64,000 nucleotides of DNA, taken from the IMG/VR virus record IMGVR_UViG_3300010938_000009, positions 1-64,000 of that record. One strand, given 5' to 3'. A program made the position numbers and the translations under genes. Every line of letters begins with the position of its first letter. Position 1 is the stretch's first letter. Below, piece by piece: positions 1-64,000 of the stretch. The notes under the pieces were generated by a model. It saw only the letters and a program-made list of their open reading frames with translations, ran no database searches and was not told the DNA's origin. The DNA is from a virus.

Positions 1-17
1 AAAAGAATTTAGCAATA

Positions 18-632
18 ATGTCTAGAGCTGGTTTCAGTGAGGTAGTTTTACCTTCTGCTAAAATTAATGAAATTTCTTATAGAGAAAATATTGATAATCA
101 AAGATTTAGTAAAGGTCCAGGATTAGTTACTTTTGAACCTGTTACTTTAAGAAGAGGCGTAACTTATCAAGAATCCAAAATTGGAAATAGTTCTAGTTTT
201 AAAAATCACGAAGCTAATAGAGATTTATATAGTTGGTATAAACAAGTAAACAATGACTCCTTACTATTTGGAGTAGCTCAAGAATTAGCTAGAGGTTCAA
301 TTAAACCTCCAAAACAAAATGAAAATTTTAGAAAAGAAGTTATTATCGTCGCACATAATAGAAGAGGAGAACCTGTAAAACAATGGGTTTTATTTAACGC
401 TTTTCCTATTGCTTATAAAGGTGGGGACGATTTTGACGCATCAGCAGATCAACAAAAATTAATAGAAGAAATAACATTAACTTATGAATTTTTTGTAGAA
501 TTAGGTGGAGATATAGTAAAAGGTTTTGCAAAAGAATTTGCAAGAGATGCTTTAGAAGCCACAGTAGACGTTATATCAGAAGCTGTGCATCAATTTACTT
601 CTGGAGCAAATGTTCCACCATTCTTAAGATAA
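18..632 (+). CDS. T4 gp19-like tail tube protein (probably starts upstream of the window)
   Basis: gp19 motifs GFSEV...YRE...PG..TFEPVTLRRGV...W...AFPIAYKG..FDA...IEEITLTYE; frame is open to the window edge. Confidence 0.85.
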   Translation: MSRAGFSEVVLPSAKINEISYRENIDNQRFSKGPGLVTFEPVTLRRGVTYQESKIGNSSSFKNHEANRDLYSWYKQVNNDSLLFGVAQELARGSIKPPKQNENFRKEVIIVAHNRRGEPVKQWVLFNAFPIAYKGGDDFDASADQQKLIEEITLTYEFFVELGGDIVKGFAKEFARDALEATVDVISEAVHQFTSGANVPPFLR

Positions 633-641
633 GGAGTTTTT

Positions 642-1235
642 ATCGCTCGCCCATCATCAAAAGATCCTATGGATAAATTTCGCTGGAGTATAGAAATAGA
701 AGGTTTTTCTAGATCTGGATTTTCTGCAGTTGAAGTTCCTAAAATGTCTATTAATACGCAATCTTATGCTGAAGGAGGAGCACACATGACTCCGAGACAG
801 ATTATTGATTCCGTACAATTTAGACCTATAACTCTTACAAGAGGTGTTACAGGCGACGGAGATTTTTACGATTGGGTTAAAGCACCTTTTAAATTATATA
901 GAGGTGATGTGGAAGTTGGAGCGCAATTTACAGGTAATGTTGGTTTAGGAGATTTTTCTACCAGTAAACCAATTAGATCAGGAGAATATAGAAGAAACGT
1001 AGTAATAAGTCATCTTGATAGATCAGGACGAGCTATTAAGCAATATATACTATATGACGCCTTTCCTATAGAATTTGAACCAGCTTCAGATTTTTCTGCA
1101 GATGGAGATGATACTTATAGTATGGAGAAAATAGTATTAGCTTATGAAAGTTTTGAAGTAGTTAATAACGGACAAAGTACTAATCCTTTTAGTATTTCTG
1201 ATGTATTAAAACGAGTTAGCAGACGAGTAGTTTAA
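642..1235 (+). CDS. Second gp19-like tail tube protein (likely ATC start at 642; first ATG at 669)
   Basis: DPMDKFRW.IEIEG...GFS.V...Y.EGG...ITLTRGV...AFPIEF...EKIVLAYESF; SD AAGGAG at 631-636 precedes an in-frame ATC. Confidence 0.85.
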   Translation: MARPSSKDPMDKFRWSIEIEGFSRSGFSAVEVPKMSINTQSYAEGGAHMTPRQIIDSVQFRPITLTRGVTGDGDFYDWVKAPFKLYRGDVEVGAQFTGNVGLGDFSTSKPIRSGEYRRNVVISHLDRSGRAIKQYILYDAFPIEFEPASDFSADGDDTYSMEKIVLAYESFEVVNNGQSTNPFSISDVLKRVSRRVV

Positions 1236-1254
1236 AAATAAACGAGGAGTAAAT

Positions 1255-2007
1255 ATGATAATACAATTACCTAACGGGTTAATTGATGGACAAGATCTAT
1301 TTAATTACGCTGAAATAGATGAATTAAGAGGTAAACAACAAAATTACCTAGCTAATAGAGAATTAGTGGATGGTAATATAGGTCATGTACCTAAAATACT
1401 AGCTGATGTAGTAAAGTCTTTACAAACAAAAGAAGGACTTGCTTGGCAAGGTAATATGGCCGATGCTATAGAAAAATTACCTATTGGTGATATAGAAACT
1501 TTATTAATAAAAATACGACAAAATACTTACGGACCTAGATTTTACTTAGAATCTAAATGCCCTCATTGTGAGTATCATAATAAAAATTTAAGAATAGATT
1601 TAGATACGCTAGAATTAGATGTTATTTCTATAGAAGATATGTTAAAACCTAAAAAAGTTTTAGCCACAAAATCTAATAAAGAAGTAGAATTTAAACCTGG
1701 TTATTTAAAAGATCTATTTAATATAATTAAGTTTGCTAAAAGTAAACAAGATAAATTAATCACTTCTTTTTTAGCCACAACTATTAAAAGAATTGGAGAT
1801 GATACTAAAAATATTGAAATTTTAGTAGAAGATCTACCTTCTTCTGATATAATGCAATTAAATGAAGAAGCTATGAAAATGAAGTTACAAGGGACGATAG
1901 ATACTAATATTAGTATTGATTGTGCAGGTTGTGCTAAAGAATATGAGGCGAAGTTAAACACTTTTGACGCAAGTTTTTTCGACCCTTCCAAGGGATCTAC
2001 GAGTTAG
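1255..2007 (+). CDS. Tail assembly chaperone (gp26/gpG-like, two CxxC)
   Basis: Lies between tube and tape measure genes; CPHC and CAGC motifs; IRQNTYG; ends ...SFF at a slippery site. Confidence 0.7.
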   Translation: MIIQLPNGLIDGQDLFNYAEIDELRGKQQNYLANRELVDGNIGHVPKILADVVKSLQTKEGLAWQGNMADAIEKLPIGDIETLLIKIRQNTYGPRFYLESKCPHCEYHNKNLRIDLDTLELDVISIEDMLKPKKVLATKSNKEVEFKPGYLKDLFNIIKFAKSKQDKLITSFLATTIKRIGDDTKNIEILVEDLPSSDIMQLNEEAMKMKLQGTIDTNISIDCAGCAKEYEAKLNTFDASFFDPSKGSTS

Positions 2008-2168
2008 ATTACACAAGCCACGAAACGGACCTCTTGGATGATTATGCATTTTTCGGCAAAATATTTCACTGGCAACCTAGTGAAGTAGATAATATGAAAT
2101 GGTCTTTTAGAAAAAAATTAAAACAAGCTTATAAGGACAGTCAGTCAAATATAACTGACAAAAAATAA
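1974..2168 (+). CDS. -1 frameshift extension of the tail chaperone (gpGT/gpE'-like)
   Basis: T TTT TTC at 1974-1980; -1 frame reads RPFQGIYELDY...AFFGKIFHWQPSEVDNMKWSFRKK..., stop overlaps the tape measure ATG (TAATG). Confidence 0.8.
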   Translation, partial: FFRPFQGIYELDYTSHETDLLDDYAFFGKIFHWQPSEVDNMKWSFRKKLKQAYKDSQSNITDKK

Positions 2169-4411
2169 TGGCAACAAAAACGATAGATATTGTAGTTAAA
2201 GTAAGAGACGTAGCTAGTAGACCTTTAAATGAAGTAGAAAAAGGTTTAAAAAGAACTGGAACTGCCGCTAAAAGTGCAGCTATAGATTTTACGCAACTTA
2301 ATAAAACATTATTTTCCGCAACAGCTTTTATAGGATTTTTCTCTAAAGCCTTTGGTGGAGTCCATAGATTAATTTCTGAAGGCGCACAAATTGATAGATT
2401 AGGAACTCAATTTGAAAGAGCTTTTGGAGATTCAGGAAATATTACTAACACTCTAGCTAAGTTTACTGATAATTTTATAGATAAATTTGAAGTTATGCGA
2501 CAAGGTATAGCTTTAAAATCTATGGGTATCGTCAGTAACACAGAACAATTAGCTTCTATAATGGCTAAAGCTGGTACTGCTGCAAAAATGGCTGGACTAG
2601 AATCAGCAGAAGGAGTTAAAAAGTTTGGAGAATTTTTAAAAGACGGATCAGTAAATCACTTACAATTTTTAAATATAATAGCTAAATCAAATCCGGCTTT
2701 ACAAGCTCAGTTAGCAATACTTCAGAAATCTGGAGGAGCTTTAGGTGGAGTACTGTCTACACAAGCAAAATTAGCTATAGGAACTAAATTACTAACAACT
2801 TTAACAAAAGGACAAATGTTTGGTAATATGGATTTAATGGACATTACAGGACACTTAAATCAATCTTTTAAATCCCTAACAACTTCTATAGGTAGATATC
2901 TAGGAGAAGCTTTAAAACCTTTATTAATAAAAACTTTTCAAGTATTTAATTCATTTTCAGAATTTTTAGATAAAATAAAAAAATCTGATAAAAATTTATT
3001 ATTTTTAACTAAAACAGTTTTAGTAGCTACTACAGCAGTAGCAGGATTAGTAGCTATTTTAGGTTCTTTAAGTTTATTAGTAAAATTACTAGGAGTTGCA
3101 GGATTTGGATTACCAGGAATGGTATACGGAATTCTGACTCTAGGGTCCGCTTTTTTAGGGATTACGGGTAAAGCTGATTCTTTTTTAGATAGACTAAAAA
3201 TTATGGGAGCATTTTTTAAAGGGATATGGCAATTATACAGTTCCTTTGATCCAGAAACAGGTTTCGGAAAAATAGACGAAAGTTTAAAAAAGTTTTTAGA
3301 AGAAAAAGGTTTAATGACTTTTGTAGAAACTATAGCAAAAGTTTTTTTAATGGTAAAAACTGTTATAAAAGATACTATAGATGTTTTATCATGGGCAGCA
3401 AAAGGAGTAGATAACTTTTTTGGTGGAATGGCTCAAAAAGTTATAGAAGTTTTAGATATTCTAAAAGGACCTTGGAGTAATTTTTGGGTTAAAGATAACG
3501 CAACAATGATGGAAAAAGCTGCACGATGGATTACAGTAGTAGCAGGTATTGCAGGAAGTATCGCAGCATTAATAGGCGGATTTAAAGTATTTAGTAAAGT
3601 AGCTTCAATGATTCCTGGTATGGGAAGATTTTTTGGCGGACGTGGCCCAAAAGGAACCAAAAATGATCCTCTATATGTTGTAGGATCTGGATTTGGTGGC
3701 CCTATTTTAGACAGCGAAAATTGGGTAGGAATGGGTAAAGGAAAAAAAGGTGGTGGAGGAATAGCAGGTAAGATTGGAGGCTTTTTTAGAGGTTGGAAAG
3801 GACCTGCAGCTTTAATGGCTGCAATGGAATTGCCAGAATTAATAAGCAATCTTTCTTCAGCAAATTCAACACAAGAAATGGTAGGAGCTGGAGCACAATC
3901 AACAGGTAGAATTGGTGGAGCGTTATTAGGAACAAAAGCAGGTGCAGCTCTAGGTGGAATGTTAGGATCAATAATTCCAGGATTAGGAACTATGATCGGA
4001 GCTGGTGTTGGAGGGTTTGTTGGAGGCGCTGCTGGATACGCTTTTGGTGGAAACGCTATGGAATCTTTAGCAAACTGGTTATACGAAAAAGTAACAGGAA
4101 AAGATGCTGATTCTAAAAAATCCGAAGCAACAGTACCAGCAATGCCAGAAACAGAAGAATCTAAAATAGATTATATAGCAAAAGAAATGCAAGCAAGAAC
4201 ATTAGAAGAACAAGAAAAGATCAAATCAGCCACGGAATCAGCCTTAAGATCTAGTTCAGAAGGCGGAAAAACAATATCAGAAGATGAGTGGCGTCACATA
4301 ATGATATTAGTAGGAAAAATAGCTTCTACTAATGAAGAAATGGCTAAAAAAGAAGAAGTAACAACAATATCTTCAAAATACGGTGATAGATCACCAGCTT
4401 TCTCTGGATAA
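2168..4411 (+). CDS. Tape measure protein
   Basis: N-terminal IVVKVRDVAS.PL, helical Ala/Gly-rich body, G...PLYVV motif, GxxxG repeats; position after chaperone. Confidence 0.85.
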   Translation: MATKTIDIVVKVRDVASRPLNEVEKGLKRTGTAAKSAAIDFTQLNKTLFSATAFIGFFSKAFGGVHRLISEGAQIDRLGTQFERAFGDSGNITNTLAKFTDNFIDKFEVMRQGIALKSMGIVSNTEQLASIMAKAGTAAKMAGLESAEGVKKFGEFLKDGSVNHLQFLNIIAKSNPALQAQLAILQKSGGALGGVLSTQAKLAIGTKLLTTLTKGQMFGNMDLMDITGHLNQSFKSLTTSIGRYLGEALKPLLIKTFQVFNSFSEFLDKIKKSDKNLLFLTKTVLVATTAVAGLVAILGSLSLLVKLLGVAGFGLPGMVYGILTLGSAFLGITGKADSFLDRLKIMGAFFKGIWQLYSSFDPETGFGKIDESLKKFLEEKGLMTFVETIAKVFLMVKTVIKDTIDVLSWAAKGVDNFFGGMAQKVIEVLDILKGPWSNFWVKDNATMMEKAARWITVVAGIAGSIAALIGGFKVFSKVASMIPGMGRFFGGRGPKGTKNDPLYVVGSGFGGPILDSENWVGMGKGKKGGGGIAGKIGGFFRGWKGPAALMAAMELPELISNLSSANSTQEMVGAGAQSTGRIGGALLGTKAGAALGGMLGSIIPGLGTMIGAGVGGFVGGAAGYAFGGNAMESLANWLYEKVTGKDADSKKSEATVPAMPETEESKIDYIAKEMQARTLEEQEKIKSATESALRSSSEGGKTISEDEWRHIMILVGKIASTNEEMAKKEEVTTISSKYGDRSPAFSG

Positions 4412-4414
4412 AAT

Positions 4415-5170
4415 ATGGCAATAAAACCTTTTAGAAACTCTAATAATTATTTAGATAGTTTAGCATCTCCAGGACAGAAATTAAATATATTTGGAAATAA
4501 AGGAGAAACAACATCCTTTTTAAAAGCCGCTTTAGTCAAAGTAAATGAAGCAGGTTATATTATTATGGGTGATCATGAAGCAATGTTTTTGATAAACCCT
4601 ACAAGTTACGATGAAGCAAAATCAGCTAATTGGGCGCAAAATTCTATACCAGGACAAAGTGATCCTATTTTACAATATGTAAATGGTGGTCCAAGAACAA
4701 TTTCTTTTGATGCTTTAGTAACTGCAGACACTTTACATTTTTCTGCAGAAGCTAAACCTGATAATAATAAGAGTGTTCGAGCTATTGGAGATATAGCTGC
4801 TAAGTTTTTTAAAACAGCTATACCAAATATACCAAAATCAACCAATACACAATCAAGCGCAAACAACTTAGATATTACTCCATATTTAAACTACTATAGA
4901 TCAATGCTATACCCAGAATATGATGATATACTTAATCCTAGAAAATTAGTTAAAAGCCCTCCATTATTAGCATTATTTATTGGTAATACTTTTTCTAATA
5001 TAGATTATGGTAACAGAATTTCTACAAATACTCCTGTTTTTGTACTAACAAATTTAAGAATTAAAATAACAAAACAATTACCAAACTTAACTCCAATGGA
5101 AGCTGTAGTAAGTTTTGAATTAATACAGTATACACTAAAACCTTTTGGTACAGATAATTTTTATCAATAA
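4415..5170 (+). CDS. CIS tube-initiator / Afp7-like protein
   Basis: F.INP.SY...K.ANW...IPG...PILQYV.GG.RTISF...PP.L motif; position after tape measure. Confidence 0.7.
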   Translation: MAIKPFRNSNNYLDSLASPGQKLNIFGNKGETTSFLKAALVKVNEAGYIIMGDHEAMFLINPTSYDEAKSANWAQNSIPGQSDPILQYVNGGPRTISFDALVTADTLHFSAEAKPDNNKSVRAIGDIAAKFFKTAIPNIPKSTNTQSSANNLDITPYLNYYRSMLYPEYDDILNPRKLVKSPPLLALFIGNTFSNIDYGNRISTNTPVFVLTNLRIKITKQLPNLTPMEAVVSFELIQYTLKPFGTDNFYQ

Positions 5171-5178
5171 GGATATTA

Positions 5179-5496
5179 ATGGCTAATTTTAAAAAACTAA
5201 CAAGATATACTGGTGGAATAGTATCAAAAGATAGAAGTCGTAAAGATTTTTTAATTTTGAGAAACACTCTAGAATTAGAACAATCAGATGGAGATATTTT
5301 TGTTATTATAGATAAAGAAGTCGAAAAAAGACCAGATTTAATAGCTGAAAGAGCTTATGGAATTCCTGATCTATGGTGGGTAATTTATGAATTCAATGAA
5401 ATAAAAGATCCAATGTTTGAACTAAAAGCTGGACAAATAATAAGAATTCCAGAACTACAAAGAGTTTTAGATTCTATAGAGGCTTTGAATAATTAA
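5179..5496 (+). CDS. Baseplate wedge gp53/LysM-like protein
   Basis: RPDLIA.RAYG.PDLWWVI..FN.I.DP..L.AGQ.IRIP. Confidence 0.85.
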   Translation: MANFKKLTRYTGGIVSKDRSRKDFLILRNTLELEQSDGDIFVIIDKEVEKRPDLIAERAYGIPDLWWVIYEFNEIKDPMFELKAGQIIRIPELQRVLDSIEALNN

Positions 5497-7214
5497 TGTT
5501 AAATAATACTTTTAATTATAACAAATTCAGAACACCTTTTTTTGATATAGAGATAGCAGATTCTAGTGGAAAAAGACGGGTAAAGTTACCACAACAACTT
5601 TTAAGGTTAATAGAAAGAGTTGAAGTGATGGAAACTTTTGAACCAAACCAATTTCCTACTATAACTATAACTTTTATAGAAGGTTCTAGAGAGCCAGCTA
5701 TTGTAGATAGATCTGCAGGAACTTCTGGATTATACAAAGTTCCTTCACACGCAGGTAGCGATAAAGTTGATATGGATATTGCAGGAGCTTTTCATAATAG
5801 AGCAGGATTACTAACAGATCTAAGATTTAGTGGTAATAGCGGTATAACTTTTTTAACTGAAAAAGAAAGAAAAATAGGAAAAATAGATACCTCCTCACAA
5901 CTTAACGTAGAAAGCGATATTACAACTAGAGCGCACAAATCCGAAACTTCTTCTCCAGAATTCTTATTTACACAAAGAAATAGAGTTAGTGTGACTTGGG
6001 GATATAAAGAAGATCCAGAATCTATCAGAACAACCACAGCTTATATAATTAATATAAACACAAATTTTCCAGAATCAGGACAACCAACAACAACTATAGT
6101 ATGTCAGAGTTCCAAAGCATTTGTAGAACAATTGACAGCTAAAAATTCTATACCTTTTGGTAAAAGAGTTCAAACAGGACAAGGTAATTTTATCACTCAA
6201 TTCGAGGATATAAAAACCTATGACTTATTAAATGATTTAGCAAAAAGAGCAGGGATGCCTAGTATTATAAGCGAAAATTTACCTGCAGAAAAATTAGATA
6301 AAGATAAACAAAAAGTTTTAATTGCTGGAACTAATTTTAAACAGTTTTTAGATCAACTAGCAAAAGAACATGATGCGGTATGGGATTTGATTCCTGGTAA
6401 ATCTGGTGTAGATACTTTAGTTTTTATTACTAGAAAAGATTTATATTCAAAATTAGCTTTAAAAGATCCTAATCTATTTAGTTACAAACAACCTGGAAGT
6501 ATTTTAAAGAGTGTTAACATCACCGTAGATTTTGGTGGGTTAACAGGTGCTACAGTCGTAAATTCTAATTCTGACGGTAGTAATAAAGGTTCGGCGCAAA
6601 CAGATCCAAAATCTAATGTTAATATGTTTGAAGGGAAAGGTTTAAGATCACCCGAATTAGTTGAAAATTCTCCTACAGGAAAAAACCCAATCCCAGTTTG
6701 CAGCGCTTTAGAAGATAGTTTATTTAAAAATCCGAATACAAAAAATAGTACAAATATTCAAGATGATTTGACAGGTTTAGCTTACACAGGCTCAGTTGAA
6801 TTAGTTCCAATAGAAGATTCTAAAGGTTTAACTGATGATAAAACAGCAGTAGAGTCAGCTCAAAAAGCTAGATTAGTTAATTTAGACTTTACTACATTAG
6901 GTTACACTAAAGTGACTCCAGGTGTAATAGAATTTAGAAATTTAGGAGTAAGGTATAGTGGAGCATATAAAGTTATAACAGTTACACATATTATCGATTC
7001 TAGTGGTTATAATTGTAAAGGAACTGCTATATCAGAGTTTTTAAATGGTGGAGGGGTTGTACCTTCTGAAGTTTCTAAAACTAAAGATATACCAGAAAAA
7101 CAAGTTAATGTAAAATTGTATAGAGAACAAACTACTAATTCTACAACTTCATCTTCTAATAGTACTAATTCTGCTAAATTAGAGCAATTACAAATTAAAA
7201 AAGGTACTAACTAA
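5496..7214 (+). CDS. Baseplate hub (gp27/late control D/VgrG-like)
   Basis: V.WGY; FL.QLA...; C-terminal PG...NLG.RYSG.Y.V..VTH.ID.SGY. Confidence 0.75.
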   Translation: MLNNTFNYNKFRTPFFDIEIADSSGKRRVKLPQQLLRLIERVEVMETFEPNQFPTITITFIEGSREPAIVDRSAGTSGLYKVPSHAGSDKVDMDIAGAFHNRAGLLTDLRFSGNSGITFLTEKERKIGKIDTSSQLNVESDITTRAHKSETSSPEFLFTQRNRVSVTWGYKEDPESIRTTTAYIININTNFPESGQPTTTIVCQSSKAFVEQLTAKNSIPFGKRVQTGQGNFITQFEDIKTYDLLNDLAKRAGMPSIISENLPAEKLDKDKQKVLIAGTNFKQFLDQLAKEHDAVWDLIPGKSGVDTLVFITRKDLYSKLALKDPNLFSYKQPGSILKSVNITVDFGGLTGATVVNSNSDGSNKGSAQTDPKSNVNMFEGKGLRSPELVENSPTGKNPIPVCSALEDSLFKNPNTKNSTNIQDDLTGLAYTGSVELVPIEDSKGLTDDKTAVESAQKARLVNLDFTTLGYTKVTPGVIEFRNLGVRYSGAYKVITVTHIIDSSGYNCKGTAISEFLNGGGVVPSEVSKTKDIPEKQVNVKLYREQTTNSTTSSSNSTNSAKLEQLQIKKGTN

Positions 7215-8191
7215 TGTTTCAAGTTAGAGATGTAAATACTACTAAAATTAAGTATGCAGGTAGATCTAGAGCTACTGTTATAGATAATAGAGACCCTCAA
7301 AAAAGAGGTAGGATTAGAGTTGGCCATTCTTTATTAGGAGAAACAGTTTGGATACCTTATTTAAGAGCTAACGCAACATTTGACGTACCTTCTATAGGCG
7401 ACGTAGTATACATAGAAGCTGACGCAGGATTCTATACTCACCCTATAGCTTGGGGTAATTTAACTAAAGGTTCTGATGAACCTAATATTCCTACAGCTTT
7501 TCAAAGAGACGTACCAACTAATAGAGGTATGTTTACTCCAGGAGGACATCTAGTTGAATTAGATGATGGTATAGCTCCTATAGTAAGTCAAGAACCTAAC
7601 GATAAAAACTATACTACAGAAAATAGAGGTATTAGAATAACTAGTACTGCTAATAACAAGATACATATTATAGAAGATGCTGATGCTGGTAATCAATATA
7701 TACTATTACAAGACGCTGGCGGCAATATAATTAAATTAGATTATAAAAATAATGAGTTAACTATTAACTCTATAGGTAAAACTAATATTAATACTACTAC
7801 AGATAAAACAGAAACTGTAGGAGGTAATAATAGTTTAGAAGTTACTGGTAATAATAAAATAAAAATTACAGGAACTCAAACTTTAGAAGTTACTGGCGCT
7901 GCTGAAGAAAAATACGTCGACGCTTATAAAAAAGAAATAGGAGCTGACGCTGAAGAAACTATTACAGGTAATTTAACTATTACTGTAACAGGTAACGTAA
8001 GTATAGAAGCTAGTGGAAATGCTAGTATAAAGGCTGGAGGAACCGCAGAAATAGGCGGAGCTTTAGTTACTTTAGGCGGCGGAGGACCAGGAATAGCTAG
8101 AATAGGAGATTTAGTAATAGGTACTGGAAACTTAGGTATACCAGTAGTAAGTACTATTGTAGCAGGTTCTACAGTAGTTACTAGCGCTTAA
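7214..8191 (+). CDS. Baseplate spike (gp5/gpV-like) with PAAR-like tip
   Basis: RA.VIDNRDP..RGRIRV OB-fold, GH.VELDD, V.GN beta-helix repeats, ARIGD...I..GS..V. Confidence 0.85.
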   Translation: MFQVRDVNTTKIKYAGRSRATVIDNRDPQKRGRIRVGHSLLGETVWIPYLRANATFDVPSIGDVVYIEADAGFYTHPIAWGNLTKGSDEPNIPTAFQRDVPTNRGMFTPGGHLVELDDGIAPIVSQEPNDKNYTTENRGIRITSTANNKIHIIEDADAGNQYILLQDAGGNIIKLDYKNNELTINSIGKTNINTTTDKTETVGGNNSLEVTGNNKIKITGTQTLEVTGAAEEKYVDAYKKEIGADAEETITGNLTITVTGNVSIEASGNASIKAGGTAEIGGALVTLGGGGPGIARIGDLVIGTGNLGIPVVSTIVAGSTVVTSA

Positions 8192-8215
8192 TTAGGATTT
8201 AGAGGAGTATTTAGA

Positions 8216-9655
8216 GTGCCGATATTTAGCCAATCAGATAGAATAACTATTTCTAAAAGGCAAATAACTATACCTAATGAAAATGCTGTATTTGATTTCA
8301 ATATTACTAAATTGGGCAATGAAGAAGATAAATTTGAAGAAATTGACGAAGTAAATGAATTATTCTATAACGAACATAACAATAATATTAATTATTACTT
8401 TGATGAGTCAGAACACGGAGCAGGTTTACAGTATACTAAGATAACTCAGCAAGATATAGACGACGCTGTAAATCAAGACCCAGCTAATATATTCTTTCCT
8501 ACTAGTCCTCCATATACCTTTTTAAACCCTAAAGTAGCTGACAAAGTTAACGGTTTACCTACTACAAATGTAGCAGGAGAAGCTCCAATACTTACAGATA
8601 CTACAGTACAAACTGAAGGTTTATTAGAATATATAGATTGGATGAGAAACGGTATAACTTCTAGTATAGGTGACGATACATTGATTATAGCCTATTCTGG
8701 AGGCACTACAATGGAAGTTACTCTAGGATTACCTGATCCTAATACTTATATAGCAATACAGGATGTAGGCTTATTTTACGTTACAGCTAAAGGCCCTATA
8801 GGCGGAGGCCCTAATTTAGGTACAGAATTAACTGTAATACCTATAATAGCAGGGACTGGAGTTTTAGGGGATACAATACAATCAAATATTCCAGGTTATT
8901 CTGACGGAGCTAGACAAAGTCCTGGTTCTCCAGGTTTACTTAGTGGATATTCTAGCTCTATTAATGGGAAAATATTAGCATGGGAAACTAAGCTAAATAA
9001 CCAACTTACAGCTCTTAATTTAAACGCAGATAATAGAGCGCCCCAAACTACAGAAATAGCTAATTCTATAGCAGATATTAACAATGCTCTATCAATTATA
9101 AGTAATTGGTTAGCAGCTCCTTTTTCAGGGGTAGGCGGCAAATTTACAGACTCCCAAATACTATTAATTGAATCAGAAGCTAATGACAGACTTAACTATT
9201 TAACTACTAGAGCTACTGAAATAACTATAGCTTTAGGTAATGTAACTCAAGATATGAGTGGTAATGTTTCTGGAAACGGAATATTTAAATCTAGATATGA
9301 CACTCTAAACCTTAGAATAAATAAGGTATCTGGTAGTTTATCTAATAAAATTAGATTAGGTATAGCAAAATCTGGCCCTCAAGGGCAAAAAGACGGAAAT
9401 TTAGCAGCTTTAAGTCAATACGACCAATTCTTTCTAACTACAAAACTTACAGTAAACGCTAACGGAACTAATACTATTACCGTTGATTCGGTATCAGGAT
9501 TTAGTATTAGCAATACTGTATTTGTTATGGCAGATACTCAATCAGAGTTAACTGGAACAATAACTAATATATCAGGATTAGACGTAACTTTAGATTTTAT
9601 AGTACCTAGTAATTATACTATAATTAATAAAGCTAGGTTATATAAATTATTATAA
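8216..9655 (+). CDS. Virion structural protein, unknown
   Basis: 479 aa ORF with SD GAGGAG and GTG start, inside the baseplate operon. Confidence 0.55.
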   Translation: MPIFSQSDRITISKRQITIPNENAVFDFNITKLGNEEDKFEEIDEVNELFYNEHNNNINYYFDESEHGAGLQYTKITQQDIDDAVNQDPANIFFPTSPPYTFLNPKVADKVNGLPTTNVAGEAPILTDTTVQTEGLLEYIDWMRNGITSSIGDDTLIIAYSGGTTMEVTLGLPDPNTYIAIQDVGLFYVTAKGPIGGGPNLGTELTVIPIIAGTGVLGDTIQSNIPGYSDGARQSPGSPGLLSGYSSSINGKILAWETKLNNQLTALNLNADNRAPQTTEIANSIADINNALSIISNWLAAPFSGVGGKFTDSQILLIESEANDRLNYLTTRATEITIALGNVTQDMSGNVSGNGIFKSRYDTLNLRINKVSGSLSNKIRLGIAKSGPQGQKDGNLAALSQYDQFFLTTKLTVNANGTNTITVDSVSGFSISNTVFVMADTQSELTGTITNISGLDVTLDFIVPSNYTIINKARLYKLL

Positions 9656-10068
9656 TGGCTAAAATTAAATCTACAGAACAAAGCTTAGAGGTAAGATTAG
9701 GTTCAGACCTAAAATTTCCTATTAATGGTAGTTTTGAACCTATTTCAGGTGTAGATTTATTGTTACAAGATATACAACAATTATTATTAACTATACCAGG
9801 TGAAAGAGTAAATAGACCAGATTTTGGTTGTTTATTAAGAAATCAAATTTGGGAAAATATGAGCGTAGCGGCCCAAAATGGAGCTGCAGCAATTAGAAGC
9901 GCTTTAGACACTTTTGAACCTAGAATAGAAGTTTTAGACGTTAATAGCGATATAAATAATAATACTGGATTAATTACTTTTAATATACAATTTATAGTTA
10001 AAAATACAGATACTAGTATTTCGTTAATTTTTCCATTTCGAGCCGGAACCGCTCTAAGCTTTGCATAA
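9655..10068 (+). CDS. Baseplate wedge gp25/gpW
   Basis: LLT.PGERV.RPDFGC.L...FEPRI. Confidence 0.9.
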   Translation: MAKIKSTEQSLEVRLGSDLKFPINGSFEPISGVDLLLQDIQQLLLTIPGERVNRPDFGCLLRNQIWENMSVAAQNGAAAIRSALDTFEPRIEVLDVNSDINNNTGLITFNIQFIVKNTDTSISLIFPFRAGTALSFA

Positions 10069-10077
10069 GGATAATCG

Positions 10078-13000
10078 ATGGCTAATAATATAGTAGTAAA
10101 TTCTAAGAATAAAGACGTTGATTACGTAGTAGCAGATTTTTCTTCTTCTATTGACGCTATTATAAGTTATGCTACCGTTAATTACGGAGCAGGAACATCA
10201 GCAAATAGATTATGGACTAATTTTTCTACAGATTCTTTTAGTCGTACATGGGCTGAGGTAGTCGCCTACGTCGCAGATATTTTCTTTTTCTATTTAGATA
10301 ATAAAGCTACTCAAAATTACCTACAAACAGCTACTGTTAGAAGTGCTGTTAATAATATTGCTAAACAATTTGGATTTACTCCAGCTTCAGCTACTAGTTC
10401 TAGTGGCGTAGCTATTTTTACAGTTAACGGAGCAGGAGTTATACCGAGAGGTTTTAGAGTATCTGCTACTAACGGACAAGAGTTTTTTGTTACCAACGCT
10501 ATTACCGCAGTTGCTGCAGGAGACGTTAGTGGTAACGTACTTCAAGGTAGTATTGTTGTAGAACAATTTTCTGCTGAAGGTTTACAAAATGAGGAATTCA
10601 ATTTAAGAGGTCCTAATATAATTAGAGATCTTTCTAATTCTAACCCTCTAGATATTTCTCCTCAAGTAGTAGTAAACGGTAATAATTATACATTAGTATC
10701 TAGTTTTATTAGACACAATGGAGAAGATTCCGATGCAATAACTGATTCTTTAGGGAATGTTATAGGCGGTGGAGGTCGAGTTTTTGTATTAGAAGAACGA
10801 CCTAACGGAACTTCTTTTATTAGATTTGGAGACGGAGTATTTGGTAAAAAATTAGCTCCAGGAGAAACTGTTTCTATTACTTATAGAACAGGTGGCGGCA
10901 CAGCAGGAAATATTGGAGCTGAAACTTTAACCACTTTAGTAGATTCTAGTTCTATAGTAACTAGTGTATCTAATGACTCTGATTTTAGTGGTGGAGCTGA
11001 TGAACAAACAATTGAACAATTAAGAGAATTAATTCCAGCTAGTTTAAGAACTTTAGATAGAGCTGTAGCAGAAAAAGATTATTCTGACATACTACTTACT
11101 AATTTTCCTGAAGTATTTGCAGCTTCTACTGAAGTTAATAATGTTGACGTAGGTATTGACTTAAATATTTACGTAGTACCCCAAGGTTCAGGTATCGCAC
11201 AAATAAGCGATAATATTATATTAAAAAATAAATTATCTGATTACATCGACCGTAGAAAAATGGTCACAGTTCAGTTTCAAATATTAGATGCTTTCGGAAT
11301 AGATACTTTAATAGATCTAGAAATATTTTTAACTGATACAGCAAGTAAAACTGCAGTGCGATCTGCTATAAATACTGCTCTACAAGATTTCTTTGACCTT
11401 TCTACAGGCGGTCCAAATAAAACAGGAATAGGCTTTGCTGAAAATATATTACTAAAAGATATAGGTAACGTAATTGAAACTATTCAAGGTATAACTAGAT
11501 TTGAAATTAAAAAATTAAGTTATAGACCTAGATTAGCTCCAAATATTATAGGTTTACTTACTGAGTATAATTTTACTCCAGTAACTATTTATAAAAATGT
11601 ATCAGAATCTGAGTGGTTAGTAGCTGCTAGTGGACAACAAGCAGAAACTACAGGAACTGTAATATTTGATAATATAGCTTTGACAGGTTTTAATTATAAT
11701 TCTAGTACTGGAGAGATTACTTATAATTTTCCAGTAGATTTATTAGAAGTAGCTCCTGGAGATTTATTTAGAGACGGTTCTAATACTGATTTTACTATTT
11801 TAGCTGTAGATACTGCAAACAGTATTTTAATTTTATCTGAAAGTTTAACTATTAATAATACTGTTACTACTTCAGATCACGGTTCAGTTAGAAACGCTGG
11901 TACTATTTTTGAAAGTTTTAGAGTATTTAAAAAAGTTAAAGCTAAAACTTCTAATTTATCTGTAGATTATATAAGTGATACCAATATAGATTTTTCTATA
12001 CATACTGGAACAGCTAATGCTATTAGTTCTAGAGTATTATTAGATAATGATAATGTATTCATACCACTACAATATTCTACTGGACAATTCTACTTAGTTG
12101 ACTCTCAAAGTAATATTTGGGAAATAGTAGAAAATGATAGCAATACTATTAAAACTTCTATCACTGCTGTAAACGACGCTTCAGTTACTAACGTAGCTAG
12201 TGGAGAATATAGAATAGTTAAAAAATTAGTAGGCCAACAAATAGTATTTAACGATAATATCTTTAATATCCAATATAACAGCCATAACACCTTCTACTCA
12301 ATAGGTTCTCAATTTAGTCAAATAGGTACTATTGGAGACGGATTTGATATAAGTGATGTACAAAGTAATATAGGTAGATTAGGTACAGCTTTAGATTTAA
12401 TTAGTTACGATTCAGGTAATGGAGAACTCAAACTAAATAACGCTCCAGATCTTCAAGGTGTAAATTCTAATTACGTTTTAATTGACTCTAGTGGTCAGTT
12501 ATTTAACGTAACAGGAGTTGATAATAGAGCTAAACCTTCTATTATTTACGATTCTTCTAATCAAAATACAAACTTTGTTTTAGAAGGAGCAGGATTAGGC
12601 TCTCAAGTAGCTCAAGGCTTTCAGGTAACTGATAATAGTACTTATGCTGTTGTGAGTTGTAATCTTAAAAGAGAAGGTAATGTAGTAGGTAACTTAACTA
12701 TGAAAATAGTTGATGATGACGGTTCAGGTTTACCAGATTTAGGTAGCCCTATAGCTACTTCTGAACCTTTAAATATAGCTACTATTAGTGATACAACTTT
12801 TCAAAAAACTTTATTCAGCTTTGTAACTCCTCCTAGTTTAACAACTAGTACTCAATACCATTTAGTATTAAGTCCTGACGCTTCTTACGTAAGTTCTATG
12901 CAAGATGGTATTATAGCTTTTAATAATACTGGTTTAGAAGGTTTTAGTTATAATTCTTTATCAGGAGTAATATCTTATTCAGGAGCAGTTAATTTATCTA

Positions 13001-13611
13001 ACGTAGAACCTGGACATTATTTCCAAGACGGAGCTAATAATTTATTTAAAATATTAGCAGTAGATGACAGTATTGATGAAGTAACTATTGCTACAGGACA
13101 AACTATCAATAACATAGTTACTACTTCAGATCATGGATCTATTGTAGTACAAGATAGAATATTAGTAGGTATTGATACTACTTCTCCTACTTACGCTGAC
13201 GGAGAATTCTCAAGATTTGACGGTTCTTTGTGGTCAGATTCTACTCAAGGACCTTCCCCTTCCGGCACAAATACAGATATGATATTCTCAGTTGAAGGTA
13301 CTAAAACTATAAATATAGAAAGTAATTTAACTCCAGTTTTAGGACCAGGAGCCACAGTTACAACTAGATATTATGATGATGAATTTGAACTATCATTTGT
13401 ACTAGGACATAGCGCAGGTACTATTACTTCAGCTACTGACGTTAAAGCTACAGGTAAAGGTACAGTATCGGGAGATCCTAATAGAAGAGTAGATTTTTTC
13501 GTTTTTAGAACGTCTTCTTTTGCTGACGATATAGTAAATTTAAGATTGAATGAAATTCCTAGAATTAAACTTTCAGATATTAAATTAGATATGTTTAATG
13601 GGATAGATTAA
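10078..13611 (+). CDS. Baseplate wedge gp6/gpJ-like with long C-terminal beta-rich extensions
   Basis: DY...DF; YL.TA..R.AV..IAK..G; FGDG.FG; YR.GGG..GN; GGAD..TIE..R...RAV...DY. Confidence 0.85.
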   Translation: MANNIVVNSKNKDVDYVVADFSSSIDAIISYATVNYGAGTSANRLWTNFSTDSFSRTWAEVVAYVADIFFFYLDNKATQNYLQTATVRSAVNNIAKQFGFTPASATSSSGVAIFTVNGAGVIPRGFRVSATNGQEFFVTNAITAVAAGDVSGNVLQGSIVVEQFSAEGLQNEEFNLRGPNIIRDLSNSNPLDISPQVVVNGNNYTLVSSFIRHNGEDSDAITDSLGNVIGGGGRVFVLEERPNGTSFIRFGDGVFGKKLAPGETVSITYRTGGGTAGNIGAETLTTLVDSSSIVTSVSNDSDFSGGADEQTIEQLRELIPASLRTLDRAVAEKDYSDILLTNFPEVFAASTEVNNVDVGIDLNIYVVPQGSGIAQISDNIILKNKLSDYIDRRKMVTVQFQILDAFGIDTLIDLEIFLTDTASKTAVRSAINTALQDFFDLSTGGPNKTGIGFAENILLKDIGNVIETIQGITRFEIKKLSYRPRLAPNIIGLLTEYNFTPVTIYKNVSESEWLVAASGQQAETTGTVIFDNIALTGFNYNSSTGEITYNFPVDLLEVAPGDLFRDGSNTDFTILAVDTANSILILSESLTINNTVTTSDHGSVRNAGTIFESFRVFKKVKAKTSNLSVDYISDTNIDFSIHTGTANAISSRVLLDNDNVFIPLQYSTGQFYLVDSQSNIWEIVENDSNTIKTSITAVNDASVTNVASGEYRIVKKLVGQQIVFNDNIFNIQYNSHNTFYSIGSQFSQIGTIGDGFDISDVQSNIGRLGTALDLISYDSGNGELKLNNAPDLQGVNSNYVLIDSSGQLFNVTGVDNRAKPSIIYDSSNQNTNFVLEGAGLGSQVAQGFQVTDNSTYAVVSCNLKREGNVVGNLTMKIVDDDGSGLPDLGSPIATSEPLNIATISDTTFQKTLFSFVTPPSLTTSTQYHLVLSPDASYVSSMQDGIIAFNNTGLEGFSYNSLSGVISYSGAVNLSNVEPGHYFQDGANNLFKILAVDDSIDEVTIATGQTINNIVTTSDHGSIVVQDRILVGIDTTSPTYADGEFSRFDGSLWSDSTQGPSPSGTNTDMIFSVEGTKTINIESNLTPVLGPGATVTTRYYDDEFELSFVLGHSAGTITSATDVKATGKGTVSGDPNRRVDFFVFRTSSFADDIVNLRLNEIPRIKLSDIKLDMFNGID
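11659..13143 (+). repeat. Internal domain duplication in the baseplate protein (about 11659-11889 and 12910-13143)
   Basis: GFNYNSSTG..Y...V.L..V.PG..F.DG....F.ILAVD...TINN.VTTSDHGS occurs twice. Confidence 0.75.
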
Positions 13612-15371
13612 TGGCTTTAGCTAGAAATTTTAAAGCTTCAACCTCTAACCCTAATCAAATAGCTTTGAATTGGTTGCAACCTTTAGGTTTTAATCTAACT
13701 AATGATGAACTAATAGTTACTAAAACTACAAACCATTTTCCAGTAGAATTACATAATGATACTTGTGATGATGTTTGTTCTGATAGTAGACCTATAGAGA
13801 TTTTTAGAGGTAATACAATTGTAGGTACTACGATTGCTAATATTTCAGTTTCTGGTAATACTCTTACTGACACAGGTGCTAGTTTTCCTACTACTCCTCC
13901 CCTTAATGGTAGGTTACTAAGAGACTCAGTTAGTAGTGTTTTTAAAATTATAAGTAATACAGCTACTACAATAACTGTTGATGGTACTCCGGCTAATGGT
14001 AAATACGTTATACTAGCAGACTTTCCAACAACTACTAGAAGCCAACAAAACTTTGAATTAGATATTAGAACTGTAGTAGGACCAGGATTTATTAGTAACT
14101 TAGTAGAAATTAGAGATGGAGCACTACAATTAGTAACTTTTGAACCAGAAGAATTAGTTAATTTAATATTTAGAGACGGCTCAGGTAATAAATTTATAGT
14201 TAAGAGTAATACAGAAGACACAATTTTATTTTTTGAAACAAGTACTCCTTCAATAGGAGTGGGTATGAGTTTATTTGATAGTCACTTTGAAACTGCCCCA
14301 CAACCTTATATAGATAACTTTAGAACTGAAGACGAAGCTGACAATAGAAAAGGTACTAAACTATTAGATAATCAATTTTACTATTATACAGTATTTACTA
14401 AATTAATCGGCGGCAATGTAGGACGAGCAGAGTACGGAATAAAAGATAGCGGCTTATCAACTCAAGATGTAGCAATCAGTATGACTGATAGAGGTTTTGG
14501 AGACATATTATATAATTATTGGCCTAGTTTATATAGAGAACTAGATGAAACTGGTGACTTAGAAGACTTAATGGCTGTATTTGCTTTTCAATTTAGTGAA
14601 CTACATGCTTTAATAGATACTTATAATTTACAAGATACCGATAGAATTTACGTTAACGCTTTAGTACCTTTGTCTGAACAATTTGGATTACCTAGTATAG
14701 GTTTTTCAATCGGTATAGATACTTTACGAAGAATAGCTAACGATTTAATTAGCGCTTATAAATTAAAAGGTAGTAAAGAAGGTATAGCTTTATTTATTAA
14801 AATACTTACTACTTGGGATATTACTAACGGTACAGCAGATTTTAGTGGGGCTATATTAGATTTTTTACCTAATATAGAAGCTTTAAGATTTTTTGATCCT
14901 AATTTAGGTAATACAAATACTAGAATTACTCAAACAGACCCTTTTGTAGCTGGAGGTAGATTTGCAAAAACTCTACCTGGAATAGTTATACCAGGATTTT
15001 TTACATTTAGAGAGTTTGTAGTAGAGTTACCTAAAGTAGCTATGTATTTAGGAGATAGTGAAAGTTTTACTATTTCTAATGGAACTACTACTATGATAGA
15101 TACTGCTAATAATTTTGGAGCAACCGATACTTTAGTAGGTAATTTTTTAATACCTAATGAAGAAGAAGTAAACGATATATTCCAAATTATAGCTAATACT
15201 AGTACTTCTATTACAGTTAGAGGCGTTATTAATAATAGAGTTCCTGGCGGAGATTACGCCGTTTTAAGTGCATTAAATACAAATAGATTTATAATTTTAA
15301 ATAAAATGATGGATTTATACATTCCATTTGGAACCAAAGCTGGTTTTACTTTTACTTTACCGTGTTGTTAA
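13611..15371 (+). CDS. Baseplate/tail protein I (gp7/P2 gpI-like)
   Basis: LY...P..YR..D..G.L...L...G....R......YKLKGSKEGI. Confidence 0.75.
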   Translation: MALARNFKASTSNPNQIALNWLQPLGFNLTNDELIVTKTTNHFPVELHNDTCDDVCSDSRPIEIFRGNTIVGTTIANISVSGNTLTDTGASFPTTPPLNGRLLRDSVSSVFKIISNTATTITVDGTPANGKYVILADFPTTTRSQQNFELDIRTVVGPGFISNLVEIRDGALQLVTFEPEELVNLIFRDGSGNKFIVKSNTEDTILFFETSTPSIGVGMSLFDSHFETAPQPYIDNFRTEDEADNRKGTKLLDNQFYYYTVFTKLIGGNVGRAEYGIKDSGLSTQDVAISMTDRGFGDILYNYWPSLYRELDETGDLEDLMAVFAFQFSELHALIDTYNLQDTDRIYVNALVPLSEQFGLPSIGFSIGIDTLRRIANDLISAYKLKGSKEGIALFIKILTTWDITNGTADFSGAILDFLPNIEALRFFDPNLGNTNTRITQTDPFVAGGRFAKTLPGIVIPGFFTFREFVVELPKVAMYLGDSESFTISNGTTTMIDTANNFGATDTLVGNFLIPNEEEVNDIFQIIANTSTSITVRGVINNRVPGGDYAVLSALNTNRFIILNKMMDLYIPFGTKAGFTFTLPCC

Positions 15372-15389
15372 ATATTTTAGGAGATAATA

Positions 15390-18095
15390 ATGTCATTACG
15401 CTTTAACACATTCAGAAGCGCTAGATACTTACGTACCCGTTTTGTGGAAGGCCGTTTCCTCTTAGCATCAGAAAACACTGACCTTGAATTAGAAATTATC
15501 GATCAACTTAGACAACACATAAAAAATACTGTAGGCGACATAGCAATTAAAAATGCTTGGAAAGTTCAAAGATATTCTGATACAGAACTTTTAGTTAGTC
15601 CTGGAGAGGCATGGGTATCGGGGATACCATTTATTATGAGATCTGGAAAAGATCAACTAGTATCTGGAGATTCTCTAAGTCTCGGTATAACTCCTGTAGG
15701 AGTAACTATATCTGATGAACCTACTGGTTTAGGTAAACTAATAGCTTTTAATAGTGGAGGTACTACTCCTACTGACGAATATAGAATAGTTATTACTGCT
15801 AGAGAAGAAGCTATTACTAACGTAGAAGACCCTTTTCTAAAAAATGCTAACTTAGCAGAAACTACAGCTCAGAAAATAAGACTTACTTATAAAATAGATA
15901 TAGTATCTGAATCTGACCAAAATATTAGTCCTATACCTTATACTAACGACACTAGTGATCAAAATTTAACTAATAAAATAATAGTCAATCCTACTATAGG
16001 AGGTAATGGTGAATTAATTTCTATTACTCCATTATCAGGTTCAGAACAAATTGACGGTAGAGATTTAGAAATAATTTTACGCAATGATCCAACTTTAGGC
16101 GGCGGTAATCCAATTCCAAATGGAACTACAGACCAACAAGCTTTTTTCAATGGTAAATTATTAGACAGTTTAGGCAATCAATACCATATTAACGCTATAT
16201 TCAATGATACAGTTAGTACGCAAGTTGTTATAAGATTAGATAAAGAAGTAAATCAACCTAACCCTACTATAAATAACGGTTCGCCAATAACTCTACTTAA
16301 GAGAGATATTTACGTTACAGACGATATTAATGGTTCACCTCAAGGCAAACTATTTTACCCTATAGCAAAAGTAGACTGGCACCAAAGTTTAGGAATAGTT
16401 CATGACTCAAGAGTTTCAGATTTAAGAAAATCTGTAGATCGTTTATTAGATTACCAAGACAAAACAAATATAAAATATGATTTAAGATTAACAGGCGGCG
16501 GAGATATAAGTTTTGAAGCTCCTACTGCTAATATGCTACAATGGAGCGCAGATCTAGAATTAGTTAACCCTCACGGGCTAACTCAAAATATTCCGGCTAA
16601 TACACTAGCTATAATGGAAGGTGGTTCAGTAGCTTACGATATGAATGTAGATGCTGGAGGAGTAATTGCTAGAGGTAATTTAGCTGTTACTGCTGTTAAT
16701 ACAGGTACTAATATAGTATTAGCTGCTGCTCCAGATTTAAGTTTAGTAAGACTAGGTAATATCTTTAAAGTAGGTAGTGAACTAAAGTATATTACTGCTA
16801 TTGACGACGTATCTAAAACTATTACTATAGATAGCGCTACTTCTACTACAGGAGCTGCTACAATTTATAGAGATAGTTTTGCTCCTACTTACGCTCCTTT
16901 AAGTTCTGATACTTTTATATTAGCTGTTAGAAAGGGCGACCAAGTTTACTTTGACGGAGCTTTAGAACTAGAGTCAGGAGAGATTAACGACCTAGGAGAC
17001 GGTATAAGCGTAGCTTTACTAGCTTTTATAGGAGCTACTGGAGAAACAGATTCTAACCCTTTTTATACTTCTACTAACGTAGTAGTACAAGGTAGTTCAT
17101 TAGTAGCAGCTATTAGCGCTCTAGATGATATAGTATTTCCTCTTACTCAACCTATTTACGATGAAAGAATTTTATTTCCTACAGGTTTAGCTGCTTTAAG
17201 TAACATTACAATACCTTTAAATAGTAGAAATGGTAACCAACAAGAAACTTACGGAGTTGGTTCAGGCGAACTAATGGTATTTCATAACCAATTATTAAAA
17301 TTTGAAGGAATTGATTGGAACCCAGTTGATAATCAAACTATAAAATTTACTTACGATTTAACTGATGACTCTGAAATACACTTTAGAAAAGGACCTTTTG
17401 GCGGCGGCTCAGGAGGCGGCTCAACTAGTTTACAAGGAGCTTATAATAACGGTAGAACAATTACTACTACTTTAGGCAATCCAATAGAAATTAACGGAAC
17501 TCCTGGAGATAAACTGTTAGTTATTAATGGAGACTTAGAAGTTACGGGAGTTATTGACCCTACAGCTATTCAATTTATTCCTCAAGCAATGAACCCTTTA
17601 AGTGGTACTCAAAGAGGTATTTGGGTTAATAATACTGACCAATTAATTTTTGAACCAGTTTCTAACCCTGCAGTAAATATTACTCAGAAATTAGAAGATT
17701 TAGAATCAGGTACAGCTACTAAAGCTATAGTAGAATATTATTTAAATTCTTCAGGTAGCACAATTCCAGCAGGTACTCCAGTATATAGCCCTGTAGCAGG
17801 AGAAATAGCTCCAGCTAACGGAAATAATAACGACAAATCAAGATTACTTGGAGTTACAATAGAAGAAATATTAGATTCTCAAAATGGTAAAGTAGCTGTA
17901 GCAGGAATAATAGAAAATATTACAGGATTTACTCACAATAAATATTTATATTTAGATCAAAATGATGGATTAATGGTTGATGAAGAACCAGAATTACCAA
18001 CATATTCATCAGGATTCAATGTAGTTATAGTAGGATTAGTTCAAGGAACGAACTTAATTTTACGACTACAACACGTAGGTCGATTATCCGACTAA
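15390..18095 (+). CDS. Tail fibre attachment/structural protein (DUF6519/DUF4815-like N-terminus)
   Basis: Y....F.EGR.L..SE..D; V.PG.AWV.G; multiple beta domains; follows the baseplate wedges. Confidence 0.6.
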   Translation: MSLRFNTFRSARYLRTRFVEGRFLLASENTDLELEIIDQLRQHIKNTVGDIAIKNAWKVQRYSDTELLVSPGEAWVSGIPFIMRSGKDQLVSGDSLSLGITPVGVTISDEPTGLGKLIAFNSGGTTPTDEYRIVITAREEAITNVEDPFLKNANLAETTAQKIRLTYKIDIVSESDQNISPIPYTNDTSDQNLTNKIIVNPTIGGNGELISITPLSGSEQIDGRDLEIILRNDPTLGGGNPIPNGTTDQQAFFNGKLLDSLGNQYHINAIFNDTVSTQVVIRLDKEVNQPNPTINNGSPITLLKRDIYVTDDINGSPQGKLFYPIAKVDWHQSLGIVHDSRVSDLRKSVDRLLDYQDKTNIKYDLRLTGGGDISFEAPTANMLQWSADLELVNPHGLTQNIPANTLAIMEGGSVAYDMNVDAGGVIARGNLAVTAVNTGTNIVLAAAPDLSLVRLGNIFKVGSELKYITAIDDVSKTITIDSATSTTGAATIYRDSFAPTYAPLSSDTFILAVRKGDQVYFDGALELESGEINDLGDGISVALLAFIGATGETDSNPFYTSTNVVVQGSSLVAAISALDDIVFPLTQPIYDERILFPTGLAALSNITIPLNSRNGNQQETYGVGSGELMVFHNQLLKFEGIDWNPVDNQTIKFTYDLTDDSEIHFRKGPFGGGSGGGSTSLQGAYNNGRTITTTLGNPIEINGTPGDKLLVINGDLEVTGVIDPTAIQFIPQAMNPLSGTQRGIWVNNTDQLIFEPVSNPAVNITQKLEDLESGTATKAIVEYYLNSSGSTIPAGTPVYSPVAGEIAPANGNNNDKSRLLGVTIEEILDSQNGKVAVAGIIENITGFTHNKYLYLDQNDGLMVDEEPELPTYSSGFNVVIVGLVQGTNLILRLQHVGRLSD

Positions 18096-18117
18096 TTAAT
18101 AAATCGAGGAATAGTAT

Positions 18118-18303
18118 ATGGAAGAAAATTATAAAGTATTAGCTGAAGTTTTCGGTTCTAAGAAAGCGAAAGAAATATTGAAGTTGACTAAAAGTTATGA
18201 TAATTATGTACAAAAATTTAAAGACAAAATGAACAAACTTTTAGAAGATAAAAACTTAGAAGTAAAACTTGGGTTAGCTTTTGTGAAAAAAACAGGAGAA
18301 TAA
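18118..18303 (+). CDS. Small hypothetical protein
   Basis: 61 aa ORF with SD GAGGA. Confidence 0.55.
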   Translation: MEENYKVLAEVFGSKKAKEILKLTKSYDNYVQKFKDKMNKLLEDKNLEVKLGLAFVKKTGE

Positions 18304-18306
18304 TAA

Positions 18307-20049
18307 ATGGCTCAAAGAACAAGGTTAGCTGCGGTACTCAACGGGTTAGTCCGTAATGTAGACCTAACAGCAGACGAATTAGTAGTCAATTCGGTACGAT
18401 ATGGCGGTTTAGCTGGTACAGAACTAACTAAAACTATTTTAGATAGTTTAATAGCCAACTCTCACGCTGCAATGTCTGATAATCAGAACATAGTAGCTGG
18501 AGATGGATTAACAGGTGGCGGTTCGGGCGCAACAGTAACATTAAACGTAGGCGCAGGTTCTGGTATTACAGTTAACGCTAACGATATCGAAGTTAACAAT
18601 ACAGTAATTAGAACTAACGGAGCAAATGCTTTTTCTGCAAACCAAAGCATGGGTGGATTTAAGTTAACTAACTTAGCTACTCCTACTTCAGGAACAGACG
18701 CAGCTAATAAAGCTTACGTTGATAGCGCTGCAGGAACTTTAGGAGAATGGCAAAATTCTGCTTTAGATTATATAGTAAACAATACTCTAGCTCCTCCTAC
18801 AGAAGTATTAGGCGATAGATACATTCTATCTCATGATGGTGGAGTACCTCACGCTAATTATGATGGCGCTAGTGCTGGAGATATCGTAGAATTTAACGGT
18901 TCAGTTTGGGTAGCTACTACTCCTAGTATCGGATTCTTTATATCTTCTGATAATGACGCTGATAGATTATACTATTGGGGCGGAACAGCTTGGGAAGAGA
19001 AATTTTTCGAGAATACAACAGCTAGTACAGGTTTAACTAAGGTTGGTTCGGATATTAGATTAGACGCTTCTTCTGCTGGAGCCGGATTAGGTTTTTCTTC
19101 AGGAGTACTTAGTGCTAATGTTGATAACAGTACTATTGAAATTAACTCTGATACTTTAAGAGTTAAAGACTTAGGTATTACTACAGCTAAATTAGCTGAT
19201 GACTCTGTAGATAAAGATAAAATTAACGCTAACGTAGCTGGTAATGGTTTAGGTCAGAACGTAGACGGTTCACTAGAAGTTAAAGTGTCAGCTTCAGGCG
19301 CTATTATAATTAGCTCTGACGCTCTACAAATTAACTTAGAAGCTAGTAACCCCTCTCTACAAATTTCTAGTAATGAACTAGGATTAAAATTTGACCCTGC
19401 AGGAGCCTTAAGTAAAGTAGCTGCTGGAGTTAAAGTAAACGTAGACGATAGTTCTATCGAGATTGCTTCTAACGCTCTTAGAGTTAAAGCTGCTGGTATA
19501 ACTAACGCTATGTTAGCAGGTAGTATTGAAGATTCTAAATTGAATCAGATTACTACTGCTAATAAAGTAGCAGGTTCTGCGGTACAATTAAATTCTAATG
19601 CTTCTATTAGTAATGACTCAGGTTTAAAAGCTAATCATGTTCCTATGATTAAAATTCCTGGAATTGCTGGGGAAGCATTCGCCGCAAATACTACTTTCGC
19701 AGTAAGATTCGCTAAAGACGGAGAAACTGCTGGAAGACTTTATAAAGCAGATTTTGACGCTTCTACTGATGATAATTTTTACGTAATAGGAGTTATTCAA
19801 CCTAGTTCAGCTTTAAGTGCTGGTGATCCTATTGACTATATTATTCAAGGTGAAGTAGCTTTACTAGCTAATGATTCAGTTTTTGCTGCTGCTGAAATTG
19901 GAGAACCCGTTCATTTATTAGCTTCTGGAGCTTTTGACGCTCTTGCAGCTATTACTTATACTGCTAACAAAGCTTCTGTAAAATTTGCAATGGTAAAAAC
20001 AACATCAAGTATGTTGATTCAGTCAATGCAGTTCTATGGAATAAATTAA
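18307..20049 (+). CDS. Tail fibre-like protein
   Basis: AG.GL.GGG, KLTNLATPT..TDAANKAYVD, VD.S.IEI.S..LRVK..GIT repeats. Confidence 0.75.
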   Translation: MAQRTRLAAVLNGLVRNVDLTADELVVNSVRYGGLAGTELTKTILDSLIANSHAAMSDNQNIVAGDGLTGGGSGATVTLNVGAGSGITVNANDIEVNNTVIRTNGANAFSANQSMGGFKLTNLATPTSGTDAANKAYVDSAAGTLGEWQNSALDYIVNNTLAPPTEVLGDRYILSHDGGVPHANYDGASAGDIVEFNGSVWVATTPSIGFFISSDNDADRLYYWGGTAWEEKFFENTTASTGLTKVGSDIRLDASSAGAGLGFSSGVLSANVDNSTIEINSDTLRVKDLGITTAKLADDSVDKDKINANVAGNGLGQNVDGSLEVKVSASGAIIISSDALQINLEASNPSLQISSNELGLKFDPAGALSKVAAGVKVNVDDSSIEIASNALRVKAAGITNAMLAGSIEDSKLNQITTANKVAGSAVQLNSNASISNDSGLKANHVPMIKIPGIAGEAFAANTTFAVRFAKDGETAGRLYKADFDASTDDNFYVIGVIQPSSALSAGDPIDYIIQGEVALLANDSVFAAAEIGEPVHLLASGAFDALAAITYTANKASVKFAMVKTTSSMLIQSMQFYGIN

Positions 20050-20059
20050 GTTTAAATTC

Positions 20060-20082
20060 AGGGAGCTTTATGCTCCCTATTT
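20060..20082 (+). terminator. Rho-independent terminator/stem-loop
   Basis: AGGGAGC-TTTAT-GCTCCCT followed by ATTT, after the fibre gene. Confidence 0.55.
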
Positions 20083-20095
20083 AACGAGGATTATA

Positions 20096-20401
20096 ATGGC
20101 TAAATTTTTAAAACTAGTAAACGGTATACCTAGAATGGTTGAAGTAGGCGCTGGAGATCCAGCCTATGACGAATCATTATATTACAATTCAGGTCTAGCA
20201 GCAAATACTAATATAACTTTACCTAATAGTGGAAGTTTTAGTGACGCTTCAGCTAAAGATTTACTAGTTATACTTAACGCTACAGTAGTAGAAGTTACAA
20301 GAGACTTTGAAGTTGTAGGCGCAGGTCCTACTTATACTCAAATAAAATTTATTTACGATTTACCCAATGATTCGGTTGTTCGTTTCAAGAAAAATATTTA
20401 A
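20096..20401 (+). CDS. Small structural protein; standalone copy of a domain in 15390..18095
   Basis: P.YDE....GLAA..NIT.P...IKF.YDL..DS...F.K shared with 17151-17390. Confidence 0.65.
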   Translation: MAKFLKLVNGIPRMVEVGAGDPAYDESLYYNSGLAANTNITLPNSGSFSDASAKDLLVILNATVVEVTRDFEVVGAGPTYTQIKFIYDLPNDSVVRFKKNI

Positions 20402-20403
20402 TA

Positions 20404-20595
20404 ATGTCATTAAAAGAAGCTTCTAATACTCAATACTGGAATACTATTCCTAAGAAATGTAAAAATTGTATTAAAGCTATTTATACTAAAGAAGAAAATA
20501 AAACGTATTATCAATGTAGTATGTATGGAAAATTTAAAAAAGATTGCAATTTAAAAGTACAGGAAAGGAAACTACCTAAGCCTGAAGAAATTTAA
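20404..20595 (+). CDS. Small Cys-rich hypothetical protein
   Basis: CKNC...C...C, 63 aa. Confidence 0.45.
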   Translation: MSLKEASNTQYWNTIPKKCKNCIKAIYTKEENKTYYQCSMYGKFKKDCNLKVQERKLPKPEEI

Positions 20596-21006
20596 TTCTA
20601 TTACTCCCAATGCTATAATATATATTTGGGTGATGGTGGAGATAGTCTAAAACCTATTAAAAGTAAAAATATTTTAACAAATGAAATAAAATTTTTACGA
20701 TTCTATAGCTCAAGCTACTTCTGAAATATTTAACAAAAATGGAATAATTAGAACTCTAAAAGGCAAAAAGCTTATTTATAAAAATCATTTATGGTATTAT
20801 TTAGATAATGATTTTAAAAAAATAGAAAAAAGAGTCTACACTAAAACAAAAAAATTAGAAGAATTGATATAAATACAAAAGAAATCGTGATATACAAATC
20901 AATGTCAGAAGCTGCTAGAGCAGGATTTGATAGAAAATCTATATATTATTGTTGCATTAAATCCCAAGAATTTCATAGAAATTTTTATTGGGAATATGAA
21001 ATTTAA
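20593..21006 (+). pseudogene. Decayed homing endonuclease (GIY-YIG tail plus two NUMOD1 repeats)
   Basis: Frameshifted fragments YNI..GDGG, KPIKSKNILTNEIKF/YDSIAQA...YKNHLWYY and IDINTKEIVIYKSMSEAARAGFDRKSI..CC...HRNFYWEY. Confidence 0.7.
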
Positions 21007-21022
21007 TAAAAGGAGATAACAA

Positions 21023-24000
21023 ATGCCTCAAATTCCATCAAGTCAAGGAAGCCCTCAAGCGTCGAATATCGCCGTGCAAGGTGCTCTACCTTTAATTGGT
21101 ACGCCGTCTAGAGAAAACGGACAATCAGTTCTAAATTCTATAGATGCGTCATTAGCCAAACTATATGAAGATCGTAATGTACTACTAGCAGGTGGAGGTA
21201 ACATAACCTTTACAGGCACTCAACTACAATTTACTGAAGATCTTTTTATACATATAAATTCACAAGTAGGTGGAGGTACTCCTACTGTAATTAATCTAGG
21301 AGCTGCTACTCTAGATCTATCTGCTAATAATCGTATGGCTTATGCAGTTATTGATAGAGATCTAGGTACAGGTACTATTACTGATGACTCAGCTACTCTC
21401 CCTGCTGTACTAGCAGCTAACGTAGAAGTATTTCTAATAGCTAAACGTATAGATAATGCAGACGCTACTAAAAGAGTTTACTTTCTAGATGGTAGCACTA
21501 TAGGCGAAGGCGGTACTTCTAAATTATATGCTGGCGGTTCAGGTAGCTCTACTTTAATAGTTAAAGATGAGGGTACTAATGTAGATACAGCCGTAACAAC
21601 TTTAAATTTTACTGGAGCTGGAGTTACAGTTACTAACCCTAGTGCTGGAGTAGTTGATATAAATATTTCAGGAGGCGGTTCTGGAGGCGGAGGAGGCGGA
21701 GGAAGTCCTGAAGATCTTCTTACAAGAGAAGAAGCTGGACAATTACCTACTCAAATCCCTAATACTATAATCGATCCTTTTAATAATGAAGTCGGTGATA
21801 ATTCTAATAGAACCAATACTGAAGAAGTTCAATCTGCTCTTAGATTAGTAGTAGGTCAAACTACAGGCTATAAAGAATATGAATTTGAAACCTCTACGAA
21901 TCCAATTGCTAATGTAGATGGAAGAATTAGAGCGGTTATTCCTGCTTACGCTCCAATAGCTGAAGCGATTTCAGGAAACTTAATTAAAATAAGCGGTAAT
22001 GTAACTAATATCTTCAGTACTGCTAGTAAAATCATAATCGCTAAACAAATAGATCAATTAGGAAGAGATAATTATATACATTTAATTGATACCGATAATA
22101 AACCTGCGGTATTGGCTTTAAGTAACGTAACTTATAATAGCGGTACAGGTAATACTGAATTAACCGTAACTAATCCCAACTCTTTAGATTTAGACATGGG
22201 TATTTCAGCGGCTAATATTCCCGAACAATTAAGAGTATTTCCGTACAGTTTAACCGTAGAAGCTTCAGGCAATGGTTTAGCTAACTTAGAAGAACTTGAA
22301 TTAGATGATGCTCATGCTATTGATACCGTAAGCATTCCTGGTGAAAATACTTTAAGACAAATTGGAAGTCTTTCTGGGAGTATTCAAAGAACCGATTATG
22401 CTAGATCTCCAAACGGTCAATATTTTGTAATAAGAGCACTAGAAAAAACATCAGGGAATTCACTTTTTCACTGGTTTTATTCTGTAGACAGAGGTCAAAC
22501 ATGGACAAAATTTCCAACAACAAAAAGCAACAACATCGATCAAGGAGATGAACTAGGAGATAATCTACACAACTTACATTCTGGTCAAATAGTTGTTTCT
22601 AATAATGGAAAAATGTTTAGCACTTATTCGTTTTTTAACACTGTGTATGAAATTAGAGGAGTGTACGCCGATTTAACAGCAATGACTCCTACACTAACAG
22701 ACACAGCAGACCATGGAGCTGGAGCAGGAATAATTCATCAATACGGTGCGTTCGATAAAACGGCTCAAGTTGCAGCAGATTTAACTGATTTAAGTTTTAT
22801 TGCCGTATTATCAAAACAAGCTAGCAGTGAAAATTTTAGAATAAGATGGTTTTCTAATGGAGGAGCTACTAATTTAGGAGCTTTAACTTCTGATGTTACT
22901 CATAACCCTTCTACAAGTATCGCTGGATTTTGGATATCCGGCACTAGTCCCAATAGAAGAACACATGTGGTTTATAGAAATAGTGCTACTAGTATTTTAT
23001 ATAACAGATATACAGAAGGAAACTATAGTACCGCTACGGTTTCTGGAACTACTGTACATTCAGGAAATAGGACCATAATAGGATTTGGATCTAATTCAGA
23101 TTATGGATTAATTCTTTTTAGAGACTCTTCTAATCTTCCTTATTTTAGACATATTAATAATTCTTCAGAATCTATTTCATCAGAGTTTTCTTTAAGTAGT
23201 TTGGCAACAGACTTGTTTACAGGAACAGGAACAGAGGGGGATAAAACTCTTCATAAAGTTATAAACGGAAGGGTTAAATTCAGAACGAACACTCATGCCT
23301 TTATATGCTTAGATATGGTTCACCCAGACGGGGTGAGAAGACCTCATATATTTGAAGTGCAGGATATTACGAGTTATCAGGGAGAACACTTAACTCACAC
23401 TTCTGTTGCGGCACCAACTGAAACATTCAGAACTAATTCTTCAGAGCAACAAAAAAGCATGACGTTTTTAGCTAATGCTAACAGGGTTAGATCAATCACC
23501 GTAAGATTAAATAGTAACGGGATTATCGGACCTGGATACGAAATGCAAATGAAACTTTATGCAGTAACTCCAAACAATAATACAGGATTGCCTACAGGAG
23601 CAGTATTATATGTTTCAAATAATAAAATAGACCCTAATCTTTTAACTAAAAGTTCAAGTGGACAAGATGTTACCTTTAATTTTGATAATGTTAGTTTAAC
23701 AAACGGTTCTTATTATGCGTACGTTCTAGAAGGTACTCAGCCAATTGACGCTACAAACTTTGTAAAAGTATTTGGTGGCATTTCTTCTTATGCCGACGGT
23801 AGTGGTGGGAATTATAACGGTACATCATGGAGCGGATCTACATTTGATGCCTATTTTAGAATTAGTGGGGACTACAACAGAGAAATAGGAAATGCAGAAT
23901 CTTCTTCAAATTCAGTTTCCGGAGTAACTTTAGACAACTCTGAATCTCAAATAGAGATTATTGATTCAAATCAAATTCAATTTATTACCAGAAAAGAATT

Positions 24001-25129
24001 AAGACCTCTTAATGCAGATTCTTGGAAACCGTCTACCGGACATCCTTATAGAAGAGTTATTAATTTAAGTAACACTTTAGGTACTCAATCTACATACACT
24101 AATTTAGTACAAGCTGCTTATAAAGATTTTGATCCTTATTTAATATACAATGTAAGTCACGGTGGGGATGATTCTAACCGAATCAATATGACTACAGGAG
24201 CTTTAGAGGCTTCAGGTGTTGAAGGTGAAGACCGCTCAGGATGGAATCACACACTTTCAGCAGGTTCTACTCCAACCAGAACGACAAATGCTTCTTTTTT
24301 ATCAGGCTTTTGTACTGATTTTAACGGAAGTTCTCACTATAGAGCATATACTGATATGCATGGGTTTGACTTATATTCTTCCAGAGCTTTTGCTATAGAA
24401 GTCGAAGTACTTCCTGATGTCGTAACAGGCGGAGTTATGATTAGCCACTATGAAGTAGGGGGCGGTAATACGAGAGGGTGGGAGTTTAAATTCCTACCAG
24501 GCGGTGCTATTAGATTTTTAGCCGCAAACACTTCGGGCACAACATTAGCCGATGCGCAAACGAATACAGGATTTGCAACGGTTTCAACTTATCAGATTTA
24601 TAGAGTTATTTATTTAGGAAATAATACAGCTCCAAAAATATATAAATCATCCTCCCCAACGGGAACTTTTACAGAAGCGACGTATGCGTCTACTACTGCC
24701 TTTGTTTCAGGAAATACAGCATCAGCAGCAGAACTTGTTGTTGGAGCAAGAGGGGGATCTTCTAAATCCGAGTTTTATGATGGAAAAATAGGCTATACCA
24801 AGTTTATTAATGGTTCTTCTACTTTTGTTTATAACGGATTTAAAAACCAAGCTCCTGTAACCCAAATCCAAAACTTAGGTTCGAGTGTAGTAGGTGAACA
24901 ACAAATTGGACAAAACCGATCAACTCAAGATACTTTAGGTAACTATGACCGATTAGCTCAGTCTCGTCAAGACCGATCTTTAGTTGATACATTAGATCAA
25001 TATTTTGTTTATAAAAAAACAGGTATGACTAATACAGGTAACAAACCTGCTTTAAAAGTGACTCTTAATCGAGTTTCAAATGATGACCAAAAACGACTTC
25101 CTGGTCTAATTATGAAATGGGAAAAATAA
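21023..25129 (+). CDS. Large tail fibre/receptor-binding protein (Asp-box, LamG-like domain)
   Basis: VKDEG.......LNFTGAGVT; Gly linker; SVDRGQTW Asp-box; DFNG...F.IE..V...GWEF...L.VG...F.GKI LamG-like region. Confidence 0.75.
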   Translation: MPQIPSSQGSPQASNIAVQGALPLIGTPSRENGQSVLNSIDASLAKLYEDRNVLLAGGGNITFTGTQLQFTEDLFIHINSQVGGGTPTVINLGAATLDLSANNRMAYAVIDRDLGTGTITDDSATLPAVLAANVEVFLIAKRIDNADATKRVYFLDGSTIGEGGTSKLYAGGSGSSTLIVKDEGTNVDTAVTTLNFTGAGVTVTNPSAGVVDINISGGGSGGGGGGGSPEDLLTREEAGQLPTQIPNTIIDPFNNEVGDNSNRTNTEEVQSALRLVVGQTTGYKEYEFETSTNPIANVDGRIRAVIPAYAPIAEAISGNLIKISGNVTNIFSTASKIIIAKQIDQLGRDNYIHLIDTDNKPAVLALSNVTYNSGTGNTELTVTNPNSLDLDMGISAANIPEQLRVFPYSLTVEASGNGLANLEELELDDAHAIDTVSIPGENTLRQIGSLSGSIQRTDYARSPNGQYFVIRALEKTSGNSLFHWFYSVDRGQTWTKFPTTKSNNIDQGDELGDNLHNLHSGQIVVSNNGKMFSTYSFFNTVYEIRGVYADLTAMTPTLTDTADHGAGAGIIHQYGAFDKTAQVAADLTDLSFIAVLSKQASSENFRIRWFSNGGATNLGALTSDVTHNPSTSIAGFWISGTSPNRRTHVVYRNSATSILYNRYTEGNYSTATVSGTTVHSGNRTIIGFGSNSDYGLILFRDSSNLPYFRHINNSSESISSEFSLSSLATDLFTGTGTEGDKTLHKVINGRVKFRTNTHAFICLDMVHPDGVRRPHIFEVQDITSYQGEHLTHTSVAAPTETFRTNSSEQQKSMTFLANANRVRSITVRLNSNGIIGPGYEMQMKLYAVTPNNNTGLPTGAVLYVSNNKIDPNLLTKSSSGQDVTFNFDNVSLTNGSYYAYVLEGTQPIDATNFVKVFGGISSYADGSGGNYNGTSWSGSTFDAYFRISGDYNREIGNAESSSNSVSGVTLDNSESQIEIIDSNQIQFITRKELRPLNADSWKPSTGHPYRRVINLSNTLGTQSTYTNLVQAAYKDFDPYLIYNVSHGGDDSNRINMTTGALEASGVEGEDRSGWNHTLSAGSTPTRTTNASFLSGFCTDFNGSSHYRAYTDMHGFDLYSSRAFAIEVEVLPDVVTGGVMISHYEVGGGNTRGWEFKFLPGGAIRFLAANTSGTTLADAQTNTGFATVSTYQIYRVIYLGNNTAPKIYKSSSPTGTFTEATYASTTAFVSGNTASAAELVVGARGGSSKSEFYDGKIGYTKFINGSSTFVYNGFKNQAPVTQIQNLGSSVVGEQQIGQNRSTQDTLGNYDRLAQSRQDRSLVDTLDQYFVYKKTGMTNTGNKPALKVTLNRVSNDDQKRLPGLIMKWEK

Positions 25130-25168
25130 CGGAGATTAAAAATATCAAGATTAATCAAACAAGACTAA

Positions 25169-25579
25169 ACAGGAACTACTAAAATAGTTAAAATTGGAAG
25201 TAATGCGGCTGGATCTAGTTTCTATGATGGAAGACTAGGATATTTTAAATTTAATAACGGATCTTCTACATTTAATTATCCTGGTTGGTATTCTCAAGCT
25301 CCTGTTACGAATATTCAAAATCTTGGAACTAGCATTTTCGGAGAGCAACAAATTGGTAATAACTTAACTACTCAAAATGCTACTTCGGGTAACTATAACC
25401 GTCTTGTAACATCTCAATCTGACCGCTCTAAGGTAGATGCGTACGAGTTATATGCTACTGTGGCTAAATCCATGACAAATACAGGTAATGAAACTTCGGT
25501 AAAAGTAACTATGAATAGACAATCGAATAACAATGAATCATCTATTCCTGGTTTAATATTTAAATTCGAAAAAGAATAA
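25169..25579 (+). pseudogene. Orphan alternative C-terminus of the tail fibre (136 codons, no start)
   Basis: FYDGRLGYFKFNNGSSTF...QAPVTNIQNLG...GEQQIG...GNYNRL...MTNTGN...KVTMNR...PGLIFKFEKE* parallels the fibre C-terminus in the same frame. Confidence 0.85.
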
Positions 25580-25639
25580 TCCAAAACAGCAATTGATGGT
25601 TCTAATATGGAAGGTTATAACGTAAGGTTTAATAAATAA
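25580..25639 (+). pseudogene. Second, shorter orphan fibre C-terminal remnant
   Basis: SKTAIDGSNMEGYNVRFNK* aligns with ...ESSIPGLIFKFEK and ...QKRLPGLIMKWEK; same frame. Confidence 0.5.
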
Positions 25640-25642
25640 CTC

Positions 25643-25671
25643 TTGCTATAATAACTACTATAACGTATAAT
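25643..25671 (+). promoter_or_regulatory. Sigma70-like promoter
   Basis: TTGCTA-N17-TATAAT upstream of the ferritin and endolysin genes. Confidence 0.5.
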
Positions 25672-25672
25672 T

Positions 25673-25852
25673 ATGAAAGATATTGTAGATAAAAAGTCTA
25701 GGTTACTGTTTTGCTATGACAACCTTTATAATATGTATAAAAGGAATTATATAAAAAGGTTTAAAGATTTAAAACTAGTAACTTTTAACTTAACTTTTGA
25801 ACAAATAAACGGCATTAGAAAAAAACGGCAAAGAAGAATTACTGAGGAGTAA
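25673..25852 (+). pseudogene. Short ORF resembling an HNH homing-endonuclease fragment
   Basis: LYNMYKRNY..R.....FNLTFEQ resembles the pre-HNH helix; catalytic part absent. Confidence 0.35.
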
Positions 25853-25855
25853 ACA

Positions 25856-26281
25856 ATGGAACAAATAGCTTTTATTAAACCTATTATAGCTTTAAGAGTA
25901 TTACAGTTATATTACCATAACGCACACTTACTAGTTAAAGGACCTACCTTTCTAAGTGATCATAACTTACTAAGTGAGTTCTATAAAGGTATAGAACTAG
26001 AGTTTGATAGCCTATCAGAATATATGATAGCTACTTTAGGTACTAACAGTTATGATACTGTAGCTATAGCTAATATACTATCAGAAAAACTAGCTATGCT
26101 AGGTCCTGCTTATAATGATACTACTATGATGTACTCTGTAGCTCTACAACTAGAACAAGAACTACAAGCTACTCTAATAGAACTAAATAGCCAAGCTACT
26201 CTAGGTTTACAGAACCTAATAGGAGCTATAGCAGAAGCTAGTGACATTAGAAAATATAAGATTCAACAAAGAGTTAGTTAA
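25856..26281 (+). CDS. Ferritin-like/Dps-like protein
   Basis: YH.AH..VKG.TF..DH.LL.EFY......D.L.E; G..NL...I......Y. Confidence 0.75.
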   Translation: MEQIAFIKPIIALRVLQLYYHNAHLLVKGPTFLSDHNLLSEFYKGIELEFDSLSEYMIATLGTNSYDTVAIANILSEKLAMLGPAYNDTTMMYSVALQLEQELQATLIELNSQATLGLQNLIGAIAEASDIRKYKIQQRVS

Positions 26282-26727
26282 TGAGTAATAATACTTGGTT
26301 AATTTCTAAATACTTTACAGAAAAAGAAGTAAATCCAAATAATTACCCATTAACAGAAGAACTAAAGCAGAACTTACAGAAACTAATAATTAAAATGGAC
26401 GTAGTAAGAGATACTTTAGGTAAACCTATAATAGTTACTAGTTGTTTAAGAGCTTTAGCTGATCAACAAAGAATTAACCCTACAGCTCCTAAATCAGCTC
26501 ACCTAGAAGGTTTAGCAATAGATTTTGTAGTTAAAGGTATGACAGTAGACGAAGTGTTGGATATATTGCAACCTTCTTGTCATATTATGGGATTTGCTCT
26601 AGAAAATAACGGTTCAGTAAAAAGAATAAAAGAAAATGGAGGTAACGTAAGCCAACCTAGAAATTGGGTACACTTACAAGTTAAACCTCTAGCTAGGCCG
26701 CCTCAGTGGCGGATTTTTAACCCTTAG
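26281..26727 (+). CDS. Peptidase M15 endolysin
   Basis: VR..LG.PI.VTS..R...N...S.H..G.A.D...WVHL zinc-peptidase motif. Confidence 0.85.
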   Translation: MSNNTWLISKYFTEKEVNPNNYPLTEELKQNLQKLIIKMDVVRDTLGKPIIVTSCLRALADQQRINPTAPKSAHLEGLAIDFVVKGMTVDEVLDILQPSCHIMGFALENNGSVKRIKENGGNVSQPRNWVHLQVKPLARPPQWRIFNP

Positions 26728-26788
26728 TAATTATAGTTTACGGCCTAAACGATTATAATTATTAAAATTGTACAATTGGAGGAATTAA

Positions 26789-27271
26789 ATGAGCGCACTA
26801 AGTTTAAAGAAAAAGCTCGCTCGTAGAGAGAAATACGTACAGCAAGTAGCTGACGGTTTTGATTTCATTAACAAAATAAATCAAAGAGAAGAAATTCTAG
26901 AGGACTCTCCTGGAGCTTTAAAATTAATGAGAGGAATTCAAAGACGATTAGATTCAGATTTCGGTTTACAAGGATTAGCTAAAGAACCGCCTTTATCAGT
27001 AAAACTACAAGCAGACTTAGAAAGAATTGACTTTGGAGTAAGTGATTTTGGAATTCGAGCTACTTTAGCTGCTGGACTAATAGAAAAATTAGGTATTCAA
27101 CCTAATGATAAGATTTTAGTATTACAAGGAGACTTAAAAGGAATGTACTTAAACGTAGTTTCTCTAGAGTCTGCTACAGAATTAAGATTAGAAGACGTAG
27201 CTAGTTTTGTACTAGAAACTAACGTACAACTAAGAGCTGACCTTTCGGCAGAAAAGAAAAGCTACTCTTAA
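26789..27271 (+). CDS. Hypothetical protein
   Basis: 160 aa ORF with SD GGAGGA. Confidence 0.6.
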   Translation: MSALSLKKKLARREKYVQQVADGFDFINKINQREEILEDSPGALKLMRGIQRRLDSDFGLQGLAKEPPLSVKLQADLERIDFGVSDFGIRATLAAGLIEKLGIQPNDKILVLQGDLKGMYLNVVSLESATELRLEDVASFVLETNVQLRADLSAEKKSYS

Positions 27272-27321
27272 TATTACAATAAAATAAGAAAAGCCGACCA
27301 CCAATGAAGGTAATCGGCTCG

Positions 27322-27371
27322 AAAGGCTTCAAACTACTAAATACTCCTCGGAAGTAGTTTGGGGCCTTTTT
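27322..27371. terminator. Terminator at the convergence of the two gene blocks (possibly bidirectional)
   Basis: AAAGGCTTCAAACTACT...AGTAGTTTGGGGCCTTTT stem with G-U pairs; second hairpin at 27292-27319. Confidence 0.7.
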
Positions 27372-27630
27372 ATTTATTAATTTCAATTACATTTGTAGCG
27401 CAATTAATTTCTTTTATAGAACCATAAATAGATTGACAGTTTTTTAATTTCATACCACAAAAGTTTTTAGAATAACTTTCGCATACAATATAACCTACAT
27501 TCATAATAAAAAAAGACTTAGGCGGCTTATCAAGAAATTGGTAAGTCGCTTTTTTTATTTCTGCAGCGTTAAGGTAAATTAAACCTCCGCCGACACTCAA
27601 CACAAATAACAATAATAACCTTTTTAACAT
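27370..27630 (-). CDS. Signal-anchored Cys-containing small protein
   Basis: N-terminal hydrophobic segment, 4 Cys. Confidence 0.55.
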   Translation of the reverse strand: MLKRLLLLFVLSVGGGLIYLNAAEIKKATYQFLDKPPKSFFIMNVGYIVCESYSKNFCGMKLKNCQSIYGSIKEINCATNVIEINK

Positions 27631-27646
27631 TTATAACTCCCTTAAG

Positions 27647-28012
27647 TTATTTATTAGGAATAGTAGGTTGATACAAAGGGCAGAACTTATAATGCATATC
27701 ACTATAAGTAGTTTCTCCTAATCCGCACTCACAAAGACCTATTCTATCACTTTTATAATCTCTTTCAGTACCTAGAAATGCTTCTCCTGGTCTAAACTCT
27801 TTATCTACTAGCTTTTCTATCATATCTTTAGTACTATAATAAGGTCCTATACTACAACTAGACTTAATAGTATCTACTTTGTATAGGTCTTCTTTAACTT
27901 TAGTAAGTATTATATAATTAACTCCTTTACGTAGTATAGTGTAGTACTTTAATACTTTCTTTTCACCTACAATCCAATTAGTTAAGTAAGTAGTAGCTTC
28001 AGTATTAGTCAC
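27647..28012 (-). CDS. Hypothetical protein with C-terminal CxCG-H-CP putative zinc motif
   Basis: CECGLGETTYSDMHYKFCPLY. Confidence 0.55.
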   Translation of the reverse strand: MTNTEATTYLTNWIVGEKKVLKYYTILRKGVNYIILTKVKEDLYKVDTIKSSCSIGPYYSTKDMIEKLVDKEFRPGEAFLGTERDYKSDRIGLCECGLGETTYSDMHYKFCPLYQPTIPNK

Positions 28013-28082
28013 CTATTCTCCATATAGTATTTTACCTAGTTCAGTAGTTCTAGCTAACTTTTATTTCAAGAATTTTTTTCAT
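28013..28082 (-). pseudogene. Collapsed gene remnant ending KLARTTELGKILYGE*
   Basis: ATG at 28082 (MKKILEIK) is out of frame with the tail; tail is 32/37 nt identical to 31249-31285. Confidence 0.55.
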
Positions 28083-28083
28083 A

Positions 28084-28836
28084 TTATTTCTTTTTAGCTT
28101 TTTTAGTCAAAGCTTTAAAGCTATCAGCTATATCTTTAATTTCTTTCATTCTTTTATCTCTATTAGCAGGGTTACCGTTCCAACTTAATTCCCAAACTAT
28201 ACTATAAAGTATTTGACCTAGAGTATATTCAGGGTTATCTAGAGTTATTAGTTCTCTCCAACCTCTATTAGTAGTAGTAACTTTATTATTCATATCTTCT
28301 TCGTAGATAGTAAACTTATTGTTAAGTTTTAAAGGTATATTAATAAGAGTATTAGGAGCTGAGAAACTAACTCCATAAGGAGTTCTGCTGCCTTTAGCAG
28401 CCTCAACAGCTTTAGAACCGTCAGAGTTCTTCCAACCAAAATACTTAGTCTTTTTTCGTTCAAACCCCATTCCGTGAAAGTCTGGTCGGTTAAAACCGCA
28501 AAAATTGTCACCGTACTTTTTCCACCTAGTTTGAATAGGGTTATAATAGACCTCTAAATACTCTATTTCTTCGGGCCCTACTTTATAAGGGGCTGGCTTA
28601 GTTTTTAAACCTTCAGTAACTAGTTCTTTAGTCCAATTACCTAATACAGCGTTAAACTGGTCTAAATTCGATTCTAATAGCTTAAATACAGATTTTAAGG
28701 TACAAGCTTTATCTAGCTCGCACGGCTCAAATAAAAGCTTTATAGCGCTTTTAGTAACGTCCTTATATAAGTAACGCTTAGACTTAGGACTCCAGTACTT
28801 TTCTTTTAGTTTTCCCTTTTCTGTTATTTTTAACAC
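28084..28836 (-). CDS. Hypothetical phage protein
   Basis: 250 aa ORF; TL..IL.SI.WELSW.G.P..RD. Confidence 0.6.
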   Translation of the reverse strand: MLKITEKGKLKEKYWSPKSKRYLYKDVTKSAIKLLFEPCELDKACTLKSVFKLLESNLDQFNAVLGNWTKELVTEGLKTKPAPYKVGPEEIEYLEVYYNPIQTRWKKYGDNFCGFNRPDFHGMGFERKKTKYFGWKNSDGSKAVEAAKGSRTPYGVSFSAPNTLINIPLKLNNKFTIYEEDMNNKVTTTNRGWRELITLDNPEYTLGQILYSIVWELSWNGNPANRDKRMKEIKDIADSFKALTKKAKKK

Positions 28837-29128
28837 TTTTCTTTCCTTTTTTAGTAGTTTCTGTAGTTTTCTGTAGCTTTTTATTATTTTCTATTGGCGG
28901 CTCGTAATAAGCGTTCTCTAAGTCCCATTTTCTATTAGGAATTTGAGCGTAACCTACTTCTTTAATTTCTAACTCAATTATACCACAATCTTTACAGCAT
29001 TCACACTTTTTTCTACAATCTTTTAAATTATCGTATATTTTATAAGGACCTGTGTCGCCTTCTCCAAATTCGTAATAAAAAGTAGTAGCACACATATAAG
29101 CTCTTACTTTCTTTTTTTTATTTTTCAT
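28784..29128 (-). CDS. Hypothetical protein
   Basis: YMC..F.YE.G...C..CGI.E.E. Confidence 0.55.
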   Translation of the reverse strand: MKNKKKKVRAYMCATTFYYEFGEGDTGPYKIYDNLKDCRKKCECCKDCGIIELEIKEVGYAQIPNRKWDLENAYYEPPIENNKKLQKTTETTKKGKKSVKNNRKGKTKRKVLES

Positions 29129-29384
29129 ATGGTTCCTTTAGTTTTCGTTTAATCTTACGTAAACACTGTCTAACTCGTTCTCTAGTAATATCTAATATAT
29201 CAGCAGTAATACTAATATCTTTAGTTTCTGTATATAAATCGTAATATTTAATTAAACCTGAATAGGAACTAATCCTATTAGGGTTCTTATTCATTAGGTA
29301 TAATAACTCGTTGTAGTGAGGGTAGCCGTTTTTATAGTCGAAGTAGTACCATTTTAGTTTATTAATTAGAATCTTCAAGTTCAT
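29118..29384 (-). CDS. Sigma70 region-4-like HTH protein
   Basis: ADILDITRERVRQ.L.K. Confidence 0.6.
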   Translation of the reverse strand: MNLKILINKLKWYYFDYKNGYPHYNELLYLMNKNPNRISSYSGLIKYYDLYTETKDISITADILDITRERVRQCLRKIKRKLKEPYEK

Positions 29385-29640
29385 AATCTTCTTTTTCTCC
29401 AGGTTCTAATAGTCTACCTTTTAGGTCCGACCAATGGCGTCGGTCATAAAAATATAAACTCAAACCTATACCGAATATAGTAGCTTCTATACTGAAACCT
29501 GGGTGATCTTGTTTTCTAGAAAGAAAACCGCTAAATACAAATCCTAAGTAGAACTTGTGGTGTAAAGTGAACTCTATATATTTGTTTTTACCTATACCGA
29601 AACTTAAATTTAAACCGTTAAAATCTCTAATTATTTTCAT
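29362..29640 (-). CDS. Hypothetical protein
   Basis: DH.G...FYD.RHW motif, 92 aa. Confidence 0.55.
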   Translation of the reverse strand: MKIIRDFNGLNLSFGIGKNKYIEFTLHHKFYLGFVFSGFLSRKQDHPGFSIEATIFGIGLSLYFYDRRHWSDLKGRLLEPGEKEDYELEDSN

Positions 29641-29660
29641 ATAACCTCTATATAAAGAGA

Positions 29661-29825
29661 TTAGTCTTCCGTGACTAGAATCTCTTCTACTTCTTCGCCT
29701 TCCTCTAGCTTAATAGTAGTTTCAAATACAATTTTATCATAAGTATCATCTTCGTCGTCTTCGTATATATCAGTAGCTACTGCCCAAATACACATATCAG
29801 TAATCCAGTCGTCTGTTATTTTCAT
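29661..29825 (-). CDS. Small acidic protein (54 aa), probably leaderless
   Basis: MKITDDWITDMCIWAVATDIYEDDEDD...; ATG 6 nt after a perfect -10 box. Confidence 0.55.
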   Translation of the reverse strand: MKITDDWITDMCIWAVATDIYEDDEDDTYDKIVFETTIKLEEGEEVEEILVTED

Positions 29826-29831
29826 ATTAGT

Positions 29832-29860
29832 ATTATAGCTCTAATCAGTTTTCTTGTCAA
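29832..29860 (-). promoter_or_regulatory. Consensus sigma70 promoter
   Basis: TTGACA-N17-TATAAT. Confidence 0.8.
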
Positions 29861-30110
29861 TCTTTTTTTTACAATACTTTTTAGGTTTATCTCCAGGGTA
29901 GCCCATAATAACTTCCGTGTCTCCAGAGTGACCGTGAATTTCAATTAATTGTTCTAAATTTTTAAAAACCGACAAAGAACTAGTAAAAGTCTGCCACTCT
30001 ATAATAACTTGTCCACTAGGAAACTTAGCTCCAACAGCAATGACTCCAGTACCACTGACTCCCGTACTATCTTTATGTCTTTTTAAATAAAAAGGTTCTA
30101 CTTTTAACAT
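29841..30110 (-). CDS. Conserved phage hypothetical protein
   Basis: D.TGVSGTG..A.G..F.SG....W...S......HGH.G.T motif. Confidence 0.65.
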   Translation of the reverse strand: MLKVEPFYLKRHKDSTGVSGTGVIAVGAKFPSGQVIIEWQTFTSSLSVFKNLEQLIEIHGHSGDTEVIMGYPGDKPKKYCKKKIDKKTD

Positions 30111-30113
30111 ATA

Positions 30114-30362
30114 TTACCTACCACATATAGCATGATAACTTAATTCCCCTACTTTAGCGAAGTACTTTAAACAAGGAGAATTACGGTAGATCTGCTTACA
30201 TCTACTTTTACAATAGTTTAAAGTATTATTATCGTGTTCTGTCCAAGCTGTATCAGTATTATTAACTACTGTAGTACTAGGACAGGTATTACTAGGAGTT
30301 ACTTTAGTAGTAGTTGTGGTTGTAGTACAACTAATAGCTAGTAATAGTAATAATTTAGTCAT
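30114..30362 (-). CDS. Putative lipoprotein, Cys-rich
   Basis: Lipobox LAISC followed by a Thr run and 5 further Cys. Confidence 0.6.
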   Translation of the reverse strand: MTKLLLLLAISCTTTTTTTKVTPSNTCPSTTVVNNTDTAWTEHDNNTLNYCKSRCKQIYRNSPCLKYFAKVGELSYHAICGR

Positions 30363-30996
30363 TTAATAATACCTTTGTACTTTCAGGAAACTTATCCTGT
30401 AGTATCTGTTTAATTTGTTCAGCTATAATACGTACTTCTTTTTGAGCGTGAGGGTCTAGTCTTAGTTTTAAAAAATGTACAAAATTACGTAAGTTACCCG
30501 TCATATAAAATTTAGTCATTAAATTCTGAGGTAATACCGCTCTGGCTTGTTCCCTTGATAATCCATTTTTTAACAAGTCCTCATATAGTTGCAAGGACCG
30601 TTGACAATGAGCGTAAAAAGCGGCGTACATAGTTTTAGCTCTAGTTAGGTCTAAACTGCCTTCTGAAGCTTGTTTATTGTTTTTTGATTGTTCTCTAAAG
30701 TCGTCAATAGGCGGAATATAAAACTCGATATTTTCAGCAGTATATCTGCGACTAATTTCATTAAAAGACATAGTTCTGTGCCTATGTATTTGACTTCTAA
30801 TATATAAAGGACACTCTATAATTACTGTGAGCACATTAGCTTCAAAAGGAGTCATGTGTTGATTATCAGCTAAATATTTAAGTAGTTTAAGATCTTTATC
30901 ATCTAGCTTATCTTTTTGTTTACCAAAACTAATTCTAGCAGCATTAACTGGTCGAAGGTCGTCTCCCATGTGATCGATATATGTGACTTTAAGCAT
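30355..30996 (-). CDS. thyX: FAD-dependent thymidylate synthase
   Basis: AARISF, H.TPFE, RHRTMSFNEISRRY, EQAR.VLP, R...HAQ.E; ATG at 30996 coupled by TAATG. Confidence 0.93.
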   Translation of the reverse strand: MLKVTYIDHMGDDLRPVNAARISFGKQKDKLDDKDLKLLKYLADNQHMTPFEANVLTVIIECPLYIRSQIHRHRTMSFNEISRRYTAENIEFYIPPIDDFREQSKNNKQASEGSLDLTRAKTMYAAFYAHCQRSLQLYEDLLKNGLSREQARAVLPQNLMTKFYMTGNLRNFVHFLKLRLDPHAQKEVRIIAEQIKQILQDKFPESTKVLLND

Positions 30997-31160
30997 TAAA
31001 ACCTCCACGCCCAACTAGGTCCGACATAACAATATTCATGTTTACCCATTTCATCCACCTTACAACCTATAGCTAGTCTATCAGGACTTCGGCAACTTGT
31101 TGTTAATAACAGTAGTATTATCATTACTATTATTATATGTATTATTAGTATCCTTTTCAT
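30996..31160 (-). CDS. Small lipoprotein (54 aa), absent from the ORF track
   Basis: MKRILIIHIIIVMIILLLLTTSC...YCYVGPSWAWRF*; stop overlaps the thyX ATG. Confidence 0.55.
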   Translation of the reverse strand: MKRILIIHIIIVMIILLLLTTSCRSPDRLAIGCKVDEMGKHEYCYVGPSWAWRF

Positions 31161-31222
31161 CTTTAGTTTCCTTTAATAGTTTTCTAGTTCTTTTATAAAT
31201 ATTTGACTCTACTCCAAATTTA

Positions 31223-31320
31223 TTAGCTAGGTTTCTTAGTTTCTTGTTCATATAATAGTTTACCTAATTCTGTAGTTTTAGCTAATTCTTCTCTTTTCCA
31301 TTGTTTATACAGTTTTCTAT
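31223..31320 (-). pseudogene. Gene remnant ending WKREELAKTTELGKLLYEQ...
   Basis: No start after an upstream TAG; repeats the 28021-28057 tail. Confidence 0.5.
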
Positions 31321-31386
31321 ACTACTCTGTGTATAATCCGAATATAGTATTTTCATTAAAGTTTGTTGTGTAACGAATACTATCAA

Positions 31387-32031
31387 TTAAATGATCTTGT
31401 TTATCTTTTGAAATAACTCCTCCAAAGTACCTTTATTATCGATTACTTCGTTAAACTCGTAATCGTCTAAATCTCTTTCACTAGCGTCAGTACTAGGACT
31501 ACTATCAAATCTATTAATTCTTACAGTAACTAGTTCCTTACCAAAAGCTGCTCGTAGTTGTTCTACTTCAGATTTATAACGTAGGTCACTTATAACAAAT
31601 TTATCACTTATACCGTTAGCTCCACAAACATCATTAGCATAAGATTCGTAAGCTCTAGTACTTTTAATACTACTAATTACTGACTCTACCCAATAACTAG
31701 AGTTTACTGCTCGCTTTATTGAACCTTCTAGTATACATAAGGCTCTAGGAGTCCAATATAGTTTACCTTCTAGTTCAGCAAACTCTCCTTTAAGTATATC
31801 GTGAATAGCTGCTGTAAACTTATCTTTTGATTCAACTGGGTATTCTAATAAAGGTAGTTCTTTAAGATTTTGTTCGTATACGCTTGCGTAAGGTATTTTA
31901 TAAGTATCGGCTACCATATTTTTAAGTTTGTCGGCAAAAGCCTCTCTTTTAAAACTATGTTCTTTAACTAGATAATTAGCTACAGTATCTTTTCCAGAAC
32001 CTTTATAACCACTTACAGCAATTACTTTCAT
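31387..32031 (-). CDS. Deoxynucleoside monophosphate kinase
   Basis: G.KGSGKDT.A, FAD.LK, TPR, YWV, ISD.R...E, SE..LD, N.GT. Confidence 0.85.
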   Translation of the reverse strand: MKVIAVSGYKGSGKDTVANYLVKEHSFKREAFADKLKNMVADTYKIPYASVYEQNLKELPLLEYPVESKDKFTAAIHDILKGEFAELEGKLYWTPRALCILEGSIKRAVNSSYWVESVISSIKSTRAYESYANDVCGANGISDKFVISDLRYKSEVEQLRAAFGKELVTVRINRFDSSPSTDASERDLDDYEFNEVIDNKGTLEELFQKINKII

Positions 32032-33011
32032 TGTTCACCTTTCAATACTGTATTGCCCTTATAATATAAGTAAGGGGCCATATAGTACATTATAACAGGT
32101 ATTCCTAGTTTGTCAACTAGTTTTTCTAATTCTTCCCAACCTTCTTTAGTAGCGAATACAAAATCTCCATGATACCTAATAACTTTAAATTTGTCGTTAG
32201 ATAACTTATCTATAATTAAGTCTCCATTAGGTTTACCGTTATTAATACTATAAGGTTGTAGTTCATTTTTAGTTACTATTAGTTCTTTTTTTGTGTCAGC
32301 ATTATGAGCTTCATCTATTATAACAGTTTTAGCAGGTATACCTTTAAGGTTAAGTCTAAATAGTGTGTAAACTAGTGTAGCTTTACGTAATAGGTTTTCA
32401 AACTTAACTGCTAGTCCTTTACCTGGTTTTAAATAGAAATGTAGTAAATGCGGTTTATCCTTAAGTAATTCTCTAGTTCCGTTAAAGTATTCAAAGTAGA
32501 CTTTTTTAGCAGCTGATTCATTAATACCTGTATGAGCGCCTCTAGTTACTATTAAGTTTTTACCGTAATTAGCTCTTAATAAAGTATCGGTATTCTTAAC
32601 TCTTATATTAGAATATTTACTTTCTTCGTTAACTTCGTTAACTAAAGCGTAAAATACTGGTTTTTTAGTACCTACTAACACGTCATCAATACTAGCTATA
32701 GTTTTAGCGTTATCTTCGTCAGAGTTTTCCCACTGACCTACTAATACAAAATACCTATAACCCCACATAACTGCTAAGTCTGCGAAATCTTTAATAGCAG
32801 ATTTATTGTCGTCATTAACCCTAATAAAGTTAGCCCCGAAGTCGTATATTTGACTATGATCTCCAGATTTATTAGGAGCTGTAACTCCTCTAACAAATCC
32901 TTCTCCGCCCCCTACTAATCTTTTTAGAATAGGAGCTGGCAACATTAGTAGAAAACTACCTACAATATAAGCAAAAAGTTTATGTAATATATACATATTA
33001 AATATCTCCAT
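32028..33011 (-). CDS. Membrane-anchored hypothetical protein (possible TIM-barrel/glycosidase-like fold)
   Basis: N-terminal hydrophobic segment; GANFIRV, LVNEVNE, H.Y, IIDE; weak resemblance only. Confidence 0.4.
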   Translation of the reverse strand: MEIFNMYILHKLFAYIVGSFLLMLPAPILKRLVGGGEGFVRGVTAPNKSGDHSQIYDFGANFIRVNDDNKSAIKDFADLAVMWGYRYFVLVGQWENSDEDNAKTIASIDDVLVGTKKPVFYALVNEVNEESKYSNIRVKNTDTLLRANYGKNLIVTRGAHTGINESAAKKVYFEYFNGTRELLKDKPHLLHFYLKPGKGLAVKFENLLRKATLVYTLFRLNLKGIPAKTVIIDEAHNADTKKELIVTKNELQPYSINNGKPNGDLIIDKLSNDKFKVIRYHGDFVFATKEGWEELEKLVDKLGIPVIMYYMAPYLYYKGNTVLKGEQ

Positions 33012-33255
33012 TTTCTTTCATTTTTTCTAATTCATATTCTGATACTGTCCGACGGTAGAACTCTAACTTAGCGCACTCCATTACTCCTATTAAACTATTA
33101 GCTACATAGTAACTTTGGTCGCTTTGTTCCCAACAAATCTTTAACATACTACTTATTATGTAATTTAGTTCCCCTTCGGTTCCTGGGGTTTTTTCTTTGA
33201 ACTCGCTTAGTATTTTGTCGTATTTGTCTCTTAGGTTTCCTTTTATGTAAGGCAT
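32998..33255 (-). CDS. Conserved phage protein (DUF6899-like)
   Basis: MPYI...R; GELNY.I; G..ECAKLEFYRR....YE..K..ENGD. Confidence 0.7.
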   Translation of the reverse strand: MPYIKGNLRDKYDKILSEFKEKTPGTEGELNYIISSMLKICWEQSDQSYYVANSLIGVMECAKLEFYRRTVSEYELEKMKENGDI

Positions 33256-33526
33256 CGTTTGGCTCCTGTTTTGGTAACTCTGTACCGTATAATAAACTCC
33301 ATAATTCTAAATTACCTTTTGGTAAATCTTTTTTAGCAATACTATAAATACTATTTTGAGTATAAATAGTAGGCGGTTTTTCTGTAATCTTTTTTATAGC
33401 TGACGTATAAATAAACTGTCCCGTAAAAAACTTAGGATTACCTATAGCGTATCCTGAAGCTCTATAACCGTATTCAGTTTTAATAAAAGTTACGTTTTTT
33501 AGTTTAAATTTTTTTTCTTTTTTCAT
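33149..33526 (-). CDS. Hypothetical protein
   Basis: G...G.P.F..G..I.TS.I...T.NS.Y followed by ELWSLLYG. Confidence 0.55.
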   Translation of the reverse strand: MKKEKKFKLKNVTFIKTEYGYRASGYAIGNPKFFTGQFIYTSAIKKITEKPPTIYTQNSIYSIAKKDLPKGNLELWSLLYGTELPKQEPNDALHKRKPKRQIRQNTKRVQRKNPRNRRGTKLHNK

Positions 33527-33878
33527 TTAGTTTTCTTAATATAAACTCTTTGTCCCATCCATTCTTTACAAGGTAAATCATCCACATAACTAATTGGTTT
33601 ACTTATTATTAAGTCTACGTATTCTTCTAACTGTAAAATTCTAACTACTTCTTTAGCTCAATCTCAACCGCCAGCGCTCCACACTACTATCTTTTTACCT
33701 TCAGATTTATACCTCTTTAATAGATTAATATGTTTTGATGAGGTATCAAGTTATAAATACATCTACTTTGTGGATCATTAAATTCTAAAGTATTACCTTC
33801 TTCCGATTTATCTCCTTATATAACTAGCGTATTATCACAATCACAATAAATTACTGGATCATCCTCTAATATAAACAT
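33523..33878 (-). pseudogene. HAD-superfamily hydrolase pseudogene
   Basis: IYCDCDNTLVI*G...PHQ(fs)HINLLK...VVWSAGG*D*AKEVV..L.L......KP..YVDD; three in-frame stops and one frameshift. Confidence 0.75.
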
Positions 33879-34087
33879 TAGTCTTTATCCTCTAAAGCGA
33901 AAGGGGCTTCGTGTATAGTACTATTCCAGTAAATAACACAACCTTCTTTTTTAATATCTTTTCTATCAGGTACTAAATAACTTTGGTAAGTATCAGGTAC
34001 TCCTAAGTATCTAGCACAAGTAGCCCTTACAGGGCAAACTTTAGTACCACATTTACTAATACCTTGACATAAACTATAATCTGGCAT
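33878..34087 (-). CDS. Small Cys-rich phage protein
   Basis: MPD.S.C.G...CP.R..C.RY...YQSY...C..YW. Confidence 0.6.
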   Translation of the reverse strand: MPDYSLCQGISKCGTKVCPVRATCARYLGVPDTYQSYLVPDRKDIKKEGCVIYWNSTIHEAPFALEDKD

Positions 34088-34158
34088 AATTACTTCCTAA
34101 CTCCGTTACTAGTTCCATTTTCTGTATGCATTAAATCAAATAATTCAAATATAGTCAT

Positions 34159-34536
34159 CTACTTACCCTCATTAATATATTTATATAATGACTCAAGCTG
34201 TTCTTTACTAAATTTATACTTAGGCATCATATTAGTACTACGTCTAGGCTTATAACCTTCAGGGTACTTACCTTCGTTTACTTTCAAGTTAATTAAAGCT
34301 TGACTACTAGGTTTAAGTTCAGGACCTACAGCACCTACTTTACTTGTATCACTATTATGACAATGAGTGCAAGTTTTATTATAAATAAACTTACCTTTTT
34401 CTAAAGTAGGAATTTCATTAGGTTTGGGTATATCGTGCGTATGATCTTTGTGTTCATTAATATTATATCTAATCAAACTTAAAATTACTATTAAAGTTAC
34501 CACGAATAATACAAATCTAACTATTATAGCTATCAT
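34159..34536 (-). CDS. Membrane-anchored class I cytochrome c
   Basis: N-terminal TM; G..IY...CTHCH; GPEL; MMP distal Met; C-terminal helix. Confidence 0.85.
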   Translation of the reverse strand: MIAIIVRFVLFVVTLIVILSLIRYNINEHKDHTHDIPKPNEIPTLEKGKFIYNKTCTHCHNSDTSKVGAVGPELKPSSQALINLKVNEGKYPEGYKPRRSTNMMPKYKFSKEQLESLYKYINEGK

Positions 34537-34744
34537 ATTTATGATTTAACCTCTTTTTATTAAGTTGTATTACTATTATTAAAGCTCCTATAAAAGCTAT
34601 GGCTGTAGGAGCAGTAGCTACAGGTAAACCTAGTTTAAATATAGCTAGAAGTAGTAACTCTTTAATAAAGTATTGTAAAGTGTAGTATATCATTAAAAAT
34701 TGAAAAAGCAACATTAAACTAAAGATATATTTATTATTCAACAT
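34517..34744 (-). CDS. Small membrane protein
   Basis: Two hydrophobic segments. Confidence 0.5.
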   Translation of the reverse strand: MLNNKYIFSLMLLFQFLMIYYTLQYFIKELLLLAIFKLGLPVATAPTAIAFIGALIIVIQLNKKRLNHKYDSYNS

Positions 34745-34943
34745 ATAGTCCCTCCGTTAATTCTGTAACTAACATGAAATTAGCTAGGGGATTTAAATGT
34801 TTCCATTGTAAACTTAAAGTGCTTCCATTAAGAATTACTTCGAATCTATACTCATTACAAACTTTTACTATGGCTTTTTCATATTTATTATTACTATTTA
34901 AATAAATTATTTTATCACCTGGTTTAAAATTTAAAGGTTTCAT
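34734..34943 (-). CDS. SH3/KOW-like small protein with TELxxxLY tail
   Basis: FKPGDKI...; ends LVTELTEGLYVE. Confidence 0.55.
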   Translation of the reverse strand: MKPLNFKPGDKIIYLNSNNKYEKAIVKVCNEYRFEVILNGSTLSLQWKHLNPLANFMLVTELTEGLYVE

Positions 34944-34964
34944 AAATATAGCTCCTTAATATTA

Positions 34965-35039
34965 TGGTAGCGGTGGTAGGAATCGAACCTACTTTCTTCA
35001 GATTATGAGCCTGACGACTTACTACTTGTCCTCACCGCA
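34965..35039 (-). tRNA. tRNA-Met(CAT), initiator-like
   Basis: Cloverleaf TGCGGTG/CACCGCT, anticodon loop CTCATAA, T-loop TTCGATT, encoded CCA; 1:72 mismatch and A11:U24. Confidence 0.88.
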
Positions 35040-35045
35040 ATATAA

Positions 35046-35075
35046 AGTATACTATAAGAATAACTACGTTGTCAA
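35046..35075 (-). promoter_or_regulatory. Sigma70-like promoter for the tRNA
   Basis: TTGACA-N18-TATACT directly upstream of the tRNA. Confidence 0.65.
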
Positions 35076-35080
35076 GTATA

Positions 35081-35120
35081 AAAATAAAAAAAGACTAGCA
35101 ACTTTATAGTTACTAGTCTT
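35081..35120 (-). terminator. Rho-independent terminator after RNR
   Basis: AAGACTAGTAACT-ATAA-AGTTGCTAGTCTT followed by a U tract. Confidence 0.7.
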
Positions 35121-35150
35121 ATTATAAGTATAGTTAGTATTTCTAAGGGT

Positions 35151-36929
35151 TTAGGTTATTTCACATATTCCTGAAGTACAGTCTGTTTCTACAGCTTTAA
35201 TAACTTCATTATTATATTTAAGTTTAGCTTCTTCTAAAGTTAAAGCTTTTAGTGGAGGTTCGTGTACAACTCCGTTATCATCTACATAACCTCTTGTATT
35301 CTCTCTATAAAAAGTAATACCTTTAATATAAGGTAAATACTCTAACCATAGTTTAGACATATCTTCAATAGGGTAGTCTTCAGGTATATTAATAGTTTTT
35401 GATACTGCGTTATCTACGTGTTTTTGTATAATTCTTTGTACTTCTATATGGTCTTTTACACTTAAGTCTCTAGCGCCTTTAAAATGTTCTACAGATCTAT
35501 TTTGTTCTAAGAATTGTGCAAATAGAGGGTGGTAAACTAACTCCACTTTTCTAGAATCTCCATCCCAATAACGCCTTTCATAAGCAGGAGCAAACATAGG
35601 TTCGATACCACTAGAACAATTACCTGATAGAATGCTAACAGTCCCAGTGGGAGCTTGAGTAAGAATAGCACAATTTCTAATACCATGCTCAGCAATTAAA
35701 GACTTAATTTTAGAAGGCATTCGTTTAACAAATCCTGATTCAATATGTAAATCTGGTCTACAAGCAGGAAAGGCTCCTTTTTCTATAGCTAACATAATAC
35801 TAGCTTCGTAAGCTACTTTAGAAATGAATCTGTAAAGTTTATCTATAAATTTATTACCTTCTTCACTACCATATTTATAATCTAATAAAGCTAAAGTGTC
35901 AGCTAACCCTGTAGTTCCTAAACCTATTCTTCTAAGTTTGTGGGATTTCTCTTTCATTTCAGGTAAAGGATAAGAGTTAACTGTTAGTACGTTATCTAAA
36001 AAACGAACAGCACTACGAACAGTGTCTCCTAAAAGCGCATAATTAACTTCCCCTTCAGTTATAAATCTAGGTAGTACAATATGCCCTAAACAACAACAAT
36101 CAAAAGCACTAAGAGCTATTTCTCCGCAAGGATTTGTGGTAACTAGGTCTTCGATATAGTAAATATTAGACTCACTTAAAACTAATTCCCAATTTAAAAA
36201 TCCAGGTTCTGCGGAATTATAAGCATTAGTAACAATTTTATTCCATAAATCTCTAGCTTTTATAATTCTTTTATATTTACCTTTCCAAGATAATTCCCAA
36301 TCTAAATCTTTTTCTACTGCTTTAATAAATTCTTTTGTTCTTTTACTTCTCACACTAATATTAGCGTGAGTTAGTTGTCCTTTTTGTAGTTTAGCATCTA
36401 AAAATTCTTCTATGTCAGGATGATCTAAATCCAATGAAAACATTAAAGCTACTCTTCTTTGACCTCCAGCCTTTACAGGCTTGGCACAACCATCCATTAA
36501 TTTCATTAATTCAACAGGACCAGGAGCTTCACCTTTTTGTTGGTTTATTATTGCTCCTCTAGGTCTTATATCAGAAAACTCATCACCGCAGCCGCCGCCA
36601 GTCATAGAAGTTATTATCATATTTTTAGCGGAATTTCCCCAACCTTCTTTTGAATCTTTATTAGGATCTAAAACAAAACAATTTAATAACTGTGGATTAG
36701 TTCTACCTGAATTATACCAAATTCTTCCACCTGGTACAAATAAATTTTTTATTAATATATCTTTAAATTTTTCTTCGTATATCTTTTGTTTATCTGGAAT
36801 TTCAGCTATAGCCATTTGTCTAGAAACTCTAGAACAAGCTTCTGACCAAGTTTCTTCTGTTGTAAAAGCATATCTTTTTTTGAATATATCTAATGAAAGT
36901 CCTTGAGGCTCGTAAAGATTATCAGACAT
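35151..36929 (-). CDS. nrdJ: Adenosylcobalamin-dependent (class II) ribonucleotide reductase
   Basis: F.PGGRI, LLNCFV, TNPCGEI, R.IGLG..GLAD, APTGT.S...SSGIEP, VD.AVSKTIN, C-terminal C..G.C; no nrdB in window. Confidence 0.85.
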   Translation of the reverse strand: MSDNLYEPQGLSLDIFKKRYAFTTEETWSEACSRVSRQMAIAEIPDKQKIYEEKFKDILIKNLFVPGGRIWYNSGRTNPQLLNCFVLDPNKDSKEGWGNSAKNMIITSMTGGGCGDEFSDIRPRGAIINQQKGEAPGPVELMKLMDGCAKPVKAGGQRRVALMFSLDLDHPDIEEFLDAKLQKGQLTHANISVRSKRTKEFIKAVEKDLDWELSWKGKYKRIIKARDLWNKIVTNAYNSAEPGFLNWELVLSESNIYYIEDLVTTNPCGEIALSAFDCCCLGHIVLPRFITEGEVNYALLGDTVRSAVRFLDNVLTVNSYPLPEMKEKSHKLRRIGLGTTGLADTLALLDYKYGSEEGNKFIDKLYRFISKVAYEASIMLAIEKGAFPACRPDLHIESGFVKRMPSKIKSLIAEHGIRNCAILTQAPTGTVSILSGNCSSGIEPMFAPAYERRYWDGDSRKVELVYHPLFAQFLEQNRSVEHFKGARDLSVKDHIEVQRIIQKHVDNAVSKTINIPEDYPIEDMSKLWLEYLPYIKGITFYRENTRGYVDDNGVVHEPPLKALTLEEAKLKYNNEVIKAVETDCTSGICEIT

Positions 36930-36949
36930 TATATCTCCTATCTAAGTTG

Positions 36950-37225
36950 TTATTTTGTTGGATATCTTGGTACTACTTGTAAGTATTGTTCTCCTACATC
37001 GTCCTGTTCTAGCATTATAATATAATTACTAGTATAAGCTACTAAATAACTTATAGTACCTATATTACAAGTATATTCTACATGTTCTATAGTCTCGTTA
37101 TACTTATCTAGTATCTGATCTAGTTCGTGTTTAAGAGTTGTATTAAGGTATACAGCGTCTTCTATCCAGTATTCATTATTCAATCTAATATTTAGTACTT
37201 CTTCAGTTAAGTTACCATATCTCAT
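36950..37225 (-). CDS. Hypothetical protein
   Basis: 91 aa coupled ORF. Confidence 0.5.
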   Translation of the reverse strand: MRYGNLTEEVLNIRLNNEYWIEDAVYLNTTLKHELDQILDKYNETIEHVEYTCNIGTISYLVAYTSNYIIMLEQDDVGEQYLQVVPRYPTK

Positions 37226-37539
37226 TTTGATTTAAACTCCGTGTATTGTTCTAGTAAGTCTTTATGTAGTTCTATAAGTAGATCTATAAACTTTAATCGT
37301 TCAGACTTAACTCCTTCATTATAGCCCATTGCATAAGAAGTATTAGTAGGAGATAGGTCGTTTATAGGTTTTACCTTAGTTTTAAGGTGTTCCATCATAT
37401 AACGTACTATAAACATAGCTTCGTCCATCCAAGCTTCTTGTCGCTCTTTTGATATGTGTTTCCACCTAAGCTTAGTACCAGTTTCCCTATAAGCATAATG
37501 TTCAAACATAGTTTTAGCTAGTTCTTCTATTGTAGTCAT
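37222..37539 (-). CDS. Hypothetical protein
   Basis: 105 aa coupled ORF. Confidence 0.55.
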   Translation of the reverse strand: MTTIEELAKTMFEHYAYRETGTKLRWKHISKERQEAWMDEAMFIVRYMMEHLKTKVKPINDLSPTNTSYAMGYNEGVKSERLKFIDLLIELHKDLLEQYTEFKSK

Positions 37540-37871
37540 TAATTCTTATCCCAATAGTCTTGTATTTCTTTGTCGGTTTTATTAGTTTGGTCGCCACTAA
37601 TTTTTTTTCTTTGTTCAGCTAATTGTACCATAGCTTTAGTCAAATCGTCAATCTCTTTATTCAATAATTTTCTTTCTTTTAGCATTTCATTAATTTCAGC
37701 TTCTAACAGGTCAGCTTCTTTTTGAGTATTAGCTAGAGCTATTCTAGCTTTTAAAGCTTTAGCTTCCTTATTTTTAAGGTTAATGTAGTACAGTAATAAA
37801 CCTATAACTACTCCTAATACTATAGTAATATTAGCGTAAATATTTTTAAAAAAATCTTTAATTTTACTCAT
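37539..37871 (-). CDS. TM plus coiled-coil protein (i-spanin-like topology)
   Basis: Single N-terminal TM then heptad repeats. Confidence 0.5.
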   Translation of the reverse strand: MSKIKDFFKNIYANITIVLGVVIGLLLYYINLKNKEAKALKARIALANTQKEADLLEAEINEMLKERKLLNKEIDDLTKAMVQLAEQRKKISGDQTNKTDKEIQDYWDKN

Positions 37872-38421
37872 TGTTTTTAGTCCTTTTAACAGTTACACCT
37901 TGTTCATTAACTCTAAGTTCCTCAAAATATACTTTACCAGCTTTAATAGCATTTTTAATAAGTTTTTGTCGTTTACTAGTTTTACTGTTACCTGATTTAA
38001 CTTCAATAAATACTACTTCAGCGTCATCAAAATTAAAATACAGATAATCAATAGGAGTACCTAAATGTCTTAGATTTTGACTATCATAAGGTAAACCTTG
38101 TAATATTGGAACTAGATTTTCTGTTATATTACCCAAACGTGTCTCAGATGATTTCTTCATTGATAAAATAGATCTACTTTTTTCTCTTTCTAAACCTAAA
38201 TCTTCTTGTGTTTTAAATAAATCTTCTTGTAATTCTCTATTACCTTTAAGTAATTGTTCGTTGTCTACTCTAAGTTGCATTAAATGGTCTTGTTCATCTA
38301 TATACTTACCTAATATTTCAGCTCTCTCTACTTTTATATTAGTCATTTCTTTTTTTAATGTATAGTTATTATAAATTAATAATAATATACCTAATAATAA
38401 AATTATTACTGCAGTTTCCAT
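37864..38421 (-). CDS. Membrane-anchored Holliday-junction-resolvase-like PD-(D/E)XK nuclease
   Basis: G.I.E...P; LG.PID.L.F...F.EVKSG....S.RQ..I...I..G.V.F. Confidence 0.75.
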   Translation of the reverse strand: METAVIILLLGILLLIYNNYTLKKEMTNIKVERAEILGKYIDEQDHLMQLRVDNEQLLKGNRELQEDLFKTQEDLGLEREKSRSILSMKKSSETRLGNITENLVPILQGLPYDSQNLRHLGTPIDYLYFNFDDAEVVFIEVKSGNSKTSKRQKLIKNAIKAGKVYFEELRVNEQGVTVKRTKNNE

Positions 38422-38846
38422 TATCTACTCCAAAATTTAGAAGCTACGTAACCTGCTCCTATAGTTAATATAACTCCACCTATTACAAATATTAAGTCTC
38501 TTTTACCTCTACCGTCCTCAGACTCTATTAACTTTCTAGTAGAATCTTCAGCTCTAATACGCCATAGTTCAGCTTTATCTCGTTCTTTATTTGTAATACT
38601 TTCTTGTAGTCTAATACTCTCATTAAGTAGATTAACTTGTTTATTAAGTAGTTCTAACTGTTGAGTAAAGAACTTATTTTCTTCATTCATTATTCTAACT
38701 TTTAGTTCTTTTTCAGGAGAAAAGAGAAAGCCACTACATGGAGCGGCTTCCCCTTTATTTAGAAAGGTAACATCCTTGATACACTCTGCTAAACTAATAT
38801 TAACTATACTTATTAACATTATTAAACTAATTAACTTACTTAACAT
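38421..38846 (-). CDS. Signal peptide, coiled coil and C-terminal TM protein (possible spanin)
   Basis: SP ending SLA; G..AP.SG.L; C-terminal TM. Confidence 0.5.
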   Translation of the reverse strand: MLSKLISLIMLISIVNISLAECIKDVTFLNKGEAAPCSGFLFSPEKELKVRIMNEENKFFTQQLELLNKQVNLLNESIRLQESITNKERDKAELWRIRAEDSTRKLIESEDGRGKRDLIFVIGGVILTIGAGYVASKFWSR

Positions 38847-39720
38847 AATTTAGGTATATTCCAGTATTTAGGTACTTATGTATAAACTCTTGTTTCTTAT
38901 AAATCATAGTGTGAATAACATCTTGTACCATTTTTCTATCTGCAGTACTAGTATAATCAAAGATTCTACTAAAGTCAACATCTAAAGGATAAGTAATTAA
39001 AGGGCAATCTGACCAAGTTACTCTAACTGATCCAAAAAGGGTTCTTACAGTTTCTATATTAGTTCCTGTAATCATTGAACTATCACATTTAGCTAGTACT
39101 ACTTTATCAGCAGCATTAGCATTTACAGCATCTTGACCGTCTACCCAATATTCGTTCACTATTAAGTTTTTATAATCATTTACTGATAATTTCATTCTAT
39201 CTGCACATTCTTTTTCAATATTTTCCATTCGTCTAGTCCAATATTCTACTCTACTATTTAATTCTCCAGGAATTTGACCACTTACGCTACCTCTAGCTCT
39301 GTGTGACATTAGAGTACCATGAGGTAATATTAATCTCTCGCCTAAACTTTGCGCCATAATAAAACCCATACTAGCTGCAAAGTTAGTAATAGTTTTAATT
39401 TCTTGAGGTAAAGCTTTTAAAGAAGTTATAAATTCTTGTCCAGATACTACATCTCCTCCTGGAGTATCAAGTACTAGATAAATAGTGTCTTGAAATTTAT
39501 TAGCACTACTTAATTTAAATATCTTTTTTTGTACTTCTGTAACTGATTCTCCAGTAACAGCTCCTCTAAATACTACAGTATTACTTTTAGTCAAAGTAAT
39601 TAAAGGTATTTCTTTACCTTCTACAGTTTTTTTACCTGGCTTATTTAAGCCTGGAAAGTCAAAAGCTAATAAACTAGTGATTACTAGTAATAAAGCTGTT
39701 AGTCTTATAAGTTTTTTCAT
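38836..39720 (-). CDS. ClpP/S14-like protease with signal peptide
   Basis: L.TPGG.V, AASMG (Ser), LMSH (His), W...DAV...AD; N-terminal MKK plus hydrophobic stretch. Confidence 0.75.
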   Translation of the reverse strand: MKKLIRLTALLLVITSLLAFDFPGLNKPGKKTVEGKEIPLITLTKSNTVVFRGAVTGESVTEVQKKIFKLSSANKFQDTIYLVLDTPGGDVVSGQEFITSLKALPQEIKTITNFAASMGFIMAQSLGERLILPHGTLMSHRARGSVSGQIPGELNSRVEYWTRRMENIEKECADRMKLSVNDYKNLIVNEYWVDGQDAVNANAADKVVLAKCDSSMITGTNIETVRTLFGSVRVTWSDCPLITYPLDVDFSRIFDYTSTADRKMVQDVIHTMIYKKQEFIHKYLNTGIYLNYVK

Positions 39721-39729
39721 ATACTCCTC

Positions 39730-39972
39730 TTATTTGTTCTCAGCAGCTTTACTGCTAGAATCATTACCAAAATCACCTTTACTTCCGAAGCTAAATCTTC
39801 TACCAAAGTATAAGGCTGTTGTTGTATATAGGAACTCTTGTAGAGGTCCTACGCCACTTACTATACCTACTAGTGATAGTCCTGCTGCTATTAAATAAGC
39901 TGCTATAGCTATATTTAACATAGTTAGACTTACTGAAGGTTCCCCTGTTTTAGGATCTATCATATATTTCAT
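39730..39972 (-). CDS. Small 2-TM membrane protein (holin-like)
   Basis: Two TM helices, LYFGRR, charged tail. Confidence 0.5.
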   Translation of the reverse strand: MKYMIDPKTGEPSVSLTMLNIAIAAYLIAAGLSLVGIVSGVGPLQEFLYTTTALYFGRRFSFGSKGDFGNDSSSKAAENK

Positions 39973-40154
39973 ATTATCTCCTCGTTATTTAGATAAATTT
40001 GTTTACAAGATATAAGAAAGTCTTGTAATTTTAAATCTTGCTTCATAAAATTTACGTAACTACATACTAATGAGCAATATTTTCTAATTTTGTTCCAATT
40101 AGTAACTCTAAAAGAATTGTTACAATGTTCACAATTTTTATAATTATTAATCAC
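39969..40154 (-). CDS. Small zinc-finger protein
   Basis: CEHC...F......KYCS..C. Confidence 0.45.
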   Translation of the reverse strand: MINNYKNCEHCNNSFRVTNWNKIRKYCSLVCSYVNFMKQDLKLQDFLISCKQIYLNNEEII

Positions 40155-40155
40155 T

Positions 40156-40800
40156 TTATAAAACTCCTATATGAGGGTTAAAAGTGCAATTAGAATAATC
40201 AATTTTTTTTATACCTAATCTTTTCAACCAACCTAAAGACACTGCTATAGCATCATATAGATCATTAGGTGTTTGTCTGTTGTTTTTTGTTATATTTGAT
40301 ATAATTTCATTAGGGACATTTAAAACTTGTAAAACTTTTTGTTTAGTAGGCTCTTTATAGTCCCTTTTACCTTGAGAAGTATCAGGTTTGATACCTAGTT
40401 CACTTCTCCATTGTTGGGGGTAAATTGAAGTAACTTTTACTCCATTTTCTGCCGCCCCTACTTTAATAGCGCCGACCATTTCACTAACTACCATACAGCC
40501 CATAGCTTTTTTAGGATTTACACTATAATGTTCGTAAACTATATGGTCAACTTGTTCTACTACTTCAAAATAAGTCATAATAGCGTTAAACATATAGGAA
40601 AACTTCTCTTGGTGGTCCCAATTAGGGTCTAACCATAAAGCTCCTGCAGACTTAATATTAGCTTTCTTATTAATAAAGTCTACAGCTACTTTACAATAAC
40701 CTGTACAACTAGAACTAATATCTAGAAATAACACGTTAGCAGCATCTACATTAACTTCGTTATCTGTTAGTAGTTTTTTAATTTCATCTAGATCTTCCAT
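40156..40800 (-). CDS. RuvC-like Holliday junction resolvase
   Basis: LFLDIS...TGY, IVYE, P.QWR, K......, D..DAIAV. Confidence 0.75.
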   Translation of the reverse strand: MEDLDEIKKLLTDNEVNVDAANVLFLDISSSCTGYCKVAVDFINKKANIKSAGALWLDPNWDHQEKFSYMFNAIMTYFEVVEQVDHIVYEHYSVNPKKAMGCMVVSEMVGAIKVGAAENGVKVTSIYPQQWRSELGIKPDTSQGKRDYKEPTKQKVLQVLNVPNEIISNITKNNRQTPNDLYDAIAVSLGWLKRLGIKKIDYSNCTFNPHIGVL

Positions 40801-41314
40801 ATTTACTTTTAAACTCCTGTATTAAGTCGTTAGCTAAATTTACATCTCCAGCTTTATAAGCTATTCTAATACGTTTATTTAACTCTCGTTTTATTTTATG
40901 TTGTTGTAATTCATTAAAATGACTAATTCTAGTATTTACCATTTTAGCTAACTCTATATCATTATTAATGTCTTTACCTTTTTTTACAGCCACTTTGTAT
41001 AATATATCGGATAGTTCTTGTTTATCTTCAGGAGCTAGAGCAGCTAAACTAAGTAGTTCTTTTAGTTCTGATAATACCCTTTCATATTCTTCTTTAGTAG
41101 CGGTTTTAGTTAAAGTGTTAATTTTAGTTTTAATTTGTTTTATACCTATATCATAATACATTTGATTAGTTTGTTTTATAATCTGTTTAGTAGTAAAGTT
41201 AGGTAAGTTTTTACGTCTTTGTCTTCTTTCTATAAAATTATCATACCATAATAGAATATTAAAATAAATATTACCTAAAAAGCTAGTATAAAATAATTTT
41301 TTAATACTTTTCAC
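40784..41314 (-). CDS. Hypothetical protein
   Basis: 176 aa coupled ORF. Confidence 0.55.
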   Translation of the reverse strand: MKSIKKLFYTSFLGNIYFNILLWYDNFIERRQRRKNLPNFTTKQIIKQTNQMYYDIGIKQIKTKINTLTKTATKEEYERVLSELKELLSLAALAPEDKQELSDILYKVAVKKGKDINNDIELAKMVNTRISHFNELQQHKIKRELNKRIRIAYKAGDVNLANDLIQEFKSKYGRSR

Positions 41315-41726
41315 CTTTTAATACTCCTTTTACATTAGGGTTGTGTTTTTGAGCTTTAGTTCTATTAGAGCAAGTAGTACATTTTCTAAAATACCAAGGA
41401 TTACCTTGTTTAGTATATAATACTATTTCTAAATAACCTGTCCCACATTGTAAACATTTCCATTCATCTTTTAGTTTTTCTAAAATATCTTCTCTTTCTT
41501 CTAATTTATCTTCATAGTAATATTTATCTAATAGTTCTTTAACATTATTATAATCATCTAAGTCAATTCTTGCTAACTGTTTTCTTAAAGCTCCTATTTG
41601 TTTCTTTAACTTATCATTCTCTCTTTTTAATTTCTGTAGTAAGTCATGTTCTTTATCCGTATGAACTCTTCTTTTCATAATACCTCTTATAACTTTATTT
41701 ACCTGTATGACCAAAACCTCCAGCAC
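41301..41726 (-). CDS. Coiled-coil plus zinc-ribbon protein
   Basis: CLQC...CTTC. Confidence 0.55.
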   Translation of the reverse strand: MLEVLVIQVNKVIRGIMKRRVHTDKEHDLLQKLKRENDKLKKQIGALRKQLARIDLDDYNNVKELLDKYYYEDKLEEREDILEKLKDEWKCLQCGTGYLEIVLYTKQGNPWYFRKCTTCSNRTKAQKHNPNVKGVLKGEKY

Positions 41727-42144
41727 CTCTACTACTAGTACTTAAATCAGTTACTTCTTCATATTCTACTTCAGGGTAAGGCATTATTATAAGTTGTCCT
41801 ATTCTATCTCCATATTGATATTCTAAGTGTTCTTTATTATCTTTGTAACTTAGTCTAAGTTTTATTTCACCTCTATAATCACTGTCAATTACTCCTATAG
41901 AATTAATTAAAGTATGACTAGTTTTGCTTATACTAGATCTAGGAAATACTAGTCCTACATATCCTTCAGGTATTTGTATAGCTAATCCTGTACCAAACTC
42001 TATGTATTCAAAGTCTAAGTTTTTATAACCATCTATACAGTATAAGTCATACCCTGCAGAACTTTCAGTACCTCTAGTTGGCGTAAAAGCGTTTTCTACT
42101 AGTTTTTTAAATTTAATTTTTAGTTTTGAGGAAGATTGCAGCAT
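41695..42144 (-). CDS. dut: dUTPase
   Basis: SAGYDL, PRSS, GVIDSDYRGEI, RIGQL, RG.GGFGHTG. Confidence 0.95.
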   Translation of the reverse strand: MLQSSSKLKIKFKKLVENAFTPTRGTESSAGYDLYCIDGYKNLDFEYIEFGTGLAIQIPEGYVGLVFPRSSISKTSHTLINSIGVIDSDYRGEIKLRLSYKDNKEHLEYQYGDRIGQLIIMPYPEVEYEEVTDLSTSSRGAGGFGHTGK

Positions 42145-42343
42145 TATCGTCTCTATTTGGTTGTACCATTTCTTTCATAACTAGAATAGCTTGTTCTAGT
42201 TGTTTATATTCACTACCTTTTTTAGTACCTAATTTTATATGTAGGTTAATACCTATTTTTATTAAGTATTCTCCAGTTACAGCAATTAAATTTCCTATAA
42301 CTATTGGAATATTAGCTATAAGGTTTTTCATTTTTTCCACCAT
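42113..42343 (-). CDS. Hypothetical protein
   Basis: Coupled ORF. Confidence 0.45.
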   Translation of the reverse strand: MVEKMKNLIANIPIVIGNLIAVTGEYLIKIGINLHIKLGTKKGSEYKQLEQAILVMKEMVQPNRDDNAAIFLKTKN

Positions 42344-42633
42344 CCCTTTATATCTTTTTTATCTTCTAATTCTTTACGTTCTTCTTTAAGTTTTTTAATT
42401 TCTTCATACATAAAAGCTACAGTTCTTTCGTACAACTTATTAGAGTCTTCTATACCAATAAACTCACTAGTAGCGGCTTTTATTTCATCGTTCTTATGTG
42501 CCATAGTATTTAAAAGTGCTACTTTAACTTGCATTTCACTCTCCGTCGCTATAATGTTCAATAATTTGTGCGCTACCCCATTTTTCTCTATTTTCGTTTT
42601 TATAATCGTCAATAGCTCCTGGCTCATTGGCAA
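42328..42633 (-). CDS. Hypothetical protein (start probably internal)
   Basis: Overlaps the end of the recA-like gene. Confidence 0.45.
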   Translation of the reverse strand: MPMSQELLTIIKTKIEKNGVAHKLLNIIATESEMQVKVALLNTMAHKNDEIKAATSEFIGIEDSNKLYERTVAFMYEEIKKLKEERKELEDKKDIKGWWKK

Positions 42634-43465
42634 ATATTTTATCTGCCACTATAACAAATTCTCCGCTATTTTTAACGCTATTAATATGATTCTTTCTTAC
42701 TACAATTTTACTAATTATTCCAAAAGCTAACTGTTGTCCATCAACTATAGCTTTTAGTTCTTTTACTTTTTTTGTTTCTATTTGTAATGAGGATACGTAT
42801 TTTAGTTTTTTACCGCCTCTAGGTTTATTAGTTGCTTGGCCTCCAGGAAATTGAGCTGGTTCTACGTAAATTTGATTTAATACTACCATTCCAACATAAT
42901 GTGGAGCAGTATCATATCTAGTATCATTAATTTTATCAGACAAAATCATCAAATGTTCAGTTATTACTTTTGCATTTTGTTGATGTACGTTTTTTAGTTT
43001 AGTAGTTCCGTCTTTTTGATCCATTCTAGCTGCTCTACAATTAACGCTACCTAACGAATCAATAAATATTAATGTATCATAAGGTAGTTTTCCTCTATTT
43101 ACATCTGCTATAATTTTATCAGCAAACTCAAAAACATCTTCTATTGACTTACAAGAAAAATTCATAATAGCTTGTTTCTCGTCAAAACCCATTGCTGCGG
43201 CTCTTTCTTTTCTATATTTTTTTTCAATAATTATCATTACTGTAAATATTCCCTGTTGTTGAGCTTTTGCAGCAGCTTCTAGCATTAATGAGCTTTTTCC
43301 TGTATCAGAATCCCCGTAAATTTCAGTTATATCTCCTAACGCAAATCCTGGAAGTCCTAAACAACTTTGTAATTCTTCGTTAAGAATAACGTATTTTGGT
43401 TCTTTTTCTATTAATTCAGTTAATTGCAAACTATTTTTATAAGCTTCTAAATTAAATTTTGCCAT
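42536..43465 (-). CDS. RecA/UvsX-like recombinase
   Basis: ITEIYG...TGKS Walker A, IDSLG Walker B, LNQ, GG..L.Y, KN. Confidence 0.85.
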   Translation of the reverse strand: MAKFNLEAYKNSLQLTELIEKEPKYVILNEELQSCLGLPGFALGDITEIYGDSDTGKSSLMLEAAAKAQQQGIFTVMIIIEKKYRKERAAAMGFDEKQAIMNFSCKSIEDVFEFADKIIADVNRGKLPYDTLIFIDSLGSVNCRAARMDQKDGTTKLKNVHQQNAKVITEHLMILSDKINDTRYDTAPHYVGMVVLNQIYVEPAQFPGGQATNKPRGGKKLKYVSSLQIETKKVKELKAIVDGQQLAFGIISKIVVRKNHINSVKNSGEFVIVADKIFANEPGAIDDYKNENREKWGSAQIIEHYSDGE

Positions 43466-43832
43466 TTCTATCCTTTATAAAACCTTCACAGATTTTAATA
43501 TAACCGTCTTCTAATTCGTCATTTATACTTGGCCCATAACATAAGTGGTGCCAACCAAAAGTCTTATCTACACGATCTTTAGAACTATAAGGTTCTATAT
43601 ATTTAATCCATTTTTTTACTAATTTAGTTAGTTCTTTATCTAGTTTAGAGTTTATTTGTACTTTACGAACGTCTATTTCTTTATTCGGCGGCAAATAGAA
43701 ATTATCTTTACTATATAAAGCCTTATTCATTGGATAAGCTTTATGTAATAACCACCAATATAACCTAGTATAAGGACAATTCTCTCTAGACTTTGCCTCA
43801 AACTTCTTAAGAGTTCCTATCTTGAATAACAT
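43452..43832 (-). CDS. Hypothetical protein
   Basis: 126 aa coupled ORF. Confidence 0.5.
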   Translation of the reverse strand: MLFKIGTLKKFEAKSRENCPYTRLYWWLLHKAYPMNKALYSKDNFYLPPNKEIDVRKVQINSKLDKELTKLVKKWIKYIEPYSSKDRVDKTFGWHHLCYGPSINDELEDGYIKICEGFIKDRNGKI

Positions 43833-44157
43833 TAATTACTCCTGCTAAAGTACGTTTAAGTCTAGGAGTAGCATTTTCTAAGTTCCTGATTAACTCATTA
43901 ATATCTACTGCATCAGTTCTACCTGTACTACGTCTAATCCTATTACTAGCTCTTAAAGCTCCGTAAACGGACTGTAATCTATAACCTAGTCTTCTATAGT
44001 ACTTATTATCAGATTCTACAAGGAACCTGACTAGTTGGTTCACAGTTACTGTTCTATGATTATTAGTTGAATCACCTATATAACCTTTAATACTATTATT
44101 ACCTACAGTACTTACTACTGTACTTACGTTATTTACAAATGTATTTACTACTGACAT
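43807..44157 (-). CDS. Hypothetical Arg-rich protein
   Basis: 116 aa with SD AAGGAG. Confidence 0.55.
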   Translation of the reverse strand: MSVVNTFVNNVSTVVSTVGNNSIKGYIGDSTNNHRTVTVNQLVRFLVESDNKYYRRLGYRLQSVYGALRASNRIRRSTGRTDAVDINELIRNLENATPRLKRTLAGVINVIQDRNS

Positions 44158-44166
44158 ACTTACTCC

Positions 44167-44751
44167 TTATAATTTATCTGCGTACATATCAAACAATGAC
44201 CTTCTAAGCCTATGTTGTGGTGTAATACCTATAGCAGCTAGAGTCTTTTCACCTTCTTTTAGCACGTCTTTAACGGTTATACCTAGTTCAGTTACTTTCT
44301 CTTTATTAACTTCTACTTCTATAAATCTACCTACTTCTTTCATATTCTTATCATAAACAGTATAATATACATAATTCAAATTATCAAGAAAATAAATGAA
44401 ACAAGACTTAAATATTCTAAAGTTTTCTTTCATACCTTCAAAGTCTAGAAAGTCCTTTATAGCCTTTTCAGTTATCTTTTTAGGGTCTAGTGGTAGATCA
44501 GCTTCTACTCGTTCCCATACAGATTCTTTTAGTCGTCTTTTTTTAGTTAGTTCTGGAGTTTCGTCGCTTTTTCTATACCTAGCAAAGAAATCTCTACGTT
44601 CATTTAGTGTGTAATACACATCCCATGAACTACGTTCTAAGCGTTTAATAGTACTTAGTTTAGCCATTAGAGCTTCAAAATCTTGAAGTTTAATGTCTGT
44701 GGCATCATATTTAAATTCTAACTCTAATGGTTCGTTATTAACATTTTCCAT
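44167..44751 (-). CDS. CYTH-domain (triphosphate tunnel) protein
   Basis: N-terminal ELEFK, DVYY, RYR, LT.K, R.E, FIEVE. Confidence 0.75.
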   Translation of the reverse strand: MENVNNEPLELEFKYDATDIKLQDFEALMAKLSTIKRLERSSWDVYYTLNERRDFFARYRKSDETPELTKKRRLKESVWERVEADLPLDPKKITEKAIKDFLDFEGMKENFRIFKSCFIYFLDNLNYVYYTVYDKNMKEVGRFIEVEVNKEKVTELGITVKDVLKEGEKTLAAIGITPQHRLRRSLFDMYADKL

Positions 44752-44781
44752 AATATTTTTAGTTTATACCTCATTATCATA

Positions 44782-44810
44782 AGTATAAACTGTTATTTTA
44801 TTATTGTCAA
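44782..44810 (-). promoter_or_regulatory. Sigma70-like promoter
   Basis: TTGACA-N17-TATACT. Confidence 0.75.
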
Positions 44811-44824
44811 GTATTATTTTCATT

Positions 44825-47800
44825 TTATTTACTTTCTGCCCAATTATCTGAAATTACGGGTTCAGCTTTTAAGGGTACGCTGATTTTAATAGTATTTTCC
44901 ATAGTTTCTTTCATAATTTTACTGGCTATTTCGGATTGGTCTTCCCTTACTATACAAGTAACTTCATCGTGAACCATAAGTAAAATATCTGCGTCGATAT
45001 TATTAGCTTTAAAAGCTTTTGTTAAAGCTATCATAGATCTATTTATTATAGTTGCAGCTAAGCCTTGAATTTTAAAATTTTTAGCATTATTTAGAAGATT
45101 TTTATACTCTCTTCTTACCTTTTCTAGACCTTTTTTAGCTGCCCATTTATAATCTAAAATCTCACTATCATTATACATTGCTGCAGTTAATCTAGCTTGT
45201 TTTAAATGTCTTACTCTACCAAATTCCGTTTTTACAAAACCATATTTTTTAGCTTCATAATTACATTGATTCATATATTTTTTTAAATTAGGGTAAGCTT
45301 CTAAATAATCATTAATAATTCTATGAGCTTCTTGCCAAGATACGTTCAGTATATCCTTCACTCTTGAAGCTTCAGCACCATAAACTACTGCTAAGCAAAA
45401 AGCCTTACTTTTTTGTCTAGCTTCTTTTTCATGTAAACCTAGATAATTAGGATCTTTTTTATTAGCGCTATAATCACTTAAATTAAAAACATCAATAGCA
45501 ATACGACTATATAGGTCTTCTCCATTTCTAAACACATTTCTGAGAGACTCATCGCCTGAAACATGAGCAAAACATATCGGTTCCAGACTATTATAATCGG
45601 CATTAAGTATTTTATAACCTTCTGGAGCTATAAAACCTTTTCTAATTTGATTAGAATATTTTAAAACTATTTCAGATATGCCAGAATCTTCGTCTTTTAT
45701 TCGAGGTAAATTTTGACAGTTACCTGTTATGAAGGTATCTGAACCTCTACGAGCTATAAACATAGAACTAGGAACAGAAACACACCAAACCTTTTCACTA
45801 GAGATCTCTGAATTTATTTCAGCATTTGCTGTTAAAGAGAAATTTCTTTTAGTTATTTGTAACTCATAATTATTATTATTAGCTATTGTTTTATAAATTC
45901 TTTTGTGTGCTCGCCAACCTTCCATAACACACAAGGCTTGTATTAAATCGACATTTAATTCTTCATTAGAACTATAGTTACATTTTCTAGTACTAAGATC
46001 ATCCCATTCAAATATCTCTTTTAATACTGTCTTTCTTTCTTCTGAACCTAAAGTTACCCAATTATTAGGAAATATTTTTTCATAACCAATAATATTAATG
46101 ATAGCGTCTTTACAACCACTAACTAAAATTTCATACATACCATTTTTAGATTTATCTTCTACTAAGAATTTAAAATTATTTAAAATCTCAAGTAACCTAT
46201 TATATTTTCTTTTTTTATAAAATCTAAATCTTATTTTAGAAGAATCTTTTCTTATTTCTGAATCCGCTTGACACGCTACTACAAACCTTAACCAATTTAA
46301 ATCATAACCTTGAGGAATTGTTAAAGTGTGTATTCCATGATAAATTCTAGCATCTTTTGGAAAATTTTTTGCAGGTTTTTCGCACATTTTATTGTTATTA
46401 TGTCTATCAAAGTAGATAATTCTATGATTATCTGTCAGTCTCATATTAAGGTGTTGATTTTTAATAGTAATAATAGTTTTATTATTATTTTCTGATAAAT
46501 AAATATTATCTGGTGTTTCAAAAATTATTTTATCACCATCAAAACTAGCTATTTCGGTATATTTATTTATTTCGTTATATTTTTTAAAACCTTTATTCGT
46601 AAGAATTTCTGTATCCAAACTCAAACAATTTGGATTCCTACTACTATATCTACCTGAAGTAGTACCAAATTGTAGCATACTCGCATAAATATAACCATCT
46701 ATTTGTCTTTCTAAAATACCTTCTACATAAGTTGATAATAGTTTATTAAGTTTCTTATAATCTAATAATTTCTTTATAGCACTTTTACGTTTAGCTACTA
46801 ATTCTAGGAAATCATCGTCAATTTTAGGTTTACCTGTTTCAGTTTTCTCTTGAGGATTTAACTTCCATACCTTACATATCAAGTATGCTAAGTGATCATT
46901 ACTAGACAAATTAAACACGTACTTTCTATTCTGATCAGCTAACAGCATATTTCGTTGTACAGCCTGTAATATAGAATCTGCTAGTTTATAAGGACTATTA
47001 CTTATTATACTATCGTAAAAGTCTGAGTGAATAGGAGTTAGTTCTTTTTGTTTCTCTATAGCTTTCTTAGCTAGAGTTACTTTACCTGTCTTAACACTTA
47101 CTGGTAAAGGTATATTAAGATGTTCTGCTAGTTTTACTGGAAATAAACCACTAGTTTTGATAGGATAGTCCTTATCTAGTAACTCTTGTTCAAAATTAGC
47201 TACTAGAGGTTTAATTTCTTGCATTATTTCAGTTTCCAGTTTAAGTATTTCTTGAGTAATTTCAGTTTTTAGGTTATTAAAGTGATCTAAGTCTATTTTA
47301 AAACCTTTACGTTTCATATTAATAGTAACGTGCTTATATAAAGGCATTACCTCATCCACGTAAAATAGGTTTACTAGGTCTTCTTCTATAAGTCTTGACT
47401 CATATATATTAAATAACATTATGGTTAAAATAACGTCATGACAACAATATTCTGATAGGATTTCTGTGTCGGCCAAATGTATGTCTTTTTGAGTCTTGAC
47501 GAATTTTCCGCCGTTAGCTAATACGTTTTCTTTTAGTTTATCTTGAGCTTTATCGGCCCAATCTCCTAGCTCTTTAGTAGCTATTTCTTTTAGAGCAAAG
47601 GGAGGTTCTTCTTCTAAAGTATGTTTTTGTAGGATAGTATCTGAATAAATATAGTCTGTTAAGTTTATACCTAAATTATTCTCTATAACTAGAATATCAT
47701 ATATAATGTTGTGACCAATAAGTCTAAATTTAGAACAGGTATCTTCAAGCCATTGACTTATAGTTATTTGTTGTTCTTTAGTCCAAGTTTCTGAACCATC

Positions 47801-48004
47801 TTTATTGCGCCACACAATATAGAAAGCCTTCTTTTCATTAAAGCATAAACCTATACCGTATAATAAGGCTATCTTCTCTATTTCAGAATTAGATTCTACA
47901 TCTAATACTATATTTTGAGAATTTACTTGATTAGTGTATCTTACTAATTTATTAAAGTCTTCTATATTTGAAATGGTGTAAGTACTAAATTCTGGTTTAA
48001 TCAT
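44825..48004 (-). CDS. polA: Family A DNA polymerase with 3'-5' exonuclease and intein
   Basis: LDVE, HN..YD, Y...D exo motifs; T.SGR.SS.NPN; AD...LE (motif A); R...K......YG (motif B); MVHDE (motif C). Confidence 0.93.
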   Translation of the reverse strand: MIKPEFSTYTISNIEDFNKLVRYTNQVNSQNIVLDVESNSEIEKIALLYGIGLCFNEKKAFYIVWRNKDGSETWTKEQQITISQWLEDTCSKFRLIGHNIIYDILVIENNLGINLTDYIYSDTILQKHTLEEEPPFALKEIATKELGDWADKAQDKLKENVLANGGKFVKTQKDIHLADTEILSEYCCHDVILTIMLFNIYESRLIEEDLVNLFYVDEVMPLYKHVTINMKRKGFKIDLDHFNNLKTEITQEILKLETEIMQEIKPLVANFEQELLDKDYPIKTSGLFPVKLAEHLNIPLPVSVKTGKVTLAKKAIEKQKELTPIHSDFYDSIISNSPYKLADSILQAVQRNMLLADQNRKYVFNLSSNDHLAYLICKVWKLNPQEKTETGKPKIDDDFLELVAKRKSAIKKLLDYKKLNKLLSTYVEGILERQIDGYIYASMLQFGTTSGRYSSRNPNCLSLDTEILTNKGFKKYNEINKYTEIASFDGDKIIFETPDNIYLSENNNKTIITIKNQHLNMRLTDNHRIIYFDRHNNNKMCEKPAKNFPKDARIYHGIHTLTIPQGYDLNWLRFVVACQADSEIRKDSSKIRFRFYKKRKYNRLLEILNNFKFLVEDKSKNGMYEILVSGCKDAIINIIGYEKIFPNNWVTLGSEERKTVLKEIFEWDDLSTRKCNYSSNEELNVDLIQALCVMEGWRAHKRIYKTIANNNNYELQITKRNFSLTANAEINSEISSEKVWCVSVPSSMFIARRGSDTFITGNCQNLPRIKDEDSGISEIVLKYSNQIRKGFIAPEGYKILNADYNSLEPICFAHVSGDESLRNVFRNGEDLYSRIAIDVFNLSDYSANKKDPNYLGLHEKEARQKSKAFCLAVVYGAEASRVKDILNVSWQEAHRIINDYLEAYPNLKKYMNQCNYEAKKYGFVKTEFGRVRHLKQARLTAAMYNDSEILDYKWAAKKGLEKVRREYKNLLNNAKNFKIQGLAATIINRSMIALTKAFKANNIDADILLMVHDEVTCIVREDQSEIASKIMKETMENTIKISVPLKAEPVISDNWAESK
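45719..46627 (-). mobile_element. Intein (303 aa) with probable degenerate LAGLIDADG domain
   Basis: PN|CLSLDTEILT..G...T.NH...KVWCVSVP...F.ARR.....TGN|CQNLP. Confidence 0.88.
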
Positions 48005-48011
48005 ACTTATA

Positions 48012-49058
48012 TTATACTATACTTTTATTTAGTTTGTCAATAGCTTCTGCAAATATTTCTGTATCTAATCCTAATGAAATTCTAGCTCTAGTTTTATCTC
48101 CAAAATAAACTCCGTCTATAATATTAACTTTAGCTTTTTCAGTAGCTTTAATAAAATTTTTACCTTTCTTTAAAAAGGCGAACATACCATTAGGTTTAAT
48201 ATCATTAGGGTCTAATATCGACTTATCAATTTGTTTTAACTTATTAATATTGACTCCTAGTTTATTTTTACATTGATTATGAAAGTAGGTTTCAGCGTTA
48301 GGATTATTATAGAAGAATACTTCTATATCGTATAATATCTTTTGAGAGAAATCACTTGTACCCATTGTAGTAATTTCTAAGTATTCCGACATCTTAGTAG
48401 CTAGTTCCTCTGACTCACAAATTGCATAACCTATTCTTAAGCCTGATAATCCGAACTTTTTACTACAGGATACTAAATGTATATTACCTTTAACTTCTAG
48501 TTTATGATTAGGTAGATATTGTTGACAATAGTAAGCCCCATCAAATATGATAGGTTTATCTGAAGTATAACTTATATAATCTATATTACTATCAGGGTTA
48601 TTAGGAGCTGTAATTAAGCTAAAGTCTGCGGTAGCTTCTTTATGTACCATCTTACAACCTTCTTTATTAATAAGTACAGGAAATGATAGCCAATAAGGTT
48701 TAGGTACGTATATGTTAGCCTTCTTATCGTCTCTTAAAGCATATATAGCGGCTGATAAGCCTTGTTTAGCCCCGTTAGTAATAACTACAGGCTTCTGGTA
48801 TTTAAAGCTTAGAAATTGCTTTAATTCATCTGTACCTGCTGCTGGAGGGTATTTAGAGTTCCTAGGGTCAAATCTATAGTTTAGAGTTTCTCCAAATGTA
48901 GTTAAAGTCTTCTCTAAGGCTCTCTTAATTATATCAGGTTCGCCTATAGTTAAATTTATAGTACCTTCTGGTAAGGGATTTCTAGCTAATACTAGATCAT
49001 TTTTTAGATATTTTACCATTACTGTATGCCGAGTTGTTTTTGCCGGATTTAATTTCAT
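48012..49058 (-). CDS. PLP-dependent class I/II aminotransferase
   Basis: NL.IGEP, YP..G, TNGAKQ, PNNP, D.AY, S.SK.FG.SGLRIG. Confidence 0.85.
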   Translation of the reverse strand: MKLNPAKTTRHTVMVKYLKNDLVLARNPLPEGTINLTIGEPDIIKRALEKTLTTFGETLNYRFDPRNSKYPPAAGTDELKQFLSFKYQKPVVITNGAKQGLSAAIYALRDDKKANIYVPKPYWLSFPVLINKEGCKMVHKEATADFSLITAPNNPDSNIDYISYTSDKPIIFDGAYYCQQYLPNHKLEVKGNIHLVSCSKKFGLSGLRIGYAICESEELATKMSEYLEITTMGTSDFSQKILYDIEVFFYNNPNAETYFHNQCKNKLGVNINKLKQIDKSILDPNDIKPNGMFAFLKKGKNFIKATEKAKVNIIDGVYFGDKTRARISLGLDTEIFAEAIDKLNKSIV

Positions 49059-49371
49059 CTAAACTCTTTTTAATCTTAGTACTAGAAGAATTAGATATTT
49101 TAGCTTCTAGCATAAATAACTCTAAATGTCTATGTAATCTTTTAATTTCTTCTTCTCCTAAAATAGTACAATCAAAATGGTTATTGTTTGGTTCTAATTT
49201 AAATAGGTATTTTATAGCATTTTTCAATCTATCAAAAAATCCTAAGTGTTGATTTAAATATGATTCAATAATTATTTCTTTGTATTCTTTGTCTGAAGAA
49301 ATTCTTAAAATATGCGACATATCGCAATCAATACATTCAAAGTATTCTGGTTTATTATTCTTTGGACTCAT
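48997..49371 (-). CDS. Hypothetical protein
   Basis: F.C.DC..SH.L; F..RL..A.KY.F. Confidence 0.55.
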   Translation of the reverse strand: MSPKNNKPEYFECIDCDMSHILRISSDKEYKEIIIESYLNQHLGFFDRLKNAIKYLFKLEPNNNHFDCTILGEEEIKRLHRHLELFMLEAKISNSSSTKIKKSLDEIKSGKNNSAYSNGKISKK

Positions 49372-50164
49372 TTTTTACCTCTATTAATTTCTGTAGTTCT
49401 ACTGGAGTATCGTCTACTATTAAGTTTTCGTCTACCTCTTCTTGTTTATATTCATTTATAACTATATTTGCTAATTTATTTTGACCTATTCTAGCTAATA
49501 ACTTATTAGTTAGGTTGGTCATTGTTTTTTTATCTACGGGTTTACTTAAATGTGTATCTCTAACTTTTCTAAAGTTACCTCGTTTTTTAGGTTCTATAAT
49601 TTTATCTGCTAAACCTAAAGTTATACATTCTTTAGCTGTCAAATATAAATCTCTTTGACAAACTTCTTTCCAAAATTCTTTTGGCATATGGCTATTTTCT
49701 GAATAGATTTTGTATAATACTTCCATTAATCTCTTTGACTCATCTGCTTGAATATGCACATCTGTATAATTGCCTTCTATTCCTTCCCAACCATTATGAA
49801 CCATAACTGTTGAATGAGGGTACAAATACCTTTCATCGCAAGCCGCCATAACCCAAGTAGCTGCACTCATAATAGCTCCACCGCCAAAAAACTTAATTTG
49901 ACAGGTAGAAGCTAGTATAAAATCATGTAGGTATAACATAGCATAAGGATCTCCACCATAAGAATTCATGTGTATTTCTATAGGTTTCTTAGGGTGATCT
50001 GCTATCATCTTACCCATAGCTCTTATAACGTGACTTACAGAATCTATAGTAAAATCTGAATGAGAACTATGACTAGAGTCAATAGGTACTCCAAAATAGA
50101 TTTTTCTATTCTTCTCATCTACGCCATAAACTACAAAGCTTTCTAATTCTATTCTAGTTGACAT
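49355..50164 (-). CDS. clpP: ClpP protease subunit
   Basis: R.IY, I.I..NS.GG, MSAA (Ser), MVH (His), RD.YLTA.E...GLAD.I. Confidence 0.85.
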   Translation of the reverse strand: MSTRIELESFVVYGVDEKNRKIYFGVPIDSSHSSHSDFTIDSVSHVIRAMGKMIADHPKKPIEIHMNSYGGDPYAMLYLHDFILASTCQIKFFGGGAIMSAATWVMAACDERYLYPHSTVMVHNGWEGIEGNYTDVHIQADESKRLMEVLYKIYSENSHMPKEFWKEVCQRDLYLTAKECITLGLADKIIEPKKRGNFRKVRDTHLSKPVDKKTMTNLTNKLLARIGQNKLANIVINEYKQEEVDENLIVDDTPVELQKLIEVKNESKE

Positions 50165-50176
50165 TAATTATCCTAA

Positions 50177-50734
50177 CTATTTTAGTAAAGAACTCATAGC
50201 ATAAAATACTTTAGCAGTAAGTTCTGTATCAAATTTAGCTCCATGTAAATCATCTTTATTAAAAGGTATTTTTAAAACTTCAGCTAGTCTACTCAAACTA
50301 ACTTTATCTGTTTTGATAATACCTACAGATTGTAGGAATAATCCTATTGTAGCTGTATCAAGTACTTTATAAGAGAATAAATTATTAAAACCATCAATAC
50401 TATTGATATCAAATCTAGTCTTTATAAAGTTTATATCAAAATTAACATTATGACCACATATAACAGTATCTCTAGGTAAATCTAGAGCATAATCTACAAA
50501 CTCACATAACATTTGTTGTTCTTGTTTATCTTTACCTGCTAGTAATAGAGTTTTAATTTTTTGTTTATTAACTACTAAAGCTCCTAAATTAACTTTAGTA
50601 TTAGGACTAAAACCTTTAGAATGAAACTCTGATTGTATAGCTCCATTACTATAAAACTTACCTGAAATTTCTATAATAGAATTTATACTAGGATCTAGTC
50701 CTACAGTTTCTATATCTAAGAATAATATGTTCAT
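50177..50734 (-). CDS. DEDDh 3'-5' exonuclease (DnaQ-like)
   Basis: LDIET.G, GHNV.FD, LDT, H.A..D. Confidence 0.88.
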   Translation of the reverse strand: MNILFLDIETVGLDPSINSIIEISGKFYSNGAIQSEFHSKGFSPNTKVNLGALVVNKQKIKTLLLAGKDKQEQQMLCEFVDYALDLPRDTVICGHNVNFDINFIKTRFDINSIDGFNNLFSYKVLDTATIGLFLQSVGIIKTDKVSLSRLAEVLKIPFNKDDLHGAKFDTELTAKVFYAMSSLLK

Positions 50735-51042
50735 TTTTTACTCCGTCTGTCCATACATTTTGAATAAGAATTTAAAGCTCTATCTTTAGCTAATTCTTTA
50801 CCAATTTTATAATTAAAATTATCATCTGGTGAACAAAGAGCCGTACCTGAAAACATCTCTCCATCTCGAAGTATTACACAAATAGTATGACCAGTTTTAC
50901 TACCATCTATATTTCTTGGATAAATGTAAAATTCTTTACTTCTGTCCACTATCTTCTCCTTTTTTGAGAAATTGCATAAGATATCTGTAAATTTTGAAAG
51001 TATTCCTCGCATCATATTTAGCATCGTGTTTTCTCCCTTCAA
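50731..51042 (-). CDS. Gp49-like small phage protein (start probably internal)
   Basis: TIC......G.A.CSP.DNF...IG...A. Confidence 0.55.
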   Translation of the reverse strand: MKGENTMLNMMRGILSKFTDILCNFSKKEKIVDRSKEFYIYPRNIDGSKTGHTICVILRDGEMFSGTALCSPDDNFNYKIGKELAKDRALNSYSKCMDRRSKK

Positions 51043-51568
51043 AAGTTAATCCTAACCTATTCATAGATTTGGATAATCCTGACTGTAATTTTAATTCGTT
51101 TACTAAACAATAAGTTTGAAATAACTTTTTAGCATCAAAAAAACTTCTACCAAATACGTAATCTTTTTTGTCTATACCAAGTTGTTTTAATAAAGTTTCT
51201 GTATCCCCACAACCCCAAGTTATAGGATTATGAAAACAATTATGTCTTTTCTTAAAATCTAATAAAACTTTATGGGCATTTTCTAGCTCTATTCCATTAT
51301 CAACTTGATCTTGAGTTATACCCGTTAGGTTTATTATATATTCTGATAATTGTTCTTTAGGGTTTATATACATAGAGAGTTCTTCCTTGATCTCTCCTGT
51401 ATATAAATCTGCCGCAATGATTCCTACTTGAATAATGCGGTTTGATGGTTGATTCATCTCTAAATCTAAAGTCATTATATTTCTATATTTTATCACTTGT
51501 ATCTTTCTATTGAGATTCAAAAATCCTAAAGTCTGGATGTTTTTCTTCTTTTCTATCTTTATTTTCAA
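50936..51568 (-). CDS. DEDDh 3'-5' exonuclease (start probably internal)
   Basis: LDLE, II.VG, LTGI.Q, WG..D, G..H.A..DA.NT. Confidence 0.85.
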   Translation of the reverse strand: MKIKIEKKKNIQTLGFLNLNRKIQVIKYRNIMTLDLEMNQPSNRIIQVGIIAADLYTGEIKEELSMYINPKEQLSEYIINLTGITQDQVDNGIELENAHKVLLDFKKRHNCFHNPITWGCGDTETLLKQLGIDKKDYVFGRSFFDAKKLFQTYCLVNELKLQSGLSKSMNRLGLTFEGRKHDAKYDARNTFKIYRYLMQFLKKGEDSGQK

Positions 51569-51857
51569 AAGCTACTAATTTTACTTTATCACCTTCTGTA
51601 GAAGCTTCAATTAAATTAATTAGTTTTTCTCTGTCAATACTAATAGATAAAAATCTATTACCATTCTTAGAAGACCTATCCCACACAGCTCCAATATTCT
51701 GCTTCAATCCGCCCGAACCTCCACCATTTCCGCCTCTATTATAATTTCTGCCTTCTGCTCCGCCACCTACAGTTCCTCTGCCAACTACTCCGCCTCCAGT
51801 TGAACTACCTTTATCAAAACCTGATCCAAAAGTGGATCTCTTAAAATTATCTGACAT
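51507..51857 (-). CDS. DUF736-like ssDNA-binding protein with Gly-rich N-terminus
   Basis: IGA.W...S..G..FLS.....F.N..K...HPDFRI. Confidence 0.6.
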   Translation of the reverse strand: MSDNFKRSTFGSGFDKGSSTGGGVVGRGTVGGGAEGRNYNRGGNGGGSGGLKQNIGAVWDRSSKNGNRFLSISIDREKLINLIEASTEGDKVKLVAFENKDRKEEKHPDFRIFESQ

Positions 51858-51859
51858 AT

Positions 51860-52324
51860 TTACTCCTTTTGTAACATTTTTACAGATTTCTTAATATTAT
51901 TAAACAAAACTTTTGCTTTGTCAACTTGAATAAATCTTTCTCCAAACCTAACATATTTATTAGGTACTATATTTATAGGGCTATTAGCTAAATCATCACT
52001 AGTTACACACAGATAGCTAGTTTGATCACTATTAAACATAATATACAAAGTAGGTTTATCTAGTTCAGTATATTTTAGTTTTCTTTCTGGAAAATTTACC
52101 GATTGATACGGAAAATCTGGACCAGACCAAACCTTTTTAATTTCTACTTCTGCGTAAAATTGATGTTTTCCATTTTTAAACACTAATAAATCTACTTTTC
52201 TCTTTTTCTCATTTTCTACAACTTCATAACATTTGCCTAGTGTAGCTAATAAGTTAGCTACCATTTCTTTTGCTATTCTGTCATTTTCTGCATAAAGCTT
52301 TGGATCAAAGGGTTTTTTTATCAT
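51860..52324 (-). CDS. PD-(D/E)XK-like protein
   Basis: VDL........EVE.K..W...P.RK. Confidence 0.55.
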   Translation of the reverse strand: MIKKPFDPKLYAENDRIAKEMVANLLATLGKCYEVVENEKKRKVDLLVFKNGKHQFYAEVEIKKVWSGPDFPYQSVNFPERKLKYTELDKPTLYIMFNSDQTSYLCVTSDDLANSPINIVPNKYVRFGERFIQVDKAKVLFNNIKKSVKMLQKE

Positions 52325-52562
52325 TTTTCCTCTTCTCTATTTCTTGTCTAAGTAAACTACAAATTACTGCCTCTTTACTAATTTTAAGTGTTTCACTAAT
52401 ATTACTTACTAACTTAAAAGTTTTATCTGTAGAGTTTAAGTCTACTTTTTTTAGCTTACTTTTAGATAATAGTTTATTAAGTAAATGTTCTTCTATTATC
52501 ATGTTTTTAACTTGCTCTATACTAATATTTAGTTTTTTTGATAGTTTTTCTAGATCTTTCAT
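52305..52562 (-). CDS. Small putative DNA-binding protein
   Basis: Basic, with two L.IS.E helical repeats. Confidence 0.45.
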   Translation of the reverse strand: MKDLEKLSKKLNISIEQVKNMIIEEHLLNKLLSKSKLKKVDLNSTDKTFKLVSNISETLKISKEAVICSLLRQEIEKRKNDKKTL

Positions 52563-53815
52563 TTATCCATTCTCCATCTAATGAATACAGGATGTCTTAA
52601 CGAACCTGCTTCCGTTTGTTCCATATATTTGATTTCAGCCACTTTACCCACAAACTTAGAGGGTGATGCGGCCATTTCTTTTCTATGGTCAATAGTAAAC
52701 CCACTGCCACAACGAACGGTATGATTATTAAAATCAAACTCAATACCACCAGCCAAACCGACAAAATTACCTTCTGCTTCATAGAGCGACTTGACCGTAA
52801 CATCTATAGTCTCCATAGGCTTTAATTTTAACATTTCACCTGATCTTAAAGTTACTCTCTTCCAGTGATATAAACCGTCAATACTTCTTATTATACTACC
52901 TTCAAAACCACTTTGCAAGTGTTTTTTATAAATATCTACTAAATCTTTAGCATTATCTACTTTTGTAGTCTCAATGTCAACTACTTTTTTATAATCAGCT
53001 ACTTGATCATTTAAAGTCTCTCTAAGTAATTTTAATCTTTGTTCATATCTTAGTTTACAACTCTTATTATTCCAGTCCTTTAAAGGTATGCAGTCAAATA
53101 CTGTAAATTTAAGGTCTTTAGGTATTTCAGCGTCTTCTGTAGTCAATACAGATACTAATTTCTCAAAGCTTAATTCATGACTATATAGTTCTCCATCTAA
53201 TACTACGTCTTTCACGTTTTGTAAAGCCTTAAAATGGCTTATAAGCTGTTTATTGCCGAATATCTTGCCCGACCTACTCCAAAGGGTTATTTGGCCGCCT
53301 AAAGGCAAACATACGCACCTAAAACCGTCTAATTTAGGAGTAATATAAGTAGGATAAGATATATTTGTAACATTAGCTAATTTACTAGGAGCTAACATTA
53401 CGTCAAAAGTAGGTATTAAGTTAGGCCACACTTTATTAACTGTACTTACTCCTACTCCTATAGCAGCTTTAAATAGTACGTCTTTGAATACCTGTTCTAG
53501 TTCTTCATTATCTACTGAGGCTAATACTCCTACAGTACGTTCTATAGCTTCGTTACCTGTATATACTCTATTTTCTAAATCTGCTAGTAATTGAATAAAG
53601 TGTTTCCAACTACTCAAGTCATTTAAAGGTCTGGCTTTGTTGTATTCAGGTATTTTCTTAATATAGAATAACTTATAAGGGTTAAGGTTAGCTTCTAACA
53701 AAGTTTGTAAATGGTAGTTATCTACTTCAGTTAATAGTATAGCTTCTTTATCTTTTATAGAATTAGTAGTTTTAAGCTTCGCTAAAGTCGCTAATGCTCT
53801 GTTCAGAGGATTCAT
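52559..53815 (-). CDS. ATP-dependent DNA ligase
   Basis: KLDG.R, SR.G, LDGEL, FD, G.EG...R, K.K, GSGF, LRHP.F..R.DK. Confidence 0.93.
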   Translation of the reverse strand: MNPLNRALATLAKLKTTNSIKDKEAILLTEVDNYHLQTLLEANLNPYKLFYIKKIPEYNKARPLNDLSSWKHFIQLLADLENRVYTGNEAIERTVGVLASVDNEELEQVFKDVLFKAAIGVGVSTVNKVWPNLIPTFDVMLAPSKLANVTNISYPTYITPKLDGFRCVCLPLGGQITLWSRSGKIFGNKQLISHFKALQNVKDVVLDGELYSHELSFEKLVSVLTTEDAEIPKDLKFTVFDCIPLKDWNNKSCKLRYEQRLKLLRETLNDQVADYKKVVDIETTKVDNAKDLVDIYKKHLQSGFEGSIIRSIDGLYHWKRVTLRSGEMLKLKPMETIDVTVKSLYEAEGNFVGLAGGIEFDFNNHTVRCGSGFTIDHRKEMAASPSKFVGKVAEIKYMEQTEAGSLRHPVFIRWRMDK

Positions 53816-54002
53816 TTATATATTCCTTAATTTGGTTAAGTTTTTTAATTACTATTTTAGTTTTACCTTCTAAGTCAGTTACTTTTAGTTTAGCTCGTTT
53901 GGGTAAGTATTCAATAAACTCGCCTACAATTCCTGTAGTAAATTTTACTTTGTCGCCTACTTGTAATATCATTTCGTCTGGTTTAAATATTTTTGTTTTC
54001 AT
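53772..54002 (-). CDS. Small KOW/SH3-like protein
   Basis: LQVGDKVKFTTGIVG. Confidence 0.5.
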   Translation of the reverse strand: MKTKIFKPDEMILQVGDKVKFTTGIVGEFIEYLPKRAKLKVTDLEGKTKIVIKKLNQIKEYINESSEQSISDFSEA

Positions 54003-54110
54003 TTAGTTTATCCTTTCTCCTAGTCAGTATCTTAATTTATGGAATGGTCAAATTTTTTCTATTTTCTTTTTATGATATAATATTTTTCATTCTTTCTATG
54101 TTCCTTTTCT

Positions 54111-54140
54111 AATAAAACGGGCTAGTATTTCTACTAGCCC
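54111..54140 (-). terminator. Rho-independent terminator after the primase-helicase
   Basis: GGGCTAGTA-GAAA-TACTAGCCC followed by GTTTTATT. Confidence 0.75.
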
Positions 54141-54189
54141 TACGTATTGAACTAATCATCGGTGAGTGGAGAGACTCACTTAATTAAGT

Positions 54190-56205
54190 TCAAAATGAAG
54201 TATTTCCATTTCTTTTATTTTTTAAATATTCTCTTTCTTCAGGTTCTACTTGAGCTTGGTATTCTGCGTACTCATGTTCACTTAAATCTCTTACTGTACA
54301 CTTAGCTCCATCCCAATATAAAGGTCTTTCTACTTCTGAACCCATTCTATTTTTAGCTAAGAACATTCTTATAACGTAGTCTTTATTTTCTACGCCCATA
54401 AATGGCCGCCAAACAGTTATTACATTACTAGCAGTTTCTTCCCAATCTCCTGATTCTTTGGCTACTCTTTTTGACCTTAAAGGAGTAGAACCGTCCCCTG
54501 CTGCTCTAGCTATTTGAGCTATAAATATCCAATGAGCATCTGTTTGGTCTGCAGCTTGAGTTGATAACAAAGCGTTGTGTCTAGCTGTAGCATAAGAATC
54601 ACTATAAGGCCCTGAAATTCTACTAGCATAATCTACTACTACTAGTTTAATTTTATTACCTGTACGTTCTTGAACTTGAATTACTTTATCTCTCATTTGT
54701 TCTAAAGTCATTGTAGAACTAAAGTCAAAATAAGTTTTACTGTAAGTTTTTCTAATTATATCTCTAATTTCATTAATTTTTTTAGTATTTTTAGTGGCAT
54801 AAAAAGCCATAATTTCATCTTGAGTATATTGTGTTAGTTTTTGAGCTAACTTTAAATATACTAAATTACGATGCATATCTAAACTTGCAAAGTAAGTATG
54901 TTGTCCTAATTTGTTAGCATTTTCCATAATATTTAAAGCTATCGTAGTTTTACCTGATCCTGATGCCCCAACTAGTAAACTAGTAGTTCCTACTGTTAAT
55001 TTCATATAATCGTCAATTAAATTAATTCCAGTTCTTACTATATTACTTTCAAAGTTTTCTGCAAAGTTTGAGAACATATCAGAAACTTCGTCAATTTGAA
55101 CTACAGTTTTATCTTGTCCATGACCATGATGTAAAGTACATTTACAATCACTTTTAATAGCATCGCAATATCTCTTTAAAGGTTCGTAGTCTGCTGCTGT
55201 ACCTATTGCTCCTGGTATTAATTTAAAATCTTCTTTAAAAGCGCTATTTACAGCGTTCCAAAGCCTTTTTTTGTCGTGAACTTCAGCTTCAGGGTATAAC
55301 TGGTTATTTAACCTAGCTATTCCTTTTAATATATTATAAACTACTTCTTTATGTGCGCCTTGATTTCTGTAAAAAGTAGCTAACCTTAAAAATAAATTAT
55401 CCCTTTCTCCTCTACCTGGCACCATTATACCTTTAGATAAAGCGTAAATACATCTTGGAGTATTTTTAGGGCATTGTCTAAAATCTATAGTTTCTAAACC
55501 TCTAATTCCATCTATTACTTCTGCATCAGCTATTACAGCTACTTTATTTTCTACTTTAGAATACTTATCTAGTAGTTCTTTAGATGAATGAGGTTCTATA
55601 GTTATATTAATTATTCTAGAGTTCTGAGACATAATTTTAATTTGTCCCATACTTAAAGATTTTAATCTTGAAGGTCTAATATAGGTTTTATATAGCCCTG
55701 ATTTTTGATTTTTTGTAAAAGGTATTCTAAATATTCTATTAGTATTATAAATACTTGTATCAAAAGTTTTTATATTACCTGCAAAGTTATTACAGAATTG
55801 TTTTAATTGTTTAGGAGTTATTTCTAAGTCTGTAGTTAGCTCTATATGAAAACCTTTATTACCTGAAAAGTAAACTGCTACAGATTTATCAATATCTACA
55901 CCTTCTTGTTGTAGTTTTTCTAGTAAGTTACAAGCGTCGATTCTAGCTGTGTCAGGGTTTACTTCGCAATCTAAGTCAAAAGTAATCTTATTAGTAAAGA
56001 CTTCCCCTTTATAACCAGCTATACTACCATTATTATTATTAAAATGGTCTAAAGCTTCCTTACTGTAAGTAAATAAGGATGCGTACCAATCTTTTTTAGT
56101 ATCTAATTTTTGAATTAGATTACTTAATTGGTTAACTGCAACTATTTCTCCAGTATCATTTAAACCGTCTTTTAATTGAACGTATCTCTCCATTTGTAAC
56201 TCCAT
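54190..56205 (-). CDS. AEP-type primase fused to DnaB-like helicase
   Basis: FDLD, FSGNKGFH, R.FR.P.T; G.SGSGKT, VVDY, AQ..R, KNR.G. Confidence 0.88.
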   Translation of the reverse strand: MELQMERYVQLKDGLNDTGEIVAVNQLSNLIQKLDTKKDWYASLFTYSKEALDHFNNNNGSIAGYKGEVFTNKITFDLDCEVNPDTARIDACNLLEKLQQEGVDIDKSVAVYFSGNKGFHIELTTDLEITPKQLKQFCNNFAGNIKTFDTSIYNTNRIFRIPFTKNQKSGLYKTYIRPSRLKSLSMGQIKIMSQNSRIINITIEPHSSKELLDKYSKVENKVAVIADAEVIDGIRGLETIDFRQCPKNTPRCIYALSKGIMVPGRGERDNLFLRLATFYRNQGAHKEVVYNILKGIARLNNQLYPEAEVHDKKRLWNAVNSAFKEDFKLIPGAIGTAADYEPLKRYCDAIKSDCKCTLHHGHGQDKTVVQIDEVSDMFSNFAENFESNIVRTGINLIDDYMKLTVGTTSLLVGASGSGKTTIALNIMENANKLGQHTYFASLDMHRNLVYLKLAQKLTQYTQDEIMAFYATKNTKKINEIRDIIRKTYSKTYFDFSSTMTLEQMRDKVIQVQERTGNKIKLVVVDYASRISGPYSDSYATARHNALLSTQAADQTDAHWIFIAQIARAAGDGSTPLRSKRVAKESGDWEETASNVITVWRPFMGVENKDYVIRMFLAKNRMGSEVERPLYWDGAKCTVRDLSEHEYAEYQAQVEPEEREYLKNKRNGNTSF

Positions 56206-56232
56206 TTTATTCTCCTGTAAAAGGAATATACT

Positions 56233-56463
56233 TTATTCTTCTTCTTCAGTTGTAAATACAAACCTTACGTCTGGTGCTTTAGGATGATTTTTTTTATCGT
56301 TTGAATACATTGCAAAATTTGTAATAGGCACAGCTTCACCATTAGGTAATAGAGCAAAAAGCTTTAAAGTTTTCTCTTCAGCTTTAGCACTAACATACTG
56401 TGTTCCATCTCTAGGGTTTTCTTTAAACCAACCTGCTCCAATTATGTTATATTTTTTAGCCAT
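56233..56463 (-). CDS. DUF736-like small protein
   Basis: IGAGW.K...G..Y.S...N..K...APD. Confidence 0.55.
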   Translation of the reverse strand: MAKKYNIIGAGWFKENPRDGTQYVSAKAEEKTLKLFALLPNGEAVPITNFAMYSNDKKNHPKAPDVRFVFTTEEEE

Positions 56464-56887
56464 TTTCTAACTCCTTGTTAACTTGTTCTACTTCTTTATT
56501 GAGTTCTTCTTCATTCATTTTAAGTCTTCTATCATGTTCTTGTTTTATATGATACTGCATTAATACAAATCTGTCACTAATTAATCTTTGTCCTATTGCA
56601 AAAGCTAATTTTTCTTCTTCTTCTTTTAAGAAAACGGGTATTCCAGACGTAGGTAAGTCCATTATGGCAGCCATAACTCTATCTTTACCTCTTTTACTTA
56701 AACCTTTAAATAATTGAGCTAACCTAACTTTATTAGTAATGAAAGAATTACTAGCTCGTTTAGCCATTTCTTCAAAACTAGGTAGTTCTATTTTTTGTCC
56801 TGTTCTATCTTCTTCTTGAGCTATACTAGTAACTTCTGTAAGTACAGGTTCTTGTTTAGATTCTTCTACTTTATTTTCTTTACTCAT
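56456..56887 (-). CDS. Hypothetical protein
   Basis: 143 aa coupled ORF. Confidence 0.55.
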   Translation of the reverse strand: MSKENKVEESKQEPVLTEVTSIAQEEDRTGQKIELPSFEEMAKRASNSFITNKVRLAQLFKGLSKRGKDRVMAAIMDLPTSGIPVFLKEEEEKLAFAIGQRLISDRFVLMQYHIKQEHDRRLKMNEEELNKEVEQVNKELENG

Positions 56888-56897
56888 ATTTTATTCC

Positions 56898-57704
56898 TTA
56901 TTCAAAATCTGGATCGTCTAGCAATCCTGGTTTACCTAAACTTTGAAATGTAGTATTAGTACTCTTAGCTGCTGCTGCTGCCATTCTAGCTAATAACCCT
57001 GTAGCGTTACCATTAGCTTTAGGTTTAGGTTGTTCTACTTTATTAGGTTTAAGTCCTTCAGCTTGAATAACTGGAATATCTTTTAATATAGATTCTGTAC
57101 CTACATTTATAGACTCTTTAACTGGAGGTTCAAACTTAGTTAGCTTAGTTTTTATAGCGTTATCTTTAAGCCCCTTTGGCGCTGATTCAAAATCTGGAGT
57201 AAAAGCAGCTTTTTTAGCTCCTAACTTAGCCATAATATTACCTGTAGCTTTAGCAGATTCAGTTATTACAGCTCCGTCGTTTTCAATATCAGCTCCCTCA
57301 TCAGAAATCATAAAGTTCTTAACTAACGCAAACTTAACGCTGGCTGTTATAGCTTTAGATGCAGATTTATCGCCACTATCTATTCCACTTCCGACTGAAG
57401 TAATAGTAAGCTGTTCACCCGACTCAGAATCAATAAAAGTGTGTTCTGTTTGTACAGTTACTAAAAATTCTGTAACATTATTACCATTTTTATCCATTCT
57501 ATCTTTTTTCTCAGTTTCTACGTGTTTAGCGGAAGTTAACATAAACATTTTTTTATCTATCAATTCACGTTTTAAAGCTTCCATTACGTCTACTTCTCTC
57601 ATATAGTAGTAGTTTTGACCTTTATTATAACCTTTTTTCGGCACAGAAGCTAAATTTTCTAGTATTTTTACTAGTTTAGCTGTAATTTTTGCTCTATTCT
57701 CCAT
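56898..57704 (-). CDS. ERF-family single-strand annealing protein
   Basis: K.G.N..Q.Y.Y..E.D...; G.G.D.GDK...KA.T...K..L...F.I...D.E. Confidence 0.8.
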   Translation of the reverse strand: MENRAKITAKLVKILENLASVPKKGYNKGQNYYYMREVDVMEALKRELIDKKMFMLTSAKHVETEKKDRMDKNGNNVTEFLVTVQTEHTFIDSESGEQLTITSVGSGIDSGDKSASKAITASVKFALVKNFMISDEGADIENDGAVITESAKATGNIMAKLGAKKAAFTPDFESAPKGLKDNAIKTKLTKFEPPVKESINVGTESILKDIPVIQAEGLKPNKVEQPKPKANGNATGLLARMAAAAAKSTNTTFQSLGKPGLLDDPDFE

Positions 57705-57705
57705 A

Positions 57706-57945
57706 TTAACTCTCCTTTCGTTTCTTTATATCTTGAATCTGTTTTATCACTTCATCAGGATTATTTACTATATTAGCAGCAAAACTATTAATAGTAAAGT
57801 GTAATCTAATAGTTTGTAACAAAAAATATATAACTGCTATAGACTCTAAAGGTATTTTAACCTCAAAAAACTTAAATATCAATATAGAAATTCCTAAAAC
57901 AAACCCATGAAATATTATATTGAATAAAGTACCAAAAAATGCCAT
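57706..57945 (-). CDS. Small membrane protein
   Basis: Two hydrophobic segments. Confidence 0.5.
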   Translation of the reverse strand: MAFFGTLFNIIFHGFVLGISILIFKFFEVKIPLESIAVIYFLLQTIRLHFTINSFAANIVNNPDEVIKQIQDIKKRKES

Positions 57946-57954
57946 TATAACCTC

Positions 57955-59073
57955 TTATTTCTTTATTAGCCCTGAAGGATCATTTTTATGACACAAATTT
58001 TTGTAAACACAAATACTCCCGTACCAATTATCACACCTAGACGTATTCTTATAAACTATCTTATTCTTCATAGCTAGTATAATATTACTAATATCCTGAA
58101 ATAGTGACTGTATCTGTTCAGGTGACTTCTCTTCTACTAATACCTGTACTATAGGCTTAGGTACTTTAGTTTCTATCCAGTCTCCATGACACCTATTTCC
58201 GGTACTATCTAGTGCATCACAGGTCTTATGCCTACCATTTCTATTACCATTACACTTATTGCAGTAAGCTACTATATCTTTAGGTATATTCTTACATAGT
58301 ACTATATAACCTACTAAGTTAGTATTATAATAACTACCTTTCATACCAGCATATAAGGTTAATTGGTCTGAATAGTCTATATTATTCTGATCATAAGGCA
58401 TACCAGCAGTCTTTAAGTCAAATATAATAGGTTTATCGTAACCGTCTATTTCTAGTACCATATCTATTACTCCTACTACTGAATCTCCAGTATTAGGGTC
58501 TGTTATATTTGTAAATTGCTGGGTAGCTATTACTTTCTTTATTTTAGGATAAAATTGCGTTTTAAACGCTTCTAATAGGATTCTACCCTTATGGTTCATT
58601 GATAACCATGAAAGTCTATTAAAATACTTAATTTGTTCGTTTGTAGGTCTTTTAAAGCTGTTTTTCTTAAGCTTTACAGTTTCTTTATATAAATTTACTA
58701 GTTTAGAAAAGTCTGCTGTTTCATTAGGTTGTAGTAAATTTAATTCTCTAGCCCAGCTTTCCATAGTTATAGAATCGTTAGTTTTGTCTAGTATTGCTTC
58801 ATCAAAGTCATTGTAGCCGAAAATAATATCGTCGGCATCGTATATTTGCTTGGGTTTATTATTACTTATAGCTGTATGCCATCTATCGTAGAATTTCTCT
58901 ATATAGTCATTATTACCTTTAAGTAAGTGTTCTACTGCTGTATCTATAGCTGAACCAAAGTATAAAGAAGCCCCTTCTGTAACTCCTTTAAGCTTTTTAA
59001 CATAACTATTAAACCAATACATTGGACACATTATATAAGTACTGTTTTGACTGTAACTTGTTTTTGTACTCAT
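57955..59073 (-). CDS. PD-(D/E)XK (RecB/Cas4-like) exonuclease
   Basis: SYS...Y..CP, FG.A.D, G.ID.......I.D.KT, QL..Y, C......C.Y...C. Confidence 0.8.
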   Translation of the reverse strand: MSTKTSYSQNSTYIMCPMYWFNSYVKKLKGVTEGASLYFGSAIDTAVEHLLKGNNDYIEKFYDRWHTAISNNKPKQIYDADDIIFGYNDFDEAILDKTNDSITMESWARELNLLQPNETADFSKLVNLYKETVKLKKNSFKRPTNEQIKYFNRLSWLSMNHKGRILLEAFKTQFYPKIKKVIATQQFTNITDPNTGDSVVGVIDMVLEIDGYDKPIIFDLKTAGMPYDQNNIDYSDQLTLYAGMKGSYYNTNLVGYIVLCKNIPKDIVAYCNKCNGNRNGRHKTCDALDSTGNRCHGDWIETKVPKPIVQVLVEEKSPEQIQSLFQDISNIILAMKNKIVYKNTSRCDNWYGSICVYKNLCHKNDPSGLIKK

Positions 59074-59333
59074 AATCCCTTTTCTTTAAAGAAGCGTAAA
59101 TATAGAAACTTATAAGATAACTTAATAGCTTCTGTGTGCCCTTTTTTCATTAAATATTTTGATAGATTAGCTAACTTCATTGCATCGTTTATAGTTAAAC
59201 TATTATCTCCGTTAAGTAATCTAACTCTTAAGGCTTCAGCTTCTTCTAATAATTTTATATAGCTAGTTTTATCTAGCTTTTTGTGAATGTGTTCTTCTAA
59301 AGAAGCCACTTTATCATCTTTATCGTCTTTCAT
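59070..59333 (-). CDS. Hypothetical protein
   Basis: Coupled ORF. Confidence 0.5.
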   Translation of the reverse strand: MKDDKDDKVASLEEHIHKKLDKTSYIKLLEEAEALRVRLLNGDNSLTINDAMKLANLSKYLMKKGHTEAIKLSYKFLYLRFFKEKGL

Positions 59334-59577
59334 TATTAATTTCCTCTAATAAATCAGTTAAAGTAGCTATTGCAGATTTATGGAATACTACCTTATCTTT
59401 TAGAGACATTAATTCGTGAGCTGTTTTAATCTTTTCTTCTGTAGATATTGTACTGTTATTTTTTAGGTTGTCAAGTTTTTTCTGAATTTTAAGTAAAGAG
59501 CTATTACTACCGTTAATTTCTACCTTATGTTCAGATATTTTAGTATTTATAAGTTGTTGTAATTTATTAATCTCCAT
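59320..59577 (-). CDS. Hypothetical coiled-coil protein
   Basis: Coupled ORF. Confidence 0.5.
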   Translation of the reverse strand: MEINKLQQLINTKISEHKVEINGSNSSLLKIQKKLDNLKNNSTISTEEKIKTAHELMSLKDKVVFHKSAIATLTDLLEEINNERR

Positions 59578-59827
59578 ATAATTCCTTAGCTAACCTATTA
59601 CGTTTAAATACTATAACGTAAGTTGTACTAATAACTGTCATAGGTACTGAATAATGTAAAGGTGTACCATGAGTAGCAACACTATAGTTATTATCATAGT
59701 CTGTACTTACATTAGGTAGTATTTGTACTACTTCCCAACCTCTTTCTAAACTCTCACTTATACGGTAGTCTATACTAGAAGCTTTTATATCAGTTAGCGT
59801 ATAATATTCATACTCTAGTTCTTTCAT
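59567..59827 (-). CDS. DUF4177-like small protein with LAKELYGD tail
   Basis: EYEY...L..GWEVV...IVFKR then NRLAKELYGD. Confidence 0.55.
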   Translation of the reverse strand: MKELEYEYYTLTDIKASSIDYRISESLERGWEVVQILPNVSTDYDNNYSVATHGTPLHYSVPMTVISTTYVIVFKRNRLAKELYGD

Positions 59828-60381
59828 AAATATAAACTTTCTAACATTTCGTTATTAAAACCTAAATTGTATTCTTTATTCAATAAAAATAATAGTTTAT
59901 AATATAATTCTGTATATTTAGTTTCTTTTTTGAAGGCATTGGTGGAGCAGGAGGCGGCATGGGCGACATCAGCAGCAGTAAAGGCGGTATTGGCGATGGC
60001 GGCATAAGCGGCATAGGAGGTAGCATAGGCGGCATAGGCGGCGGCATAGGCGGAGTCCATGGTGGTTTCGGTGGTGGTGGCGGAGGTATAGGCAGTATAA
60101 GCGGCGGCATTGGCGGTATTGGCAGCGTTTTTTAAATCTTTTATTTTATCTTTAGTTGGATTTAAAATGTAATTTGCTAATAATTCCAAACAAATTTGCC
60201 TAGTTTTATAAACTTCAGGATATTTTTCTTTGTTGTAATATTGTTCTAAATTTAAAGCACATTGGTAAGCAAACTTTACTTTTAATAAATGCGGCAAACC
60301 TTTTATATTTAGAAGATTGGTAAGTTTAGTTTTATAGGTTAATTCTTTATTTTGAATAATTAAATTAATTTCAGTTTTCAT
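59824..60381 (-). CDS. Imm5-like protein with Ala/Tyr/Thr low-complexity insert
   Basis: FAYQCA..L......P....R...E...Y...AA.AA.AAAY pattern; ends NEMLESLYL. Confidence 0.55.
   Translation of the reverse strand: MKTEINLIIQNKELTYKTKLTNLLNIKGLPHLLKVKFAYQCALNLEQYYNKEKYPEVYKTRQICLELLANYILNPTKDKIKDLKNAANTANAAAYTAYTSATTTETTMDSAYAAAYAAYATSYAAYAAIANTAFTAADVAHAASCSTNAFKKETKYTELYYKLLFLLNKEYNLGFNNEMLESLYL
59932..60128 (-). repeat. GC-rich degenerate codon repeat (GCC/ACC/TCC/TAT)
   Basis: About 65 codons, nearly all NCC, NCT or NAT, in an AT-rich gene. Confidence 0.8.
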
Positions 60382-60383
60382 TC

Positions 60384-60923
60384 TTATCCCTTGAATATAA
60401 AAGGTACATTATAGTTTACTTTACCTTTATTACGTTTCACAAATACTTGCCACTTTATATTATAATCTTGTACTAATTTACTTTTAACTTTATAAATAGC
60501 TTGTCGGCTAACTCCTAAGTCTTTACCTACTTGAGTTAAAGTTTTATTATCAAAGTATATTTTTTCTAATACATCAATTTGATGAAAAGTTAATCTATTT
60601 CTATTTTCTTCTAAAAACTTACGCATTATTGCGTATTCACTTAATTTATTCAAACTGCTATAAAAATAATATTTTACTGTAGCAGCATTACTTAAGTTCA
60701 TAACTTCTGATATATATTTAAAGCTTTTATTTTCGTACATATACATTTTTACTATTTTTTCTTTTTTATTTGTTAAGACGTCCCAAGGTATTGAAATATC
60801 TGGTTCTGGTTCTGTAAATAACTCTTCTTCTAATGACTTAGGATCAGGTATATTACTTAAGTCCTTTCTATATACTAATGTTGGTTCTTTCTTCATTCGT
60901 CTTTCATCATTACTCATTTTCAT
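60384..60923 (-). CDS. Sigma-factor-like protein with two region-4 HTHs
   Basis: LT.KE..I..MY...KSF..IS..M and LT..Q..V....YF...T..QVG..LGVSRQAI. Confidence 0.7.
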   Translation of the reverse strand: MKMSNDERRMKKEPTLVYRKDLSNIPDPKSLEEELFTEPEPDISIPWDVLTNKKEKIVKMYMYENKSFKYISEVMNLSNAATVKYYFYSSLNKLSEYAIMRKFLEENRNRLTFHQIDVLEKIYFDNKTLTQVGKDLGVSRQAIYKVKSKLVQDYNIKWQVFVKRNKGKVNYNVPFIFKG

Positions 60924-60969
60924 TTCTTCCTTAAAATCTATAAGCTTCTCATAAGCTCTAATGTATTTA

Positions 60970-60998
60970 AGTATAAAGCAGTTTTAATATTAAGTCAA
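60970..60998 (-). promoter_or_regulatory. Sigma70-like promoter
   Basis: TTGACT-N17-TATACT. Confidence 0.65.
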
Positions 60999-61001
60999 GC
61001 T

Positions 61002-61340
61002 TTATTTAAGATAAAGTAATTTATCCATTTCATTTATCTCAAATTCTATCCCATCTTGGTTTTTAAGTACTTTATCATTTGCGTCTATAATGAATAAACT
61101 GACATGAGCTATAGTATTAAACCCATATGGTTCACTACTTAAGGGACTTATTACATCTAATATATCTTCTTTTCTAATAAGAAAATAGTGTTCTATAGTT
61201 TCAGGCCAATGGTCATCTAGTTTACTCGTAGAAAAGTATTTTCTTTCTACTATCAACTCTTTACCATATTTACTTTGATAATATAACCAAGCCTTCTTAA
61301 GTCTTAGATAAGCTGTCTTATTTTCCTTGGTTAGTTTCAT
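61002..61340 (-). CDS. Hypothetical protein with NEMDKLLYLK tail
   Basis: 112 aa ORF with SD AGGA. Confidence 0.55.
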   Translation of the reverse strand: MKLTKENKTAYLRLKKAWLYYQSKYGKELIVERKYFSTSKLDDHWPETIEHYFLIRKEDILDVISPLSSEPYGFNTIAHVSLFIIDANDKVLKNQDGIEFEINEMDKLLYLK

Positions 61341-61351
61341 ATTAAAATTCC

Positions 61352-61381
61352 TATAAAGTGTAAAAGATTAAAAGTATAAAG
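61352..61381 (-). repeat. Four 7-8 nt pyrimidine-rich units just after the FGE/CLec gene
   Basis: CTTTATA-CTTTTAAT-CTTTTACA-CTTTATA. Confidence 0.5.
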
Positions 61382-61383
61382 GA

Positions 61384-61961
61384 TCAAATTTTTGTTCTCA
61401 CCAGGCGGAACCCCACACTACGGCTGTGGAGAATGGGGTAGTCCCTATTGCAAAAAGCAGAACGCAAGCCCTGAGGGTCGCTGCACCAACCGCCCCCATG
61501 GAAAACACGAAGGGAACCACTATAAATACTAGAGGTCCATTCCCAAACGTTTCCGTGCATATCGTATAATCCCCATTTATTAGGTTTTTTAAGCCTACAG
61601 CTTGAGTTTTATGATTCGAGTTCTCATAAAACCAAACATAGTTAAATAATTCTTCTACGTCGTTGCCGAAGCAATACTCCGTCGTAGAACCAGCTCTGCA
61701 ACAATACTCCCACTCTTCTTCTGAAGGTAAACGGTAAATGTAATCTTTTTGTTTTAGATTTAATTGCTGAATTAAATCTAAGCAAGCGTTATAACTAACT
61801 TGTTCTATTGGATTACTTGTGCCTTTAAAATAACTGGGATTGTTTTGCATAAAAAACTCCCAAAGCTTTTGCGTAAATTGAGTAGTTTGAATTTCAAAAG
61901 CTTTGTTAGGGATTTTAACAAAATCAAACTCATATAACTGTTTTAATAATTCTTCATTCAT
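61384..61961 (-). CDS. FGE-sulfatase/CLec-fold protein split by a -1 frameshift at 61584-61590; DGR-target-like
   Basis: TQ..W...M..NPS.FKG...P.EQVS, YRLPSE.EWEY..RAG; -1 frame gives KKPNKWGLYDMHGNVWEW...RV..GG.W......RSA..........GFRL. Confidence 0.85.
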
Positions 61962-62391
61962 ATATTTTTAATGCTTTCTTTACCTTATTTAGATAATTAA
62001 AATTAATAATTAAACCTTTTTTATTATACCTTATACTACCTGCATTATAAGCTAGTATAGCTAAGTCTATGTCTTTATACCTAGTTAACTGGTACTTTAA
62101 ATATTTGGCGGCATAGTAAGCATTAGTATAAGGCTCTAATAATCCTAGTTTAGTGCCTTTATAGCCCATATCTTTAGCTGTAGGGTATTGTACCTGACAT
62201 AAACCCATACTATTATGTCCATTTCCATCGTTGTAGTTAATAGCTTTAGGATTATGACTACTTTCTACCCAACATATAGCTTTAAGTACTTTACTGTCAA
62301 CTCCTACTGTATTAGCAGCTTTAATTATAACGTCTGTTACAGCTAAAGCTTTAATAGATAGTAATGATAATAATATTATAGTTTTTGTCAT
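61954..62391 (-). CDS. Lytic transglycosylase (SLT) with signal peptide
   Basis: L.AI..VES..NP.A, GL.Q, L..P..N...A.YL, A..AYNAG. Confidence 0.88.
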   Translation of the reverse strand: MTKTIILLSLLSIKALAVTDVIIKAANTVGVDSKVLKAICWVESSHNPKAINYNDGNGHNSMGLCQVQYPTAKDMGYKGTKLGLLEPYTNAYYAAKYLKYQLTRYKDIDLAILAYNAGSIRYNKKGLIINFNYLNKVKKALKIYE

Positions 62392-62484
62392 AGGAAGTCA
62401 ATCGTTAGTTTTACCTATAATACCTATAAGTAATGTTATTACTATTAAAGTTAACATAGTTTTCTCTCCCAATGGTTTTCTATT

Positions 62485-62892
62485 TTATCTATTATAAGAG
62501 TTTCTAATAGTTAGAATACTAGAAAATATTATTTTGTTGCGACATTTTTGAGTAGCTTTTTTTCTTATAATATTTATCATATTCTTTTTGTATTTTTTTC
62601 CAGGTTTATTACAATTTTTATAAGTTTGTAAGTTACAATATTTTAATTGAATTGACTTTTCTCCTAAAAATACATATAAACCTAATACGTTAGTAAAAGA
62701 TTTTAAACCATAAGTATTAAATTCATTTGTTAAACTTTTATCTTTTTTTTCTATCTCTATATCTCTCTGTACTTTATATCTAGGATTTTTAATAGCTATA
62801 TAAGTTACTAGAGTTTTAGCCACTTTTTCTTCAACAGTAACAGGAAGCTCATATAGCTCTTTAAATAAATCTAGGTTAATTTTAGAGAACAT
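62485..62892 (-). CDS. Hypothetical protein
   Basis: 135 aa; N-terminal LDLFKELYE. Confidence 0.45.
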   Translation of the reverse strand: MFSKINLDLFKELYELPVTVEEKVAKTLVTYIAIKNPRYKVQRDIEIEKKDKSLTNEFNTYGLKSFTNVLGLYVFLGEKSIQLKYCNLQTYKNCNKPGKKYKKNMINIIRKKATQKCRNKIIFSSILTIRNSYNR

Positions 62893-62893
62893 T

Positions 62894-64000
62894 TTACTTC
62901 CTTTTCTGCACTTCTACTTTAGTTTTAGCTCCCCAATCATACTGCACTTTACAGTTAGGTAATAAAGCCCATAATACAGGGTATTTAGGTTTTTTTAGCT
63001 CATTACCTTCAAAGTTCATACCATCAGTAAAGTAAATTAAACCGTCTATTTCTAAGTCTTTACACTTATCAAATACAGGTTTAAATGCAGTACCACCTCT
63101 ACCTTTAAACTCAAACTTATGTTTAGGATCAAATTCTCCTATCCATTGAATTTTAGCATCACAAGCTATTAAAGTAATTTTAACGTCATCTCTATGTATT
63201 CTATCTACTTCCGCCATAAATTGATTTAAACACTCTGTATCAACTGAACCTGATTCGTCAATAGCTACTGCTAAGTGTAGTTTAGGATAAACTTTAGTTC
63301 CTGGAAAAATAATACCATAACGTCTATTTCTAGCTTTTCTTGAGGACTCAATAACTATTTCTGCTGTTTTAGCTACAAACCTTTGTAAGTCTTGTTTCCA
63401 GTTTTTAGGTTTATAATTAAGCCTATTAATAGCTTCAAGTATATCTCCAGGTAAATTACCTATACCGCCACTTTGTTCTACAGATTTATTAATTATAGAC
63501 TTTACCTTTTCAGTAACATATTCTTCATCGGGATTACCTTCAGCCCATAAACTATGATCATCAATTATTATAACTCCTTGTCCACCGCTTTGATTACCAT
63601 CTTTACTTTCTTCTTGCTTAAGAAATTCATAGTAATATTCCATATTTTGCCTATGTTCTATTCTAGGTATTTCTTTCTTTAAGTCTTCTACTAAACAAGG
63701 TCTACCTTCCATTGGTTTACCTGCATCTAGACTAGGATTAGGTATTTTATTACCATCTTTATCCATTATTTCAGTAGGATGACGCATTACATTACCTTCT
63801 TTATCAAACATTTGTAGTTTTTTAGGTAAATTAGGTAAATATTCATTAATAGCATAATCTGCGGCTCTGTTTAATCTATTAGCATCAAACATACTTTTAA
63901 TTTTATCAATTAAAGGTTTATCTTTTTCTAACATATTAGGTTCAAGGAAATTAAACCTGTGAAAGTGATTCATCATTACATGATAACAATTGTGTACAAG
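62894..64000 (-). CDS. DUF2201-type metallopeptidase-like plus VWA protein (5' end outside the window)
   Basis: N.AAD.AIN, D.H..W, W...L, AID.SGS, GRGGT.F.PVF, YFTDG, P.LW. Confidence 0.8.
   Translation of the reverse strand, partial: LVHNCYHVMMNHFHRFNFLEPNMLEKDKPLIDKIKSMFDANRLNRAADYAINEYLPNLPKKLQMFDKEGNVMRHPTEIMDKDGNKIPNPSLDAGKPMEGRPCLVEDLKKEIPRIEHRQNMEYYYEFLKQEESKDGNQSGGQGVIIIDDHSLWAEGNPDEEYVTEKVKSIINKSVEQSGGIGNLPGDILEAINRLNYKPKNWKQDLQRFVAKTAEIVIESSRKARNRRYGIIFPGTKVYPKLHLAVAIDESGSVDTECLNQFMAEVDRIHRDDVKITLIACDAKIQWIGEFDPKHKFEFKGRGGTAFKPVFDKCKDLEIDGLIYFTDGMNFEGNELKKPKYPVLWALLPNCKVQYDWGAKTKVEVQKRK

Follow-up and report, generated by a model that had tools for sequence, protein, structure and literature searches.

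Probable remains of gutted tandem fibre genes behind the main tail fibre gene of an uncultured phage

The main tail fibre gene of IMG/VR record IMGVR_UViG_3300010938_000009 lies at 21023 to 25129 on the + strand, where the ORF list makes it the last gene of a baseplate and fibre block with baseplate-wedge and tape-measure genes upstream. The record has 104,283 bp at 31% G+C and carries a 55-bp terminal overlap or repeat typical of k-mer overlap; the window, by which we mean the whole stretch of DNA analysed, is its first 64 kb. The fibre is 1368 aa long and its gene ends in TAA (25127 to 25129), after which the same frame continues through 3 pieces. A stub of 12 codons reads RRLKISRLIKQD and then stops (25130 to 25168). 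Orphan 1 is a stop-to-stop frame of 136 codons (25169 to 25576, stop at 25577 to 25579) in which the sole ATG, GTG, or TTG is about 100 codons in, leaving no usable start near the 5′ end. Orphan 2, directly behind that stop, has 19 codons reading SKTAIDGSNMEGYNVRFNK and its own stop (25580 to 25639). All pieces are on the + strand, all the stops between them are TAA, and all 3 are absent from the standard ORF list, in which the next ORF starts at 25673. The original prediction, made from the letters alone, had described a same-frame continuation past the fibre stop that the ORF track misses; both points are borne out and the coordinates are confirmed.

The surroundings have features of their own. 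Directly after the orphan 2 stop there is a promoter-like site, TTGCTA-17-TATAAT (10/12 matches, 25643 to 25671), ending 1 nt before the ATG of a 59-aa ORF at 25673, which suggests that a new transcription unit begins there, possibly with a leaderless mRNA. On the other side of the fibre gene, the gap at 20596 to 21022 between a 63-aa ORF and the fibre start contains start-less fragments of homing-endonuclease DNA-binding regions. The fragment at 20845 to 21003 matches Pfam NUMOD1 with E = 1.4 × 10−4 and 22.5 bits against a cut-off of 22.8, and the one at 20690 to 20869, which Pfam does not match, looks similar by eye in its F.S..(E/Q)A... pattern. The gap may mark past gene conversion, driven by an endonuclease, beside the fibre. 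No insert of this type stands between the 111-aa gene and the first fibre of the related phage L008 described below.

The fibre has no Pfam or PHROG match in single-sequence searches. Its residues 234 to 1368 align with the fibres of 2 related contigs, L008 and L009, at 31% to 32% identity, and a HMMER profile search of 1.84 billion representatives defines a family of 70 proteins, mostly 1000 to 2250 aa long, that end in motifs such as NQSSIQGINFRFNK. In 70/70 library representatives a conserved module sits at the C-terminal end or at most about 10 residues from it; in the window's fibre, the alignment with orphan 1 and the family places it in the last ~125 aa (24752 to 25126). No family protein contains a second significant module. 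The best full-length relative of the fibre is 36% identical, so the fibre's lineage is otherwise unsampled. Blastn and tblastn against phage GenBank records find no relatives in cultured phages, IMG/VR has no close relatives by queries with orphan 1, the fibre end, or their alignment, GTDB genomes give no family matches, and a protein atlas returns only unnamed viral clusters with scores of at most 0.90. Of two scans of metagenome contigs, the first was empty and the second yielded L046 and L047, both short; using the upstream 580-aa gene or full fibres as queries returned 2 module-bearing contigs already known and no new ones. Neither Pfam nor PHROG has a model of the family, and none of its members is cultured.

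The domain ahead of the module was approached by modeling the last 340 fibre residues with AlphaFold2 (model m60a9042e6352). Model residues 1 to 250 form a confident jelly roll with pLDDT mostly above 90, and the last ~90 residues are of low confidence, with pLDDT between 50 and 78. Foldseek aligns the model with lectin-like jelly rolls at E ~10−6, a generic similarity of fold. A sequence profile, A2, matches neurexin and laminin LG domains with a whole-sequence E = 3 × 10−7, no single stretch passing by itself. With the fold and the LG profile similarity both found, the predicted domain preceding the module, at about aa 1029 to 1280 (24107 to 24860), is a LamG or concanavalin-A-like lectin domain.

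In the module tree, a class of fibres of ~1,170 to 1,240 aa and a longer class are intermixed, as in the sister pair P0004 and P0030, and the C-termini of the 2 fibre genes of L008 lie close together. By this tree, modules seem to group by genome rather than by gene class, which suggests that modules of tandem fibres in one genome co-evolve or swap between the 2 genes. The family also includes short ORFs starting with M that hold the module alone or LamG plus module, namely P0025 (139 aa, on a 29-kb contig), P0062, P0032, P0019, and P0020 (285 aa, on a 50-kb contig); these may represent additional orphans carried by other phages. The starts of P0025 and P0062 differ by no more than a few residues from that of orphan 1. 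P0033 (183 aa) is, from WAGSIEYFKL on, the same in alignment as the end of P0036, with a different and signal-peptide-like N-terminus, and is either a chimera joined exactly at a conserved motif or an assembly chimera.

Orphan 1 (25169 to 25579 with its stop) is a paralog of the fibre end. BLASTP gives 71/121 identities (59%) at E = 2 × 10−47, and all the motifs that the original prediction had listed for a start-less paralog of 136 codons appear in the alignment. In the module tree, orphan 1 and the fibre's own module are sisters, with SH-aLRT support of 95. Against a family HMM built without the 2 copies of the window, it scores 131 bits, compared with a median of 126 for the family and 144 for the active tip. 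It contains the whole module, preceded by the end of a LamG-like domain. Its homology begins in the last strands of the jelly roll, and because it starts inside that fold, it is not a self-contained domain or folding unit.

At the DNA level the 2 copies are 61% identical, differing at 155 of 402 positions, with no exact run longer than 11 nt. This bears on whether an assembler might have joined strain variants of the fibre end, a concern raised by the origin of the record in a metagenome assembly with a k-mer-like terminal repeat of 55 bp. The shared runs are far below any assembler word length, copies 61% identical are not strain variants, and the junctions come with a sensible ribosome-binding site and stub, so that an artefact of this kind is hardly credible.

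No decay is seen in orphan 1. Stretches of 136 open codons arise by chance with P ~2 × 10−5 at the local base composition, and the other 5 frames of the same stretch contain between 5 and 23 stops. The codon adaptation index of 0.615 and GC3 of 0.19 are as in the fibre, and all the family-invariant residues are present. By the NG86 method, the comparison of fibre end and orphan 1 gives dN of 0.35 to 0.42, dS of 1.25 to 1.38, and dN/dS of 0.25 to 0.34. A stop would be created by 4.7% of the single substitutions possible in orphan 1, and the frame would still be open with P = 0.5 at 0.035 and P = 0.05 at 0.15 substitutions per site. Set against dS of at least 1.2, these figures mean that nearly all the divergence of orphan 1 built up under coding constraint and that any silent period was short; on this reckoning, the neutral share of the divergence would be a small part at most. 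The stub supplies a rough clock for the silent period, having one point lesion in 39 nt, provided that its TAA came with a deletion junction. Scaled to orphan 1, that rate would give ~10 substitutions and an open frame with P ~0.55 to 0.6, hence an undecayed orphan 1 fits a young pseudogene.

An intact frame with native codon usage and every family-invariant residue could also mean that orphan 1 is still expressed, from ATA at 25184 or ATT at 25193 after an AGGA at 25171 to 25174, as a small protein that could be a fibre-associated or assembly factor in the manner of the ATG-started P0025 and P0062; module-only ORFs starting with M do exist elsewhere. Against this, the orphan has no ATG, GTG, or TTG near its 5′ end, the AGGA is weak, with 9 nt between it and a start codon that is itself very poor, and a product beginning in the last jelly-roll strands would come without the other ~200 residues of the domain. 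We regard expression as very improbable.

The frame itself invites one further reading, in which read-through or recoding joins all the pieces into a fibre of ~1,538 aa. All the pieces are in the fibre frame and the stops separating them are all TAA, but TAA is the commonest stop of the long ORFs of this phage (71 TAA, 16 TGA, and 11 TAG) and all 3 stops are in use. The sole tRNA is a tRNA-Met, so there is no suppressor, and 3 successive events would be needed. A scan of 20000 to 28000 finds no relevant Rfam element, and the family, as noted, has no member with 2 modules. A continuous product can be given next to no credence.

Between the fibre stop and orphan 1, the stub has the look of a gene start. 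GGAG (25131 to 25134) begins 1 nt past the fibre stop and is followed by 7 nt (ATTAAAA) and ATA (25142 to 25144), where an intact gene would have ATG. This is the spacing that the phage uses for its own genes, with GGAG-ATAACAA-ATG at the fibre, that is GGAGATAACAA-ATG, and GGAG-ATAATA-ATG at the gene at 15390. From the ATA to the TAA (25142 to 25168) the stub encodes residues SRLIKQD in positions 2 to 8, and these resemble family N-termini, scoring 17 by BLOSUM62 against GKIQKQD of P0030. A score at least as high against the 53 family N-termini is reached by 1.8% of random genomic 7-mers and by 2.4% of real gene N-termini from this genome. The suggestion of the original prediction that this is a dead gene start is therefore supported by the geometry of the ribosome-binding site and by N-terminal likeness, the latter at p ~0.02 over 7 residues. 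Judged from these letters, the dead start would most simply be that of a second fibre gene, and the GGAG its ribosome-binding site.

Relatives can be examined at the same place in the 4 module-bearing contigs L008, L009, L046, and L047. L008 (IMGVR_UViG_3300003890_000014), a related uncultured phage of 112.8 kb, has the same gene order as the window. Homologs of the 580-aa gene (41% identity) and of the 101-aa gene (37%) precede 2 complete fibre genes, one of 1639 and one of 1200 aa, which have 37% identity with each other and each carry the module at the end. In L046, the start of a second family fibre (MGTNKHIPELNFKGGG...) comes 5 nt past the first stop, with the remainder cut by the contig end. 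The second fibre gene in L008 and L046 begins 5 to 11 nt after the first fibre stop, and both have a GGAG at or beside that stop with the ATG 5 to 8 nt further on. In L009 an unrelated gene of 669 aa comes after the only fibre, and L047 is too short to show the downstream arrangement. L046 is a 3.7-kb metagenome contig, and its first fibre (2 to 3470) is split into 2 overlapping frames near 2100 to 2161, by either a frameshift or a sequencing error, with the second fibre start directly behind it at 3483 to 3671.

Hence a second family gene is found at the position of the orphans in relatives, and is complete in at least one of them, L008, the copy in L046 being cut by the contig. The original prediction had itself named a separate intact second fibre gene in relatives as the alternative to an archive of fibre tips, and in these distant relatives that is the arrangement found. 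Taking the second genes of L008 and L046 together with the ribosome-binding site and stub at the same place, the best reading of orphan 1 is the 3′ end of a second gene that has been gutted.

Whether 19 codons can be recognized as a third terminus was decided by a tail HMM made from the last 19 family columns of 69 homologs, with the window's fibre left out, and applied to the C-terminal 19 aa of every stop-terminated segment in the genome, 4,623 in total. Second of the 4,623 is orphan 2, with 20.9 bits and E = 7 × 10−5, behind orphan 1 in first place with 23.0 bits, and the active fibre's own end scores lower, at 10.6. The rank shows that the 19-aa piece is a real third terminus, as the original prediction had it. 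The nearest tails to orphan 2 are those of P0054 (9/19 identical) and P0035 (8/19), with 4/19 for orphan 1 and 3/19 for the fibre, and it comes from another branch of the fibre family. It has no conserved 5′ block.

The main interpretation offered by the original prediction was that fibre tips had been displaced serially, as at Rhs and CDI loci, with recombined 3′ ends pushing the former tips of the same fibre downstream, where they are kept as a store. The incoming 3′ ends would stem from recombination with related phages, and orphans so kept may be a reservoir that can be fused again to the fibre by deletion between direct repeats, altering host range. Several observations are in its favor. 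Start-less fragments are ordered behind a full gene in one orientation and one frame, the shared frame having a chance of ~1/27; the conserved FYDG-GY-KF block is still present at the 5′ end of an undecayed orphan 1; short module-only ORFs from other samples (P0025, P0062, and P0032) have a similar start point; orphan rhs-CT ends reportedly recombine into the main gene in Salmonella (Koskiniemi et al. 2014, PMC3967940); the decayed homing-endonuclease remnant just upstream of the fibre is a possible past driver of gene conversion; and the available relatives are distant. On the other hand, the blocks proposed for recombining a tip back in are conserved as protein only, and with 61% DNA identity and at most 11 identical bases in a row they offer too little for efficient homologous exchange. 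Orphan 2 is without the conserved 5′ block, the stub separating orphan 1 from the fibre is the start of a gene, which a second gene would be expected to show, and relatives have a second fibre gene at this place, whole in L008. No orphan-like tip was found at the end of a fibre among the 1.84 billion representatives, where the lineage has no close relative and the best full-length match is 36% identical, or by a word-index protein search of orphan 1 against longer proteins, whose empty result is weak evidence. We consider serial displacement unlikely, and the idea of displaced tips held as a recombination store is not supported, given the tandem second genes of relatives and the gene-start stub. 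Nothing here favors a deletion that would join the fibre with orphan 1, and orphan 2 is not capable of such a fusion.

Machinery for exchange was sought in the whole 104-kb record. The original prediction had seen no invertase in the window, and this extends to the entire record, where no serine recombinase (PF00239), no tyrosine recombinase or integrase, and no reverse transcriptase (RVT_1) was found by searches that were positive in control genomes. No specific inverted repeats flank the region, only weak scattered ones. A variant of the archive idea is that module-only fragments are kept on purpose, orphan 1 being a selected silent cassette and P0025, P0062, and P0032 instances of the same habit. 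Such a cassette would be joined to a fibre body where the LamG-like domain ends in conserved sequence, during co-infection or by rare deletion between the direct repeats. We hold this to be improbable; if true, selected cassettes would amount to an Rhs-like archive of receptor-binding tips in phages.

The reading we prefer, with a probability of roughly 0.6, is that the orphans are the remains of downstream tandem fibre paralogs, gutted by deletions and silenced. The locus would once have had 2 or 3 tandem paralogous fibre genes, each ending in the family module, and the downstream copies would have been gutted in the phage of the window. The second gene would have left its ribosome-binding site, its start changed from ATG to ATA, ~8 to 12 N-terminal codons, and its last 136 codons as orphan 1, with the stop of the stub at or near the deletion junction and ~1,050 codons missing. 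A further, more divergent copy would be represented by its last 19 codons alone, as orphan 2. The fragments lack a start codon and probably yield no protein. The loss would be recent, accounting for an intact orphan 1, and the divergence would date nearly all from the time when both copies were working coding sequences. Broken or truncated family members exist elsewhere, in the frameshifted fibre of L046 and the 285-aa ORF P0020 on its 50-kb contig. We infer the order of these events, their mechanism by deletion, and the lack of expression, and the tandem state likewise for the lineage of the window, its relatives being distant at 31% to 41% aa identity and L009 having a single fibre.

Some observations sit less well with gutting by deletion. 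That all the pieces are in the fibre frame is not predicted by pure deletion. P0025, P0062, and P0032 start near the point where orphan 1 starts, which hints at a preferred breakpoint, a pattern more in keeping with displacement guided by homology than with deletion at random. The same stub would result from a donor fragment made up of a fibre end plus the start of the next gene, and the likeness of the stub to family N-termini rests on 7 residues.

Read as the remains of gutted tandem genes, the locus is a scar of gene decay in which a family of large fibres was duplicated in tandem and then pruned again, and tandem gain and pruning would be ordinary turnover of phage host-recognition genes. 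Annotators should label the 136-codon frame a pseudogene fragment, not a gene. If the fragments were instead maintained and reused, they would constitute a viral archive of receptor-binding tips that works without a recombinase, in parallel to Rhs and CDI.

Several known systems place extra fibre or toxin ends beside a main gene. The mtd gene of Bordetella phage BPP-1, with its VR and TR, resembles the window in having a repeat of the fibre 3′ end just downstream. A diversity-generating retroelement was rejected as the explanation here, since the record has no RVT_1 reverse transcriptase and the 155/402 differences fall on all 4 bases and are not specific to template adenines; moreover, the repeat in the window is ~400 nt long and codes for a full paralogous domain. 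The G segment of Mu with Gin, the C segment of P1 with Cin, and Pin of e14 likewise place alternative fibre C-termini beside the fibre gene. In those switches, crossover sites enclose cassettes of inverted orientation, and a serine invertase is required. An invertase switch was rejected in turn, as all the copies of the window are on the + strand in direct orientation with no specific flanking inverted repeats, and no PF00239 resolvase-family gene occurs in the record.

Rhs and CDI loci accumulate orphan C-terminal modules by serial displacement. The window shares with orphan rhs-CT and cdiA-CT regions the start-less 3′ fragments in the same orientation behind a full gene, the first of which keeps a conserved piece. 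It differs in that no immunity-like partner gene follows each orphan, the DNA identity is too low to recombine, with 11 nt at most, and a gene-start stub separates the main gene from orphan 1, with no sign of exchange found. L008 shares the fibre family and the upstream genes, and it has a second fibre gene a few bases past the first stop, with both genes ending in the same module. What sets the two apart is that the genes of L008 are whole, while in the window the second gene is missing its start codon and ~1,050 codons, and the third terminus amounts to 19 codons.
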